Shown: positions 1-64,000 of the stretch, piece by piece | How positions within the stretch are numbered: the stretch's first letter is position 1 | Layout: each line of letters starts with the position of its first letter | DNA from: Candidatus Poribacteria bacterium | GTDB lineage: Bacteria; Poribacteria; WGA-4E; PCPOR2b | Reading direction: 5' to 3' | Assembly: GCA_965208675.1 (NCBI GenBank) | Contig: OZ242351.1 | Span: 928,001 to 992,000, forward strand | Length of the DNA stretch: 64,000 nucleotides | The notes under the pieces: generated by a model | Databases searched by the model: none | The model's input: only the letters and a program-made list of their open reading frames with translations | Told to the model about the DNA's origin: nothing | Translations under genes and position numbers: made by a program

Positions 1-1332
1 GTCGAGCAGTTCTAGCGTGGATGGATCAGCCCAGTGCAGGTCCTCTACAATGAGCAAAACAGGCTGCCGGTTTGCCTGTCCTAGAAAAATCTCAAGCACG
101 GCTTCAAGCGTTTTTTGCCGCTGTTGCTGGGGGGTAAGAAATTGAGGCGGGTACCGGCCATCATCATATGGTATAGAGAGGAAAGAAGCAAACAGAGGAA
201 CGTTCTCTTCAACGGAGAGTTTTGAAAATGCAAGGAAATCTGTTAGTTTTGACAACTTTTTTCGCGGCGAATCCCCACGGTCAAACCCCAACACCGCACG
301 CTGGAACATGTCAATAATTGGGTAAAGGGCGCTGTTCTGATGGTATGGCGAACAGCGGCACTCAATTATCGGTGAATTCTCCCACCATGCATCCGAAATG
401 TCGTTTGGACGTTTCTCAGCGGATGTTCTACTTTTAACGTGCTCTTTTAGCATCTGCACCATCCGCGATTTGCCTATACCGGGTTCGCCGTTAAGTAGCA
501 CGACCTGCCCCGCGCCCTCTACACTCTGCTCCCAACGCTCCAGCAAAAGGCCGACGACCTGCTCGCGGCCTACCAGCGGCGTTAGTCCGGTAGCTGCCGC
601 CACATCAATGCGATTGCGAGCTTCACTCGCAATAACTTGATACACGCGAATCGGGTAGGATATTCCTTTGAGCGTTCGAGCGCCCAACGCTCGACATTCG
701 AAGAATCCCGCAATGAGTCTGTAAGTTGCTGCGCTAACCACTACGGTATGCGGTTCCGCAAGTTCCTGTAAACGCCCGGCGATGTTTGGGGTTTCACCTA
801 CGATTGCCATCAATTCCAACTCGCCGCTTTTGCCCATGTCTCCCGCTACCACCAACCCTGTGTGAATTCCAATGCGAACCTCCAACCGTAGTTCATTTTC
901 CTGTTGAAGGCGTGCATTCAAATTCTCCATTCCCTCAATGATCGCCAATCCCGCGCGCACCGCACGCTGGGCGTTGTCCTCGTGAGCATGGGGGTAACCG
1001 AAGTAGACTAGGAGCCCGTCACCGAAATAACGGGCGATATGCCCCTCGAAGCGCCTGATGGCTCTTGCACATACCGCTTGGTAGTCGCCGAGGACATCGC
1101 GTAACTCTTCAGGGTCGAGTCTCTCGGAGAGTGAGGTTGAGCCAGCCAGATCGCAGAACATTACTGTCAACTGGCGACGGTCCGCTTCAGGAATTTCACG
1201 CGGACTCGAGGCGGTTTTGGCGGACGTTTCGGCAGGCGGCGCAGGTGCCGCGCGAGAATTGAGTTTCGTGCCGCAATTCATGCAGAATTGGGCTTCTTTG
1301 GGGTTGGCATGTTCACAAATCTGGCATCGCAT
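1..1332 (-). CDS. Double zinc-ribbon + class III adenylate/guanylate cyclase + AAA/STAND ATPase protein (3' end outside window)
   Basis: Not in ORF track because it runs off the edge. Manual translation from ATG at 1332: MRCQICEHANPKEAQFCMNCG (zinc ribbon), RRQLTVMFCDLAGST and YFGDGLLVYFGYP (cyclase), GEPGIGKS Walker A, IVEDLHWADPSTLELL Walker B. Confidence 0.9.
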   Translation of the reverse strand, partial: MRCQICEHANPKEAQFCMNCGTKLNSRAAPAPPAETSAKTASSPREIPEADRRQLTVMFCDLAGSTSLSERLDPEELRDVLGDYQAVCARAIRRFEGHIARYFGDGLLVYFGYPHAHEDNAQRAVRAGLAIIEGMENLNARLQQENELRLEVRIGIHTGLVVAGDMGKSGELELMAIVGETPNIAGRLQELAEPHTVVVSAATYRLIAGFFECRALGARTLKGISYPIRVYQVIASEARNRIDVAAATGLTPLVGREQVVGLLLERWEQSVEGAGQVVLLNGEPGIGKSRMVQMLKEHVKSRTSAEKRPNDISDAWWENSPIIECRCSPYHQNSALYPIIDMFQRAVLGFDRGDSPRKKLSKLTDFLAFSKLSVEENVPLFASFLSIPYDDGRYPPQFLTPQQQRQKTLEAVLEIFLGQANRQPVLLIVEDLHWADPSTLELLD

Positions 1333-1389
1333 ACGCTAAACTCCAATAAGGGCAAGATGCTCAACTCTAATACACAATGAATTGTGCGT

Positions 1390-2826
1390 TTACCACCACC
1401 CGAGAAACTTCCACCACATCATGCCGACGCTCAACCAGATTGCTAAATGAAAGACAGACACCAAGAATCCGACACCGAACCATTTCGGCTGGGGTACGTA
1501 TCCGAGTCCAAAATAGATAATTAAGGGTCCGGTGGAATAATTTGTCACGCATCCGCACAAATTAGAAAAGTAAGCCAGTATCGCAACGGTTAGCATCGCA
1601 GGCGCACCAACTCCTAACGCTACCGCGAAAAAAGCGGCAACCATTGCAGCGATATGCGCGGTCAACATGGAAAAAAAGTACATTGAATAAAAGTAAATCA
1701 GTGCGAGGCTGATAATGATGGCTATACCGCTTAGGTCTTCAACCAAAAACTTCATGTTGCTTGCAAACCAATCGATGAATTCATAGGTCTTGAGACTGTT
1801 CGCCATAGTTAATAAGCCGCCCAGCCAGATTAGCGTATCCCATGCCTTGTCATTCCCCGTGATATCCTCCCAACTCTCGGTACGCGTTAAAAGCAATAGA
1901 CTGACGCCTATCCAAGCCACAAGCGTCGTGCTCATGCCGTGCAGGGCTTTTGTCGTCCACATGCCCAAGAGTATGATGAAGACCGCGCACATCACCTTTT
2001 CGCCAGATGACCACGGCCCCATCCTACGGAGTTCGTCTTGCGCCGTTTCTTGGGCGGCGTGCGTGTCCTTTAGTGTCGGTTTTGCGAGAAAATAGATTAC
2101 AATCGGGAGTAAACTTAATCCTACGAGTCCCGGAACGATTGCGCCGAGCGCCCATGTACCCCAACCGAAGTCAATTGCAAACACATCGCTTGCGGCCTTT
2201 TTGACGAGAGGATTCGCAGCCATTCCCGTCAGGAACATTGCCGCGGCGATAAGATTGGCATGGGCGCCGACCAGTGTCAAATACTCCCCAGCACGTTTGG
2301 GTTCTTTTTCCGGACGGGAATCTAGGGCTTCCGCTAAAGAACGCATAATCGGCGCCAATACTCCGCCGCCGCGAGCGGTGTTTGAGGGAACGAACGGCCC
2401 AAGCAGCAACTCCGCGCCGCACAAAGAATAGCCTAATCCCAAGATTGATTTTCCCAGCCAACTTACGAGCGTCAAAGCCAATCGGCGGCCAAAACCGGTG
2501 CGCACAACGCCGCCGGCAATCAGGAATGCGGCGACGACTAACCAAACTGTGCTGTCCGCATATCCTGCAAGTGCTTCGGATACCGTTAGCGTCTTGGTCG
2601 CCATCAGCACAACCAGTCCAAATAAGACCATCGGCCCATTTGGAAAGGGACGCAAAATGAAACCGACAATCACCGTGATAAACACGGCAAAGATTTTCCA
2701 ACCTTTCAAGTATAGTTCGCTTGGGTCAACCTCACGCGGCGCCGGAACCACCCACCACAGTATGAGCAGAAGGAGAACGCAGCCGCCAAGGCTTACGATA
2801 GGATGCTTCAGTATGTTGACTGGCAA
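1390..2826 (-). CDS. DASS family anion transporter (2-oxoglutarate/malate translocator / CitT-like)
   Basis: Highly hydrophobic; PSNTARGGG, MFLTGMAANP and WDTLIWLG motifs; ends WWKFLGWW. Start moved from ORF-track 2943 (overlaps thiolase) to TTG at 2826 behind a GGAGG RBS. Confidence 0.88.
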   Translation of the reverse strand: MPVNILKHPIVSLGGCVLLLLILWWVVPAPREVDPSELYLKGWKIFAVFITVIVGFILRPFPNGPMVLFGLVVLMATKTLTVSEALAGYADSTVWLVVAAFLIAGGVVRTGFGRRLALTLVSWLGKSILGLGYSLCGAELLLGPFVPSNTARGGGVLAPIMRSLAEALDSRPEKEPKRAGEYLTLVGAHANLIAAAMFLTGMAANPLVKKAASDVFAIDFGWGTWALGAIVPGLVGLSLLPIVIYFLAKPTLKDTHAAQETAQDELRRMGPWSSGEKVMCAVFIILLGMWTTKALHGMSTTLVAWIGVSLLLLTRTESWEDITGNDKAWDTLIWLGGLLTMANSLKTYEFIDWFASNMKFLVEDLSGIAIIISLALIYFYSMYFFSMLTAHIAAMVAAFFAVALGVGAPAMLTVAILAYFSNLCGCVTNYSTGPLIIYFGLGYVPQPKWFGVGFLVSVFHLAIWLSVGMMWWKFLGWW

Positions 2827-2869
2827 AGACCCATTCCTCCGATTTATGTGCAGCGGAAAAACATCTGCA

Positions 2870-4045
2870 TTACAGGCATTCAAAAATTCCTGCCGCGCCC
2901 ATTCCGCCGCCGATGCACATCGTGACCATGCCGTAGCGTGCATTCCGCCGGCGCATTTCGTTAATTAGCGTGATTGATAGCTTTGTACCAGTGCATCCAA
3001 GCGGGTGTCCCAGCGCAATGGCGTTGCCATTGACGTTGACTTTATCGATTGGAAGATTGAGTTCGTTGATTACCGCAAGCGCCTGTACCGCAAACGCTTC
3101 GTTCAGTTCAATCAGATCGATGTCGTCGAGCGTCAGCCCTGTGAATTTCAACGCTTTTGGAACAGCCGCAACCGGTCCAATTCCCATGATTTCTGGCGGG
3201 ACACCCGCAGTGGCATAACCAACAAACCGAGCAATCGGTTCGCATCCGAGTTCCGCGGCTTTCTCCGCAGACATAAGCACGACCGCCGCCGCACCGTCGC
3301 TCATCTGGGATGAGTTTCCGGCGGTGACACTGCCGTCCTCGCGAAATACAGGTTTGAGTTTTGCCAATGCCTGAATGGATGTATCTCGCCGAACGCCTTC
3401 GTCAACGGTGAATTCAAAGGTCCGCGTTTCTTGCACGCCGTTTTCATTCGCATGTGTTTCTGTCACGGAGACCGGTAGGATTTCATCCTGGAACTTGCCT
3501 GCATCGATTGCATCAGCCGCTTTCTGGTGGCTGGACATCGCGAACGCGTCCTGAGTTTCACGCGAGATACTGTATTTGCGTACTAGATTCTCGGCAGTCA
3601 GGCCCATACTCAAATATACATCGGGATAGTGCTCAACCAAGTATGGGTTCGGTGCCGACGTGATGTCGTAAGGAACGAAACTCATGCTTTCCGTTCCTCC
3701 AGCTACCACTACGTCAGCGAACCCGCACATAATACGTTCCGCCCCCATGGCAATCGTCTGCAAACCTGAAGCACAAAAACGGTTCACGGTCATTGCAGGA
3801 ACAGAAACCGGTATACCCGCACGTACGCAGGCAATTCGCGCGACATTCACCCCCTGCGGGCCTTCGGGCATGGCGCAGCCAATAATTACGTCGTCGATTT
3901 CTTCGGCATCAAGGTTCGGCACCCGATTGATAGCTTCTTTAATAACAAATGCAGCGAGATCGTCTGGGCGCGTATCTTTTAGCGAGCCGCGGTTTGCTTT
4001 TCCAACAGCCGTACGTACCCCCGCTGCAATAACTGCTGAATTCAT
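2870..4045 (-). CDS. fadA: Acetyl-CoA C-acyltransferase (thiolase)
   Basis: NRFCASG catalytic Cys, NEAFA, GHPLG, CIGGGMG; adjacent to 3-hydroxyacyl-CoA dehydrogenase. Confidence 0.93.
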
Positions 4046-4225
4046 TCATTCACTCCTAAACGTCGTTTTGGAATCGGAAAAGATATTTGAATCGCTCGGA
4101 AAACAACAATGTTTTAAACCTCTGAATCTTCATCTTTCCATCTGCACATGATGCTAATTTGGTTTGTTATTCATCGCCAACAACCAGTTACGCTCACTAT
4201 GCAGAACTCTCGTGTATTTTTTGTC

Positions 4226-6661
4226 TCAATTGCGAAGCGGCTTCCCTGTCTTTAAGGTAAACTCAATCCGATTCTGTGTCTTCTCCTCCCCGCACAGGCT
4301 AATAAACGCCTCTCGCTCAAGGTCGAGTATGTACGACTCGGAAACACGCTGCGGCGATGTAAGTTCACCGCCGCACAAAACGTAGGCGAGTTTGTTCAGG
4401 ACAGCGGCGTCATGCTCGCTGATATAATCAGCGCTACGCATCTGATGAATCTCCAGCTTGAGTTGCGCGAGTCCGTTACTTCCCGGCACCAACATCTCTC
4501 GCGGCTGCGGTTGGTGGTAGCCCTTCGCGGCGATTGAATGCACCATCTCTTTTGCATCGTAGAGATGGCGCCTGCGGTTTATTGAAATGTAATCCGTATT
4601 GCGAAGATACCCTAGCTGCCTCGCGTGTTGGCCGCTCTCGGACACGCTTGAGCGGGAAATCGTCTCAAAAGCACGCTTGAGGTACGGTAATCCCTCCACG
4701 CCGGAATCAATTGGCAGATTATCTTGGCAACGGAGAATCATCTCCTTTGTGCCGCCCGCACCCGGGATGAGTCCGACACGCACCTCGACCAAACCCATAT
4801 AAGTTTCTGCAGCGGCGCAGACCGCATCCGAATTGAGAACAACCTCACACCCGCCGCCGTACGTCATTCCCGATGGGGCGGATACGACGGGTTTCGGCGA
4901 ACTCCGCAGCGACATATTCGCCGTCTGGAAATTCAGGAGGATTTCGTCAATTGCGTCCCAATATTTGTTCCTCGCCTTTTCAAGCACCAAGACAAGGTTT
5001 AACCCCACCGAAAAGTTGTCACTGTGGTTGCCGATGACGAGTCCGACAAAGTTCCGATCGACCTCGTCGAGGGCGTTTAGCATCATCTCAAGCGTGGAAG
5101 TATTGATAATATTCATCTTGCTGTGGAACTCAAGGCAAGCTACGCCATCCCCAATATCAATTAGGCTGGCATCAGCATTGGATTGCACTGTCTTGCCGTC
5201 TGATCGGAGGTCCGAGAGAACGATGTCCTCTGAAGGAGTGTCGGTCTCTTGATAACTATTCGACCCGAGATCGAAATAAGCGCTCTTGGCGTGCGAATCT
5301 CCCGGATTGACCGCCCTGTAAAAGGACGTGTACCCCGAATCCAACAGATTGGCGGCGAGCGGCGGAATTAAACCGCCCTCGGACTGCATTCGTTCAACGG
5401 ATTCCGGCACGCCGATTGCATCCCAAATCTCAAACACGCCAAGCTCCCAATTGAAACCCCATTTCATGGCTTTGTCGACGCTCGCCAAATCATCCGAGAT
5501 TTCGGGGATACACGACGCAGCATAGCGCATTAAGTTACTCAGACTTTTCCACACTAACTGCCCTTCCCGGCTGTCGTTGTCCGTAAGTTCCTTGATTCGC
5601 GCTGCGGCATCCCTAATTCGCTTTATTGAGTCGAGCGTGCGAGATTGCATACTTTCACGAGGTACATATTCAAGTGTATTGTAGTTCAACGTCAAGATCT
5701 CACTGCCTTTTTCACCGGGACTTTTATGATAAAACCCTCGCCCTGTTTTGTCACCAAGCCAATTCCTCTCGATCATCTGCAAAACGAAATCCGGCACATG
5801 AAAAACCTCACGCCGTTCATCGTCAGGCAACGCTGTGTTAAGATTTTTTGCCATATCCACAAGAATATCAATCCCAATGAGATCGCCCAGCCGGAAGGTG
5901 GCGCTTCGCGGCCGCCCAATTAGAGGCCCTGTAATCGCATCGACCTCATCAATGGTATAATCCTCTTGAAGCATCAAATGGATAGTGTGCATCATTGCAA
6001 AGGTGCCAATCCGGTTGGCGATGAAGTTGGGCGTATCCTTGCAACGCACAATCCCTTTTCCGAGTATCCGTTCTCCGAAATCGGCGGCAAAATCAACCAG
6101 ATTCGCTCGAGTCTTCGCTGTTGGAATAATTTCAAGCAGGTGCATGTACCGCGGCGGGTTAAAGAAATGTGTGCCTAAAAAGCACTCCTGAAAGGTTGCA
6201 GAGCGCCCTTCGGAAAGGGCTTTGATGGAGATGCCAGATGTGTTAGAACTTACGAGCGTGCCGCGTCTACGGTGCCGGTCGATTAATTCGTGAACCTGTT
6301 TTTTTACCTGCAAATTTTCGGTGACTGCCTCAACAATCCAGTCCGCCTCAGCCAACCGGTCGGCGTGGTCGCTAAGGTTTCCCGCCCGAATCAACCGCGC
6401 CGCGTCGCGAACATAGAGCGGTGAACGGGTTTTCGCGTTTTTCATCCGATCCAGTGCAGACGCCGCGATTCGATTCCGCTCAACAGAGCCGCCGAAATTT
6501 TCATCCTTCATGCCGCCTTCGCTCGCGACGCCAGTGGGAACAACGTCCAACAAGTCGCACGGGATACCAACGTTGGCGAAATGGGCGGCAATCTGTGACC
6601 CCATCGTTCCGGCACCTAATACTGCAACTCTTTTTATTTTGCGATATAATTCTACGTGCAA
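4226..6661 (-). CDS. fadN: 3-hydroxyacyl-CoA dehydrogenase / enoyl-CoA hydratase (FadN type)
   Basis: GAGTMG Rossmann, SNTSG, HFFNPPRYM, PNFIANRIG, C-terminal crotonase GGGCE...GLIPGAGG, ends GKPLRN. Confidence 0.92.
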   Translation of the reverse strand: MHVELYRKIKRVAVLGAGTMGSQIAAHFANVGIPCDLLDVVPTGVASEGGMKDENFGGSVERNRIAASALDRMKNAKTRSPLYVRDAARLIRAGNLSDHADRLAEADWIVEAVTENLQVKKQVHELIDRHRRRGTLVSSNTSGISIKALSEGRSATFQECFLGTHFFNPPRYMHLLEIIPTAKTRANLVDFAADFGERILGKGIVRCKDTPNFIANRIGTFAMMHTIHLMLQEDYTIDEVDAITGPLIGRPRSATFRLGDLIGIDILVDMAKNLNTALPDDERREVFHVPDFVLQMIERNWLGDKTGRGFYHKSPGEKGSEILTLNYNTLEYVPRESMQSRTLDSIKRIRDAAARIKELTDNDSREGQLVWKSLSNLMRYAASCIPEISDDLASVDKAMKWGFNWELGVFEIWDAIGVPESVERMQSEGGLIPPLAANLLDSGYTSFYRAVNPGDSHAKSAYFDLGSNSYQETDTPSEDIVLSDLRSDGKTVQSNADASLIDIGDGVACLEFHSKMNIINTSTLEMMLNALDEVDRNFVGLVIGNHSDNFSVGLNLVLVLEKARNKYWDAIDEILLNFQTANMSLRSSPKPVVSAPSGMTYGGGCEVVLNSDAVCAAAETYMGLVEVRVGLIPGAGGTKEMILRCQDNLPIDSGVEGLPYLKRAFETISRSSVSESGQHARQLGYLRNTDYISINRRRHLYDAKEMVHSIAAKGYHQPQPREMLVPGSNGLAQLKLEIHQMRSADYISEHDAAVLNKLAYVLCGGELTSPQRVSESYILDLEREAFISLCGEEKTQNRIEFTLKTGKPLRN

Positions 6662-6672
6662 TTTATTCGCCT

Positions 6673-8139
6673 CTACATAGAATCCTCAATACTATCTCTA
6701 CTGAATCGGGTGAGTGCATCGCCCATTTTGTCTTGTAGGGCCCGGCGTAAATTTGCAGAACCTTTGAAATTACTCATCAGGACGGCAAACGCCAGAATTT
6801 CGCCGTCTGCAGTCATAGTATAACCAGCGAGTGTCGAAACGCCTCTCATCGTACCCGTTTTCGCACGTAAGATGCCGCCTGCTCTCATGTCGTTCATCCG
6901 CCGTTTTAACGTCCCATCAACGCCCGCAATAGGCAGCGATGCAAGATAGTCGGGCATCATTGCAAAATTACTGAACATATAAGATAACAGATTCGTCAAG
7001 GCCGAAGCCGTGACTAGATTGTATCGGGAAACGCCCGACCCGTCAGCTAAGGTGTACCGTGAATTGTCCAACCCAATCTCGCTCAAAAACTCGCCGATAG
7101 CGACAATCCCTTTTTGCGCTGTACCGGGTGCGCCCTTTAACTCCGCGCCAACCGTTTTTAGGATGAGTTCCGCTGTTAAATTATCGCTAGATTTGTTCAT
7201 CCCCCAGAGAATGCGAGATAGCGGCACTGATTCATGGTTGGCGATTTTCAACGCCCTTTCGGGAACAACACCGTGACGTACCCTCCCCCGAAACATGATG
7301 CCTTTCTGCGCAAGCATCTCCTTCAATAGCGTCCCGCAATAAAGCGCGGGATCGACGACATCCACCTGTCGATTGACGTCAGCTTGTCCAATTTCCATTG
7401 ATCCGCGGATGGTCAACACATTTGCCTCCACCGGCTTCCACTGTCGTTTAATGCTCAATCTTGTGGCGTCTGAAGCGGTGACGGTCGCCGCCTCATTGAC
7501 AATTTTCATGTATCGCGTGGGCGGTTCAAGATGCACGTCAACGGGATCGTCTATATTGCGGCCCGGCGACACGCGGACGCGAACGCCGTTGTGATTGATG
7601 GTTAACGCGCTAAAATGCGAGTAATATCCGCCTAGGGGGCCGTCGTCCCACATCCACCCTTTCCCCCGCCGGATATCGTCGAAATAAGACTCATCCACAA
7701 CAATATCGCCGTCTACAGATTTAACACCCATCGCGGTCAGCTTTTCAGTAAATTCTTCCAGATCGCCGCTCTCGAACCTTGGGTCGCCCCGACCTTTGAG
7801 GTAAAGATTCCCCATGACGTTACCATCTTCGACACCATCCGCAAACAGGTTAGTGTGGAAACGATAGTTTGGCCCCAGTTTGGCGAGCGCCGCCGCAGCG
7901 GTAATCAATTTCATCGTCGAAGCCGGATGATACAGTTTATCGGCATCATTTTCATAAATTACTCTGCCGTTCGACAACGATACGACTTTAACCCCGACAT
8001 TTGAAGCGGCGAGCAGCGGGTCGCCCAAAATCGTTTCAATTTCACTCGCTAATACATGGGTCGGTTCAATCGGTGTTGGTGAGGAAACCGTCGCGCAACC
8101 GATGAGAACAACCAATAAACACAACAAAAACAGCGGCAT
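6673..8139 (-). CDS. dacB: D-alanyl-D-alanine carboxypeptidase/endopeptidase (PBP4, peptidase S13), probable lipoprotein
   Basis: PASTMK (SxxK), SDN (SxN), DGSGVSRYN, KTGT. Start at ATG 8139 gives a signal peptide with LIGC lipobox. Confidence 0.9.
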   Translation of the reverse strand: MPLFLLCLLVVLIGCATVSSPTPIEPTHVLASEIETILGDPLLAASNVGVKVVSLSNGRVIYENDADKLYHPASTMKLITAAAALAKLGPNYRFHTNLFADGVEDGNVMGNLYLKGRGDPRFESGDLEEFTEKLTAMGVKSVDGDIVVDESYFDDIRRGKGWMWDDGPLGGYYSHFSALTINHNGVRVRVSPGRNIDDPVDVHLEPPTRYMKIVNEAATVTASDATRLSIKRQWKPVEANVLTIRGSMEIGQADVNRQVDVVDPALYCGTLLKEMLAQKGIMFRGRVRHGVVPERALKIANHESVPLSRILWGMNKSSDNLTAELILKTVGAELKGAPGTAQKGIVAIGEFLSEIGLDNSRYTLADGSGVSRYNLVTASALTNLLSYMFSNFAMMPDYLASLPIAGVDGTLKRRMNDMRAGGILRAKTGTMRGVSTLAGYTMTADGEILAFAVLMSNFKGSANLRRALQDKMGDALTRFSRDSIEDSM

Positions 8140-8424
8140 ATAGGTGGTGCCGGTGCCCGTTCGTTTCTTAAAGGTGACTCCCTTTATCCGGAGAATTTTA
8201 AACATGTTAACCGCCCGTAATTGAAGGTGAATTCGCCGAGGTATGTTCTCACATAAGCGGTATGAAGTCAAGGTCTTTTTCGGCGGCGGCAATCCGTTAC
8301 TGTACCCATGCACGGTGATATGCTACAATAGAATGCACGTTGTATGAGGTTGTCGATACAACCCCGATTTCGAAATAGATTTAGGCATTGATTCACAAAT
8401 TGGCATGAAAGGCGAAATGTACTT

Positions 8425-8548
8425 TATAGCCGTTTACATTCATATTTACACAGATTTAGATACCCCCCTGATAAGGGGGGCTAGGGGGTTGACACCTCTT
8501 TTTGATCGGATTGAAGGTAATGTGTAAATTTTAGTTGCAGTGACTATA
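8425..8548. repeat. ~124-bp MITE-like element, copy 1
   Basis: Imperfect 28-nt terminal inverted repeats TATAGCCGTTTACATTCATATTTACACA / TGTGTAAATTTTAGTTGCAGTGACTATA; internal CCCCCCTGATAAGGGGGG hairpin; second copy at about 33002-33107. Confidence 0.75.
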
Positions 8549-8567
8549 AGCAAGGAGAAAACCCAAT

Positions 8568-9626
8568 ATGGCATACCCATTAAAAGTTGGCATCATCGGC
8601 GTTGGGGGTATCGCCCGCACCCACGTACCGGGTTGGAACGCCTCGCCGCACGCCGATTTGGCGGCTGGTTGTGATATCAGAGATGATGTCGTCAAACACT
8701 GGGGCGAAGCAAACCAAATAAAAAAACTGGCGACCAATCCGGAAGATCTCTTCAACGATGCGGATATTGATATCATTGATGTATGCACGCCGAACATGTA
8801 TCACGCGCCGCTGGCAGTTGCAGCGCTTGAATCGGGAAAACATGTCATCTGCGAAAAACCTTTGGCGCCGACTCCGCAAGACATCTACAAAATGATCGAA
8901 GCCCGCAATCAGTCCGGAAAGATGCTCATGACGGCACAGCATTTCCGGTTTGAACCTAAATCGAAAGCCGTGAAAGCCGAAATAGACAGGGGTGTGCTCG
9001 GCGACGTATACCATGCGCGCAGTTGGATGCTGCGCCGTAACGGTTTCTCACCAGGACCGGGATTCGTCCTCAAGAAAAACAGCGGCGGGGGACCATGCAT
9101 CGACATCGGCGTTCATATTTTGGATTTAACCCTCTGGTTCATGGGCAATCCGCAGCCAGCCGCTGTGACGGGGGTAGCACGGGCTGAGCTCGCACATCGA
9201 AAGGGCGCTTTCTGCGCATGGGGCGGCGAGATTCCGGAAGCGTTCGATGTCGAAGATTTTGCGGCGGCGTTCGTACGATTTGAGAACGGCGCCACCCTAA
9301 TCCTAGAGGTGAGTTGGCTGCTCCACCACGATATACGCGGCGAGGATATGCAGATGTGGCTTTACGGGACGGATGCCGGCGCACACTGGCCCAAATGCGA
9401 GTTTCTTGAGAGCAATGCCGCGACGAAGCAGCATTTCAATCGATCCTTACAACTTTTCCCAAATCTACTGGAACCGCATGCACAGGAGTGCGTCGAGTTT
9501 GCGCAGGCGATTGCAGAAGGCGCGCCCTCACCCGTGCCTGCCGAACAGTCGCTGCAGGTGATTTCCATTCTGGACGGCATCTACAGGAGCCAAGAACAGG
9601 GTGGAGAAGTGCGAGTCAATGCGTAG
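8568..9626 (+). CDS. Gfo/Idh/MocA family oxidoreductase
   Basis: GIIGVGGIA Rossmann, CEKP, GGGPCIDIGVH; AGGAGA RBS upstream. Confidence 0.92.
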   Translation: MAYPLKVGIIGVGGIARTHVPGWNASPHADLAAGCDIRDDVVKHWGEANQIKKLATNPEDLFNDADIDIIDVCTPNMYHAPLAVAALESGKHVICEKPLAPTPQDIYKMIEARNQSGKMLMTAQHFRFEPKSKAVKAEIDRGVLGDVYHARSWMLRRNGFSPGPGFVLKKNSGGGPCIDIGVHILDLTLWFMGNPQPAAVTGVARAELAHRKGAFCAWGGEIPEAFDVEDFAAAFVRFENGATLILEVSWLLHHDIRGEDMQMWLYGTDAGAHWPKCEFLESNAATKQHFNRSLQLFPNLLEPHAQECVEFAQAIAEGAPSPVPAEQSLQVISILDGIYRSQEQGGEVRVNA

Positions 9627-9627
9627 T

Positions 9628-9725
9628 GTAGCAGGCAATCTCCGAGTGACGTGTCTTTAAAGTAGTAGGCATACTCCGTATGCCGTCATTTTAAAGTAGC
9701 AGGCACACGGCGTGTGCCTGCTACT
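9628..9725. repeat. Cluster of three GTAG-type REP-like palindromes between convergent genes
   Basis: GTAG(C/T)AGGCA(C/T)AC-nnn-GT(G/A)TGCC units; last is a perfect 14-bp-arm palindrome (9695-9725). Confidence 0.85.
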
Positions 9726-9734
9726 ATGGTGCGC

Positions 9735-10925
9735 TCAAACGACTTTATCCCCGCGCAACTCCGTTATCGCATCGTCATCAAAGCCAAGTATTTCCTTGAG
9801 AACTTCAGCCGTGTGCTGGCCCAGCGTGGGCGGCGGCAGACGCATCTCGGCAGGGGTCATCGACAGTTTGAACGGCGTGCCGGCGAGTTTCACGCTGCCC
9901 GCAGATGGGTGCGGCATCTCGACGGTCATTTCCCGTGCGGCTGCCTGCGGGTCGGCGAACACGCTGTCAAGTGTGTTAACTGGTCCCGCAGGAACGTCGG
10001 CATCCGCGCAGATTTGCAGCCATTCGGCAACAGTCTTCCGGCGGAACAAGTTCTCCAACATAGGTATCAATACGTCCCGGTGTGCGACGCGCTGCGGGTT
10101 GGACGCAAACCGAGAATCCTTCCCCCATGCACTCACACCCGCCGCTTCACAGAATCGCTGCCATTGTCCGTCGTTGCCGATGGCTAAGGTAAGAAAATCG
10201 TCCGCCGCTTGAAACGCCTGATACGGAACGATGCTGGCGTGTGCGTTTCCCCAGCGCAGCGGCGTCTCGCCAGAACAGAGGTAACTGCTGCCGACGTTTG
10301 CCAGTAGTGCAATTTGCGAATCGAACAGGGATATATCAAGATGCTGCCCTTCACCGCTGCGTTCACGAGAATACAGTGCGGCAAGTATGGCATTGCACGC
10401 GAACAGCGCAGCCGCAACATCAACAATGGCAACCCCTACCTTCATGGGTGTCCCGCCGCGCTCGCCGGTGATGGACATAAACCCGCCGCGTCCCTGAATC
10501 AGCGAATCGTATCCCGCTAACTCACGGTCGGGACCGGTGTGCCCGAAACCGCTAATGGAGCAGTAAATTAATCGAGGATTAATTTCTTTGAGTTCGATGT
10601 ACCCTAAACCGAGTTGGTCGGCGCCTCCGATTCGAAAGTTCTCGATTAACACATCGCTGTTGCGCGCTAAATCCTGCGCAATGGCGGCGGCTCGCCTGTC
10701 CTTGAGGTTGAGGGTGATGCTTTTCTTGTTGCGGTTGCAGCATAGGTAATATGCCGACTCGCCGCCGACAAACGGGGGGCCCCATTGCCGTGTTTCGTCG
10801 CCGGCATCCGGACGCTCGACTTTGATAACTTCCGCGCCCAGATCGCCCAACATCATCGCGCAATAGGGACCGGCTAAATGCCGCGACAATTCCAGCACGC
10901 GCACGCCATCGAGCGCACCTGCCAT
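9735..10925 (-). CDS. CaiB/BaiF family (class III) CoA-transferase
   Basis: LAGPYCAMMLGDLGAEVIKVE, NRNKKS, DVLIENFR, PPPTLGQHT. Confidence 0.93.
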   Translation of the reverse strand: MAGALDGVRVLELSRHLAGPYCAMMLGDLGAEVIKVERPDAGDETRQWGPPFVGGESAYYLCCNRNKKSITLNLKDRRAAAIAQDLARNSDVLIENFRIGGADQLGLGYIELKEINPRLIYCSISGFGHTGPDRELAGYDSLIQGRGGFMSITGERGGTPMKVGVAIVDVAAALFACNAILAALYSRERSGEGQHLDISLFDSQIALLANVGSSYLCSGETPLRWGNAHASIVPYQAFQAADDFLTLAIGNDGQWQRFCEAAGVSAWGKDSRFASNPQRVAHRDVLIPMLENLFRRKTVAEWLQICADADVPAGPVNTLDSVFADPQAAAREMTVEMPHPSAGSVKLAGTPFKLSMTPAEMRLPPPTLGQHTAEVLKEILGFDDDAITELRGDKVV

Positions 10926-12124
10926 TACGTGTCCTCCGCAAACGGATACGGCGGCAGTGATTGCGTTAAACGCTTGTCAGTTCGGTATCCGAGCGCATAT
11001 TCTGCCTGCATCAACTGGTGAATTTCCTGCGTGCCCTCGTAGATTAACGCCCCGCGGGAGTTGCGTAAGTAGCGTTCGACGGGGTACTCGTCGCTATAGC
11101 CGTTGGCGCCATGGACTTGCACAGCGTCATCGGCTGCTCTAAAGGCGCTCTGGCAATTCAGCCACTTTGCGAGACTCGCCTCGCGTGTACAGCGCGCCCC
11201 TCGATTCATCATCCAGCCAATCTGATAGTAAAGCAGCCGCCCGGTGTCGCGCCCGGCGACCATGTGGGCAATTTTTTGCTGAACGAGTTGGTGTTTCCCA
11301 ATCGGACGCCCGAACGTCTCGCGCGCCTTGACGTACGATGCACTCGCCTCAAGGCACGCCTCTATCAAACCGACCGCCCCAGCGGCAACTGTGTAGCGCC
11401 CGCTGTCCAATGCACTCATGGCGATTTTGAATCCTTCTCCCTCTTCACCGACACGATTCGCTGCCGCTACACGCACCTCTCGCAGTGCAATCCCTCCGGT
11501 TGCGCCGATACGTCCGCCCAGTTTGTGTTTGATGCTAGAGGCGCTGACACCCTCGAAGCTGCGTTCCACGATAAATGCCGAAATGCCGCGGTACTTGGCG
11601 TTAGGATCGGTGTAGGCGAAAACCAGATACTGGTCGGCGATGTCAGCGAAACCGATCCATGTCTTTTCGCCGTCGAGAATATAACTGCCGCCCTCCCGCC
11701 GGGCGGTGGTGCGAATACTCGAGACATCGCTTCCCGCATGCGGTTCAGTCAGCGCAAACGCCCCCAACTTCTCGCCGCGCGCCTGCGGCGCAAGATACTT
11801 GCCTTTTTGCGCGCCGCTTCCCCACCGAAACAACGTCAACGAGTTGAGGCCTAGATGCACGGACACCAACACACGAAACGCGCTGTCCGCACGCTCCAAC
11901 TCTTCACAGACGATGCCGAGGCTCAGATAGTCGCGCCCCAATCCGCCGTGGCATCGTGGAATGCAAACGCCGAACAGTCCCTCTGCCGCCATCTTCGGTA
12001 AAATTTCCCGCGGAAAGTTCTGTGCGCGGTCCCATTCTCGGACATACGGCAAAATCTCGCGCGCACAGAACTCGCGCGTCCTCCTGCGGATGGCATCGTG
12101 CTCCGATGTCAATGTGAAGTCCAA
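10925..12124 (-). CDS. Acyl-CoA dehydrogenase
   Basis: [34 protein letters not shown]. Confidence 0.93.
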
Positions 12125-12220
12125 AATTTAAATCTCCATGCGTGGGAAGGGGTTGACGGTATTGATTACAGTATATCAAATTCGAATTTTCTGATAAACA
12201 GAAAAAACCGACAATCACTC

Positions 12221-12248
12221 TTGACAAAATCTGCAATTTTCGTATAAT
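12221..12248 (+). promoter_or_regulatory. Sigma70-type promoter
   Basis: Perfect TTGACA-N16-TATAAT upstream of the epimerase gene. Confidence 0.75.
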
Positions 12249-12257
12249 GGCATAAAA

Positions 12258-12324
12258 AGTAGCAGGCACACTACATATGCTGTAGCCTCTTAAAGTAGTA
12301 GGCACACTCCGTGTGCCTACTACT
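12258..12324. repeat. Two GTAG-type REP-like palindromes
   Basis: Degenerate unit, then perfect AGTAGTAGGCACAC-TCC-GTGTGCCTACTACT (12294-12324); same family as 9628-9725. Confidence 0.85.
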
Positions 12325-12366
12325 AAAAAAGCATCTTCCTGCACACAGAGAAAAGGGAACAAATCA

Positions 12367-13266
12367 ATGCGAGTTTTTGTTACGGGCGGCACCGGTTATA
12401 TCGGCAGCGCTGTTGTATCGGAACTTGTCAAGGGGTCTCACCACGTAACCGGACTCGCCAGATCGGCTGAAAAGCAGACCGAACTGGTGAATCTCGGAGC
12501 GGCACCAGTTCGAGGCGACCTGAGAGACGTTTCCGGCTTCAAAGACCTCGCGGCAGAGCACGACGCCATCATCCATATCGGCTTTGAACGCAGCCCGGAA
12601 GGCTACGCCGCCGACCGCGCAGTCATGGAAGCGCTCCTCGCCGCTGCAAGCGCCGTGTCCGGCGCCCGCCATGTAATCTATACCTCCGGATTGTGGGTAC
12701 TTGGCACCGTAAGCGAAGACCCCGTAGATGAAGACGCCTCGACCGACCAGCCGGTTCCACTCGTCGCCTGGCGCCCGCCGCACGAAAGGCTGGTGTTGGA
12801 TGCCGATTCGGAATCAATGACTACATCAGTTATCCGCCCGGGGATGGTATATGGCGGAGACGGCGGAATCTTGGAGTCGTACTTCATATCGGCGGATAAG
12901 GGCGAACCGGTTGTGCATGTCGGCGATGGGGTTAACCGTTTCTGCTTTGTGCACCGCGAAGACCTGGCTGAGCTATACCGGCTCGTCGTCGAGAAACGGG
13001 CAGCCGGAATCTTCCACGGTATTGATAATGCATTTGTCACCATTGCCGATGCGGCGCGCGCCGTCAGCCAAGCCGCAGGCAAGGGCAGCCCGGTCCATAG
13101 CCGTCCAGTCGAAGACGCACGGGATGAGATGGGATTGTTCGCCGATGCGCTCTGCACCGATCAGGCGGTGGTTGCCCGCCGCTCCCGCGAACTCGGTTGG
13201 CAGCCGAAACATCCTCCATTTCCCGAAAGCGCCCGCGCAGCCTATCAGGAGTGGAAAGAAAGTTAA
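12367..13266 (+). CDS. NAD-dependent epimerase/dehydratase (atypical SDR)
   Basis: MRVFVTGGTGYIGS, IYTSG, IRPGMVYG, FVHREDLA; start at ATG 12367 (the ORF-track extension runs through the REP). Confidence 0.9.
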   Translation: MRVFVTGGTGYIGSAVVSELVKGSHHVTGLARSAEKQTELVNLGAAPVRGDLRDVSGFKDLAAEHDAIIHIGFERSPEGYAADRAVMEALLAAASAVSGARHVIYTSGLWVLGTVSEDPVDEDASTDQPVPLVAWRPPHERLVLDADSESMTTSVIRPGMVYGGDGGILESYFISADKGEPVVHVGDGVNRFCFVHREDLAELYRLVVEKRAAGIFHGIDNAFVTIADAARAVSQAAGKGSPVHSRPVEDARDEMGLFADALCTDQAVVARRSRELGWQPKHPPFPESARAAYQEWKES

Positions 13267-13387
13267 ACTATTTGGGAGTTACGCGCTTCAATAGTGAACA
13301 ACGATCGATGTTCACTACGAAATGGAGAAAATACTGGGGTCTTTACCCTTGAAATTTTCGCGCCTTGTGACGATGAACCGCCTGTAA

Positions 13388-13489
13388 AGTAGTAGGCACA
13401 CTCCGTGTGCCGTAAGTTACATATACTACTTAGCGGCCGGATGGCGGCATCGGGACGAGGTTTGCGGCACACCGAGTGTGCCTACTACT
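13388..13489. repeat. REP doublet (REPIN-like inverted pair)
   Basis: AGTAGTAGGCACACTCCGTGTGCCG (13388-13412) and inverted CGGCACACCGAGTGTGCCTACTACT (13465-13489). Confidence 0.85.
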
Positions 13490-13743
13490 ATGCCTTGCGC
13501 ATTCAAGTGCTTACGTCCTATCCATTTTGAATTTTTGGTATGCGCTAATCCCTTGGGCTAAGGCGTGTTGACATTTTGGTGTTGCTAATGGGTCAAACGA
13601 CCGTGTGATTTGCCAAGAACCCAAACCCGGTGAGAAGTCCGACCTATGTGGGCAGCCACCAGGGTTGCTTCAATGTAGGGGCAGGTCTCGTGCCTGCCCA
13701 AAAACTCTCGGGACGTTGATGAGATAAACAATCGTCAAAAGAA

Positions 13744-13952
13744 ACTAGGGCGTGTTGACATTTGGCATCCCGTAGGTTGAATTGAACGGTTAAACGGCAG
13801 TCCCTATCAAGTACAAAGGAATCTTTTGTAACACAATCTTTTAGATTGTGATCCGAGCCCGCAAACTAACAGTTTGCGCTACTTATATCAGATTATCCAA
13901 TGGTGACAACGTTTGCCGAATCTGTAGCCTCAAAATGTCAACAGAACCTAGT
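13744..13952. mobile_element. ~209-bp MITE-like element with 20-nt terminal inverted repeats
   Basis: ACTAGGGCGTGTTGACATTT ... AAATGTCAACAGAACCTAGT (17/20 match); an extra left-end copy at 13558-13577; no transposase ORF. Confidence 0.7.
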
Positions 13953-13983
13953 AAAACCCGAAATTACACAAAAGGAGTGATTT

Positions 13984-14877
13984 ATGAGATTTGTATCTTT
14001 CGCAGCCGACGGCGGCTCACATTATGGTATTTTAAAAGATGACCGCGTCCTCGACCTGAACGTGGCGGGCGGCGGGGACTTTCCCAACGACATGCTCGGA
14101 CTAATCGACCTTGGGGCTTCCGGAATTGAGCGTGCACAGCAACTAGCGGACGAGTCGCCGGAATCCGCGTGGCAGCCGCTCGATCCCGCCAAATTGCTCG
14201 CACCCATTCCGGTACCCCGCCGCAACGTGTTCTGCTTGGGCATGAACTACGCCGCCCACGCAGCCGAAGGCGCTTTAGCGAGGGGTGTAGAGCCATCCCT
14301 TCCCGCAGTACCGGTATTCTTTACCAAAACCACGACTGCGGTCACGGGACCATATTCGGATGTCCCGTTCGACGCCGCCGTGTCCGATCAGATTGATTGG
14401 GAAGTCGAAATGGCGGTCATCATCGGCGGGCGCGGAAAGAACATCTCGCCCGAATCGGCGATGGACTACGTGTTCGGGTACACCGTCGTCAACGACCTGT
14501 CGGCTCGAGATTTACAATTCAGCCATAACCAGTTTTTTAAGGGCAAGAGTCTGGATGGCGGGTGCCCGATGGGACCTTGTATCGTCACCGCAGACGAAAT
14601 TTCAAATCCCCATGCACTGAACGTGCGCTGTACCGTCAACGGCGTCCTCAAACAGGACTCTAATACATCCGATCTCATCTTCGACATCCCAGCGACCATC
14701 GACTGGCTCTCGCGCGGGTTGACGATTCAACCGGGCGATGTTATTTCGACCGGCACCCCCAGCGGCGTCGGGTTCGCGCGCACACCACCGGAATTCCTCT
14801 TCCCCGGCGATGTCGTCGAGTGCGAAGTCGAAGAAATCGGAACTATCCGCAATCGGATGGTTGATGTTGGTGGTTGA
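13984..14877 (+). CDS. Fumarylacetoacetate hydrolase family protein
   Basis: CLGMNYAAH, DWEVE, NDLSARDLQ, KGKS, GDVISTGTPSGVG; AAGGAG RBS. Confidence 0.93.
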   Translation: MRFVSFAADGGSHYGILKDDRVLDLNVAGGGDFPNDMLGLIDLGASGIERAQQLADESPESAWQPLDPAKLLAPIPVPRRNVFCLGMNYAAHAAEGALARGVEPSLPAVPVFFTKTTTAVTGPYSDVPFDAAVSDQIDWEVEMAVIIGGRGKNISPESAMDYVFGYTVVNDLSARDLQFSHNQFFKGKSLDGGCPMGPCIVTADEISNPHALNVRCTVNGVLKQDSNTSDLIFDIPATIDWLSRGLTIQPGDVISTGTPSGVGFARTPPEFLFPGDVVECEVEEIGTIRNRMVDVGG

Positions 14878-15009
14878 TTCTTGTAAATTACGATTGGAAT
14901 CAAAATCTGGTGTCCGCAACTCACTCGCAAACCAATTTAGACAAGGTGTTTTGGAATTCCTGATTGATTACCAGACAGCAATCCATTACTACTGATTGTT
15001 ACGGAAGAC

Positions 15010-18000
15010 ATGATGAAACTAACCCTCGTTACTATGTCCTTGATGATATTTCTGCACTGCAGAACTCCAGTAGCAGAAATACTGACCCCTCCGCAAATTG
15101 CCGAAAAAGCGAAAGCAGCTACAGTGCTACTAGGCATGATAGACGCGGATGGTAAATGGCTTGGATCTGGAAGCGGTTTCTTCGTGCGACCGAATCTAAT
15201 TGCAACCAATTATCACGTGATAGAAGATGCCGCTAAGGTAGGGGCAAAGCTTGTAGATCAGAAAAAGGTTTACCCGATAGATCGCATCCGCGGACTCGAT
15301 GAAAAAAACGATTTGGCAATTTTGCAAGTGTCGGCTCCTGGAGTCCAGCCACTCCCTCTAGCCGATAGCGAGACCGTTGCCATAGGTGACTCGGTCTTCG
15401 TCATGAGCAATCCGCTAGGTGATTCACGATTGGAAGGTACCTTTTCGCCGGGACACATTAATCAGATTCGCACGAAGAGCGATTTTGGCATTGGCAAGCG
15501 TTTTCAACATGATGCCCAGACTGACAGTGGCAGCAGTGGCGGCCCTTTACTCAACAATAAAGGTGAAGTAATCGGCGTTCACGTGGGACATTATCGCAGT
15601 CCCAACGCCACAGGTTCCACTAGCGAGAAATACAATGTAGCTATCCCGTCAAATTACCTCAATAATCTCATTGTTCGACATTTGGGTCCAGCGAAACCAG
15701 CTAGGCCGAAAGTTACTCCCAAAAGACCTCAACCGTCAAAACCTGTTCAACCAAAAATGACCACACCAAAACCCACCCCTCAAGAGATTGCCAAAAAAGC
15801 ATTGGCCGCTACAGTGCACATAGGCATAGTGGATGCAAACGGTCACGCTTCAACCGGAAGCGGATTTTTTGTACGACCGAACTACATCGCGACCAATTTG
15901 CACGTGATTGATGGCGCCGAGGGCGGAGTGGCAAAACGCGTTGGTCAGAAAAAAATGTTCGCCATTAAGGGTTTTACCGCAAAAGACAAAGCGCATGACT
16001 TGGCAATTTTGCAGGTGTCCGCCCATGGTGTCCAGCCGCTTCCTCTGGGCGACAGTGACGATGTCGAGATAGGTGATACGGTTTATTCCGCAGGCAATCC
16101 GGGAGGGTTGGAAGGTACGTTTTCAGATGGTTTAATTAGTGCAATCCGGCCAGAGGGTAACGAACTGATACACGGTAAGTTGCTTCAGATGACAGCTCCA
16201 ATTTCGGCAGGGAGTAGTGGCGGACCTGTCTTAAACGACAGTGGCGAAGTAATCGGAATATCTGTCGGATTCAGAGAGGGAGGACAGAATCTCAATTACG
16301 CTATTCCTGTGAATTATCTCAAGGCTATGATAAACGGCCAATTGCGGTCAGCGAAACCGTCCACACCAAAAGTCACTCCCAAAATACGTAATGCGCCAAA
16401 ATCTGTTAGACCGAAACCGCCCTCGTCAAGAGACACCCCGCCGAAACCCATACCGCCAAAACCTGCCCCACAGAAACCTAAACCACCAGAACCTGTTCAA
16501 CCAAAACCGGCCGCCCCCAAAGACACTCCACAGAATCCTGAACCGCCAAAACCAGTGCAACCAAAACCGGTTACGCCAAGAGTCACACCGAAACCCACTC
16601 CCTCAATACCAAATCCTTCTCGCCCGCTTTCACCAATGGAGCTACTTCAAAAAGGCATAAAACAATATGAAGAGACAAAATTCACCGATGCGATAAAGTC
16701 CTTACAGTTGTCCTTAAGTGGGCTTGGGAACCCAGAACAGAGAGCTAAAGCTCATCTTTACCTAGGGTGTTCGATATGGGGTTTAGGAGAAGATGCCAAT
16801 CAGGTGCACCGAGAATTTCAGGAGGCGCTTCGCCACTATCCAAATCAAACCTTGCCGCCAAGGATTGGGGATGACCACCCCGTCTTTCAGCCGTTACTAA
16901 AAAAGGTGCGTTCGAAATCTGTTGGCGAGCTGACAATTTCCTGTTCATTACCCCAGTCGGAAATTTGGATTCACGGAAGCCTAATTGAAAGGAAAATGAT
17001 AGGTACTGGAACAACCAACATTCGCCTATTCATGGGTGACTACATTGTAGAGGGCATTTACGAAGACGTAACCCGAAAACAGACCGTTATCATCGAACCT
17101 AATGAACATGAAGTAATCGTCCTCGAACTGCCAGCTATAATCAAGCATGACACGCCCGGAAAAGTATCCATCGGCGAAACAATTGCACTGACATTGGATT
17201 TAATCTCCGCGGCGAGACCTACACTGGTTGAAGTTCGCTACAAAACCTACAGCAGAAAAGGGGACGAATTAGAACATGGGGTCAAAGAAATGCGTTTGTG
17301 GAAGGAGCACGCTGCCTCGTCGACATGGACTTATCGGGTGGAATTGTCGCTAAATAAGAACTTCGGAAAGGTTCACTATTTTATCGAGGCCGATGCGGCA
17401 AGGTCTCCAAAAACTGGTCATCATAGCGTCATAATTGAAGAGGACGAGCAAGATCGGAAGGAATTCGAAGGTGAACTCAAGGAAGTTGAAGACAGTTGGA
17501 AGCGGATTCATGACACAAATTCAGCGGCGCAACTTAAGATAAATGGTTTGTTGGAAACTACGGACTCAGTAATTAAATCTGCCGAAAGTACCGTAAACAT
17601 CCACAAATTTAACCAGCACCAGAACACGGCATCTGAGCAAATAAATGCATCGAGTGAATCGGTGGACGCGTTAGTGACGAGTGCGCCAATCGATGAACAG
17701 GAACTCGACAACCTGCTAAATTCCCTATCCCAACGGGAATTTGATGCCAAGGCCAACAGACGGCTATCGGACTCCTTTATTGAAACAACGACGACTTCAT
17801 TGAGAGACAAAATAAAGGGTACAAAAGACTCACTGAATGTGTTGGGTAACATGCAAATACGCTTGGATAATCAGGAAAGCCACTTGGCAAAAGTAGTTAA
17901 AGAGTTTAAACCGTTGCATCAGGGATTTTGGGCGGGTTTATGGTCAAATATGGTTTCGAAAGATGAACCTTCCACTTCTAATCCGGGCGGCGGTGATATG

Positions 18001-18489
18001 TTCAGCCTCATCTACCTGCGAGAGGGAAAAACCCATCGGGCGCGAGGGGTACGACTGGACTATTCCTACCAGAATCCCGTTAATACAAGCGTGACAGGTC
18101 TGTGGGAGCCGGATTTAGATTTAAGTAAATTAAGAGAAAATGCTATGGCGCTTACGCTCCTCGGCGGAATAGCAAGATACGGTATCAACTCCACGCAATC
18201 TGAAACGAATCAATTCACAACTGAAAAGGCAACACATACTACGCCCATAATCGGTGCGGGACTGCAGCTCTATCCAGAGCATAGAGTAACAGTGGATCTA
18301 AATGGTACAATCAAACTTCAGTCAGCAAATGACGGCGATCGTTTTATCAACAAACATCTTTACCACTACGAAGTAGGAGTTCGTCTTTACATTGCCCCGG
18401 CACTAAATTTAAGAGTAGGATATGGTCAATGGCACTTAGGTAATCGCGATGTTACCGGTCTGCAGATTGGGCTGGGCGCTCTTTTTTGA
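15010..18489 (+). CDS. Secreted tandem trypsin-like (S1) serine protease with Pro-rich linker, TPR-like/PEGA-like/Ig-like region, coiled coil and C-terminal outer-membrane beta-barrel-like domain
   Basis: Signal peptide; two intact triads (TNYH/DLAIL/GSSGGP and TNLH/DLAIL/GSSGGP); PKP repeats; last ~190 aa are amphipathic beta-strands ending LQIGLGALF. Confidence 0.8.
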   Translation: MMKLTLVTMSLMIFLHCRTPVAEILTPPQIAEKAKAATVLLGMIDADGKWLGSGSGFFVRPNLIATNYHVIEDAAKVGAKLVDQKKVYPIDRIRGLDEKNDLAILQVSAPGVQPLPLADSETVAIGDSVFVMSNPLGDSRLEGTFSPGHINQIRTKSDFGIGKRFQHDAQTDSGSSGGPLLNNKGEVIGVHVGHYRSPNATGSTSEKYNVAIPSNYLNNLIVRHLGPAKPARPKVTPKRPQPSKPVQPKMTTPKPTPQEIAKKALAATVHIGIVDANGHASTGSGFFVRPNYIATNLHVIDGAEGGVAKRVGQKKMFAIKGFTAKDKAHDLAILQVSAHGVQPLPLGDSDDVEIGDTVYSAGNPGGLEGTFSDGLISAIRPEGNELIHGKLLQMTAPISAGSSGGPVLNDSGEVIGISVGFREGGQNLNYAIPVNYLKAMINGQLRSAKPSTPKVTPKIRNAPKSVRPKPPSSRDTPPKPIPPKPAPQKPKPPEPVQPKPAAPKDTPQNPEPPKPVQPKPVTPRVTPKPTPSIPNPSRPLSPMELLQKGIKQYEETKFTDAIKSLQLSLSGLGNPEQRAKAHLYLGCSIWGLGEDANQVHREFQEALRHYPNQTLPPRIGDDHPVFQPLLKKVRSKSVGELTISCSLPQSEIWIHGSLIERKMIGTGTTNIRLFMGDYIVEGIYEDVTRKQTVIIEPNEHEVIVLELPAIIKHDTPGKVSIGETIALTLDLISAARPTLVEVRYKTYSRKGDELEHGVKEMRLWKEHAASSTWTYRVELSLNKNFGKVHYFIEADAARSPKTGHHSVIIEEDEQDRKEFEGELKEVEDSWKRIHDTNSAAQLKINGLLETTDSVIKSAESTVNIHKFNQHQNTASEQINASSESVDALVTSAPIDEQELDNLLNSLSQREFDAKANRRLSDSFIETTTTSLRDKIKGTKDSLNVLGNMQIRLDNQESHLAKVVKEFKPLHQGFWAGLWSNMVSKDEPSTSNPGGGDMFSLIYLREGKTHRARGVRLDYSYQNPVNTSVTGLWEPDLDLSKLRENAMALTLLGGIARYGINSTQSETNQFTTEKATHTTPIIGAGLQLYPEHRVTVDLNGTIKLQSANDGDRFINKHLYHYEVGVRLYIAPALNLRVGYGQWHLGNRDVTGLQIGLGALF

Positions 18490-18941
18490 ACAACGTGCAA
18501 TTGAAACACCCGACTTTAAACTTGATTAGGACGACAATAGTCACCGCATCGGGTGGTTGAACGGTTAAATCGTATATCTATCAAGGTTAGCCTGAATGCT
18601 GTTCGCTACCGTCACTATTGCATAGTAAACGTATATCGTACCGAACTCCAAACCTAGCCAATGACAATTAATTATTGCGATTCAAGATATAGAAAACTTC
18701 AAGTAACATCGCACTTTGTATTTGTATCATAATGCTCGAAACTTTTATGTGCGATTATTAAACCAATTTAAAATCAAATTTGCGCCTAATCGGTTTAGCG
18801 GCTAATCCTCGTGCATTGTAGTCACCAACTGCTGTCGTTCATGAACGTCCATTTTCTCGCATATTCCCGATGAAAGCCACAACGTGAACACTACCTATAT
18901 CAACATAAAACCAACTCTAATTTAGCAAGGGAGACTACGAT

Positions 18942-19388
18942 TTGACTAAGCGTGATTGGGCACTTCTTGCTGTTGGGATTATCGTTATTGTCGTCATTAT
19001 TATTTCTATAGTTGCTGTTAAATCTTGTGGACAAACCCGTGGCGGGACTCCGCCACCCAAAACCGACCCAATTCCGATTACGCCTGAACCCACTCCTGTG
19101 GAACCACCTGCGACTTTGCACGTATCAGTTTCAATCAACGCTGTCCCGTGGGCAGAGGTTTTCATAAAAACCCCTGGAACAAACGAATTCGTAAAACCGG
19201 AATCGAAATTCTTCAAAATCAGACCTGAACCCAATGGAACGGATTCCAACATCACGCCAATACGGGGTGAATTAAGTGTACCTGCCGGCACGGAAATCAA
19301 GTTGATTTATGAAGGTAAAGCGGAAACCTTCCCTTACGAGTCTTGGAAGGAAACGAAGTCTATATCGCATGATTTTCTGGAGCGATGA
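18942..19388 (+). CDS. Single-pass membrane protein with Pro-rich linker and PEGA-like C-terminal domain
   Basis: TTG start after GGGAG; N-terminal TM helix; TPPPKTDPIPITPEPTP; VSINAVPWAEVFI beta motif. Confidence 0.65.
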   Translation: MTKRDWALLAVGIIVIVVIIISIVAVKSCGQTRGGTPPPKTDPIPITPEPTPVEPPATLHVSVSINAVPWAEVFIKTPGTNEFVKPESKFFKIRPEPNGTDSNITPIRGELSVPAGTEIKLIYEGKAETFPYESWKETKSISHDFLER

Positions 19389-19435
19389 CGTATTGCTCCA
19401 AGGACGCCGTTAGTAAATTTCTTGTGATTCCCAAG

Positions 19436-21856
19436 ATGAGATTAACCGTCGTTTTCAGGTATTTGATGTTTTTAGTGGTCTGTAGAATCGCCGTTGCAGA
19501 TACTCCAACACCCGAACAGATTGCTAAAAGCGCGTTGGACGCTACTGTGCTCATTACTATGGTAGATGCCAGCGGCAAGGTAGCGCCGCGAGGCAGCGGA
19601 TTCTTTGTGCAACGAAATCTAATTGCAACCAATTTCCATCTGATTAACGAATTGACTAAAGGTGGAGCAAGAAACGTCGGTCAGGAAACGACTTACCCCG
19701 TAGAGAAAATTAGCGTTGCGGATGAAAAACACGATCTAGCAATTTTACAGGTGTCGGCACCCGGAATTGAACCGCTTCCGATTGGCGACAGTGAGTTAGT
19801 GGTGGTGGGAGATCGAATTTATGTAGTTGGCAATCCGCTAGGTGTCCTTGAAGGTACGTTCTCTGACGGGATTATCAGTGCGATTCAAGAGGTGGATGGC
19901 GTAAAGCTATTTCAAGTTTCTGCGCCAATTTTAGAGGGTAACAGCGGCGGCCCAGTGCTAAACGCCCAAGGCGAAGTTATAGGCGTTTCACAGGGAATCA
20001 TCCCAGCCGGAGAGAACCTCAATTTTGCAATTCATTCAATCTATCTTAAAGCGCTCGTCAATCAATTGGGACAAAAGACGCTTCAAAGCGGTATTGAACT
20101 ATATGAAGCCTCTCAATTTGAGGAGGCAATGAAATCTCTGGAGTCCGCACTGAACGTACTTTCCGACCCGCTAAAGCGCGCCATAGCCCATCTGTACCTT
20201 GGGTGTTCTAAACGAGGGTTTGGCGAATCCGATCGCAGCGTGAGTGCGGAGTTTCGAGAAGCGCTTCGCCACAATCCAAATCAAGCATTGCCACCGCGGA
20301 TAGGAGCAGATCACCCGGTTTTTAAACTGCTGCTTGAAAAAGTTCGCTCTGAGTCAACGGGGGAGTTGACAGTTACCTGTTCACTTCTCCAAACAGAAAT
20401 CTGGATTGACGGGAACGATATTGACAGGAAATTGATAGGCACCGGAACTTCTACCGTCCGACTATTTGTGGGCGGCTACATCGCGGAGGGGGTTTTGCAA
20501 GGAGTTTCCCAAAAGGAATCTTTCACTATAATTCCTGGTGGGCACAAGATAATCTATTTGGAACTGCCGCCAATTTTAAGACATAAACCCCCTGGTAGAG
20601 CGCTCGTCGGTGAGATTATCCCTCTTTCTTTGGATATAATCTGTCGCGATAAGCCAAATCATGTTCAGATTCACTTCATCCTCTACGACAGAAACGGGCA
20701 AGAAATAAACCGGGGAAATCAGGATATGCTTCTGCAGAACGAGCAACCCACGGAGTCCACATGGATTTACCGCTCGGATTTGCCACCGCAAAACACTGTT
20801 GGTAAAATGTCATATTTCATCGTGGCTGATGAAGCTAGGTCCCCGAACGAGCAACACCATGAAATCAATATTGTTGACGAAAATTTCCCACAAATCGTTG
20901 TGCTAGAACCACATGAATCCACCGAATTCACTGTCAACCAACCCATATCCGTTAGAGCAAGAGTAACTGATAATACCGCTGTAGATGAGGTTCGTCTTCA
21001 TTATGCTTTCTCGAATTCCGGCAGTTCAAAACCCTCGAGGGCAACTCCGTCTCAACCTTTGAAGAAGGATGCCTCAGACGACATATATTCCGGGCTAATC
21101 CCGCCCCAACAAAGCAGTCCCGGGTACATCTGGTATTATCTTACTGCGACCGATGAAGAAAAAAATGAGAGTAAGACAGATGAAAGAAGGATTGAAATTG
21201 TAAATGCAGGACGAAATGTTCCCTCTCCTAAGCCGAAAGATTCGAAGGAAACCGATACCACATATCCATTTCGCCAGGGGATCTGGGTGAGTCATGGATG
21301 GTCAGAGAACATACATGACAATGGCGAGTATGTTTCACAATGGGATAGAGGTGATATTCTCAGTTTCAGTTACCTGAGTGAAGGTAAAGGCCATCGCACG
21401 CTCGGGGTACAACTAGATTTTTCATATCACATTCCCGCCAATACTAGCGCGACAGTGCAGTGGTGGCCCGCGATAAAACAAAGTTCCGTCGGGTTTGCTT
21501 TATTGGGGGGAGTGGCGCGATACAGCGATGACGACTCTGCTCGCATTCAGTCAAGTTTGAATGGGTCAGCGACCGCAGATGGAGCAAATCACATTTCACC
21601 GTTTCTCGGCGCAAGTTTGAAATTCTTCCCGATGGACACCGTCACATTTGACGGTGCTATTTCGGCTAAACTTAGGCCGGCGGACTCATTTTCTGGCGAG
21701 GAATCAGATTCTTTCGCGAAATATCTACACCACTACGAATTTGGAACTCGGATTTATATTACTCCTGCGTTGAATCTGAAGCTCAGCTACGGAAAATGGT
21801 TTCTAGGAGAACGTGGTAGCACGACAGTGCAGGTTGGACTCGGTGTTACGTTCTGA
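19436..21856 (+). CDS. Secreted trypsin-like serine protease with TPR-like/PEGA-like/Ig-like region and C-terminal beta-barrel-like domain (paralog of 15010)
   Basis: TNFH/DLAIL/GNSGGP triad; shares AHLYLGCS..LPPRIG.DHPVF and the barrel region with 15010; ends VQVGLGVTF. Start 19436 chosen by alignment with the paralog signal peptide (ORF track: 19385). Confidence 0.8.
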   Translation: MRLTVVFRYLMFLVVCRIAVADTPTPEQIAKSALDATVLITMVDASGKVAPRGSGFFVQRNLIATNFHLINELTKGGARNVGQETTYPVEKISVADEKHDLAILQVSAPGIEPLPIGDSELVVVGDRIYVVGNPLGVLEGTFSDGIISAIQEVDGVKLFQVSAPILEGNSGGPVLNAQGEVIGVSQGIIPAGENLNFAIHSIYLKALVNQLGQKTLQSGIELYEASQFEEAMKSLESALNVLSDPLKRAIAHLYLGCSKRGFGESDRSVSAEFREALRHNPNQALPPRIGADHPVFKLLLEKVRSESTGELTVTCSLLQTEIWIDGNDIDRKLIGTGTSTVRLFVGGYIAEGVLQGVSQKESFTIIPGGHKIIYLELPPILRHKPPGRALVGEIIPLSLDIICRDKPNHVQIHFILYDRNGQEINRGNQDMLLQNEQPTESTWIYRSDLPPQNTVGKMSYFIVADEARSPNEQHHEINIVDENFPQIVVLEPHESTEFTVNQPISVRARVTDNTAVDEVRLHYAFSNSGSSKPSRATPSQPLKKDASDDIYSGLIPPQQSSPGYIWYYLTATDEEKNESKTDERRIEIVNAGRNVPSPKPKDSKETDTTYPFRQGIWVSHGWSENIHDNGEYVSQWDRGDILSFSYLSEGKGHRTLGVQLDFSYHIPANTSATVQWWPAIKQSSVGFALLGGVARYSDDDSARIQSSLNGSATADGANHISPFLGASLKFFPMDTVTFDGAISAKLRPADSFSGEESDSFAKYLHHYEFGTRIYITPALNLKLSYGKWFLGERGSTTVQVGLGVTF

Positions 21857-22420
21857 GCTTGATTTTTCGGGAAATGTCGAATTATTCTTAATAGGACTAC
21901 ATCAAACATTTCGCGACAACCTTGACACCCATTTAACCTTGTCGTTACTCTGTTTGAGATTTAAACGGAGACTCGAGCCATACTACTTGACCATTTCCTC
22001 TTCGGCAGTCGCCCTTATATCACGGCGTTTGACGGTTTTCCGCCACAGTAAATAATGGGTTCTCCTCTCGGGCCATTTGCCGAGTCACTTGCAATCGATC
22101 AAGGGGACTAAGCTAGGAATCTTGGCGGACTTAGTAATCGAATGAAATACATTTTGTGGCAGTAAGGTGAAAACACCGCCGGCCTGGAAGTTGACCATGC
22201 TGTTTTCAATCAATCCTAATACAATCCGAAACTACAGCAGACGATTAATTTACCTTGATTAAATGGCGCAAATTGAGATCGTGTAAACTGATTTCAAATG
22301 TTTATCACCCTGAAATTATCAAACTAGGCTTGAAATGGAAAATACTGTAGGAATGCTGCATGCTTTGAGGCCAAACTACGGGCAGTCAACTTTATTTTGT
22401 CAGTGAAGGATTTATCTACT

Positions 22421-23824
22421 ATGATTAATAGGATTCAATGGTTTGTAGCAAGTTTAAGTTTATTTTGGATTACTTGTAATTTAGCTTTCGCTGCAAGGGA
22501 AGTGTCTGAAGAAGCCAAAATCTTCCGTGCAACCAGAGATGCGGTTTTTACAATCTACGGAGACAGAGGGCAAGGGAGCGGTTTCTTGGTAGACAAAGCT
22601 GGGTTAATCCTAACGAATTCCCATGTGATTTCCTCTTCTAACCGCATTTCAGCGCAGCTTAGTCCCAAAACTCGCGTCCCCGCTACTCTTCTAGTAGAAG
22701 ACAAACAGAAGGATATTGCTGTTCTGCGGATTGCCCCGGAAGTCGTAACTGACCTGCCAATCCTTAAAATTGCCGACAGACCGGCTGCCGAACTTGCATT
22801 CGAGGGCGAGAGAGTTATCGCCATAGGCAGTCCTCTAAACCAGATCCGTATTCTCACATCTGGCATCGTGAGTAAAGTTGAGGAACGCGCCATTATTTCA
22901 GATGTGAACATTAACTACGGAAATTCCGGCGGACCTTTAATTAACATGGATTCCGAAGCTATAGCTATCAACACCTTCGGGGACTTTCCATCAAGAGGCG
23001 GGCCCGGAGTTTCAGGCAGCGTTTCAATTTCTCTCGCTTTGCCTCTACTTGACCGAGCCCGCGGCAAAATCCATGAAAAACCGCCACCTTCCACCCTTTT
23101 ACCGGTTATTCCTGAAAACCCTTTTCCGATAGAAGGATTGAAATGGGCATCCGAACGGTGTGGCAAAGCCTCCAACTATACGCTAAAAGCACCGGGTTTC
23201 AATATAGAGATTCTAACTCCGACGCGCCGTTATTTTCTTACAAAGATCTCAGAGGGGCCTCTTACTGAGAAACGTCGGCGTAGGGAAGTTACTGCAGGTG
23301 TTGATCCCTCAGAAATGTACGATCCTTTAGGAGACCTTCTAAGGGAATGGGCCGAGTATGCGGGAATGTACAGCCCACTTGTGGAAATTCATGTACAGCC
23401 AGACGTTGGCGAAACTACCGGTAGCTTGCTACTAAATATACTTGGAGCAGCCGCCGCGGGGTACTCCGGCAACTATTACCTCGGTTCGTCGACTTACGAA
23501 TTTAAATCAGATTTGCAGGACCTTGAGCTATTGGATGGCAGTGAGGTTGTCCCGGCGGTGCTCAGGGGTATGCGGATGATGCCTGTTTCTATCTCTGAAA
23601 GATTCAGAAAGATGGAAGATATTGCGCAAAGAGGCGTGTTCATGTTTTTGCCGGAGGTGTTTAAATCTAGGAATCTTCAATTAAAGATTCTCGATCTAAA
23701 AAAACCGGGGCAGGTCATTAATGTTCCTATTCCACACGCTTGTCGCGAGCAAATCTTGGCAGATTTTGAACCGTATATAGACATGCAAAAGGCTACGGAA
23801 GCAAGACTCCGACTCATGAGATAG
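22421..23824 (+). CDS. Secreted trypsin-like serine protease with uncharacterised C-terminal domain
   Basis: Signal peptide ending AFA; GSGF, LTNSHV, DIAVL, GNSGGP; no PDZ recognised. Confidence 0.85.
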   Translation: MINRIQWFVASLSLFWITCNLAFAAREVSEEAKIFRATRDAVFTIYGDRGQGSGFLVDKAGLILTNSHVISSSNRISAQLSPKTRVPATLLVEDKQKDIAVLRIAPEVVTDLPILKIADRPAAELAFEGERVIAIGSPLNQIRILTSGIVSKVEERAIISDVNINYGNSGGPLINMDSEAIAINTFGDFPSRGGPGVSGSVSISLALPLLDRARGKIHEKPPPSTLLPVIPENPFPIEGLKWASERCGKASNYTLKAPGFNIEILTPTRRYFLTKISEGPLTEKRRRREVTAGVDPSEMYDPLGDLLREWAEYAGMYSPLVEIHVQPDVGETTGSLLLNILGAAAAGYSGNYYLGSSTYEFKSDLQDLELLDGSEVVPAVLRGMRMMPVSISERFRKMEDIAQRGVFMFLPEVFKSRNLQLKILDLKKPGQVINVPIPHACREQILADFEPYIDMQKATEARLRLMR

Positions 23825-23851
23825 CATTAAGATCGCAAGAGTGGATTTCAA

Positions 23852-24205
23852 ATGAACTACTATTCGAGATCCTTGCAGGAATATCAACAATGGGTTTTTG
23901 TATTAATCGCTGTGTGGCTCGCTGTATTCTTTCTAGGTTGTACAGTGCCTTATACCTATACATATGCAGGCCACTCTACATTTACAGAAGAAAATACGAA
24001 CCGGCTATATACCGGAATGAGATCAGACGAAGTTAGGGAACTTTTCGGCACTCCTGACAAGACGTATGACGCTTCCTTTGGTAAAAAGGTCGGGGAGCCA
24101 TGGACCGGTCGAGTTTGGCTGTATTTTACGAAGAGGGATCTCAATTCCAAACATGTAAAACGGTACAAAAAGAATCTGTTTGTGTTTTATCCACCCGGCG
24201 ATTAA
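23852..24205 (+). CDS. SmpA/OmlA (BamE)-like lipoprotein
   Basis: Hydrophobic leader with FLGC lipobox; GMRSDEVRELFGTPD...VWLY matches the GMxxxxVxxxLGxP...WxY pattern. Confidence 0.6.
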   Translation: MNYYSRSLQEYQQWVFVLIAVWLAVFFLGCTVPYTYTYAGHSTFTEENTNRLYTGMRSDEVRELFGTPDKTYDASFGKKVGEPWTGRVWLYFTKRDLNSKHVKRYKKNLFVFYPPGD

Positions 24206-24300
24206 ATGAAGCTCAATCATTGGATCATTGAAAAATAGCGCAAAAATTTCTACGGTCAATCCTACTTTCGCAGGCATTATGGATGTTTCAATTCAAGCGC

Positions 24301-24652
24301 CTCAGCCGCACCGGACAAACCCACACCCGAGAATCTACCGCCGCATACAACACAGAATCTGAAAATCATGTAAACTTCGTTGAACTTTTTAAACTTTTGT
24401 AAACTTTTCGCGAGTTATGTCTCATCAAATCAACCGCAATAGAACTTGAAATTCTCAAAATACCGCTCCTTTTTGCTAGCATTTACGGCGATCTGCAAAC
24501 AGGCAGCGGCTCACCTGCGCCGGACATACCCGCACCTGAGAATCTACCGCCGCATGCAGCATAGAAACTGGAAATCATGTAAACTTTGTTAAATTTTGTA
24601 AACTTTTGTAAACTTTTCACGAGTAAGTCTCATCAATTCTGCAACATAGAAC
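24301..24652. repeat. Two ~145-bp direct repeats (period 209 bp), each with four tandem ~10-bp TAAACTTTTG-like units
   Basis: Copies at 24301-24445 and 24510-24652 share GAGAATCTACCGCCGCAT...AAATCATGTAAACTT...GTCTCATCAA...ATAGAAC. Confidence 0.85.
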
Positions 24653-24835
24653 ATGGCACACGCCTAATCATCTTGGCATATAATCTTTCGCCGGATAGGA
24701 GATTTTTTTTTGTTAGAAACATTCATACCACCCGGTGCATCTATCCGTAAAACCTGCAGCACACAGTCCACTTAACCAAAGTTTCGCTTATACCCCAGAA
24801 CATGATCCAATTCTCATTTAAAGAGGGAGTGCGAT

Positions 24836-25321
24836 ATGACTAAATTTGTTAGAATGCTTTCAGCGTTCGCGGCTATAGCCGTTGTCATGCTTATTTTCAT
24901 CGTCACTCTTATACACAGCGACTCCTTTGTGCGTCCAACTTCATCTACGCCCGAGAGTGTTGAAGTTGATGCGGCAGAACAATCGCCAAACAATCTAGGA
25001 TTGTCTTCAAACGTGGACTTTCTGTTTGAGAGACCTAGATGGTTGCCGGGTGGGGTGATTCAAATTATACCAACTGTAGGTGTGGATTTTGGGTTTATTC
25101 GACCAATCGCATCTGGGTATGCGGTCGGAAGGTCATTCATGGTCGGTACGAGTACCACCCTTTCCGATGAAGAGTTAGGTTATAGCACAAAACATCGCGT
25201 TTCTTTTGAAACGGGAATGCGCGTGTACTTATCCCCTACGCAGTATGTGTTGATCACTTGCGGCAGACGGTACGAAAAGAATAGCGTCACGACAAACTTT
25301 AAGACTGCGTTGCGGCTTTAA
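24836..25321 (+). CDS. Exported/membrane protein resembling the C-terminal barrel strands of the two protease fusions
   Basis: GAGGGAG RBS; N-terminal hydrophobic segment; IIPTVGVDF...SFETGMRVYLSPTQYVLITCGRR aligns with HYEVGVRLYIAPALNLRVGYGQW. Confidence 0.55.
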   Translation: MTKFVRMLSAFAAIAVVMLIFIVTLIHSDSFVRPTSSTPESVEVDAAEQSPNNLGLSSNVDFLFERPRWLPGGVIQIIPTVGVDFGFIRPIASGYAVGRSFMVGTSTTLSDEELGYSTKHRVSFETGMRVYLSPTQYVLITCGRRYEKNSVTTNFKTALRL

Positions 25322-25370
25322 TGTTGGCGCGCTCCCAATTAGATGACAACGGTGCAATGACGATGCGTTA

Positions 25371-26582
25371 TTGGAAAGCATTCAGATAATTGTGCGAGGT
25401 TCCAGAGCAAATATAACCAAGTTCTATATCAGCTCAGCGCTCGGCGGCTTTACGTTATTTCACGGCGTGTTGGGCTTTTACATGCGGCAGATTGGGTTTT
25501 CGTACACTCAAATCTTATTTTTAGCCGCTCTGTACGAAATATTGGTATTTCTCTTGGAAATACCGACTGGCGTATTTGCTGACCGGTTCGGGCTTAAAAA
25601 GTGCGCAGTTCTAGGGCACTTCATCTCTGCCGCAAGTTGTTTTCCGATTGCACTGTTCTCGACATCTTACAGCGTATTCCTTCTTTGCCGTGTATTGTCC
25701 GCGATTTGCACGACTCTGAATTCCGGATCGGTAGAGGCGCTGCAATTCGAGTCTCTGCGAGACATTTCGCGCGAAGCAGAATACGCAAAGTTGCGAGGCA
25801 GATTAGCGGCAATCGGCGGGTTGTCAATGCCGGTTGGGGCTTTTATTGGCGGTATTCTCTGCGAAAATATTGGATTTGGAAAAGTAGCCGCGCTCGGAGG
25901 GTTAATAGGGCTGTTTACTACAGCAGTATTTGTTAGTATGAGCGAACCAGAGGGAGTTCAACTAGCACGCGAAAAATCCACATCTCAAAACATCTTGAAA
26001 GGGATAAGCGAAAACTTTCGGTTCATTAAAAGGGATAGGGAATTGACCGGTATTATCATCGCCGGATCGATAGTTTATGCAGCGTATCTTCTAATAAATG
26101 AATATTCGCAGCCGTCGCTGGAAGAGGTAGGAATACAGTCGTATCGAATTGTTGGCCTGGTTAGTGGAACCTTCATGGTGGTTTTCGCTGTTGTCTCATG
26201 GTGGGCGGGATATTTGACGCAACGCATCGGGGCGAAAGGCATTTTTGTCTGGTTGTCTGGCGTGCCAATTTTGAGTTTAATTGGCTTGGGAAGACTTAAC
26301 GGCATCACACTTTTAGCACCGCTCTATCTCTCCAGATTGGGCGAAGGCGTTGCGGAGCCTGTCATTTCAAACCGGTTGCTTCAGAAAAGCCCAGCGGGAA
26401 GAAGCGCAACACTCCTTTCCACGCATAGCCTTCTTACATCGCTGGTGTTTTCCATATGGAGCATGGCGAGCGGGTTTGGTCTGGACAACGTTGGTCGTTT
26501 TTTCACATTTTCTGCAGGTGCCGCCTTCGCGCTTATAATATTGCTGTGGAGCGGGCGGTGGGTGGTAAAAACTAACGACTAG
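25371..26582 (+). CDS. MFS transporter
   Basis: About 12 hydrophobic segments; LEIPTGVFADRFGLK motif A; SGSVEALQFESL. Confidence 0.9.
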   Translation: MESIQIIVRGSRANITKFYISSALGGFTLFHGVLGFYMRQIGFSYTQILFLAALYEILVFLLEIPTGVFADRFGLKKCAVLGHFISAASCFPIALFSTSYSVFLLCRVLSAICTTLNSGSVEALQFESLRDISREAEYAKLRGRLAAIGGLSMPVGAFIGGILCENIGFGKVAALGGLIGLFTTAVFVSMSEPEGVQLAREKSTSQNILKGISENFRFIKRDRELTGIIIAGSIVYAAYLLINEYSQPSLEEVGIQSYRIVGLVSGTFMVVFAVVSWWAGYLTQRIGAKGIFVWLSGVPILSLIGLGRLNGITLLAPLYLSRLGEGVAEPVISNRLLQKSPAGRSATLLSTHSLLTSLVFSIWSMASGFGLDNVGRFFTFSAGAAFALIILLWSGRWVVKTND

Positions 26583-26756
26583 AACCCACTAAACCAAGTG
26601 TTGTCACGGGTTTTTTATTCCACGATGCCATTCCCATTTCAAGATTTACTCGTTGCAAAATAGCGGCGAAGATGTTATAGTAAAAATTGCCCTCCAACCT
26701 TTCCAACTGAAACGCACCACCACGAACATGCGTGAGATACCGAACGGAGACGTTTG

Positions 26757-28619
26757 ATGAAATATCAGACCAAATTTCTCCCACTGTTGGTTGTCCTGCT
26801 GCTCTCGACCGTTAGCCACGCATCAACGCTGCGCGCACCCCCACTTGTACAAAAAGCGCTTACGTCAACTGTCGTCTTGGAGATTCGGAAAGAGGACGGG
26901 ACCAAATTAGGGCATGGTAGCGGTTTTTTCGTGGGACGCAACCTCATCGCCACTAACTTCCACGTCATTGACCGTGCAACTCAATGCAGTGCGAGGATTG
27001 TTAACACACGGACGGAATTTGAAATTGAAGGCGTAACCGCAATTGATGTTACAAACGATCTTGCGCTGCTTAAAGTTACGGCGTACGGCGTAACACCGCT
27101 CCCGCTTGGCGATAGCGACAGGGTTGATGTTGGCGAATCCGTTTATGTAGCCGGTAACCCGCAAGGCTTAGAAGGCAAATTCTCACACGGCGTCATCAGC
27201 GCTCGGTTCAAATTAGACGAGATAAATCGCTTTTATATGACTGCCGCGCTTTCGGGCGGCAATAGTGGGAGCCCCGTGCTCAACTCCAAAGGCGAAGTAA
27301 TCGGCATCGCTGTCGGACTCTCCTCTCCGGGCATTTCCATTTTCAATTTGCAAAACCGAAATGTTGCGATTCCATCAAACGTGCTTCAAAGTTTGCTCTC
27401 TCGGTCGGAGTGCGCAAAACCCCTGTCACATTTCAGGGAAGCTGCATCCGCTGAAATTTACGTCCAGCGAGGCAAAGACAAATTTGTTGACCGGAAGTAT
27501 AACGATGCAATTTCCGATTTCACTCACGCCATCCACCTCAATCCAAATTATGCCTTAGCATATAGCTATCGAGGACATGCCAAGCACGCGTTAGGGCTAC
27601 ACACCGCCGCAATTGATGACTACGACGTAGCAATTCGCATCAAGCCAAAGTACGCTTTGACCCTTTTCGGTCGAGCAGCTAGCAAGCACATATTAGGATT
27701 ACACACCGCCGCAATTGTCGATTTCGACCAAGCAATTCGCATAAAGCCAAATTACGCCATAGCCTATAGCAATCGAGGAAATGCAAAGCGTAAGTTAGGG
27801 TTGCACGCCGACGCAATTGTCGATTTCGACCAAGCCATACAACTCAATCCAGATTACGCCACAGCCTATTACAATCGAGGAAATGCAAAGTACAATTTAG
27901 GGTTGCACGCCGACGCAATTGTCGATTACGACCAAGCCATACAACTCAATCCAAAATACGCCGCAGGCTACAACAATCGAGGAAATGCAAAGCACAATTT
28001 AGGGTTGCACGCCGACGCAATTGTCGATTACGACCAAGCCATACAACTCAATCCAGATTACGACAAAGCCTATTACAATCGAGGAAATGCAAAGCACAAT
28101 TTAGGGTTGCACGCCGACGCAATTGTCGATTACGACCAAGCAATTCGCATCAAGCCAGATTACGACAAAGCCTATAATAATCGAGGATTGGCAAAGTACA
28201 AGTTAGAGCTACACACCGAAGCGATTGATGATTACGACCAAGCAATTCGCATCAAGCCAGATTACGACAAAGCCTATAATAATCGAGGATTGGCAAAGTA
28301 CAAGTTAGAGCTACACACCGAAGCGATTGATGATTACGACGAAGCCATCCGCATCAATCCAGATTACGACAAAGCCTACAAAATGCGCGGAGATGTCAAG
28401 AAAACGCTAGGATTGCACTCGGCGGCGATTGACGACTATGACACCGCCATCCGTCTTGACCCCGATGATGCCGAAGCCTATTACGATCGGGGCAAAGCCA
28501 AGCGCGAAATTTCACGATTTTTGGAGGCGGAGCAAGACTTCAGAACGGCTTTGAATCTCGCTAAACAAGCGGAAGATCAGAACCTTCAAAACAAAATTGA
28601 AGAGTATCTTAAGCAGTAG
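26757..28619 (+). CDS. Secreted trypsin-like serine protease with ~11 C-terminal TPR repeats
   Basis: Signal peptide; TNFHVI/DLALL/GNSGSP; 34-aa repeats AY.NRG.AK..LGLH..AI.DYDQAI...P.Y. Confidence 0.92.
   Translation: MKYQTKFLPLLVVLLLSTVSHASTLRAPPLVQKALTSTVVLEIRKEDGTKLGHGSGFFVGRNLIATNFHVIDRATQCSARIVNTRTEFEIEGVTAIDVTNDLALLKVTAYGVTPLPLGDSDRVDVGESVYVAGNPQGLEGKFSHGVISARFKLDEINRFYMTAALSGGNSGSPVLNSKGEVIGIAVGLSSPGISIFNLQNRNVAIPSNVLQSLLSRSECAKPLSHFREAASAEIYVQRGKDKFVDRKYNDAISDFTHAIHLNPNYALAYSYRGHAKHALGLHTAAIDDYDVAIRIKPKYALTLFGRAASKHILGLHTAAIVDFDQAIRIKPNYAIAYSNRGNAKRKLGLHADAIVDFDQAIQLNPDYATAYYNRGNAKYNLGLHADAIVDYDQAIQLNPKYAAGYNNRGNAKHNLGLHADAIVDYDQAIQLNPDYDKAYYNRGNAKHNLGLHADAIVDYDQAIRIKPDYDKAYNNRGLAKYKLELHTEAIDDYDQAIRIKPDYDKAYNNRGLAKYKLELHTEAIDDYDEAIRINPDYDKAYKMRGDVKKTLGLHSAAIDDYDTAIRLDPDDAEAYYDRGKAKREISRFLEAEQDFRTALNLAKQAEDQNLQNKIEEYLKQ
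27540..28500 (+). repeat. 102-bp tandem repeats encoding TPR units
   Basis: Near-identical 102-nt units, with an essentially exact tandem duplication around 28136-28339. Confidence 0.85.
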
Positions 28620-28954
28620 ATTGGCTTTTAACTATCTCGGTTTTCTGATTTAGTTGTCGGGATTATCTAGTTACGGTGAAATATCAACTGGACCTAGACG
28701 ATTGGCGTAAGTACACAGGTTCAATCGTCTCTGCGGTCGGGTCAAACCGGGAAATTACGTTTGTGATAACTTCTAGGGCTGCACACATCGGCGTTATTGA
28801 GAGATTTTTATCACGGAATGAACCAACCTTCAATTTCAGTCCCGGCAAAGGCTGGAAACCGTTGTTTTCAATTCTTCTCACAATTCAATTGATCGGTCTG
28901 ATTGATGTGCTTTTCGCGGCGGAGGTAAACGGTAAGCGTGACGAGGAATCAACG

Positions 28955-30595
28955 ATGCAAAGTGAACAATTAATGGGAACACCCAACACCCTTGATTTGG
29001 TAGCGCGGGCGCGGTTTGCCATCAACGCGATGACGCGAAGCACCAATCCGGAAGCGGAGTACGCTGTCTACTTCACCGGGGTGCTTCACCGCAATCCGCC
29101 GACGCTCCTGAGGGAAATCCCGTTGTACGGAAAATTCATGGAAGGGTTGGCGTTAATGCGCATCATGACGAGCGGTGAATTTGACACACGTCCATCTACG
29201 CAACCGGTGGACTTTAACCGGCACGTGGACCGTGCCTGGCGGGATGCCTTTCTGCGCACGCTAGAGAATCAGGATCTCACATTGGTTGGCGCCGAAGGCG
29301 GACGGCAGCTCGCATGGTTGGCGATTCAATATAAGCAGACCCAAGACGCCATGTGGAAAGAACTCGGCGACACAGTAATCCAAAGGGCACTCAGAACGAC
29401 GATCCATCAAAACGGCTACTGCTATTTCCCGATTGACGCGGAAGGCACAATGCCGACGGCATGGGGGGCGACCTACCAAGGGTGGACGCTTCAGGGCGTG
29501 ACCCAGTTTTATTTGGCGACCGGCTCTGAAGCGGCGCTGGAACTGGCGGGCAAACTCGCCCGCTACTTAAAAGATCACTCCGGCATGTTTGATGCTGACG
29601 GGCGCTTTCTCGCACGCCACGACGTTGATGTTCCGCTCGACCCGCCGGCTACGCTTGGACCTGCGCTGCATTTTCACCACAACGGCAACACCATGGAATC
29701 GCTCTCGGAGTATGCGTGGGCGAGCGGCGAGGCGGAATTTGGCGAATTCGCGAAGAGATGTTACGAATACGCCCGTTCACTCCCCGACTCATCGCCGCTG
29801 GTCGGCTTTTTTCAAGAGTACATTGACGATTGGCCCGATAACCGCGGCGTAATAGACTGCGAAACCTGCTGTGTCGTTGACATGATGTTGACTGCGCTCT
29901 GGATGACGAAGGCGGGCGTGGAGGATTACTGGGACGATATCGACCGATATTTGCGAAATCAGTTCGCCGAGATGCAGATGACGTCAGGCGATTGGTTAAC
30001 CCGGATGACGGAAGAACTGCCGTATCGACCGCCGGGCGAGGGCGAGATTTCCATGCGTTCGCCGGACCGCTGGGTCGGCACCTTCGCCGGTTGGGCGACT
30101 GCCAATGACTTCTTCGCAATCGGCGCGGGTCCCGGCATAATGCACTGCTGCACCGGCAACGGATCACGGGCGCTATACTACTTATGGGAGAATACGCTAG
30201 AATACAAAGACGGAGAGTTACGGCTCAATCTGCTTCTTAACCGGCAATCTCCATGGGTGCAAGTCAGCAGCCATATCCCGTATGAAGGCAAGGTTGAGTT
30301 GAAGGTCAAGGCGGGGTGTGAAAATATTGCCGTTCGCACGCCCGCATGGGTCGGAAGTTCAAGCGGCGCACTGTCGTGCCGCGTTAACGGCACACCTCGC
30401 AAAATTAGTTGGAATGGCCGCTATGTTCACATCGGCAAAGCTGCGCCCGGTGACAAAGTTGATATCACGTTTCCGATATCGGAACGGACGGTGGAAGAAA
30501 CGGTAGGCGGTGTCGATTATACGCTTGTAATCCGGGGCAACAACGTGATTTCCATCTCTCCGCCGGGGAAGAATTACCCTTTTTATAACCGATAA
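28955..30595 (+). CDS. GH127/GH146-like (beta-L-arabinofuranosidase-like) glycoside hydrolase, paralog 1
   Basis: CETCC and HCCTGNG Cys motifs, HFHH, C-terminal beta-sandwich (PYEGKVEL..VR.P.W). ATG at 28955 has a GAGGA RBS; ORF is open from 28676. Confidence 0.7.
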   Translation: MQSEQLMGTPNTLDLVARARFAINAMTRSTNPEAEYAVYFTGVLHRNPPTLLREIPLYGKFMEGLALMRIMTSGEFDTRPSTQPVDFNRHVDRAWRDAFLRTLENQDLTLVGAEGGRQLAWLAIQYKQTQDAMWKELGDTVIQRALRTTIHQNGYCYFPIDAEGTMPTAWGATYQGWTLQGVTQFYLATGSEAALELAGKLARYLKDHSGMFDADGRFLARHDVDVPLDPPATLGPALHFHHNGNTMESLSEYAWASGEAEFGEFAKRCYEYARSLPDSSPLVGFFQEYIDDWPDNRGVIDCETCCVVDMMLTALWMTKAGVEDYWDDIDRYLRNQFAEMQMTSGDWLTRMTEELPYRPPGEGEISMRSPDRWVGTFAGWATANDFFAIGAGPGIMHCCTGNGSRALYYLWENTLEYKDGELRLNLLLNRQSPWVQVSSHIPYEGKVELKVKAGCENIAVRTPAWVGSSSGALSCRVNGTPRKISWNGRYVHIGKAAPGDKVDITFPISERTVEETVGGVDYTLVIRGNNVISISPPGKNYPFYNR

Positions 30596-30766
30596 TGGAT
30601 TTGCACCTTTCTTAAGCGAACTAAACTGAACGAATGCGACCTCAATTTGATTCATGGTAGTTTATTATGCGCCGCGCAATTCAACCTACCTACTAAAGTC
30701 AATGACGATGATATGACATATTGCAACGATTCACTAATCGGTCTTATAGAAAAAGTCTTATCAACA

Positions 30767-32548
30767 ATGAGACGGTTATGCAATTTCAATCCCTCGAAAT
30801 GTTGGAAACTGAGACTCCCATTTTTTCGCGCGATTCTACCGCTCGGGTTGATTGCCGCGGTTTTCGTTTCGGGGGGCTACGGAAAGCTCAAGGAGGAACC
30901 AACGATGCAAAATGAACAATTAGCAGAGGCACCCAACACGCTAGATTTGGTAGAGCGGGCTGGGTATGCGATTAACGCGATGACGCGAAGCACCAATCCG
31001 GAAGCGGAGTACGCGGTCTACTTCACCGGTGTGCTCCACCGCAACCCGCCGACTCTGTCGGGGCAAATCCCGCTTTACGGTAAATTCATGGAAGGGACGG
31101 CGTTGATGCGCATTATGACGAGCGGCGAATTCAACACACGCCCATCTTCCCAACCCAAGGATTTCAATCGACACGTGGACCGAGTCTGGCAAGATGCGTT
31201 TGTGCGGTTACTAACTGAAAGTAAGCCGGTGCTTACGGGGCCCGAAGGCGGACGGCAGCTCGCATGGTTAGCCATTCAGTATCGGCAGACGAAAGACGCA
31301 ATGTGGAAGGAACTCGGTGAATCGGCGATTCAGCGCGCGCTAGATGCGGCGGTCCATCAAGATGGCTTCTGTTATTTCCCGCACGGTGCAGAAGGGACGA
31401 TGCCGACGGGCTGGGGGGCGACCTATCAAGGGTGGACGCTTCAAGGGCTCAGCCAGTTTTATATTGCGACCGGCTCGGACGTTGCACTGGAACTGGCGGG
31501 CAAACTTGCCCGCTATTTGAAGGATCACGCCGGTGTGTTTGATGCGGACGGGCGGTTTCTATCGCGTCACGGCGATTCCATTCCGCACAGCCCGCCAGCC
31601 ACACTTGGACCTGCGCTGCATTTCCACCACAACGGCAATGCGATGGAAGGGCTGATGGAGTACGCGTTGGCAAGCGGCGATGCGGAATATGCTGAATTCG
31701 CGAAAAAATGCTATGAATACGCGCGTTCACTCCCCGATTCATCGCCGCTCATCGGCTTTTTTCAGGAGTACATTGACGATTGGCCCGATAACCGCGGCGT
31801 AATAGACTGCGAAACCTGCTGTGTTGTTGACATGATGCTGACGGCGCTCTGGATGACGAAGGCGGGCGTTGGCGATTATTGGGACGACATTGACCGGTAC
31901 ATGCGGAACCAGTTCGCCGAGATGCAGATGACCACCGGAGATTGGCTGGAAAAAATGAATGAAGGGCTATCATATCAACCGCCGGGCGAGAATGAGATTG
32001 CGATGGGTTCACCGCAGCGTTGGGTCGGAACATTCGCCGGTTGGGCGACTGCCAATGACTTCTTCGCCATCGGTGCAGGTCCCGGCATTATGCACTGCTG
32101 CACCGGCAACGGGTCACGGGCGCTTTACTATCTCTGGGAAAATACGCTAGAATACAACGACGGAGAGTTACGGCTCAATCTGCTTCTTAACCGGAAATCT
32201 CCTTGGGTGCAAGTCAGCAGCCATATCCCGTATGAAGGCAAGGTTGAGTTGAGGGTCAAGGCGGGGTGTGAAAATATTGCCGTTCGCGCGCCCGAATGGG
32301 TGGAAGGGTCAAGCGGCGTACTGTCGTGCCGCGTCAACGGCGCCGTGCGCAAACTCAGTTGGAAGGACCGCTATGTGCACATCGGCGAAGCGGCGCCTGG
32401 AGACACAGTTGAACTCGCATTTCCAATATCGGAACGGACGGTCGAGGAAACAGTAGGCGGCGTTCCTTACACGCTTGTAATCAGGGGCAATAACGTGGTT
32501 TCCATCTCTCCGCAAGGAAAGAATTATCCGTTCTATCACCGTAATTAA
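30767..32548 (+). CDS. GH127/GH146-like glycoside hydrolase, paralog 2
   Basis: Highly similar to paralog 1 with the same Cys motifs. ATG 30767 gives a signal-like leader; alternative start 30905 has an AGGAGG RBS. Confidence 0.7.
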   Translation: MRRLCNFNPSKCWKLRLPFFRAILPLGLIAAVFVSGGYGKLKEEPTMQNEQLAEAPNTLDLVERAGYAINAMTRSTNPEAEYAVYFTGVLHRNPPTLSGQIPLYGKFMEGTALMRIMTSGEFNTRPSSQPKDFNRHVDRVWQDAFVRLLTESKPVLTGPEGGRQLAWLAIQYRQTKDAMWKELGESAIQRALDAAVHQDGFCYFPHGAEGTMPTGWGATYQGWTLQGLSQFYIATGSDVALELAGKLARYLKDHAGVFDADGRFLSRHGDSIPHSPPATLGPALHFHHNGNAMEGLMEYALASGDAEYAEFAKKCYEYARSLPDSSPLIGFFQEYIDDWPDNRGVIDCETCCVVDMMLTALWMTKAGVGDYWDDIDRYMRNQFAEMQMTTGDWLEKMNEGLSYQPPGENEIAMGSPQRWVGTFAGWATANDFFAIGAGPGIMHCCTGNGSRALYYLWENTLEYNDGELRLNLLLNRKSPWVQVSSHIPYEGKVELRVKAGCENIAVRAPEWVEGSSGVLSCRVNGAVRKLSWKDRYVHIGEAAPGDTVELAFPISERTVEETVGGVPYTLVIRGNNVVSISPQGKNYPFYHRN

Positions 32549-32602
32549 ATCGGTCCTGAGAACCCCCCGCACTCACCCAAATAACTGAAAAAAAACGTTC
32601 AA

Positions 32603-32908
32603 TCAGCACTTAACTTGGATTTCCCCGTCCTCAACGAGGACGTCATAAGACTTCACTTGTAACCGGACATCGGTGCGGCACACGCCGGTTTCGACATCGT
32701 ATGCGTAGCCGTGAACCGGACAGATTGCCAATCCGTTTTTAATGCGTCCTCTGCCGAGTGACCCCAGGGCGTGGGCGCATGTATTATTAAGCGCGTAAAA
32801 ATTCTCGCCATCGTTGAAAACCGCAACACGTTTTCCGTTTACGGTGAAGGCTTTCCCCCGCCCGACGGGTATATCCGACGTTTTTGCCACGGGCGTATAA
32901 GATGACAT
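32603..32908 (-). CDS. Rieske [2Fe-2S] ferredoxin
   Basis: CAH...CPVH ligands; AGGAGGAG RBS. Confidence 0.92.
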   Translation of the reverse strand: MSSYTPVAKTSDIPVGRGKAFTVNGKRVAVFNDGENFYALNNTCAHALGSLGRGRIKNGLAICPVHGYAYDVETGVCRTDVRLQVKSYDVLVEDGEIQVKC

Positions 32909-33001
32909 AATAGTTCTCCTCCTGTGTTAAGTTTCCATCGGCACTGGAAACACAACAAGTCTGTGCGAAATGTAAGCAGTCGCTTCAGCACATTCTTTAT
33001 T

Positions 33002-33107
33002 TATATTTACACACATCAAATACCCCCCTGATAAGGGGGGGCTAGGGGGGTTGACACCCCTTTTTTGATCGGATTAATATGTGTAATTTTTAGTTGTAGT
33101 GGCTATA
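33002..33107. repeat. MITE-like element, copy 2 (left end eroded)
   Basis: Near copy of 8443-8548, including ATTTACACA...TACCCCCCTGATAAGGGGGG.CTAGGGGG.TTGACACC...GATCGGATT...TTAGTTG.AGTG.CTATA. Confidence 0.75.
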
Positions 33108-33158
33108 CCATCCCCATTTTACATTGATTCACGGCGGATTGTAAAGCGGCACGTCTGT

Positions 33159-35264
33159 TCACGCATTTTTAGCACCTTTATCTTCCATCTTCTCTACCAA
33201 CCGGTCAATCCTTTGAAACTGCCATGTCCAGCGGACATTGTAGAGGAATTGCCTGAGGTCAAATCGGTTGTCATCAGGCGAATAGGATTCCGCATGATAT
33301 GAAGGCGTCAACGTAGTCATCTTATGGCGGTTGAGTGAATAGTGGTAGAAAAAATACTTGACCTTTGCAGCTACTTCCTGGCGCGAAAGATGATGCCACT
33401 CATGAACCAATTTCTCGAACATGTTTACTGGCCCGCACCGATCAATTTTGCGGAGTCTTCCGAACCGGCTAAGTTCCTGGTAGGTCAACCCCATGTCCGC
33501 TTCGTCTTCCTGTGTATACGACTCGGTGATGGGTTCTAGCTCCGCTGTCGGCGGCGCGTCCAAAACATCGTTAAGAATAGTATACCCCAGATTTTCCGCC
33601 GCCCACCGCAAAAACCGGCGGAGATCCGCCTTGCTTATTCCCCCAATCGGATTTATGTCTGCACTGCTGCAGTCGTATTTTGTTACGTAGCCGCGCAGGC
33701 TTTCGTCCACATTCGCCGTTCCCAGCACTAGCAGTACCCCGCGTTTGCCGCGCACCCACGGCAACAGTTGCGCCAATAGATAGGAAAATACCATGCGCAG
33801 GCGTGCTTGGATGTTCTGCAAAGCGGTGTTTTCCGATGCCGTGCCGCCGTCCACCTTGAACCGTGGCGTTTTTTGGGTCAGCTTTATAAAGAGGGAGAGC
33901 ATTGCAGCGACGACGGAATCAATATTGACATTCAGGTGGTACGCCCCAATCTGATCTGCCAGCTTTTTCGCGCGCGTACGTGTCACGTTTGAGCTGTTCA
34001 CAGTCGCTAGATAGCATGTGTGGAGAATTCGGTTGGCGAATTCACGCGCATCGGTCGGTAGATAGCCGCCCGCCTCGTCTTCTCCGGCGATGCGGCGCGC
34101 GTCTCGGATGACCGCACGATTCCCCGCCTTTGCTTCTTTGGCTACCATTTGGCACATCGATCCGACCAAGGTAGCGACCGTGGAACTATCCGCTCCGCCC
34201 GAGATTGGCAGGAAATACCCCGCCGCACCGGAGCGCCTCAGATAATCCCATAGCCAGCAGGCAGGACCGTAGGCAATTTCTCCTTCCGGTGTGTGATAGT
34301 GAATCTCAATCGGCGGGGATGGCGCAAGTCCATAATCCTCGGCGGTAAGGTCGAAATCCACGGCAACTCTGGGAACCAATTCCGATTGGCTCGCCTGCAC
34401 GCCGCGGCTAGTCTTCGCCCCGCGATATGAGCGGACATCTTCCAAATCCAGCGTGGCGGTTAACACTTCAACGTCGTTTAGCGAGAACTGTGTACCTTGC
34501 GCCACAATCTCGCCGTTAACGGCAATCATGGCACAGCCGTCGAAGTAAAGACGTCCCCCATCGCAGCCTTGCTGGTTTGCGTAGAGGTAGACGCCGCCGG
34601 CTTTTGACGTGGCGTTGCGGATGAGATTTACGCGCTGGTCGAGTTTACGAAGTTCGTGATGCGATCCCGAAGCGTTCGTGATAATTTCAACCCCGTTCAA
34701 GCTGAGGTAGATATGCGGGCTATTCGGTGCAAAAAGTCCCTCGCACGTTTCCGCAGCAAGCACAGTGTCACGCGTCGCGACGGCGGCATCGCCGAACGGG
34801 ACGGTATCCTGACCGGTGATTTCCCGAATCATGCGCGGCAGATAGAAGTCTTCTAGTGTCTTGGAATGCTGCCACGCGGCGAACCACCGCATTTCACGGT
34901 AATTTCCGTCCGCCGCGAGAATCGGCTTCGGTATAATCAGGACAATTTTTCGATCCAGCACGAGAATGCGGCAGTTGTACCGCACATTCTTGTGCATCAC
35001 CGGCATCCCGATATCGCAAAGCATGCCTGTAGTCAAATCGCCCTTCAGTATCTCGGCGAGGCACTCCCACGAATGAAGAAAAGTATCCTGCTCCAGAAAA
35101 TGATCTTCGCATCCGTAACCGGAAATCTCTAATTCGGGCCCTACGCGATATCGTGCTCCCTTTTCTTTTGCAATCTGAATCGAGGCAACAATTCGCTCAA
35201 GATTTCCTTCGAAGTCCATCGCCCATTGATTGAGATTACAGGTCGCGAGGGTTACTAATTTCAT
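33159..35264 (-). CDS. nadE: Glutamine-dependent NAD+ synthetase (eukaryote-like NADSYN1/Qns1 type)
   Basis: Nitrilase-type glutaminase domain (GPELE, K, ETCE) + SGGADS synthetase P-loop, [29 protein letters not shown]; start ATG 35264. Confidence 0.95.
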
Positions 35265-35745
35265 AGTTTTTCCGTTTCGTGCCAGCGATACAGGCCAGTC
35301 AGATGTCAAATGCCCTACCGCCGCAATTCCTGTTTCACTAGTTCCATTTTCCATCGCGCAAGATACGGGTGTCTAGTGTTTTACACGAGGTTGGCGGCGC
35401 AAAACGCCGAATATTTTAGCATAAACCGCGGTTTGTATGCGGTAGATAATGGTTTCACGCAGTGCACCCGAAGCGCAAGAAGCCGGGCAAGACGCTGGAC
35501 CGCTCCATGGTTTTTGTGACAGAATTTCACAGTTTTCACAGTAAACCGAAAGAACCGGCGAACGAAATATGCCCACAAACATAGGTGTGGTGCGGGTTTA
35601 GCCGACTTTTAAGAAAATGTTACTGTGAAATATTCAAAGTTTTTGTAAGGTATGCGTTTGTGATTGTAGAATTAAATTACTCCGCCTAAAGTTGTCTCCG
35701 TCCATGCGTTGGTCCCAACGAGATCGGCAGAGCCCTTGCCGTATT

Positions 35746-35989
35746 TTGTCTGAATCAGGATACTCAGGATTAAAGGATTCACAGGATAGATTATCCATTA
35801 TCCTCATGGTGATTGACGTTATAAATTCTTATTCAGATGCGCACTTGAGCAACTCGAAACTATCGTCCAATCTTTTCCGAATTTAGACTTGCAGGGTTGA
35901 TAAGCTCAAGAGGATTATTAGGATAGATGGTGTTGTTGAGATCTCCTATCCTGAAAATCCTTTAATCCTGGATATCCTGATTCAGACAA
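35746..35989. mobile_element. 244-bp non-coding element with ~44-bp terminal inverted repeats
   Basis: TTGTCTGAATCAGGATACTCAGGATTAAAGGATTCACAGGATAG vs reverse complement of right end TTGTCTGAATCAGGATATCCAGGATTAAAGGATTTTCAGGATAG (4 mismatches); ~9-nt AGGAT periodicity. Confidence 0.8.
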
Positions 35990-36046
35990 TTTACACAGCC
36001 ATCTCCTGAATCATCTTCGCTTCGTGCCTGAATCTGAATTTACGGG

Positions 36047-36418
36047 TTACTCTCTATCGTTGAATATGCGTTTGTATTCCAAACGATTTGCTCCGAAATT
36101 GATGAGAAGCCCGATTTTAAAATCGTAAGCGACGACATAGTTTTTTGCTTGTGCAATATGCACGTCCTCTAGGTGAGTCAACGCTTTTAATTCAACGACG
36201 ACTTGATTGGCGACTATAAAATCCGCTCTTCTAGTTCCAACTTCAACGCCGCGATAAAAGACTGGCTGTTCCACCTCACGACCAAAATTGATACCTGCGC
36301 TTTCAAATTCAATTGCCAGACACCTTTGATAAATCACCTCCTGAAAGCCATTTCCAAGCCTCTTATGCACTTCCATCGCGCAGCCGATGATTTGATAAGT
36401 CAAACTATCTTTTATCAT
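36047..36418 (-). CDS. GxxExxY protein (PD-(D/E)XK nuclease superfamily)
   Basis: IIGCAMEVHKRLGNGFQEVIY (GxxExxY), RADFIV, VELKA, GLLINFG. Confidence 0.93.
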   Translation of the reverse strand: MIKDSLTYQIIGCAMEVHKRLGNGFQEVIYQRCLAIEFESAGINFGREVEQPVFYRGVEVGTRRADFIVANQVVVELKALTHLEDVHIAQAKNYVVAYDFKIGLLINFGANRLEYKRIFNDRE

Positions 36419-36516
36419 ATTGAGATAATCTTTACCCGGTGTCTCTTGATTCAGACAATTTACTCTGCCGCTCCTTAAATTCACTGTAATGACAGGACAG
36501 ACAAGTCAGTCCGAAC

Positions 36517-36567
36517 GTGGGAGAGGCATACCTGTCTCGATAATCGGGCGAGGGATTGCCGCCCAAC
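36517..36567. repeat. Degenerate REP doublet of a second family
   Basis: GTGGGAGAGGCATACCTGTCTCGAT facing ATCGGGCGAGGGATTGCCGCCCAAC; flanked by TGACAGGAC...GTCCTTGTCA inverted repeat. Confidence 0.5.
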
Positions 36568-36603
36568 AGTGCGTCCTTGTCAGATGGGTTATCTCAATCG
36601 CGT

Positions 36604-37557
36604 TTATTTTTGCACTTCACGCAGCAAATTTACCCAGCTCTGGCGTTCTCGTGCGGGGTCTACAAGCGGTTTAAGCCGTTCACACCACGTCTTGACAGTA
36701 TTGTAAAACGCCGGGTCTGTCTCAATTCGCTCTAGGAGTTTCGCCAATGCGTACGTATCGCCTACCGGAAAGTAGCCCGGATAATCCTCGCCGAGTAGAC
36801 CGATTGATCCGGATATTTGCGACGAAATGACGGGCGCCGAACAGGCGATCGCCTCGCCAACCACATTCGCGCCGCCCTCCATCTGTGAAGTCAACACGAG
36901 CGCGCGGCATCGGGCTAACCGGCGAAGTGCCTTCCAGCGAGGAATTTCCCCTAACCAACGATAGCGCGGATTGGACGCTTCTTCCGCTCTTGCGGTTTTT
37001 TCCAATTCCTGGCTTAGGGCGGCGCCGATATGCACCACTTGGATTCGCGAGTCGCCGCGCAGGCAGCGGGAAGCCATCGCTGTCCTGAATGGGTCCTTCA
37101 CGGGACGCAGATGTCCAATCACTCACACCTCAAAGACATCTTTTTTTGGAGAAAAGACGCCCGTCGGTGTCTTCACAGATTGGTAAATGACGCTAGCCTT
37201 GTTTCGCAAACGCACCGGAAGTTCATCAATACCCACCGCTTGCAGCACGATGAACCGCGACGCCATCTCCAGCGATTCTTGAGCGGACGAATCGGTATGG
37301 ATATCGCTGTACAGATCTGTTCCGGTCAGCGCCAGGATGAGCGGTAGGTCGGGGTATTTTTCCCGAAAGCGTTTAATGGAAACATAACTGCGGCGTGCGT
37401 GAAGCGCGACCATCAAATCGCACCGCTCGCCGCCGTACGCTTGCTGAACCAGGACATCGTGACCCAACTCGCGCAATATGCGAGCCCAGCGCAGCGCCGT
37501 AACACGGTTTCCTTTGCGGGAGCGCGGCGGCGCCGGGGTAACCATACAAATTTTCAT
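36604..37557 (-). CDS. senB: Selenosugar synthase SenB-like glycosyltransferase with one in-frame TGA at 37123-37125 (317 codons if read through)
   Basis: ORF-track pieces 37123-37557 and 36604-37122 are contiguous and in frame. Motifs GNRVTALRWA, ALHARRS, LTGTDLY, GHLRPVKDP, SQMEGGANV, GLLGEDYPGYF; directly downstream of senA-like gene. Sec readthrough versus pseudogene is unresolved. Confidence 0.82.
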
Positions 37558-37644
37558 AGTGTTCTCTTCAGGAGTTTGAAGTGAAAACGGCGGAAATATC
37601 TCATTTTATTATGTTAGCGTCATGGCGTTAACTGTGGCTGCGCA

Positions 37645-38958
37645 TCAGTCGAGCACGCAGGTGCGAAATCCAGCCAGCACGTCCCGCCGATCCGGCGTAT
37701 AGAAATTGCGCCAGGTGTTGCGCAGCATCCGGGAACGCGTTGTCCAGCACCCGCCGCGCAGTACCTTTCGAGATTCGAACCAGGGGGCGGAATATTCCTT
37801 GTACAGGTCAACCGCAAAACCTGGATATGGGTGAAAACTGCTGCTCGTCCATTCCCACACATTGCCCATCATCTGACGGCAGCCGAAACCGCTGTCGCCC
37901 GCTGGTAATGCGTTTACACTGACACAACCCATCTGATTCCAATCCAAGTTAGCCCGCTCAGGCGTATGCGGTTCGCCGCCCCAAGGGAAGCGCCGCTTCG
38001 CTGACGAAAGCCCCTCACCGTCGAGGCGCGGTTCTGCGGAGGCAGCAACCTCCCACTCAACCTCTGTTGGGAGCCGGCGCTTCGCCCAACGGCAGTACGC
38101 CTCAACCTCATACCAGTTGACATGGATGACGGGAAGGCCGGGTTCGAGCGGCACCCATTCGTCAAAATGCCGCCGCAACCATTCGCCAGCCGTGTCACAA
38201 CGCCAATAGACGGGATGTCGTGCCGCCTCCGATTTACGCCAATCCCATCCGTCCGGACTCCAAAGGTCGCTTCGGCGGTAACCATCATCGTCCACAAATG
38301 CAGCGAATTCGGATTGGGTGACCGCGGTAGGCGCAATCGCAAATGGTTTGACCTCGACAGGATGCGCCCATTTTTCATTGTCAAACACGAATTCTTCAGC
38401 TTGAGCCGCGCCCAACAGGAAGATCCCGCCGGGAATTTCAACATCGCCGTGAAGCGTGTTGTCCTTGCAGTCTTCAGGGTGAGGGGCCATGCCAGTCGAG
38501 AACGCCGGCGGACGATAACCCAGCGTTTGCCGCGTATACGTGAACGCTTCGGTGTGCATATCTTCGTGAAAAACGGCATATCGGGTGAGATAGATTTGCT
38601 CATCACTCAATTCCCCGCTTTCAATAGTTTCGATAACCGCATCGCGGACGTTGCGCATGTACGCCAGCGTCTCTTCGCGAGTTGGAATCGACAGCGCCCA
38701 GCGTGTATCGTGTGCGATAGCTATTGAATCCCAGAGTGCGTCCGCGTCGTCCCGAATCGGTTTCTGTTTGCAAGCGTGCCGCAGCACCCATTTTTCTTGA
38801 AACCACGCCACATGCCCGATCTCCCACAACGGCGGGTTTACGATTGGTAAGTACGGTCCTATTAGCTGCTCGTCATCCAAATCGGTGACCAAATCGATCG
38901 TTCGCTGGCGTGCATCGTACACCCACTCAGCGAGCTGTGCCGTTATATCGCATTTCAT
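37645..38958 (-). CDS. senA: Selenoneine synthase SenA (EgtB/OvoA-like DinB + FGE-sulfatase-fold enzyme)
   Basis: VNPPLWEIGHVAWFQEKW, FHEDMHTEA metal His motif, FDNEKWAH, GNVWEWT, RNFYTPDRRD; paired with senB-like glycosyltransferase. Confidence 0.85.
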   Translation of the reverse strand: MKCDITAQLAEWVYDARQRTIDLVTDLDDEQLIGPYLPIVNPPLWEIGHVAWFQEKWVLRHACKQKPIRDDADALWDSIAIAHDTRWALSIPTREETLAYMRNVRDAVIETIESGELSDEQIYLTRYAVFHEDMHTEAFTYTRQTLGYRPPAFSTGMAPHPEDCKDNTLHGDVEIPGGIFLLGAAQAEEFVFDNEKWAHPVEVKPFAIAPTAVTQSEFAAFVDDDGYRRSDLWSPDGWDWRKSEAARHPVYWRCDTAGEWLRRHFDEWVPLEPGLPVIHVNWYEVEAYCRWAKRRLPTEVEWEVAASAEPRLDGEGLSSAKRRFPWGGEPHTPERANLDWNQMGCVSVNALPAGDSGFGCRQMMGNVWEWTSSSFHPYPGFAVDLYKEYSAPWFESRKVLRGGCWTTRSRMLRNTWRNFYTPDRRDVLAGFRTCVLD

Positions 38959-39169
38959 GCCTAAACCTTTTGGCTCGTGTCAAAGATTTTAAACGCAAAA
39001 AGTCTAGCACAACAGAAATAGGGATGCAACTGAAATTAGTCCGCACGAGATGTAACAACGCAACGGTAGATTCGGCATAGTGACGTGGGAAAACGGTTGC
39101 GTTTCAACTTGCAACTGGGTAAAATATTGAGAGGACACGATTTGAAATGATGGACTAAATTTTACGCAC

Positions 39170-41266
39170 ATGAATGAAGGAAAACACAAACTCAGGTTAG
39201 TTGTAATGGGCGATCTTTCACATTCGCCAGAGGCATCGCCCGAATTGGATGAAGCTATCGACGACCTTAACCGGTTGCACCCAGATATCATCATGGTCAC
39301 CGGCGATTTGGACGACACCCGCCACGGTTTCGAGGCTGTCCGCCAAATGCTGCGCGCCTTCGACGGGATTGTGTTGCCCGCAATCGGCAATCATGACCTT
39401 GACTTGGAGGGTTGCGAAACAGACGAGGCAAATATTAAGTTGTTTGTTGACTCATTCCGGTTGGAAAACCACTACTATGCTTATGAACATTCAGGGTTAC
39501 GGTTCATTACGCTCAGCGCAGAACGGCATCGAAGCCTTCCCTGGCAGCCGCATGAGGTTTTTTTGAGCGGTGAACAACTCGACTGGTTTCGCCGAACGTT
39601 GGAAGCGCACCCTGCGACACCAACAATCGTACAGTGCCACGCCCCGGTATTCGGCACACATATTCCGGTCATCCCAACGGTTCACGTCCGTTCAACGAAC
39701 GCCTACATCAATCATAACCATCACCCCGAGCGGATTCTTGAACTCATCGGTCAATACCCACAGATAATCCTGTGGTTTTCCGGACACTCTCATCTCGGTC
39801 AAGGCTATCCCAATTCAATCTGTTCCCATCACGGCGTCTATTTTGTTCACGTCGGAGTCCACAGCAGCCGAGCGACACGTGATGGACGCCGACACTCTCG
39901 CGTTTTGGAAATTGAAACTGACCATATCTTGATTCGGACTTTCGATCATGCGGGTCGAGCGATTGTTCCGCGTTACGACTATGTGCTAGATGAAAGCCCT
40001 GTCGGCTTGATGTCGTGTTGGCAGGCTTATACACGGGCGAATTTTCTGTCAGGACACTTAAAGGGATTTCACGTCGGTAATGACGGTTTATCTCTAAAGC
40101 CAATGCCGACAAGCCGCTATCTGGCATATCTTGACGCACCCGCATCGCCCGGTATCCATGCAATTTGCCCCACCGAAAGAAAAATTTTCGTTGCGACGGA
40201 AGGCGGTTATGTGTGGGAATATGACCGCACCTCGGGGTTGCCGCTCGGGGCAATCTACCTGGATAAATCTCCAACGAACATCCTTGCGACCGATACACAT
40301 GTGTGGATTGGCGGCGGCGACGGGTATCTACGACGAATAGCCATTGATCGCCCTGAACGATTTTTACGAAACAATAGCACTGATGTCCATGACGGCGAAA
40401 TTCCTATCAAGGGAATAATCCGCACAATGCGAATAATAGATGGAGATCGACTGCTTGTGGGCGCGGACCGGCGGCTCTATGAGGTAAACTGTCAAACCGA
40501 GGAACTAAGGCCGAAGGCGATATTCAAAATGAACATCCACGCGCTGATGTCTGATCGAGAGCGTCTCTATGTGCTCACAGCGAACGGCAAACTTGAGGTT
40601 TTCTCCATTTCCGAGCTTCAACTGCAAAAAACACTTCAAATTCCACCGCAACTCCGCAAGTCGGGCTTCCCGTTTGGGGTTGATTTCATCCATATTTCAG
40701 AAAAACGTTGCTTTCTTGTTTCCAAGCATCATCGAACTATCCTTCAATGTAACTTGAACAATATGGAGGTTGCTGATCAGTTCCGCGTGCCGGGAAAAAT
40801 TCGAACCGCTCTGTTTGATGACCGGGAGATATACCTGTTAACCGAGACCGGACGCCTTACCTGCCTAGACGTAAAGGGAATGACAATCAAGATGCAACGA
40901 GATCTCGAGATGGAAGCCGCTTCTACCATGGCGTTAGATAACGAATTCGTTTATGTTGCAACGTGCAACCCCAATAGCGCGCGGCAGGAAGTTCAAATTA
41001 TTGAACGATCCGCGAAAATGATCGGAAATCTCGTTTATTCTGTACGCAGTGTCGAAAATATTTATCCCGAATTAGAACTGGACATGGAGTTGACGGAGGG
41101 CAATTTTTTCCATACCGACCTTCGTGCAAAAGCCGATGAAAAGTGGGTGAAAGTGACCGACGATGAATTGTTGAGCCGAGAGTTTGAAATACGTATGACA
41201 CTCGGGCGCAGCCAAGCAGAGGCACTGCCGTATATCTCACGCATGAAGTTGAAGGGAAAGGGATAA
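39170..41266 (+). CDS. Calcineurin-like metallophosphoesterase fused to a beta-propeller-like domain
   Basis: GDLSH, TGDL, GNHD, HAP, FSGHSH motifs in the first ~270 aa; C-terminal beta-rich repeats (IFVATEGGYV, VWIGGGDG, LYVLTANG, IYLLTETG). Confidence 0.78.
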   Translation: MNEGKHKLRLVVMGDLSHSPEASPELDEAIDDLNRLHPDIIMVTGDLDDTRHGFEAVRQMLRAFDGIVLPAIGNHDLDLEGCETDEANIKLFVDSFRLENHYYAYEHSGLRFITLSAERHRSLPWQPHEVFLSGEQLDWFRRTLEAHPATPTIVQCHAPVFGTHIPVIPTVHVRSTNAYINHNHHPERILELIGQYPQIILWFSGHSHLGQGYPNSICSHHGVYFVHVGVHSSRATRDGRRHSRVLEIETDHILIRTFDHAGRAIVPRYDYVLDESPVGLMSCWQAYTRANFLSGHLKGFHVGNDGLSLKPMPTSRYLAYLDAPASPGIHAICPTERKIFVATEGGYVWEYDRTSGLPLGAIYLDKSPTNILATDTHVWIGGGDGYLRRIAIDRPERFLRNNSTDVHDGEIPIKGIIRTMRIIDGDRLLVGADRRLYEVNCQTEELRPKAIFKMNIHALMSDRERLYVLTANGKLEVFSISELQLQKTLQIPPQLRKSGFPFGVDFIHISEKRCFLVSKHHRTILQCNLNNMEVADQFRVPGKIRTALFDDREIYLLTETGRLTCLDVKGMTIKMQRDLEMEAASTMALDNEFVYVATCNPNSARQEVQIIERSAKMIGNLVYSVRSVENIYPELELDMELTEGNFFHTDLRAKADEKWVKVTDDELLSREFEIRMTLGRSQAEALPYISRMKLKGKG

Positions 41267-41288
41267 TTCAGCAATTAAGTTGCAAAGA

Positions 41289-41747
41289 TTATTTGGATGT
41301 TAAATACATTATGTCAATTAACACGTCGAGTCCTGAGGAAATAAGGTTCAAATATTCCCCTAGTTTCTCAAGGTGTAAACCTCCGTGTTTTGAAGGTATA
41401 GCTGAAGAGGTCTGCGTAACCGTCGTATGAGTTCTTTGTACTAAAAACTTTTCAAGTTCGCCGGTTTCGGGATTTGGTACGTACTCCCACACTTCCTCAA
41501 TTGTTTCAGAGGGAGTTTCTGTAACTATCGTGTGCGATTTGTGTACTGTCAGTCTTTCGAGTTCGCCGGTGTCAGGATTAAGCACGTGCCTGGTTTCTTC
41601 CACAAATGTCTCCGATGTTAACCTAGGTAAATGCCCGTTTGATTCTATTTTGGCAGCTCCCGAACACCCTTGAAGAAGTATTAACGCAAGAACAACACAT
41701 GTGCAGCAACATGTTGCTAAGACGGTACCGAATCTACTCTTTATCAT
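41289..41747 (-). CDS. Hypothetical lipoprotein with internal duplication
   Basis: GGAGGA RBS, LQGC lipobox, two NP(D/E)TGELE..V..(S/T)HT.VT.T repeats. Confidence 0.65.
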   Translation of the reverse strand: MIKSRFGTVLATCCCTCVVLALILLQGCSGAAKIESNGHLPRLTSETFVEETRHVLNPDTGELERLTVHKSHTIVTETPSETIEEVWEYVPNPETGELEKFLVQRTHTTVTQTSSAIPSKHGGLHLEKLGEYLNLISSGLDVLIDIMYLTSK

Positions 41748-42028
41748 AATGGTCCTCCATTCGCCATCAGTCGTACTCGCGCTCGCCCAAGGTACTTCCT
41801 ACCGCATAGGGTTCCTAATGAAAGCACAGTGGAAACCATCATACTCAAAAAGGCAATTTCAGGTCAAGGGAAAAGAACATGACGTTTTATTTTTGATTCT
41901 CATGCGTTACCTTTGTTGAGTTTTCAGTTGCGTTTTGCCTGCTGGCGTGCTATGCTTTTTCAGTATTTCCGAATAGCCAAAGCCGTTTCGGAAGCGTTGA
42001 CCTAAAAAATTGCCGATGACTGGGGCGA

Positions 42029-42853
42029 ATGTCGACCTTTACCTCCGAAAGACCCAAGAAATTCGACCTAGCAACAAAGATTCTCGCCAACGAACAGGCC
42101 GCCGAAGACCACTATCTGCTGCGCTGCGAATGTCCAGAGATTGCAGAGCGCGCGCTTCCAGGTCAATTCATCCATGTGTTGATTTCAGATGCGTCTGCGC
42201 TGCTGCTACGCCGCCCATTCACAATCTACTCCGTTGAAGGCGATCAGATTACGATACTCTACCAGCGTGTCGGAGCGGGCACGGACTCACTGTCACATCT
42301 CGGCCGCGGCGATTCGCTCCATGTGATGGGACCGCTTGGCAACAATTTCAGTATCCCGCCAAATTTAGATCCGGCAATTATCGTTGGAGGCGGAGCCGGG
42401 ATTGCATCGTTGATGCTCCACGCGGCTGCTCTTCGAAGGGTAGGTGTACGCACGTTAGGGCTAGTCGGATCCATCAACGCTGCTCGGCTGTTGTCCGTTC
42501 CCGATTTAGAAGCAATCGAGGTTGAAACTCACATTTCAACAGACGATGGCAGCATTGGGCATCACGGGTTCGTTACGGAGGTGTTCACGCAGATTTTAGA
42601 ACAGCCGCAAGTTTATGACTTGCACAACCCTGTCACATACGCATGCGGTCCGTACGGTATGCTTCGTGCTGTGACCAAGATTTCTCGTAAATTTCGCGTC
42701 CCGATGCAACTGGCGATGGAGAACCTGATGGGGTGTGCGATGGGGGTATGCCTTGGATGCGTGTGCAAAGTTCGTACGCCGGATGGCGGGTTTGAATATC
42801 AAAGGGTTTGCACTGAAGGCCCGGTGTTTGATGCGGAGGACATCGTCTGGTAA
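42029..42853 (+). CDS. pyrK: Dihydroorotate dehydrogenase electron transfer subunit
   Basis: PGQF, RRPFT, GPLGN, GGGAG, CGP, MGCAMGVCLGC...CTEGPVF. Confidence 0.93.
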   Translation: MSTFTSERPKKFDLATKILANEQAAEDHYLLRCECPEIAERALPGQFIHVLISDASALLLRRPFTIYSVEGDQITILYQRVGAGTDSLSHLGRGDSLHVMGPLGNNFSIPPNLDPAIIVGGGAGIASLMLHAAALRRVGVRTLGLVGSINAARLLSVPDLEAIEVETHISTDDGSIGHHGFVTEVFTQILEQPQVYDLHNPVTYACGPYGMLRAVTKISRKFRVPMQLAMENLMGCAMGVCLGCVCKVRTPDGGFEYQRVCTEGPVFDAEDIVW

Positions 42854-42888
42854 TTGCTCACCTCATCTCCAACCACAGATGAAAAACA

Positions 42889-43812
42889 ATGGAAAACGGC
42901 GCGCCTTCTCTGGAAATTAATGTTGCCGGCATCCGAATGAAAAACCCGGTCATGACGGCTTCGGGGACATTTGGCTACGGCAACGAATACAGCGACTTTA
43001 TCGATTTAAATCAACTCGGCGCAACGGTTGTCAAAGGCATTACGAGCGTACCTTGGCCCGGCAACCCGATGGAACGAATTGCCGAAACGCCGTCGGGGAT
43101 GCTCAATGCAATCGGACTACAGAACGTCGGTGTAGACGGTTTCATCGAAAAAAAGCTGCCCTATCTCCGCAAATTCGATGTCCCCGTTATTGTGAATATC
43201 TGTGGTGAGCGGCGGGAAGAGTATGAGGAGGTCACGGAAAAGCTGAACCTCACTGATGGGGTCGCTGCGGTAGAGCTTAACATATCCTGCCCAAACCTTC
43301 ATTGCGGCGGAATGAGCTTTGGAGTTGACCCCGAATTGACGTATCAACTTGTCAAAGCGGTGCGAGAAAAAACCGCACTGCCGCTGCTTGTAAAACTTTC
43401 GCCCAACGTCACGGACATAACTGTCATTGCTACTGCCGCAGCAGACGCCGGTGCGGACGGGCTCTCAGTAATTAACACAATACTGGGTATGGCAATTGAC
43501 GTAAACACGCGGCAGCCGATGCTACAGAATGTCACCGGCGGGCTGTCTGGTCCGGCGATTAAGCCGATAGCTTTACGCATGGTTTGGCAGGTCTATAATG
43601 CCGTAAAGATACCCATTGTCGGCATGGGCGGTATCATGACTACTGAAGACGCGCTCGAGTTTTTCATTGCGGGCGCTTCCGCGGTTGCAATTGGCACAGC
43701 GAACTTCGTCAATCCACGAGCCCCATTGGACATCATCCACGGCATCCGCACATATTTGGAACAGAACGGGATTAGGTCGATTGCGGACCTGGTGGGAAGT
43801 TTGCAAACGTGA
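42889..43812 (+). CDS. pyrD: Dihydroorotate dehydrogenase (class 1B catalytic subunit)
   Basis: TASGTFG, NAIGLQN, ELNISCPN, KLSPN, GGLSGPAIKP. Confidence 0.95.
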   Translation: MENGAPSLEINVAGIRMKNPVMTASGTFGYGNEYSDFIDLNQLGATVVKGITSVPWPGNPMERIAETPSGMLNAIGLQNVGVDGFIEKKLPYLRKFDVPVIVNICGERREEYEEVTEKLNLTDGVAAVELNISCPNLHCGGMSFGVDPELTYQLVKAVREKTALPLLVKLSPNVTDITVIATAAADAGADGLSVINTILGMAIDVNTRQPMLQNVTGGLSGPAIKPIALRMVWQVYNAVKIPIVGMGGIMTTEDALEFFIAGASAVAIGTANFVNPRAPLDIIHGIRTYLEQNGIRSIADLVGSLQT

Positions 43813-43861
43813 ATCCCGCCGCACATAAAATCATACATGTGCAAAAATTGAGGTTGAAGCA

Positions 43862-44950
43862 ATGCGTCATTTCATAACACTCGATGACTTATCGAATTTT
43901 GAGATTGAACAGATCTTTCGTCTTGCCGATCAGATGCGGACACAGATAGCAACTTGGTCGGGGTTTTGCAAAGGCAAATTGTTGGCAACGCTTTTCTATG
44001 AGCCGAGCACGCGGACTAGACTGTCCTTTGAAAGCGCTGTAGAACGCCTCGACGGGCGGGCAATCGGCTTCGCTGATCCGCATGCCGCATCCGTCGCCAA
44101 GGGCGAAACCATCGCTGATACAGTACGCATGGTCGCCAACTATTCGGATATCATCGTCGTTCGCCACAACTGGGCGGGCTCTGCACGAGTCATGGCGTGT
44201 TATTCTACCGTACCTGTCATTAACGGCGGGGATGGCAGCCATCGCCACCCCACGCAGGCGCTCACGGATTTGTATACCATACTTCAACGGAAAGGCGGTA
44301 TAGAAGGCATAAAGGTAGGCATCTGCGGTGATTTGCGGTATGGCAGGTCCGCCCACTCGCTCGCACTTGCCGTGGCGCGATTCGGCGGGCGTCTCGTCCA
44401 CATTGCCCCCGATGGGTTTCAGATGCCTGAGTGGGTTCTTAGCCGGGTGAAACATCTTTACGGCCAGGAACCGCTTGAGCGGAGCCATCTCAGCGATGTG
44501 ATTGGTGAGCTTGATGTCATCTATGTCAATCGGCTACAGCAGGAACGCCTGCCTCCGGAAATTGAACGGGAAGCGGCGAGTAGAAGCTATCTCGTGAACA
44601 CTGCGGTGATGAGCGGCGCCAAATCTGATGCCATTATCATGCATCCATTGCCGCGAGTCAATGAATTAGCTTATGAATTAGACGCCGACGGACGCGCCGC
44701 TTATTTTGAACAGTCTGCGAACGGAGTTCCCATTCGGATGGCGCTCATTGCGAGCCTGTTAGGACTAGAACAGTTAATTTTGACCCAACCGCCAGAGAGA
44801 AAAATCGCATCTGATAATCGTTCCTGTGATAATCTCAACTGCGTCACTGCCCACGAGCACTATCTGGAACCCGAAACGGAGATGATCACAGACGATTTGA
44901 CGACCGCCGTATGTGCGTATTGCGGCGCTATCAAACCTGAGATGATGTGA
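43862..44950 (+). CDS. pyrB: Aspartate carbamoyltransferase catalytic chain with C-terminal Zn-finger (PyrI-like) extension
   Basis: FYEPSTRTRLSF, HPTQAL, GDLRYGR, HPLPR; tail CDNLNC...CAYC. Confidence 0.93.
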   Translation: MRHFITLDDLSNFEIEQIFRLADQMRTQIATWSGFCKGKLLATLFYEPSTRTRLSFESAVERLDGRAIGFADPHAASVAKGETIADTVRMVANYSDIIVVRHNWAGSARVMACYSTVPVINGGDGSHRHPTQALTDLYTILQRKGGIEGIKVGICGDLRYGRSAHSLALAVARFGGRLVHIAPDGFQMPEWVLSRVKHLYGQEPLERSHLSDVIGELDVIYVNRLQQERLPPEIEREAASRSYLVNTAVMSGAKSDAIIMHPLPRVNELAYELDADGRAAYFEQSANGVPIRMALIASLLGLEQLILTQPPERKIASDNRSCDNLNCVTAHEHYLEPETEMITDDLTTAVCAYCGAIKPEMM

Positions 44951-44974
44951 AGGGAGTACTGCCGACGCAACTCC

Positions 44975-46414
44975 ATGAACCGTGTTTTTGAAAATACTTC
45001 TGCGCTGTTTATCGCCCAACTCATTGGCCGCATCCTGTCATTCGGCTTGGTAGTTATCCTGATGCCCCGCTATTTCACCGAGAAGGTGTTAGGCGGTTAT
45101 TTTCTGGCGATGTTCATTACAAATATGATTGCCAGCATAGCTGAATTGGGCATGCAAACCCCACTGATTCGTGAGATGACGTTGCATCGCCGACAAGCAC
45201 GCCATTTTTTGGGAAATGCGCTAATAATAAGATTTCTCTTGTCGATTGTTGCATTTGGGTTAATGGCCGGAAGCGGTTATTTGCTTGACTATGAGCCAAT
45301 CGTAGTTCGGATGATATTACTGCTCGGTTTTGCGGATTTGATTAACTCAACCGCTCAACTATTTCGATGCGTCTTTCGCGCGTTTGAACGGATGCGATAT
45401 GAAGCGCTCACAGTGGTTGTTGAGCGAACATTGGTTGTCTTCGTTGGCGGCTTGTTCATTGGATTAGGCGGAAATCTTGTTGATTTCTGCGTAGTGGTGT
45501 TGATTGCGAGCATCTTCAACCTCGCCCTCAGTGTTGGCATTGTTGCTAGAAGATTCGTATCACTTCGGTTCCACGTCGATTTGGGAATCTGTCAAACGAT
45601 TGTACGCCAGTCATTTCCATTTGCACTAGGCAATATCTGCAACCTAATTTACTTTAGAATCGACACCGTGCTGCTTTCGAAATTGAGCCCACACGGGATT
45701 ACTGCTAATGCCTGGTACGGAGTAGCGTATTCGCTGGTGAACGCGTTCACGGTTCTTCCGGGGGCATTCATGGGAGCGATGTTTCCAGTGATGGCGCGCA
45801 CATTCTCGAAAAGGAGGATGGAATTCAGTAGCATATACACTGAAGCGCTGCGATGGATGTTTTTGGTCGGCGTCCCGTTTGCTGTAGGGCTGGCAATTTT
45901 ATCGGAAAAAATATCGTCTGTCCTATTTCCACATTATGAATGGACGGAAATTACACCTGCCTTGCGTCTTTTAAGTTGGTCCGGGGGTCTGAGTTTTCTA
46001 ACGACCGTCGTAATTACAGTGCTTCGCGCAACTGACAAACGCCGTGCGTTCTCCCTATTGATGGCGACTACCGCGTTGATTAACATTGTGTTGAATTTTT
46101 TCCTCATCCCTCGCTTTAACCATGTCGGCGCAGCCATGGCGATGATCATTAGCGAGGTGTACCTATTTATCGGGAGTTTTATTTATATAACCCTTCGGAT
46201 TTCGAAATTAACCTACATCAGTTTTGCAATCAAAACGGGCATTGTTTCCGCACTGATGGGGGCAGCCTTAATGTTTCTTCGAGACCGCTTTTCAATCTGG
46301 CTATTGATTCCGTGCGCAATGGTATTTTATCTTGCCGGAATGGCCGCGGTTGGAGAACTCAGACGGGGTAAAATCCCAAAAAGAATGGAACTCACGGATG
46401 AATCGTCTTTTTGA
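44975..46414 (+). CDS. Polysaccharide flippase (Wzx/MOP family)
   Basis: About 14 TM segments; AELGMQTPLIRE, FRAFERM, IYFRIDTVLL, LNFFLIPRF..VGAAMA. Confidence 0.88.
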   Translation: MNRVFENTSALFIAQLIGRILSFGLVVILMPRYFTEKVLGGYFLAMFITNMIASIAELGMQTPLIREMTLHRRQARHFLGNALIIRFLLSIVAFGLMAGSGYLLDYEPIVVRMILLLGFADLINSTAQLFRCVFRAFERMRYEALTVVVERTLVVFVGGLFIGLGGNLVDFCVVVLIASIFNLALSVGIVARRFVSLRFHVDLGICQTIVRQSFPFALGNICNLIYFRIDTVLLSKLSPHGITANAWYGVAYSLVNAFTVLPGAFMGAMFPVMARTFSKRRMEFSSIYTEALRWMFLVGVPFAVGLAILSEKISSVLFPHYEWTEITPALRLLSWSGGLSFLTTVVITVLRATDKRRAFSLLMATTALINIVLNFFLIPRFNHVGAAMAMIISEVYLFIGSFIYITLRISKLTYISFAIKTGIVSALMGAALMFLRDRFSIWLLIPCAMVFYLAGMAAVGELRRGKIPKRMELTDESSF

Positions 46415-46442
46415 TCTTCTCTTTTTATAGGGTAGGATTTCC

Positions 46443-46937
46443 TCAGGATTCTCTGTGAATTTCAAAGGTCTGTATCACTTCATTTGCCAGAAGCCGCTGA
46501 GAAATTATTTCCAGCTTTGCTCGATCTAAACAGCCTTGTATCCAGTATTTTTCTCCGGTCTGTGCATCCTGAACGCCCATAATATTCGCATCACGAATTC
46601 CTTTGAGGACGCTATCGCCAACCGCATCTGTCACACCGGACTTAAATCGAATTTCTATCGCCCAGGTGTTTGCAAGTAAAGCTGAACGAACACCTTGCGA
46701 AGGCAAATCATCATCGATTTCCCTGTAAACGTAACGCTGCGTTACCGGATCCGCAAGGAGATTGGCACAGATACGCTCAACTGCTTGTGAATCGATATTT
46801 CCTTCAATCAAATAAATTTGCGCGGTACGAACCGCGGTAACTCCAGCGATGCCCAAGTCGGCAATATCTTCGAGGATGCCACCCCCAACAACATCTAGTG
46901 CATCGGACTTGCCGAAAATTTCAATCTTCCATTTCAA
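46443..46937 (-). CDS. Tandem PurS-like domain protein (FGAM synthase accessory)
   Basis: Two repeats of D..G....I...GI..V......Y.I.G.........LLA(D/N).V; TTG start after AGGAG. Confidence 0.7.
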   Translation of the reverse strand: MKWKIEIFGKSDALDVVGGGILEDIADLGIAGVTAVRTAQIYLIEGNIDSQAVERICANLLADPVTQRYVYREIDDDLPSQGVRSALLANTWAIEIRFKSGVTDAVGDSVLKGIRDANIMGVQDAQTGEKYWIQGCLDRAKLEIISQRLLANEVIQTFEIHRES

Positions 46938-47032
46938 TCTTTAGGTCTCCTGATTGAACATCCAGATCCGCCGGACGCTTGGCTGTTGCTAACCTCGTAC
47001 CTTTAATTCATTGAATCGTTAAGGAGTAAAGC

Positions 47033-47287
47033 GTGCCGACCGAAAAAGCTAACGCTCGAATGCTTATGATTATCGTAAGTGTAATTGGACTAATTTTTGC
47101 CATTGTTATGGTAATCCTGTTCTTCAACGCGGCGCCTGCGCTTTCTGACCTACCAGAACACCGCACCTACACGGACGCCCCCGCGTGTTTGAAATGCCAC
47201 CTAATCGGGGATGAAAAAGAATCGCCTACCATGCCCCACATCAACGTTGGCGCCTGCCATCTCTGTCACAGTCTCGCCGAAGAATAA
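47033..47287 (+). CDS. Small membrane-anchored di-heme c-type cytochrome
   Basis: N-terminal TM helix; CLKCH and CHLCH heme motifs with extra His; AAGGAG RBS. Confidence 0.8.
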   Translation: MPTEKANARMLMIIVSVIGLIFAIVMVILFFNAAPALSDLPEHRTYTDAPACLKCHLIGDEKESPTMPHINVGACHLCHSLAEE

Positions 47288-47521
47288 CAGGAAGGTGTGC
47301 CGCAATAACCGATTGCACTTTCCAAATCACATCAACAGCCGTACCCGCACTTTAGCATATTTGCCCAAAGAATGCAAGTGTCGGGCCGCTATTGCATCTT
47401 CGAAGACGAAACCGAAAATCTACCGATTTCACGAATTGCGCGAGACGCGTTGTTCATCGCACGACATTGTACCCATCCTGAACTAGTCGCCGCGGCGGGG
47501 GTAAGCGCGGCAGATTTTCTG

Positions 47522-47549
47522 TTGACGCCGACTTTCAAATGGGTATAAT
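47522..47549 (+). promoter_or_regulatory. Sigma70-type promoter
   Basis: TTGACG-N16-TATAAT, 70 nt upstream of the lsrF-like gene. Confidence 0.65.
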
Positions 47550-47619
47550 GGACTTGTGCGTTCGACTGTTTCAAATCGTTGAGGAATAAAATAACCAAAA
47601 AACCTGGAGGACACTGTAG

Positions 47620-48477
47620 ATGAATTTTGGAGCCTTGGGTTGGGGCAAAACTAACCGGTTAGCACAGATGTTCAAACCCAATCAGGACGGAGAATACCAT
47701 ACGGTCATGTTGGCAGTGGACCACCCGTATTTTTATGGGCCGACCGAAGGATTAATCGATCCGAGAAAAACAATACGTCCAATTGTCCCCTATGCAGATG
47801 CTATCAGCCCTGCAAAAGGTACGCTTGAATACTGCTTGGACCCGTTCGTAACCACACCCGTAATTTTAAGGGTAACCGGCGGCAATAGTTTGACGAGGCG
47901 CGACGAATTATCTAATGAACATATAATAACGTCCGTGGAAGAAGCGGTAAGGCTGAATGCCATTGGGGTTTCGGTCTCAGTGTACATTGACAGCGATCAT
48001 CAAACGCAAACCATCAAAAATCTTGGGACATTGGCAAACCAAGCCAGTAAATACGGCTTATTGGTATTAGGCATCACCGCTGTGGGGGCAACATTAGAGC
48101 AGCGAATTAAAGGCGAAGGCGCTGGAGATGACACATTCGACGCTGCCAGATATTTTGCCCATGCTGGAAGGATTATCCAAGAAAACGGCGCGGATATTGT
48201 CAAAACATATTATTGCGACAATTTTGAGCAAGTTAGGGAGGGGATTCAAGTTCCCATTGTCATTGCAGGCGGAAAGAAAATTCCTGAACAAGAAGCGTTG
48301 GAATTCACCTATAACGCGATCAGTGCAGGTGCCAACGGCGTCGATATGGGGCGGAATATTTTTCAAGCGGAAGCGCCCGCCGAAATGATACAAGCTGTCA
48401 AGTCAATCGTCCATGAAGGAAAAACGCCTGATGAAGCAATGGTAATTTATGATGAACTCAAACAGGGGACGCCGTAA
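47620..48477 (+). CDS. lsrF: LsrF-like class I aldolase/thiolase (DhnA family)
   Basis: WGKTNRL, VMLAVDHPYFYGPT, GADIVKTYY, VIAGGKK, GVDMGRNIFQ. Confidence 0.8.
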   Translation: MNFGALGWGKTNRLAQMFKPNQDGEYHTVMLAVDHPYFYGPTEGLIDPRKTIRPIVPYADAISPAKGTLEYCLDPFVTTPVILRVTGGNSLTRRDELSNEHIITSVEEAVRLNAIGVSVSVYIDSDHQTQTIKNLGTLANQASKYGLLVLGITAVGATLEQRIKGEGAGDDTFDAARYFAHAGRIIQENGADIVKTYYCDNFEQVREGIQVPIVIAGGKKIPEQEALEFTYNAISAGANGVDMGRNIFQAEAPAEMIQAVKSIVHEGKTPDEAMVIYDELKQGTP

Positions 48478-48481
48478 GAAC

Positions 48482-49519
48482 ATGAAAGTTGGGATGTATT
48501 ATAATAACAACGATGTACGGTTAGAACATATGCCGGTTCCAGCCATCGGCGACGGCGACTTGTTGATGGAGGTGAACGTGAGCGGTATTTGCGGCAGTGA
48601 CATCATGGAATGGTACCGCATCCAGAAAGCGCCGTTGGTGTTAGGTCATGAGGTGACCGGTAATGTTGTCGAACTCGGAAAAGACGTTGCAGAATTCCGC
48701 GTTGGCGACAGAATTTTTACTACACACCACGTTCCCTGCGATGAATGCCATTACTGTTTACGCGGCCATCACACCGCTTGCGAAACTTTCCATGCCGAAA
48801 ACAACTTTGACCCCGGTGGTTTTGCGCAGTATTTAAGAATTACAGGAAAAAGTGTAATGAAAGGAACATTAAAGTTGCCCGATGGAGTCACCTATGAACA
48901 AGGAGCATTTATTGAACCGCTCGGTACGGTGGTCAGGGGGAGCAGGATTGCGGAGGTACAACCGGGCGATAGTATGCTAATTCTTGGAACCGGTCTGGTG
49001 GGATTGCTCCATATCAAATTAGCGCGAGCACAGGGCGCGGGGCGAATTATCGCAACAGACATGCACGAATCGCGTTTACAGTTTGCGGAGGAGATTGGCG
49101 CGGACCACACCATTGACGCTCGTGCGGATGTGCCAAGTCACGTTAGAGAAGTGAATGAAGGGCATCTTGTTGACAAAGTTATCGTCTGTACAGGCGCCTT
49201 ATCAGCCGCAGCGCAAGGGTTAGAATCGGTTGATAAGGGAGGAACTGTGTTGTTTTTCGCTGTTCCCAAACCGGGTGTGCCAATTGCAGTTGACATCAAC
49301 GCGTTTTGGCGAGATGATATCAGTGTCAAAGTAAGTTACGGTGCGGCACCGGCAGATAACGAACAAGCCTTATCATTTATCAGTGCCGGGAAGGTTTTTG
49401 TGACTGACATGATTACACATCGGTTAAGCCTTGATGCCATCGGCGAGGGTTTTAGACTGGCAAGCGAAGGCGCGGATAGCCTCAAGGTTATGATAGAACC
49501 AAACCGGAGTGAAGGCTAA
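48482..49519 (+). CDS. Zinc-binding alcohol dehydrogenase (sorbitol/iditol dehydrogenase-like)
   Basis: GICGSD, GHE, CDECHYC...C, GTGLVG. Confidence 0.9.
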   Translation: MKVGMYYNNNDVRLEHMPVPAIGDGDLLMEVNVSGICGSDIMEWYRIQKAPLVLGHEVTGNVVELGKDVAEFRVGDRIFTTHHVPCDECHYCLRGHHTACETFHAENNFDPGGFAQYLRITGKSVMKGTLKLPDGVTYEQGAFIEPLGTVVRGSRIAEVQPGDSMLILGTGLVGLLHIKLARAQGAGRIIATDMHESRLQFAEEIGADHTIDARADVPSHVREVNEGHLVDKVIVCTGALSAAAQGLESVDKGGTVLFFAVPKPGVPIAVDINAFWRDDISVKVSYGAAPADNEQALSFISAGKVFVTDMITHRLSLDAIGEGFRLASEGADSLKVMIEPNRSEG

Positions 49520-49630
49520 ATCACGGCGCCGAACTAAAGGTTGCTACAATGAAGACATAACGTAAGTCGGTTAGAACCCGGAAATCGATGGAAAAGATGC
49601 CGCACACTCCGCCGCCAAGCCGTACAGTCT

Positions 49631-50869
49631 TCAAATTTTTTCCTGTAGTTTCGGATGGCTATCGAGCACTTTGATGAGCGTTCGTACGAGTTTTTCAGGG
49701 TCGTGGCGGATTACCGTTAGGGGAACTCCATTCTCAACAATAACCGTGTCTCGAATAAGATCTGATTCCACAACACGGATATCACCGAGATTGTCCTGAC
49801 TGCGATCGTAAAAGATTTGCACCTTGGAGGGATCGGCCATCTGCTTCGTCTCATCAGAGAGTTGCGAAATATGTTTGGTGAGATTTAGCAGCGAATCCGT
49901 AACATGTTTCGGATGTTTTTGAAGCGCGGAAAGGGCTTCTTCCGTGTGCATCTTAATGCGTGTAAACTGCTCCATAAGCTCTTTTTGAACATAGTTATTG
50001 ATTAGTGTTTCCGGAGCAGGTTGATTATTGACGATAATAAAATCTATTGAAAGATTTGCATGATTGATGATTGCCTGAACGTGGTCGCTGACTGAATAGC
50101 CGTCAGTTTCGCCGGGCTGAGACATCACGTTGCAGATGTAAACTTTCATCGCTTTCGACGATCGGATTGCTTCGGCGATTCCCTTGACGACAAGATTGGG
50201 CATGATGCTGGTGAATAGGCTTCCGGGCCCGATTATAATGACATCGGCATTTACAATTGCGTCGTCAGCCTCTTGATTGGCAGTGCATTGATATGGTTTG
50301 TTCGGTGGGTGATGATTCATGCCGTTCTCGCGGGGCTCAAGAAATATCCGCCGTATTGGTTCCCGATTCTCACGCACCGGAATTTTGGATTCGCCGCGGA
50401 CTATCTCGCCATCGGCGAGTTCCGCGCACAATACGGTGTAATTCAAGCTAACGGGGATGATTTTCCCGCGTACCGCGAGCAATTTAGATGCTGCGCGGAT
50501 TGCTTTTGGGAAGCTGCCGCCATTCAATTCGGTGAGCGCGGTTAATAGTAGGTTGCCGACCGTATGTCCGCCGAGATGGCCATCATTTGAAAAACGGTAT
50601 TCAAATAGGCTGTCTAGCTCATCTGCCTCGGACAAGGCGACCAAGAGTTTACGAATGTCACCCGGCGGCGGCACATCAAATTCCTGGATTAATCGTCCGC
50701 TGCTGCCACCGTCGTCAGAGACCGAAACTATGGCTGACAGATTGTCAATATCAAAAAGTCCTGTCCGCCCCGGTGTCTTGTCTGTGTATTGTTTAATCCC
50801 ACTTAAGAGAGACGATAATCCTGTTCCTCCACCGATACACACGAGCCTTAGACCGCTTCCGCCTTGCAT
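49631..50869 (-). CDS. yvcK: YvcK/GlmR (UPF0052) gluconeogenesis/morphogenesis factor
   Basis: IGGGTGLS, VSDDGGSSG, PPGDIR, GHTVGNL, GPGSLFTS, QPGETDG, RHDP; start 50869 after AGGAGG. Confidence 0.88.
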   Translation of the reverse strand: MQGGSGLRLVCIGGGTGLSSLLSGIKQYTDKTPGRTGLFDIDNLSAIVSVSDDGGSSGRLIQEFDVPPPGDIRKLLVALSEADELDSLFEYRFSNDGHLGGHTVGNLLLTALTELNGGSFPKAIRAASKLLAVRGKIIPVSLNYTVLCAELADGEIVRGESKIPVRENREPIRRIFLEPRENGMNHHPPNKPYQCTANQEADDAIVNADVIIIGPGSLFTSIMPNLVVKGIAEAIRSSKAMKVYICNVMSQPGETDGYSVSDHVQAIINHANLSIDFIIVNNQPAPETLINNYVQKELMEQFTRIKMHTEEALSALQKHPKHVTDSLLNLTKHISQLSDETKQMADPSKVQIFYDRSQDNLGDIRVVESDLIRDTVIVENGVPLTVIRHDPEKLVRTLIKVLDSHPKLQEKI

Positions 50870-51092
50870 AACGCCCTCCTTAAATGAGCTTCGATGATTC
50901 GTTCTATTGAAATGCCGCGCAGCTATACGCCCCAAACAGAAATTACGGTTTCAAGCTACAATCCCGATACAAACCTTTATGGCTTACAATGAAAGAGTGG
51001 CGTATCCTGATACGGCCGAGTATTTGATATTACCAACGTTGCGAAACCCCTTGCGTTTCAGGGATGAGAATTCGGCGGATTATCGATACTAT

Positions 51093-52493
51093 TCATCCGG
51101 ACGAAGAGGTTATTAATCCTCTCAACGAATCAAGTGTTGAATTACAGAGAAATTCAGCCTGTTCGGACGTCGGCGCTTCACTGAAAACGCGAATAACGGG
51201 TTCAGTGCCCGACTTGCGAATGTTGACCCACCTATCCTTCCAAATACGCTTCACTCCATCGGTTAAATCGAGTGAATAATCTTGATTGTCCGGCATGCCG
51301 AGTTCGTCAAGATAATTTTCTCGGGCGCGTTTTATGACCGTATCCGCAGCCCCCTGCGAAGAAACCTCCAATTTCCTTTTGCATATTGAGTAACTTGGCA
51401 TGGCTGCGGCTAATTCCGAAATCTTTAAATCACTCGAATCAGAAAGCAACTGAACGACTGCGGCAATTGATGCCATTCCGTCTGTAGTGTATTGGAGATC
51501 TGGATAGATAACACCGCCCGTCCCTTCACCGCCGATGATTGCTTTGGTTTCATGCATCTTTTCAGCTACATAACCGACACCTACCGCCGTGCGGTGAATT
51601 TGGACTCCATGCCGATCGGCAATATCATCTAACATTCGGCTCGTGGACACTGTGGCAACAATGTCTCCTTTGCGTATTTTCAACATGAATTCAGCCGCAA
51701 ATGCAAACGTATATTCGCCGCTTAAAGGGCGGCCTTCATCTGTAACAATCACAAGACGGTCCGCATCAACATCGTGCGCGAATCCAATATCGGCTTCTTC
51801 GGATTTAACCGCCTGGCACAATTGATTCAATGCGTCGGGCGTTGGTTCTGCAGCGTGAGGAAAATAACCATTGGGTACACAGTTAAGTTGGATGACTTGA
51901 CAGCCTAGTTCTTTTAACAAGCACGGGCTGATTACGCTGCCCGCTCCGTTGCAACAATCAACGACAACTTTCAACCGGCGCGAACGCGTTTGAACGCAAT
52001 TCATCCAATCGCTATTGAGGATGTTGGCGATATGGTCATTAACTGCAGTATTGAAGGCTTCTACGGTGCCTTGTTCAGCCCAATTCGCAAGCCTGAAATC
52101 CTTGGATTCATAGATGCGCATGAGTTCGGTTAATTCGGTAGGATTCAAAAGCCGACCGGATTCAGCCGCGAATTCGAGCCCATTCCAGTCGATAGGATTG
52201 TGACTCGCTGTGATGACGAGGCTGCCTTGTGCGTTTAATGACTTGGAGGTCAATAAGGCAGTTGGCGTTGGGCAAATCCCAGCGTCAACGATTTTGCAGC
52301 CGGTTGCAATTAGTCCTGCAAGCACCGAGTGGCGCACCATTCGCCCAGATGTCCGCGAGTCTCTTCCGATGACGACGGTTTCCCCGCCTAGAAAGGTTCC
52401 AAATGCTGCCGCGAACCGCGTTAGCGTATCCGGGCCCAATGTCTCGCCAATTATTCCTCTCACTCCTGAGACGCTAACGATAAAGTCGCGCAT
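51093..52493 (-). CDS. glmM: Phosphoglucosamine mutase / phosphohexomutase
   Basis: SVSGVRG, TASHNP phosphoserine, DVDADR metal loop, GGEGTG, RKSGTEP. Confidence 0.75.
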   Translation of the reverse strand: MRDFIVSVSGVRGIIGETLGPDTLTRFAAAFGTFLGGETVVIGRDSRTSGRMVRHSVLAGLIATGCKIVDAGICPTPTALLTSKSLNAQGSLVITASHNPIDWNGLEFAAESGRLLNPTELTELMRIYESKDFRLANWAEQGTVEAFNTAVNDHIANILNSDWMNCVQTRSRRLKVVVDCCNGAGSVISPCLLKELGCQVIQLNCVPNGYFPHAAEPTPDALNQLCQAVKSEEADIGFAHDVDADRLVIVTDEGRPLSGEYTFAFAAEFMLKIRKGDIVATVSTSRMLDDIADRHGVQIHRTAVGVGYVAEKMHETKAIIGGEGTGGVIYPDLQYTTDGMASIAAVVQLLSDSSDLKISELAAAMPSYSICKRKLEVSSQGAADTVIKRARENYLDELGMPDNQDYSLDLTDGVKRIWKDRWVNIRKSGTEPVIRVFSEAPTSEQAEFLCNSTLDSLRGLITSSSG

Positions 52494-52648
52494 ATAAATG
52501 CCTAACGGTTAAAATGTTGATGCATACCGGTTGGCTGTTACGATTAATTCCGCCGTTCCAAATGCAACAATTCTTGATTATGATTCATACGGCTTTTAGG
52601 TTTGCAAGCGTCAACGCAAAACTACAGAATTACTGTCACATAAAAACG

Positions 52649-53446
52649 TCAATTGGACATTTTCCGAGATGCTAGGATACAACACAAGCATCCAATCAGC
52701 ACCTGCCAACCGCAAACTTGATACCATGCAGGATAAACAAACAGATACGATGGAATGGGTGTCAATTCATACAATGTAGGTGTTCTAAAAATATCCATTT
52801 CAAGCAGATGGCACACCGCGATCAGCGGATTGATATGCAAGAATGGCGATATTATCGGTTGAAGATTTTCCAGATACCGCTCTAAGGGCGAAAGCAGGAA
52901 AACACCTCCGATAAGAAAAGCCCACAAAAGAAACACGGTTTCAACAGCGAGGAGTGTGTACCGCAAAAAGTTCCAAACCAGCGCGGCGATTGACGCTCCC
53001 GAAAATATGAAAACGATAAACACCAAGTGCAGCAATATTACCTTGTAACGCAGTAGTTCGCCGGCCGAGATTGTGAAAACAAGCAATGTCACGCCAAGAA
53101 AACAGAGGCTGTAAATCTGACTTTCAAAAAGCAAACGCGCCAGAATGGATCGAGAACGAATTGGACTCAATGATAGAATATTGTCCGACATCCTCAAATT
53201 ATGGTGCTGGTTAAGTGTGCGGCATGCGAGGTACGGGGAGACAATCAGAATCAGGAAGGCTTCAGCTAAAAAGATGAGATTGGAAAACTGCCCCAACTTC
53301 GCACGCATCAGCAGCTGGCAAATTACTAGAAGCATCGCGCTCTGTACAATTACGGCGATACAGATTTTCCCAACACGCCTCCATCGTTGGCTCATCGTTA
53401 GGCTGAAAACCGGGTTCTCAAATTGCCGCGCAAAGTTCATCTTCAA
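52649..53446 (-). CDS. ABC-2-type permease-like membrane protein
   Basis: About 6 TM helices; ENPV N-terminal motif, LSPI, INPL. Confidence 0.6.
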   Translation of the reverse strand: MKMNFARQFENPVFSLTMSQRWRRVGKICIAVIVQSAMLLVICQLLMRAKLGQFSNLIFLAEAFLILIVSPYLACRTLNQHHNLRMSDNILSLSPIRSRSILARLLFESQIYSLCFLGVTLLVFTISAGELLRYKVILLHLVFIVFIFSGASIAALVWNFLRYTLLAVETVFLLWAFLIGGVFLLSPLERYLENLQPIISPFLHINPLIAVCHLLEMDIFRTPTLYELTPIPSYLFVYPAWYQVCGWQVLIGCLCCILASRKMSN

Positions 53447-53507
53447 TCCATTTGAAACAACTTAGATCTGACACATCTCTAGTCCGCTATCCGTTGGATT
53501 CAAAACG

Positions 53508-54188
53508 TCAATTTTGTTCGCCTCCGATGTGTTCCTGCAACGCTTCCTGAATTTGGAGGATTGTTTCAGCTATTGCATACAGGTTTGGGTTGAGTTGCAA
53601 AGCTCGTTGATAAGCATCTATTGCCTGTCTAAGGTGCCCTAACCTGAGATGGCAGTGCCCCAACCCAGCAAATGCGCCAAAGTGATAGGGATTAAGCGCA
53701 ATCGCACGCTCACAATCTTCAATTGATTTGTCCCATTGTTCTAGCATAAAGTAAGCAATCGCTCTCTGATTATGTCCTTCGGCGAAATTTGGGGCGGATT
53801 GAATTGCCGCCGTCAACTTCTCTATGGCATCGTCATATCGTTCATCCTTAATGCATCTTGCACCATCTTTAAGCAGTGCATCGACCGATTCATTACCTGA
53901 ACGAAACCAAATCGCCCATAACGCCCGCTGGGCATTCGAGCGCAGCCCAAAATCTTCATGCTGGAGCGACTCAATCAATGGTTTTACCGCACCCATGCCG
54001 CTGAAAATTCCAAGGGAATAGGCCGCTGCGCGCCGGGTTGGCGCGACGTCATGTGATAACATGTCAATTAGAGTCTCCTGCGTGTAATTCTTGTCCTTTA
54101 GGGCGAACTTCAAGTCTTCTTTTTGTATTTGCTTTGAATAACGCAATAACAATTTTGCTAAGTCGGAGTGTCCATTGCTAGCAGACAT
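53508..54188 (-). CDS. HEAT-repeat + TPR protein
   Basis: RRAAAYSLG, AQRALWAIW, then PNFAEGHNQRA, NPYHFGAFAGLG TPRs. Confidence 0.85.
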   Translation of the reverse strand: MSASNGHSDLAKLLLRYSKQIQKEDLKFALKDKNYTQETLIDMLSHDVAPTRRAAAYSLGIFSGMGAVKPLIESLQHEDFGLRSNAQRALWAIWFRSGNESVDALLKDGARCIKDERYDDAIEKLTAAIQSAPNFAEGHNQRAIAYFMLEQWDKSIEDCERAIALNPYHFGAFAGLGHCHLRLGHLRQAIDAYQRALQLNPNLYAIAETILQIQEALQEHIGGEQN

Positions 54189-54549
54189 TAATGATTCCTT
54201 AAGAAGTTGGATAGCGAAATTTCAGGTTGAAATTCCCCACATGCGCGGCGTAGGCCGGCGCCGCGGAGGAAAGTCAATGCCAACGCGCAGAAAACTCCCA
54301 GATTATGGACGATCAAAACGTTATTTATCTTATCACACTGCCGAAACGATAGCAAGGTTAAAGTATGGAGTGGTGCGTATGGTCCTTGCTGGTCCAACGA
54401 ACTATTTCCGTTACGGTGAACTGAAGCGGCGGTTGTGCTTGCGAAGACTCAATGAATTTAGATATAATCTGTTGAAGGAGAACCGTTTATCACTCTAACT
54501 TTCATGTCTAACCCATTGCCCAATTCCGTCGAAATTAGCGCATAAAACC

Positions 54550-55584
54550 ATGTACACGCTCGAACCGCTGAAAAAAGAAGACTCAGATGTATGGGATACT
54601 ATGTTGCGTCATTGCCCGAACAGCACTGCTTTTCACTCAGCTACTTGGCGGGACGGGTTAGCGGGTTCTTTCAAACAGTTGACTCCTGCATACTTACTGA
54701 TTCAGGAAAATGGCACCACAGTTGGCGGATTGCCGGCCTTCGTGTTCAAACCTATTCCAAGTATCAAGTTGTTACATTCAATGCCGTGGAATCAATGCGG
54801 CGGGATTCAACTAATCGAGGGAACGTCTGGAAATATCAACCTCCTGTTGCAATCCGTTGAGAGTCATTTGAATCGGATTGTTAGCGTACAAAGCCCTTGT
54901 GAAACGGTTTTCACGCTTTCGCCATGGCAGACAGAAGACTACGGGCGGCGCTTGAACGAATTAGGATACTGTAAGTACAAAGAAAGCTTTACACACTTAC
55001 TCAAAATCCATGCCGATTACGATGTCATTTGGGCGGGTTACAAGAAGTCAATCAGAAAAGCGGTCAGAAAGGCACAGAAATCAGGGGTATCGGTCTACGA
55101 ATCGGACAGAGAGATTGACCTTGAAGCATTCTACGAAATCTACTTGGCAACGCAAAAAAGGGTAATGAGTGTCCCGAAACCACTGTCTCTGATGAGATTT
55201 CTCTTCCAAAGCGGTCTTGCAAAATTAGTCGTTGCGAAACACGGCGGCTTAATTATAGCGGGGGTATTATATCTATACTTTAACCGAACCGTAACGCCCT
55301 GGTGCGGCGGTTCTGTCCCCGAATTCCTTGAGTACCGCCCGAACAACGCAATTCTTCACCACATCATCAAATGGGCATGTTCGGAAGGATATTCGTGGGT
55401 GGATCTTGGGGCGTCCCCCCCGGAAAACCCTGGACTCATTAATTATAAAGAACAATATCGAGCAAAGCGATTTGATTACTCCAGTTATTTGAAAGTCCAC
55501 TCACCCGTAAAACGTGCGGTATGGTTAAAGTCCGAGCCGGCACTCCGAAAATTTTACGCTTGGGTGCAGCACGGGCGAAGTTAA
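54550..55584 (+). CDS. GNAT family (FemAB/FemX-like) acyltransferase
   Basis: STAFHS..W, RKAVRKAQKSGV, RPNN...IKWA...G...DLG, GL..YK. Confidence 0.8.
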   Translation: MYTLEPLKKEDSDVWDTMLRHCPNSTAFHSATWRDGLAGSFKQLTPAYLLIQENGTTVGGLPAFVFKPIPSIKLLHSMPWNQCGGIQLIEGTSGNINLLLQSVESHLNRIVSVQSPCETVFTLSPWQTEDYGRRLNELGYCKYKESFTHLLKIHADYDVIWAGYKKSIRKAVRKAQKSGVSVYESDREIDLEAFYEIYLATQKRVMSVPKPLSLMRFLFQSGLAKLVVAKHGGLIIAGVLYLYFNRTVTPWCGGSVPEFLEYRPNNAILHHIIKWACSEGYSWVDLGASPPENPGLINYKEQYRAKRFDYSSYLKVHSPVKRAVWLKSEPALRKFYAWVQHGRS

Positions 55585-55755
55585 CTGTCGGCCGGTCGAT
55601 TCTGCCCGTAGTATACGGCTGAGTAATTTAGAATTTGCTTTAAATAATTTTTTGTGCGTGCTAAAATAGGTATCGTACTACATAGGCTTTCGTATAGGCT
55701 TCTCAAGCTGTGTTCCTAAAACCGAGCGAAATCCCGCAGTAATCTGAGCGAGGAG

Positions 55756-56574
55756 GTGTACCAAATGGGAGCCGCGCTGATGAGACTAGCCTTCGTATGC
55801 ATTTGTTCTAGTGTTCTTGTGCATATGGCGGCGATTCCAAGTTTTTCCAAAATTTACCCAAAAACCATCGTTGGACTATGGCTATTTGATGAGGGCCGCG
55901 GCAACATAGCCAAAGACGATTCCGGCAACGGTCATCATGGAGAGTTCATCGGACTAAAGCCGAAATGGGTTGAAGGCAAATTCGGCCAGGCGTTCGAATT
56001 TGACGGACAGGATGATTCCATTTTGTTTAATGCAGCCGAGCGGCCGGAACACGCTTTCATATTTCATCAGCCGACCGACGCGACGTTTGTGTTTTGGATA
56101 AAGAGACTCACGTTACCCCATGTTGCGATATTTTGGACGAGAGGAGATGTCACCGATAAGGGGCGGTTCAATGTCTACGCGGGGGCAGGAGAAAATTTTG
56201 GTTTTACTTATAAGTCGGACGATGGCACTCCACATGGGATTTTTTCTCGAACGGTCGATCTCCCTTTTAAGGAATGGACTCACTTAGCAATAACACGAAA
56301 AGGCAAATCCTATATCGCTTACAAAGACGGCGTTGCAGCAGACCGAGCAGTCGATCCAGAACCCGACCTGCCTAAGGCTAGGCGTTGGATTGCATCGGGC
56401 AGAGACGGTTTTCGATTCAACGGCATCCTCGACGAAATTGGCGCGTTTAAGGCTGTATTGAGTGCGGAGGATATTAACAATATTATGAACAATGGACTCG
56501 AGAAATCCGCACTGGTTGTGCCATCCACTAAGAAACTGGCGACGATCTGGGGCCAGATAAAACACCGGAAATAA
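55756..56574 (+). CDS. Secreted LamG/concanavalin-A-like jelly-roll protein 1
   Basis: GLWLFDEGRG...D.SGNG.HG, W.EGKFG.A.EFDG, WTHLA, G.LDEI; tail KKLATIWGQIK. Confidence 0.88.
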   Translation: MYQMGAALMRLAFVCICSSVLVHMAAIPSFSKIYPKTIVGLWLFDEGRGNIAKDDSGNGHHGEFIGLKPKWVEGKFGQAFEFDGQDDSILFNAAERPEHAFIFHQPTDATFVFWIKRLTLPHVAIFWTRGDVTDKGRFNVYAGAGENFGFTYKSDDGTPHGIFSRTVDLPFKEWTHLAITRKGKSYIAYKDGVAADRAVDPEPDLPKARRWIASGRDGFRFNGILDEIGAFKAVLSAEDINNIMNNGLEKSALVVPSTKKLATIWGQIKHRK

Positions 56575-56919
56575 TCTTGGCTTAACGCTAACATAAAACT
56601 GCGTATTTGAATCCTGCTAAAGATTTGAAAGCCAAGATTGTGTTATCAGAACTTCAACGAGGAATTCACAAAACGTCTAGGCAACTCCATTCGATGCCAA
56701 GCGCGTAAGAATTTGGGCGACAGGTTGAGTTGTTCAAGAGGTTGACACGGAAGCTGTCCAGAGATGTTTAGGCTATTCGTTTTAAGAAAAATTAGCTAGG
56801 AAGTGGATTCCTCTGAGATCTAATAGGCGGTGGTCAGCGGGGCTCTCTGTTAGAAACAGTGAAAGAATGTTCAAACGGCAGCAATATTATGAACTCATAA
56901 AAATTAAAGGAGGGCATTG

Positions 56920-57705
56920 ATGTACAAATCATTATGTGCGACGTTGATAATTGCGCTGACGGTTGTTTTTTCCTGTTTAGCATGGGCAGTTGTCAACCCG
57001 GACGCGATTGTGCTTTCGTTGTCGTTTGACGAAGGAGCCGGAGAAAAGGCGGAGGACGTTTCCCCGCTCGGGAACAACGTCTTTTTCATTGATGAACCAA
57101 AATGGGATGAGGGAAAATTCGGAGAGTGCGTACGGTTGAAAAATAACGCACATCTAGAAACCGAGATGCCAAACCTTGAGCTACACAACACTGATTTGTC
57201 GATGGCAATTTGGGCAAAATTCACCGCTGAACCCGGTTGGGTTGCACTCATGAGTCACGATGAAGGCGCGCAAATTGGCGCAAAAAAATGGGCATGGTGG
57301 TTTTCAGCCGGCGCATTCGTTTTTTATATTGATCACGCAGATGCGAAAGAAACGCGCGAGTGGATTCGTTCCGATTTCTTTGGGACACCAGAAATTGATA
57401 GGTGGTACCACCTCGCGATCGTCAAGCAGAATGACCTACATACCCATTATCTTGACGGTGAACCGTTTGGCGAAGAAGAAAAAAAAGCTCCTGTGCCCGA
57501 AGCAATTATAGGTCCGCTATCCATCGGTGCGACAGGCATTAGGTATTTTTTCCAAGGGTTTCTAGACGAAGCCATAATTGTACGCCAAGCGCTAAGCCAG
57601 AATGACATCCGGAATCACCGCGACGGCGGCAATGTTGGGATTTTAGCGGTCGAGCCCGGCGGCAAGCTCGCAACCAGATGGGGCAGCCTGAAGATGAAAC
57701 GCTAA
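56920..57705 (+). CDS. Secreted LamG-like protein 2
   Basis: Signal peptide; LSFDEGAG, WYHLAIV, FQGFLDE; tail AVEPGGKLATRWGSLK. Confidence 0.88.
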   Translation: MYKSLCATLIIALTVVFSCLAWAVVNPDAIVLSLSFDEGAGEKAEDVSPLGNNVFFIDEPKWDEGKFGECVRLKNNAHLETEMPNLELHNTDLSMAIWAKFTAEPGWVALMSHDEGAQIGAKKWAWWFSAGAFVFYIDHADAKETREWIRSDFFGTPEIDRWYHLAIVKQNDLHTHYLDGEPFGEEEKKAPVPEAIIGPLSIGATGIRYFFQGFLDEAIIVRQALSQNDIRNHRDGGNVGILAVEPGGKLATRWGSLKMKR

Positions 57706-57810
57706 TCGTCCAGTTATCAATGAAACAATCCCTCATTCATACATCAGATTTCCGGCAAGATGGACGATCCATTTCATATTGAATGCTATTCGGCAGTTAA
57801 GGGGGTAACA

Positions 57811-58608
57811 ATGCGTTTTTCGATATCAATGTTCTTAATGATGGCTTCTGCGTGGATCTTTCCATTCGCATCAGAGGCGGCAATAGACCCGGAAGCTATA
57901 GTGCTTGCATTGCCGTTTGACGAAGGGGCAGGTGATGAAGCTAAGGACGCCTCCCCAAGCGGAAACAACCTCTTCCTCGTAGAAGAAGCAAAATGGGACG
58001 AAGGAAAAATTGGCAAATGCGTGCGCTTGAAAAAGACCGCTCATCTAGAGACCGAAATGCCAAACCTTGAGCTGCACAATACCGATTTGACGCTGGCGAT
58101 GTGGGTTAGCTTCTCCGCAGAACCCGGCTGGGTTGCCCTAATGAGTCACGATGTAGGCGCTGGATTAGGCCACGAGAAATGGGCTTGGTGGCTCCAGTCC
58201 GGTACGTTCGTTTTCCACATTGATGATGGGATTGAGAAGCGCGAATGGGTGCGTTCCGACTTCTTTGGGGCACCGGAACTCAACAGGTGGTACCACCTTG
58301 CTTTTGTCAAAAATAAGGACCTACACACACATTATGTTGACGGTGAACCGTTTGGAGGGGATGAAAAGAATGCACCTGTTCCCGAAGTGATTGAAGGGCC
58401 ATTCTCGGTCGGTGCAACGGGTATGAGGTACTATTTCCAAGGATTGATGGATGAAGCGTTGATTGTCAAACAGGCATTGACCCAGAACGACATCCAGAGG
58501 CATCTTGCCGGCGGCGTTGCCCGTATTCTAGCAGTGGAGCCGGGCGGAAAACTCGCAACTCAATGGGGCCGCCTGAAGATGGGACGTGACTTTCCTTTCA
58601 GCCAATGA
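57811..58608 (+). CDS. Secreted LamG-like protein 3
   Basis: Close paralog of protein 2; tail AVEPGGKLATQWGRLK. Confidence 0.88.
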   Translation: MRFSISMFLMMASAWIFPFASEAAIDPEAIVLALPFDEGAGDEAKDASPSGNNLFLVEEAKWDEGKIGKCVRLKKTAHLETEMPNLELHNTDLTLAMWVSFSAEPGWVALMSHDVGAGLGHEKWAWWLQSGTFVFHIDDGIEKREWVRSDFFGAPELNRWYHLAFVKNKDLHTHYVDGEPFGGDEKNAPVPEVIEGPFSVGATGMRYYFQGLMDEALIVKQALTQNDIQRHLAGGVARILAVEPGGKLATQWGRLKMGRDFPFSQ

Positions 58609-58691
58609 TGCATTAACCCAAGAAATCTAATCTGCCTCGATTGACTCGGCCGATAGATTTCCAACACATCCACGACAGTGGAGCGGCAATA

Positions 58692-59492
58692 ATGCGCGCA
58701 TCAAGATTTATATGCATGGCAATTGTGTTGCTGTGGGCGGCATCCATACATGTTAATGCGGGAATCAATGCGGACGAGATTGTGCTCGCACTGTCGTTTG
58801 ATGAAGGAGAGGGTGAAGCAGCCGCAGACTTATCTTCAAATGGAAACGCCGCGGCGCTGGTGCAAGGCGCTAAATGGGGCGCAGGGAAGCTCGGTACATG
58901 CTTGCGCTTGAAAAATACCGCTCACGCATCGGTTGCGAACCACCCGAGCCTCGATTTACACGAGACAGATTTCTCACTGGCAATTTGGATGAATTTTTCT
59001 TCCGATCCCGGCTGGTACAACCTTATGGCACACAGTGAGGGGCCCGGCGGCGGTGACAAGAAATGGTTCTGGATGTTCTCTGGCGGAAAGTTCAAATTTC
59101 ACATTTTTAACCTTGGAGGTGAGCTTGCGTGGATTGATTCGGAATTCTTTGGCTTTCCTGAACTTGACCGCTGGTATCACCTCGCCTTGGTAAAACGGCA
59201 GGAGCAGTACACGTTTTTTCTGGATGGTGAGCCGTTTGGGGAATCAGTAAAAGACCTGCCCGTTCCCAAAGAGATAAACAACGTCCTCACTATTGGATGG
59301 TCACAAGAGGATCGCTACTTTCAGGGACTCCTTGATGAGGTGCTCATTGTGAAACAGGCGTTAACCCAAAACGATGTCCAAAAGCATCTACTTGGCGGCG
59401 TCCGGGGGATATTGGCTGTTTACGCTGGCGAGAAGTTTACGACTAGATGGGGTAGGTTGAAGACAGGAAACGGCTTATCCAATGACCGGTAA
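58692..59492 (+). CDS. Secreted LamG-like protein 4
   Basis: Same scaffold; tail AVYAGEKFTTRWGRLK. Confidence 0.88.
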   Translation: MRASRFICMAIVLLWAASIHVNAGINADEIVLALSFDEGEGEAAADLSSNGNAAALVQGAKWGAGKLGTCLRLKNTAHASVANHPSLDLHETDFSLAIWMNFSSDPGWYNLMAHSEGPGGGDKKWFWMFSGGKFKFHIFNLGGELAWIDSEFFGFPELDRWYHLALVKRQEQYTFFLDGEPFGESVKDLPVPKEINNVLTIGWSQEDRYFQGLLDEVLIVKQALTQNDVQKHLLGGVRGILAVYAGEKFTTRWGRLKTGNGLSNDR

Positions 59493-59567
59493 TCCAACCT
59501 CTTAAACAACTCTATCCAAGTTCAACATGGGGAATAACCCTGTACCATAGGGAACGGCAATGCGTGT

Positions 59568-60344
59568 ATGAGATTAACTTTATTTGTGATTGCTGTGTTG
59601 TGGGGGTTCTCCTTCGCCGCGGCGGATGCAATTGACCAAGACGCAATTGTATTAGCATTGCCGTTTGACGAAGGAAAAGGCAGAGAAGCCAACGACATCT
59701 CCACGCACGAGAATCACGGCTTGCTAACAGACACCGCCAAGTGGGCACAGGGCAAAATTGGAATGTGCGTGCACTTGCAGAACGCTTACGTGGAGGTTGC
59801 AAATCACCCAAGCCTCAGCCTGCATAATACCGACTTTACGATGGCGTTATGGATAAAATTTGCCGAGGAGGCAGGCTGGTACGACCTAATGGCTCACAGC
59901 GAAGGCGGCGGAGGCGACGACAAACAGTGGATTTGGCTGCTTTCTGGCGGAAAATTCAAATTCCACCTTCATAACAGAGGCGTTGATATTACGTGGATTG
60001 ACTCCGATTTCTTCGGATTTCCTAAGCTTGACCGCTGGTACCACGTCGCTCTTGTCAAGCAGGGAAACCAATACACGCATTATCTAGACGGCGATTTGTT
60101 CGGTGAAATGATGAATGATACCCCCATCTCAAATGAAATTAATAACCCGCTTACCATTGGCACGGGGCCAGGCGAATTCTTCATTCAGGGATTCGTAGAT
60201 GAGGCATTCATCACACGGCAGCCGTTGACACAGAACGACATTCGCAACCATTTTACCGGCGGCATTCAGGGTGTTTTTTCGGTTGAACCGAGCGGCAAAC
60301 TCGCAACCAGATGGGTAAGTTTGAAAACCGGATATGATCGATGA
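59568..60344 (+). CDS. Secreted LamG-like protein 5
   Basis: Same scaffold; tail SVEPSGKLATRWVSLK. Confidence 0.88.
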   Translation: MRLTLFVIAVLWGFSFAAADAIDQDAIVLALPFDEGKGREANDISTHENHGLLTDTAKWAQGKIGMCVHLQNAYVEVANHPSLSLHNTDFTMALWIKFAEEAGWYDLMAHSEGGGGDDKQWIWLLSGGKFKFHLHNRGVDITWIDSDFFGFPKLDRWYHVALVKQGNQYTHYLDGDLFGEMMNDTPISNEINNPLTIGTGPGEFFIQGFVDEAFITRQPLTQNDIRNHFTGGIQGVFSVEPSGKLATRWVSLKTGYDR

Positions 60345-60430
60345 ACCGATGTTTCAATATTCGATTTACCTCCGGCACTACTGAGAGGAAATGTCAATTC
60401 ATAAACGATCAGCGCCTAATGAGGACAAGG

Positions 60431-61261
60431 ATGCGCAATTGGATTTGTACATTGTTTTCGATTACGTTGTTGTGGACGATTCCGATTGGCGTCGAGGCGG
60501 GAATTGACCGGGATGCGATAATACTGGCGTTGCCGTTTGAAGAGGGAAGAGGCAGGGACGCCAAGGACATCTCCCCGCTGGGCAACCACGGCGTTCTGTC
60601 GGAAACCGCCAAGTGGGCGCAGGGTAAATTCGGAATGTGCGTGCGCCTAAAGAACGCTTACGTAGAAGTGGAAAATCACCCAAGCCTCAGTCTTCACAAC
60701 ACTGACTTTTCGTTTGCGGTATGGATTAACTTTTCCGAAGAGAAGAATTGGTATGACCTAATGGCTCACAACGAAGCACCAGCCATAGACGTCAAGAAAT
60801 GGATTTGGATGTTTGCCGCCGCCAGATTTAAATTCCACATTAATGATAGAGCGATTGAGATTGCGTGGGTCGAATCAGAATTCTTTGGATTTCCCGACCT
60901 CGACCGGTGGTACCAACTTGCTCTAGTCAAACAGGGTAACCGATACACGCACTATTTAGATGGAGAAATCTTCGGCGAAGTGACAGACGACACGCCCATC
61001 CCCGATGAAATCAACCACCCGCTCACAATTGGATCGGGGCCAGGCGACCGGTTTACTCAGGGATTCATGGATGAACTTTTTATCACGCGGCAGCCATTGA
61101 CACAGAACGAAATCCAAAACCATTTTGCTGGGGGCATTCAGGGCGTTTTGTCAGTTGAGTTAGGGAGCAAAATCGCAACTCGTTGGGGATTAATCAAAGA
61201 TGCCGCAAATACATTCATTTCTTCGAACCTACCATTAGCAGTAGGTGCAACACGGAATTAA
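60431..61261 (+). CDS. Secreted LamG-like protein 6
   Basis: Close paralog of protein 5; tail SVELGSKIATRWGLIK. Confidence 0.88.
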   Translation: MRNWICTLFSITLLWTIPIGVEAGIDRDAIILALPFEEGRGRDAKDISPLGNHGVLSETAKWAQGKFGMCVRLKNAYVEVENHPSLSLHNTDFSFAVWINFSEEKNWYDLMAHNEAPAIDVKKWIWMFAAARFKFHINDRAIEIAWVESEFFGFPDLDRWYQLALVKQGNRYTHYLDGEIFGEVTDDTPIPDEINHPLTIGSGPGDRFTQGFMDELFITRQPLTQNEIQNHFAGGIQGVLSVELGSKIATRWGLIKDAANTFISSNLPLAVGATRN

Positions 61262-61492
61262 TCAACATGAGAGTAATTTCGTAGTTGAAATTGCCGGGTA
61301 AGCCAATTAATCTTGAGTTCTATAATTTTGCTCAACGGTCACAATCGAGGAGTATTCAGGATGTATTCATAAAACTGCCACATAGTATATTGGTGGCGAA
61401 AGGCAGTTCACAAACGCATTGCTATCGTACATTTATTGGGTCAACTTGAGACAAGTGTTTAAGCCCCAGTCTCAATTATGGGAGAAATTCAG

Positions 61493-62335
61493 ATGAGTGA
61501 ATTGTTTACGGCGGAAGAGGTCGACCAGTTCCATCGGGACAGTTTTATCATGGTCGAGGACTTTCTGGATACCGAAGAGACTGAGCTCCTTTATGAGGCA
61601 GCCAAAGGAGACTATGTAATGATGCAACATGCCCACGATGTGAAGGACACGGAAGGAAAGAACTCAAAGCTGGCGCTTTGGGATCATCCGGGCGAGGACA
61701 TCTACGGGCTGATTGCCAGAAGTCACAAGATGGTGAACAGGATTGAGCAGTTGCTCGGCGCCGATGTGTATCACTACCATTCTACCATGATGCTCAAAGA
61801 ACCTCGCGTCGGCGGTGCGTGGGAATGGCACCAGGACTACGGATATTGGTATTACTACGGTTGTCTCTTTCCGGATATCGCCGCGTGCATGGTCGCAATT
61901 GATGAGCAGACCAAAGAAAACGGATGCCTTCAGGTGATAAAGGGATCGCACCGCTTAGGGCGTTTGGATCATACGGAACAAACCTCTGCGGGTAGTACAC
62001 AGACCAGCGTTGATCCAGAACGAATAGAAGCAATTTTGGCACGCATGGAATTGGTCTATTGTGAAATGCCGCCGGGCGCCGGGATTTTCTTTCACGGCAA
62101 TATTCTACACCGCTCCGAAGCAAATCTGAGCGACAAACCCCGCTGGGCTTTGAGATGCGTCTATAACACCGTTCACAACGACCCGTATAGAGATATCAAA
62201 CACGCCCGCTATACACCGCTGCAAAAAGTGCCGGATTCGGCAATTAAAGCCGGCGCCGCCAAAACCAGCGACTCCGCCAAAGAATATTACTCCGGAGAAT
62301 CGCTGCGGACGCCGCGGCCAGACGATTCTGCATAG
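61493..62335 (+). CDS. PhyH family Fe(II)/2-oxoglutarate dioxygenase (ectoine/proline hydroxylase-like)
   Basis: MLKEPRVGGAWEWHQDYGYW (HxD), NGCL, GSH, FFHGNILH.S..N.S..PR. Confidence 0.9.
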   Translation: MSELFTAEEVDQFHRDSFIMVEDFLDTEETELLYEAAKGDYVMMQHAHDVKDTEGKNSKLALWDHPGEDIYGLIARSHKMVNRIEQLLGADVYHYHSTMMLKEPRVGGAWEWHQDYGYWYYYGCLFPDIAACMVAIDEQTKENGCLQVIKGSHRLGRLDHTEQTSAGSTQTSVDPERIEAILARMELVYCEMPPGAGIFFHGNILHRSEANLSDKPRWALRCVYNTVHNDPYRDIKHARYTPLQKVPDSAIKAGAAKTSDSAKEYYSGESLRTPRPDDSA

Positions 62336-62450
62336 CCGTCCTGATGCTTCGATTTTGAGCGCCCTACAAAACACAAAATTCCTGCCCATTTCGGCATTAT
62401 CGCGCTGAACGCTAGAACCAATTCCACGAAAACAGATGCCGGGATTAGAA

Positions 62451-63269
62451 ATGCTCAATCAAGAACAAACTGACGAGTTTCGCACCAAAGGTTTTCTTCT
62501 CAGTGGATGTGTTGTAAGTCGTAATCAGGTCAATGTCCTAAATGACGAAATTAATCGGGTGATTGCGGAGCAAAATACAGACAAGCCGCAGCCCGTCCGG
62601 CTTGCGAACCTCGCCTCCAATCCTGACAGTGTAACTTGGCAAATCACGAACATCTGGGAAGCTAGCCAGCCTTTTCGAGAGTTGATTTTCAACTCCACGA
62701 TGGTCGAAGAGGTTGCTCAACTGACCCGGGCGCAGCAACTGCGGGTCTGGCACGACCAGGTGCAGTTTAAACTAGCGGAGCGAGGCGGTATCACCGACTG
62801 GCATCAAGATTCTCCCTGTTGGCCAATCCTGACCCCGAAGACATGCCAGGTGACTGCATGGGTTGCGCTAGACGATGCAGATGCATCCAATGGCTGTATG
62901 AGTATGGTCGCGGGTGCATACAATTGGGGCGACCAGATTGAATTTTTGCGCCGCATACAAGATTTCGATGAGATGCCGACAGCTTTCCAGGATCGTAACT
63001 TGCAGGTGGAGTTGTGTCCAGTACCGGCGGGTCATGTCCACTATCATCACGGTTTAGCTTGGCACGGTTCTCACGCGAATACCAGTGCCCGGCCGCGCCG
63101 GGCTATCGCAATCCACTACATGACCGGCGAAACGCGTTACGACTCCAGCGGTAACCACACGATGAAACCCTTTGTAAACGTTATGGATGGCGAAGTATTG
63201 ACAGGAGAGCACTTCCCGTTAGTCTGGGATGACGGTAAACTGGTGCGTCCCAATACGAACCCGCCTTGA
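62451..63269 (+). CDS. PhyH family Fe(II)/2-oxoglutarate dioxygenase
   Basis: WHQD, W.ALDDA...NGC, HH.L.WHGS..N.S..PRR. Confidence 0.9.
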   Translation: MLNQEQTDEFRTKGFLLSGCVVSRNQVNVLNDEINRVIAEQNTDKPQPVRLANLASNPDSVTWQITNIWEASQPFRELIFNSTMVEEVAQLTRAQQLRVWHDQVQFKLAERGGITDWHQDSPCWPILTPKTCQVTAWVALDDADASNGCMSMVAGAYNWGDQIEFLRRIQDFDEMPTAFQDRNLQVELCPVPAGHVHYHHGLAWHGSHANTSARPRRAIAIHYMTGETRYDSSGNHTMKPFVNVMDGEVLTGEHFPLVWDDGKLVRPNTNPP

Positions 63270-63557
63270 TGCGAATACACACCGAACGAAGACCTAGACG
63301 AAGCCATTTCAGATAGATGACCGAGCCGAAGGACAAAACCAGAAATCTCCCCCAATCCACGTTACGATTAGGTGAACGGTGGCCTAGCCTTACCTACCGG
63401 TATTTCGAAATGTGAAGCATTTTGGAATCGTTTCAATTGAACTTGTACACGGCTTTATACAAATCACTACTGTGAATGTGAAGACTCCCAGATATTGAGT
63501 AACAAAACTATTAAGCCAAAAAGTCCCCCAATTCCCGCATCAGATTGAGGCTTTCAG

Positions 63558-64000
63558 ATGAATCAAGGAAACATCGCGATCAAACCGGCGATGGAACTCG
63601 CTGGCCAGAATCTAATCAACATGCTCCACCCCGATTATGATTATCTTCCCTCCTTTTTGATTGCCGTTGATCGCGATTACAAAGCCGATCGTCAGTTCTT
63701 TTTCATGACGCATAACATTGGGCGTTGGGTCGACGCGATGTATCGGCTTGAGGCAGCCACAGGCTTCGCCGCACCCGAAAAGATTCAGGACGCCATGTTT
63801 TGCCACATAAAGGCGTTCTGTGACAATCCGGACGACCTCTTTTTACGTCCGCTGGACAAGTTGCCCTACGGCGAGGGAGACCTTTTTTGCTTCCATTCCC
63901 TCCGGGAGCATTTAGCCGCTTTTTGCATACTCGGGAAGGTCAAGAAGAATCAATGGGCCCTCGATAGTGCCCACCGAATGCTCGTGAAACTGGAAAGTCT
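63558..64000 (+). CDS. Hypothetical protein, 5' part (possibly a distant six-hairpin/GH127-like protein); truncated by window end
   Basis: Open frame from ATG 63558 (GAGG RBS) to the edge: MNQGNIAIKPAMELAGQNLINML...HNIGRWVDAM...FHSLREHL. Family guess is weak. Confidence 0.55.
   Translation, partial: MNQGNIAIKPAMELAGQNLINMLHPDYDYLPSFLIAVDRDYKADRQFFFMTHNIGRWVDAMYRLEAATGFAAPEKIQDAMFCHIKAFCDNPDDLFLRPLDKLPYGEGDLFCFHSLREHLAAFCILGKVKKNQWALDSAHRMLVKLES

Follow-up and report, generated by a model that had tools for sequence, protein, structure and literature searches.

A probable selenocysteine codon in the selenosugar synthase gene senB of a Candidatus Poribacteria bacterium

The senB gene of a sponge-associated Candidatus Poribacteria bacterium is very likely a working selenoprotein gene in which the UGA at codon 145 is decoded as selenocysteine (Sec), although there is no protein-level evidence for this. 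The gene is located in a stretch of 64,000 nt, here called the window, which corresponds to positions 928,001-992,000 of contig OZ242351.1 in assembly GCA_965208675.1. We observed an alternation of UGA and cysteine codons at this site among relatives, nucleotide conservation of a hairpin downstream of the UGA, a Sec machinery in the genome and an otherwise intact gene; the binding of SelB to the hairpin, the actual insertion of Sec and the inactivity of the truncated product are inferred. The features were located as follows.

36604..37557, minus strand: senB, selenosugar synthase gene, 317 codons plus TAA, with one in-frame TGA read through
37126..37557, minus strand: senB codons 1-144, N-terminal Rossmann domain and linker (AlphaFold2 secondary structure), the product if the UGA terminates
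37123..37125, minus strand: UGA codon 145, read as selenocysteine from the column comparison and the Sec machinery of the genome
37093..37106, minus strand: candidate SECIS hairpin GUCC-CGUGAA-GGAC, from codon conservation among the TGA forms
36604..37122, minus strand: senB codons 146-317 and stop, C-terminal Rossmann domain with R151, K154 and E227 (alignment)
37645..38958, minus strand: senA, selenoneine synthase, 437 amino acids, intact, TGA stop (NF041186)

The initial annotation had described a senA-senB pair with a single in-frame TGA in senB, and all of its coordinates were confirmed. The two open reading frame pieces of senB (37557..37123 and 37122..36604, minus strand) share one frame, and the translation around the stop reads ...KKDVFEV-TGA-VIGHLRPVKDPFR..., giving 317 residues upon read-through before a TAA codon. 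The read-through product scored 405.9 bits against the curated NCBIfam model for SenB, TIGR04348 (cut-off 300), with residues 3-313 matching positions 1-309 of the 310 in the model, and the Pfam domain Glycos_transf_1 was placed on residues 138-286, that is, across the TGA. No other lesion was found along the full-length read-through. The senA gene, located 87 nt upstream of senB on the same strand, scored 516.1 bits against NF041186 (cut-off 420), and none of the 47 SenA matches in the phylum Poribacteria contained an in-frame stop. Since TGA closes 677 of the 2005 long open frames in the genome and also ends senA, it is otherwise an ordinary stop codon. It was also noted that egtD is present about 25 kb past the end of the window and that no senC adjoins senA-senB, the only SelD above the cut-off being encoded 3.7 Mb away; the genomic association of SenB with senA and a selenophosphate synthetase was thus met by an adjacent senA and a distant selD.

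The senB product could be aligned over residues 3-316 with the Variovorax SenB chains 8jjn, 8jjq and 8fbx (E = 1.3e-63). In this alignment, R155, K158 and E231 of the Variovorax enzyme correspond to R151, K154 and E227, and Q131, H58 and N20 to Q126, H53 and N17; roles for these residues, and for E231/E232, in Variovorax SenB are given in the accessible parts of PMC10891094 and PMC11237966. The columns of R151, K154 and E227 were kept in 149 of 150 SenB family representatives, and the EGGA(N/H)V motif is retained as E227-V232. Family membership and these residues suggest, by inference, that the enzyme would convert selenophosphate and a UDP-sugar into a selenosugar.

To place codon 145 in the phylum, we surveyed 176 Poribacteria genomes, 45 of which contained SenB at E <= 1e-60, and compared the 43 full-length genes after the exclusion of 2 partial ones. 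Column 145 was encoded by TGA in 10 genes, by a Cys codon (TGT or TGC) in 27, and by Ser and Ala codons in 3 each. The finding therefore is not unique to this assembly, and the UGA aligns with Cys in 27 of the 33 non-TGA genes, which is a criterion for selenoproteins. Cys also occupied the column in 119 of 120 near-length homologs from several phyla, so that the cysteine of the motif FEVCV.GHLR, which had been named in the initial annotation, proved to be real. The TGA-type genes were found in six genera and two families of Poribacteria, and the remainder of the gene was intact in all 10 genomes (386-416 bits). In a tree of SenB, the Sec forms were basal and paraphyletic, representing about five independent TGA lineages. 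The nearest relative, which belongs to the same genus, has TGC at column 145 and a hairpin that is still intact.

The candidate SECIS element consists of GUCC (37106-37103), the loop CGUGAA (37102-37097) and GGAC (37096-37093) on the minus strand, and spans 17-30 nt after the UGA, within the codons for R151-D155. Its loop begins at the 21st nucleotide after the UGA and has G at position 2, as had been described, and the stem is extendable to 37090-37109 if one C-C mismatch is allowed. By the bacterial SECIS criteria of bSECISearch, the apical loop lies 16-37 nt after the UGA and contains a G near its start; the model is said to go back to Zhang and Gladyshev in 2005. The senB hairpin meets both the loop distance and the early loop G.

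The main support for the hairpin came from its nucleotide sequence in relatives. All 10 TGA forms retained codons 151-155, CGU-CCC-GUG-AAG-GAY, with the same loop geometry, as against only 7 of the 33 non-TGA forms that had this string. The codon diversity of this window of 5 codons was 0.04 among the TGA forms, the lowest in the gene (mean 0.658), as compared to 0.442 among the non-TGA forms, and the flanking codons were freely variable. Judged from this codon conservation alone, the criterion for selection at the RNA level is met, with the reservation that the TGA forms are kin, about five independent lineages, which reduces the weight of the count of 10. Compensatory covariation, which had been proposed as a check, was not found among the 10 TGA forms: the pairs were invariant except for a single C-to-U variant that turns a G-C into a G-U pair. 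Among the 33 non-TGA forms, 22 are likewise able to form the stem, since most of its bases are dictated by the encoded amino acids RPVKD.

Nor was the 4-bp hairpin unusually stable in folds of 24, 48 and 63 nt. The energy was -5.4 kcal/mol over 24 nt (z = -1.59; 15 of 200 shuffles were as stable), z rose to +0.76 in the 48-nt and -0.08 in the 63-nt context, and the minimum-energy fold took other pairings in the longer contexts. No longer shared or lower stem was detected, as RNAalifold over the 10 TGA forms gave the 4-bp hairpin only. As the energy is not significant, the SECIS call rests on the comparison with relatives. An alternative upstream hairpin, GGAC...GUCC, was rejected since it is broken in 3 genomes (G001, G004 and G009).

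All four components of the Sec machinery named in the initial annotation were identified above their cut-offs: selA (595.6 bits), selB (367.5) and the tRNA-Sec gene selC (77.5), which cluster at C1:2131409-2134883, and selD. The selD gene itself contains an in-frame TGA (...VKCAG-TGA-ASK...), with a short hairpin that begins about 12 nt downstream. Three more TGA-interrupted genes with a Pfam domain across the TGA were noted, encoding an AhpC/TSA protein, a thioredoxin-like protein and a ThiF protein with rhodanese; these were chosen by eye from motifs and confirmed with Pfam, and do not represent a full selenoproteome. Their hairpins have stems of 6-8 bp and 6-nt loops that start 23-25 nt after the UGA, and two of the three loops begin with CG like that of senB (CGGGAU and CGUGCU). 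A codon-usage score for finding selenoproteins was discarded as noisy, with senB and selD absent from its top 200. SelA was found in 163 of the 176 Poribacteria genomes, and its near universal presence did not separate TGA-type from Cys-type genomes; no match was obtained in the TGA-type genome G009 (730 contigs, 90% complete). There was also no clear difference in the proximity of SelD or SenC, located within 3 kb of senB at 3 of 10 TGA-type loci and 9 of 70 other loci.

The reading of codon 145 as a Cys-to-Sec swap, put forward in the initial annotation, is thus supported by the alternation, the Sec machinery and the conserved hairpin. In the proposed mechanism, SelB with Sec-tRNA(Sec) would be recruited at UGA145 by the hairpin, Sec would be inserted, and translation would continue to the 317-residue glycosyltransferase. 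Without Sec-tRNA(Sec), a release factor would terminate the chain at residue 144, and the resulting fragment, which lacks the C-terminal domain, must by inference be inactive. If so, SenB, which diverts selenophosphate to selenoneine, would be made only when selenophosphate suffices for charging tRNA(Sec), and the enzyme that builds selenoneine would itself need selenium to be made. It is in this sense that the gene had been called selenium-gated: gating follows from Sec decoding, since the product would otherwise stop at 144, but gating as a target of selection has not been shown.

Two other accounts of the stop were weighed against Sec decoding. A nonsense mutation or an assembly error in a pseudogene would require only one TGY-to-TGA change, and the nearest relative does have TGC. 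However, the same codon recurs, in an otherwise intact gene, in 10 genomes that represent six genera, and a contig of 44,222 nt from an independent study, 96% identical and spanning the whole of senB, carries the stop as well; a protein of 144 amino acids ending in ...FEV (P0129) is recorded from a contig of 44,222 nt, matching that stop. In the protein collection, 24 of 27 N-terminal SenB pieces, each a protein cluster, end exactly at residue 144. A true SenB pseudogene, in genome G417, has 7 stops of three kinds, and SenA is never interrupted. The criteria for a pseudogene, which we also applied to senB, were not met, given the single TGA, the full-length HMM match and the conservation of the lesion. 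Four sequencing runs were compared as contigs rather than per read, and no difference at the TGA was present among the differences listed, which is weak evidence by itself, as 35 further differences were not included. As far as sequence data allow, this account is refuted, and we give it almost no credence. In a separate observation, an RNA-library contig of 243 nt (X20) covers 37082-37316, which indicates presence in an RNA library and not expression.

It could also be that senB is a split gene, in which termination at UGA145 is followed by re-initiation at the GUG next to it, and the two halves assemble into an active glycosyltransferase. Such a restart is conceivable in this genome because GAGG lies 5 nt before the GUG that directly follows the TGA, and gene callers do enter the two halves as separate proteins. 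Yet the codon after the TGA is GUA or GUC, neither of which is a start, in 4 of the 10 TGA forms, where the GAGG is also missing. The C-terminal pieces in the protein collection begin at residue 146, 147, 150, 153 or 161, depending on which start codon comes first, and a split gene would leave both the conserved hairpin 17-30 nt downstream and the alternation of Cys codon and stop unexplained. We therefore regard it as highly improbable, if slightly less so than a pseudogene, and retain Sec decoding.

Single in-frame TGAs, which are putative Sec codons, were also found at other SenB columns in other phyla. Column 130 was TGA in 8 of 29 Latescibacterota genes, and column 220 in 14 of 16 fetched genes with a single TGA from a Blastocatellia-class sample, each of the two columns having a separate hairpin. 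The column-220 hairpin, CGCCUGGARGGCG, was present in 14 of 14 TGA forms and about 1 of 20 non-TGA forms, and the column-130 stem showed one compensatory variant. TGA was further seen at columns 66/67 (2 genes), 165 (1 gene), 5 (1 gene) and 171 (1 DNA locus), and among 31 protein clusters of exactly 170 amino acids, all 7 that were inspected end at the column-171 stop. We consider columns 130, 145 and 220 to be well supported, and columns 5, 66/67, 165 and 171, with one or two sequences each, to be candidates. Non-Sec relatives had Cys at column 220 in 13 of 20 cases, and at column 130 in 1 of 20 cases and at two metagenome loci. Cys145 was kept in all 14 column-220 TGA forms. Columns 66/67, 130 and 165 are variable across the family, and all TGA sites precede the EGGAN sugar-binding motif at 227-231.

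In the AlphaFold2 secondary structure, residue 145 falls midway along beta-strand 1 of the C-terminal Rossmann domain, six residues before R151, which binds selenophosphate and UDP-phosphate, and nine before the catalytic K154. Variovorax SenB has Val149 at this column, and the 150 family representatives were mixed (C 74, A 22, L 19, V 16, S 8, T 5); neither Cys nor Sec is therefore needed for catalysis. No Cys column that could provide a partner co-occurred with Cys145 (highest phi 0.18), and the MI-APC partners of column 145 were weak, the top one being column 217 at 0.10. The secondary structure placed strands at 142-147 and 219-222, and the covariation pair 143-218 was within the top ten of the alignment. 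From these strand ends and the one pair, columns 145 and 220 probably lie side by side in adjoining strands.

Given Sec decoding, the question is why the codon is kept, and two explanations share the same decoding. One is that Sec145 performs selenol chemistry at a subfamily-specific site, otherwise occupied by Cys145, at the base of the loop that binds phosphate and selenophosphate, and that it is retained for being better than Cys at the task, be it redox-sensitive switching, the transient carriage of the reactive selenosugar or selenophosphate through an Se-Se or Se-S bond, or protection against over-oxidation. The other is that the UGA is kept as a checkpoint on selenium supply rather than for what the residue does chemically: the UGA and its hairpin, placed before essential C-terminal motifs, would tie SenB synthesis to charged tRNA(Sec), and selenoneine synthesis would draw on selenophosphate only after selenoprotein synthesis has been served. 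The classical alternation of Sec and Cys, with Cys in nearly all near homologs of several phyla, speaks for chemistry and against a mere checkpoint, as Cys in the non-Sec relatives classically marks a residue as chalcogen-dependent and predominates at two of the three well-supported sites (145 and 220, more thinly at 130). The position points the same way: the G148-H149 turn follows 3 residues after the site and runs on to R151 and K154, and the strand register puts 145 next to 220, so that Sec/Cys220 would sit beside the Cys145 of the Blastocatellia-class genes and the two columns may mark one functional site.

Against chemistry stand the active Variovorax enzyme with Val, the A, L, V, S or T in half of the wider family, the lack of a co-occurring Cys, and a position that looks buried in a beta-strand, as judged from secondary structure only and without distances. 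The structural papers are also silent on the residue in the parts that were available, with no V149 or Val149 in PMC11237966 and no mention of it in PMC10891094. The dispensability of the residue for catalysis instead favours a checkpoint, as do the lineage-dependent columns of the single TGAs, the separate hairpins at columns 130 and 220, the variability of columns 66/67, 130 and 165, the location of every TGA before EGGAN and the absence of stops from SenA, with the limitation that the minor sites are based on one or two sequences. We tentatively consider selenol chemistry a plausible explanation that falls short of an even chance, and a checkpoint a possible but rather doubtful one. Likewise, it is only a speculative suggestion that the Sec codon arose independently at at least three positions in SenB and that the UGA itself was selected as a translational checkpoint. 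If true, the checkpoint would provide the cell with an inherent rule on whether selenoproteins or selenometabolites are served first, and would amount to a previously undescribed regulatory role of Sec recoding. No experimentally documented case of a Sec codon retained as a gate in bacteria is known to us, nor did one emerge from the literature, which was not searched specifically for this.

Selenoneine biosynthesis was reportedly discovered in 2022, and SenB is, to our knowledge, the only known Se-glycosyltransferase. Should SenB prove to be a selenoprotein in Poribacteria, Latescibacterota and Acidobacteriota, its genes are being cut in two systematically by gene callers; dozens of SenB halves are present in the protein collection as "hypothetical" or "glycosyltransferase", and the capacity for selenoneine would therefore be undercounted in surveys of sponge symbionts and soil. 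A selenometabolite pathway would be directly coupled to Sec decoding, offering a testable model for the ranking of scarce selenium uses. SenB would furthermore be a rare family with lineage-dependent Sec positions, some of them not conserved, and well suited for asking whether Sec is always retained for catalysis. The accessible parts of the papers searched handle SenB as an ordinary protein, and a Sec-containing SenB was not mentioned in those of PMC10891094, PMC11237966, PMC10702425, PMC5322559 and the preprint 10.1101/2022.04.13.486033, nor in the partly available literature on SenB, selenoneine, TIGR04348 and Poribacteria selenocysteine, with supplementary tables of surveys outside the scope. 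The available text of the 2026 review of prokaryotic selenoproteomes (PMC13188914) did not list SenB and contained no mention of selenosugar, glycosyl, PF00534 or PF13692.

Among known systems, the closest is SenB of Variovorax paradoxus (available parts of PMC10891094, PMC11237966, PMC10702425 and the preprint 10.1101/2022.04.13.486033; Kayrouz et al. 2022). It shares the family TIGR04348, the GT-B fold, the key residues and a location beside senA, but has Val149 where the senB gene studied here has UGA and near relatives have Cys, and its cluster includes a selD paralog of its own, senC, which is missing from the senA-senB locus in the window. Sec-type SelD, which the genome itself encodes with a TGA, is likewise an enzyme of the selenium pathway that is a selenoprotein. 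In SelD, the Sec or Cys residue is part of the catalytic N-terminal loop and is not known to occupy more than one position. In SenB, by contrast, catalysis does not depend on the residue, and Sec is placed differently in different phyla. The hairpin resembles SECIS elements of the fdhF type in its location within the coding region just after the UGA, its conserved loop nucleotides and the early G-U of the loop, but the TGA forms have no more than 4 bp of stem in common (-5.4 kcal/mol) and share no lower stem. Selenoproteins of the MoeB/ThiF and Prx types, which are listed in the available text of PMC13188914, are also TGA-interrupted in this genome, and the resemblance of their loops (CGUGCU and CGGGAU) to CGUGAA suggests that one SelB recognises all of them. 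Unlike SenB, however, these proteins have one fixed Sec position.

In the window, senA and senB are both encoded on the minus strand, and the coordinates that the initial annotation had assigned to both genes, to the TGA and to the hairpin were found to be correct when the ORFs and their translations were checked:

38958..37645, minus strand: senA, selenoneine synthase (NF041186, 516.1 bits, cut-off 420), 87 nt upstream of senB
37557..37123, minus strand: N-terminal ORF of senB, 144 codons, then TGA
37125..37123, minus strand: in-frame TGA of senB, separating the two ORFs
37122..36604, minus strand: C-terminal ORF of senB, 172 codons, in the same frame as the N-terminal ORF
37106..37093, minus strand: hairpin GUCC-CGUGAA-GGAC, with the loop starting 21 nt after the UGA

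The read-through senB product of 317 residues aligned end to end with NCBIfam TIGR04348 ("selenoneine biosynthesis selenosugar synthase SenB") at 405.9 bits (cut-off 300), and the Pfam domain Glycos_transf_1 ran across the TGA. Directly 3' of senB on the same strand was a gene for a GxxExxY / PD-(D/E)XK_3 family protein (36047-36484; TIGR04256, 138.7 bits), while the gene divergent from senA (39170-41266, plus strand) encoded a protein of 698 aa, in which a calcineurin-like metallophosphoesterase domain at the N-terminus was accompanied by a weak match to a beta-propeller. The genome consists of a single contig of 4.89 Mb (C1), in which a SenB search identified no second, Cys-type SenB. The gene for EgtD (hercynine synthase; TIGR03438, 351.9 bits) was located at C1:1017222-1018130 on the minus strand, about 25 kb past the window end and thus not clustered with senA-senB. 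With EgtD present, the SenA substrate hercynine can be made, and the selenoneine pathway is complete.

A SenB model search with a threshold of E <= 1e-60 gave matches in 45 of 176 Candidatus Poribacteria genomes, 10 of which contained exactly one in-frame TGA in the gene. A codon alignment of the 43 full-length senB genes, from which the partial genes in G058 and G065 were left out, contained TGA in 10, TGT in 15, TGC in 12, Ser codons in 3 (TCA, AGC, AGT) and Ala codons in 3 sequences at column 145, as numbered in the window SenB. The initial annotation had taken the UGA for a candidate selenocysteine (Sec) codon followed by a SECIS hairpin, or for a selenium-gated switch; consistent with a Sec codon, the TGA was not unique to this assembly and alternated with Cys codons (10 versus 27 genes). 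The TGA forms were found in G000, G001 and G003 of the window's genus and in G004, G008, G009, G021, G027, G030 and G069, representing six genera and two families. The nearest relative, G002, which belongs to the same genus and is 90% identical, had TGC. We also noted that senA and senB are adjacent in the window's genus, whereas they are hundreds of kilobases apart in genus g5 (in G021 of that genus, senB at C1:3519817-3520749 and senA at C1:3302573-3303859 of its own assembly), and that the gene order in G069 was senA, a selD paralog (45% identical to the SelD of the window's genome) and senB.

In a collection of 5.8 billion proteins, the 120 best homologs of near full length had Cys (119) or Ser (1) at column 145, in line with the Cys that the initial annotation had proposed for related SenB proteins. 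This set cannot include TGA forms because gene callers split such genes. The 120 short proteins listed (the best 120 of 996 matches) included 27 N-terminal SenB pieces, 24 of which ended exactly at residue 144, and 53 C-terminal pieces, which started at the first usable start codon past the TGA (residue 146, 147, 150, 153, 161 etc.). Two such halves from Candidatus Poribacteria bacterium are named "hypothetical protein" and "glycosyltransferase" in GenBank, so the selenoprotein has not been recognised by annotation. The public runs that contained the stretch were sponge metagenomes. A 44,222-nt contig from a second study covered the whole senB gene at about 96% identity, and a 144-aa protein ending in ...FEV (P0129) is recorded with a source contig of this same length (44,222 nt). 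Within the limits of sequence data, the recurrence of the TGA in relatives and in the second study rules out both an error of assembly and a nonsense mutation private to this genome.

The selA, selB, selC and selD genes, the absence of which would have spoken against Sec, were all found in the genome: selA, selB and the tRNA-Sec gene (selC) were clustered at C1:2131409-2134883 (595.6, 367.5 and 77.5 bits, respectively), and selD (375.8 bits) contained an in-frame TGA of its own (...VKCAG-TGA-ASK...). Across the phylum, SelA was identified in 163 of 176 genomes and in all but one of the 10 TGA-type genomes, the exception being G009, an assembly of 730 contigs. TGA otherwise serves as a normal stop codon, closing senA as well as 677 of the 2,005 open frames of at least 300 codons in the genome. 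A rough scan of the genome for TGA-interrupted genes yielded three, besides senB and selD, in which a Pfam domain extends across the TGA; given how rough it was, further such genes are probable. The four genes other than senB are located outside the window:

C1:1464612-1465073, minus strand: AhpC/TSA peroxiredoxin, Sec context ...FTSG-U-TAEVC...
C1:4067625-4068524, plus strand: thioredoxin-like TPR protein, Sec context ...W-U-GSC...
C1:1803270-1804466, minus strand: rhodanese-ThiF/MoeB protein, TGA within the domain
C1:4649539-4650462, minus strand: SelD, TGA likewise within the domain

MoeB (PF00899) is listed as a selenoprotein in a review (PMC13188914). Each of the four genes had a hairpin 12-25 nt past the UGA, and in the first three the stems were 6-8 bp and the 6-nt loops (CGGGAU, CCACUA and CGUGCU) started 23-25 nt after it. 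The senB loop, CGUGAA, starting 21 nt after the UGA, fits these loops, although its stem is shorter.

Codons 151-155, which form the senB hairpin, were CGU-CCC-GUG-AAG-GAY in all 10 TGA forms, with the lone GAU variant retaining a G-U pair, and the flanking codons on both sides were freely variable. The pairwise codon difference was 0.04 in this segment against a gene mean of 0.658, making it the least variable 5-codon window of the gene, whereas the values for the 33 non-TGA forms were 0.442 and 0.615. Conservation exceeded what the protein requires at the Arg codon CGU, at the third base of each of the codons CCC and GUG, both of which are loop positions, and at AAG. The exact hairpin string was present in 10/10 TGA forms versus 7/33 non-TGA forms, namely G002, G006 (whose TCA at column 145 is a single change away from TGA) and five genomes of genus g5, the basal member of which, G021, has TGA. 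To judge from the sequences, these seven strings look like remnants after recent Sec loss. The stem is only four pairs long, and it was possible in 22 of the 33 non-TGA forms, as allowed by the amino acids RPVKD alone. At -5.4 kcal/mol (z = -1.59, and close to 0 when longer contexts were folded), the fold had no significant stability, and neither a compensatory change in the stem nor a longer common stem was found among the 10 TGA forms, which because of kinship stand for about five lineages. Thus, the SECIS hairpin originally proposed is supported by its position, loop distance and nucleotide conservation (10/10), but not by compensatory change or unusual stability.

SenB loci were fetched from named genomes of many phyla for 80 of the 588 relatives found, and 10 of the 80 contained one in-frame TGA, which was at column 145 in only one of them, a Poribacteria genome. 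A search of 168 Latescibacterota genomes identified SenB in 31, of which 9 contained one TGA (loci L144-L152). In the 29 full-length genes aligned, the TGA was at column 130, in the interdomain linker (...QSFT-U-PPG...), in 8 (for example L144, codon 130), and at column 165 in one, L151. Column 130 was Cys in one of the non-TGA Latescibacterota relatives and P, A or V in the others, and was also Cys in two metagenome loci. UGA130 was followed by a hairpin, CCCCC-AGGN-GGGGG, with one compensatory variant, CUCCUC/GAGGAG. In an even sample of 401 genomes of the Blastocatellia class (that of G177), 91 contained SenB and 17 full-length senB genes had exactly one TGA, 16 of which were examined at locus level (L173-L188); the seventeenth, from a genome flagged unpublished, was left out. 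The TGA was at column 220 in 14 of these (...S[QD]L-U-V[LH]SSRLEGGA...) and at columns 66/67 in 2 divergent genes (L186, L187), and column 220 was Cys in 13 of 20 non-TGA relatives. About 12 nt after UGA220 came the hairpin (U)CCCGCC-UGGAR-GGCGGG(G), built on the codons of SSRLEGG, the core of which, CGCCUGGARGGCG, was present in 14/14 UGA220 forms versus about 1/20 non-TGA relatives. When 171 distinct SenB sequences were combined in one tree, the site-145, site-130 and site-220 forms fell into separate lineages.

Of five other-column TGA genomes examined for tRNA-Sec, four gave a clear match and one, the fragmented assembly G177, a borderline match, and SelA was found in all five Blastocatellia-class genomes checked. 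In contrast to the single-TGA genes, a true SenB pseudogene from the Blastocatellia-class sample (G417:C21:2350-3267) contained 7 stops of three kinds (1 TGA, 2 TAG and 4 TAA). The 120 short proteins listed (of 996) also included 31 clusters of SenB N-terminal pieces, each exactly 170 aa long (P0155-P0240); all 7 pieces inspected, one of them from an Acidobacteria genome, ended in ...LLP[GE]SS. In L209, the one DNA locus retrieved for this group, codon 171 was TGA in place of the Arg of other SenBs, with an open frame beyond it; no clear hairpin was seen after this TGA in the single sequence. A lone TGA at senB codon 5 (MKIL-TGA-ITP) in Candidatus Entotheonella sp. TSY1 (L081), a single case, might reflect an error, pseudogene formation or Sec, and was given no weight.

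The window SenB could be aligned with the Variovorax paradoxus SenB structures 8jjn, 8jjq and 8fbx (E = 1.3e-63), in which Val149 occupies the place of UGA145, and R155 and K158 correspond to R151 and K154. For the Variovorax enzyme, the two structural papers place R155 in the selenophosphate pocket, in contact with the phosphates of UDP, and propose that K158 catalyses Se-P cleavage (PMC10891094, PMC11237966). In an AlphaFold2 model (pLDDT 89.2), residue 145 was mid-strand in 142-147, the first strand of the C-terminal Rossmann domain. Column 145 was C in 74, A in 22, L in 19, V in 16, S in 8 and T in 5 of 150 wider-family cluster representatives (41-63% identical), whereas R151, K154 and E227 were conserved in 149 of the 150. 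Cys or Sec at 145 therefore marks one large SenB subfamily, and glycosyl transfer does not require it. A co-occurrence test of Cys columns found none that accompanied Cys145.

We consider it very likely that UGA145 is decoded as Sec via SelB and the hairpin, and that translation stops after residue 144 when charged tRNA(Sec) is lacking. As in standard bacterial decoding, the hairpin would recruit SelB with Sec-tRNA(Sec) to a ribosome at UGA145, which would then insert Sec; if charged tRNA(Sec) were absent, the product would lack R151, K154 and the EGGAN motif. Full-length SenB would then be made only if selenophosphate suffices to charge tRNA(Sec), a dependence that follows from Sec decoding with no further assumption.

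Why Sec has been kept is less certain. One explanation, which we favor only tentatively and hold at somewhat below even chances, is selenol chemistry at the Cys145 site: the subfamily retains Cys145 almost without exception, and Cys is mostly the alternative residue at all three good sites. Furthermore, columns 145 and 220 are probably adjacent on neighbouring parallel strands (142-147 and 219-222 in the AlphaFold2 model), with the strand register 145-220 given by the covariation pair 143-218, among the ten strongest in an alignment of 413 SenB sequences; Sec220 of the Blastocatellia-class genes would then neighbour Cys145. That the UGA has instead been kept as a selected selenium gate is possible, but we regard it as rather unlikely. 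It would fit with the residue being dispensable in the characterised enzyme, with UGA sites that differ between phyla, fall at variable positions in the cases of 66/67, 130 and 165, and are all upstream of essential C-terminal motifs, and with SenA never being interrupted (no in-frame stop in 47 SenA matches from the same Poribacteria genomes). The two explanations are not mutually exclusive, and what weight remains goes to both acting together or to near-neutral retention.

By sequence analysis, the window senB gene is a SenB family member that satisfies the customary computational tests of a bacterial selenoprotein gene; only covariation in the SECIS, or unusual stability of it, is missing. 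No report of a Sec-containing SenB was found in the literature searched, which did not cover supplementary tables that could list one, and the available text of the 2026 review of prokaryotic selenoproteomes (PMC13188914) makes no mention of SenB, selenosugar, glycosyl, PF00534 or PF13692. We class SenB as a new selenoprotein family with two unusual features: it is part of a selenometabolite pathway, and the position of Sec varies between lineages.
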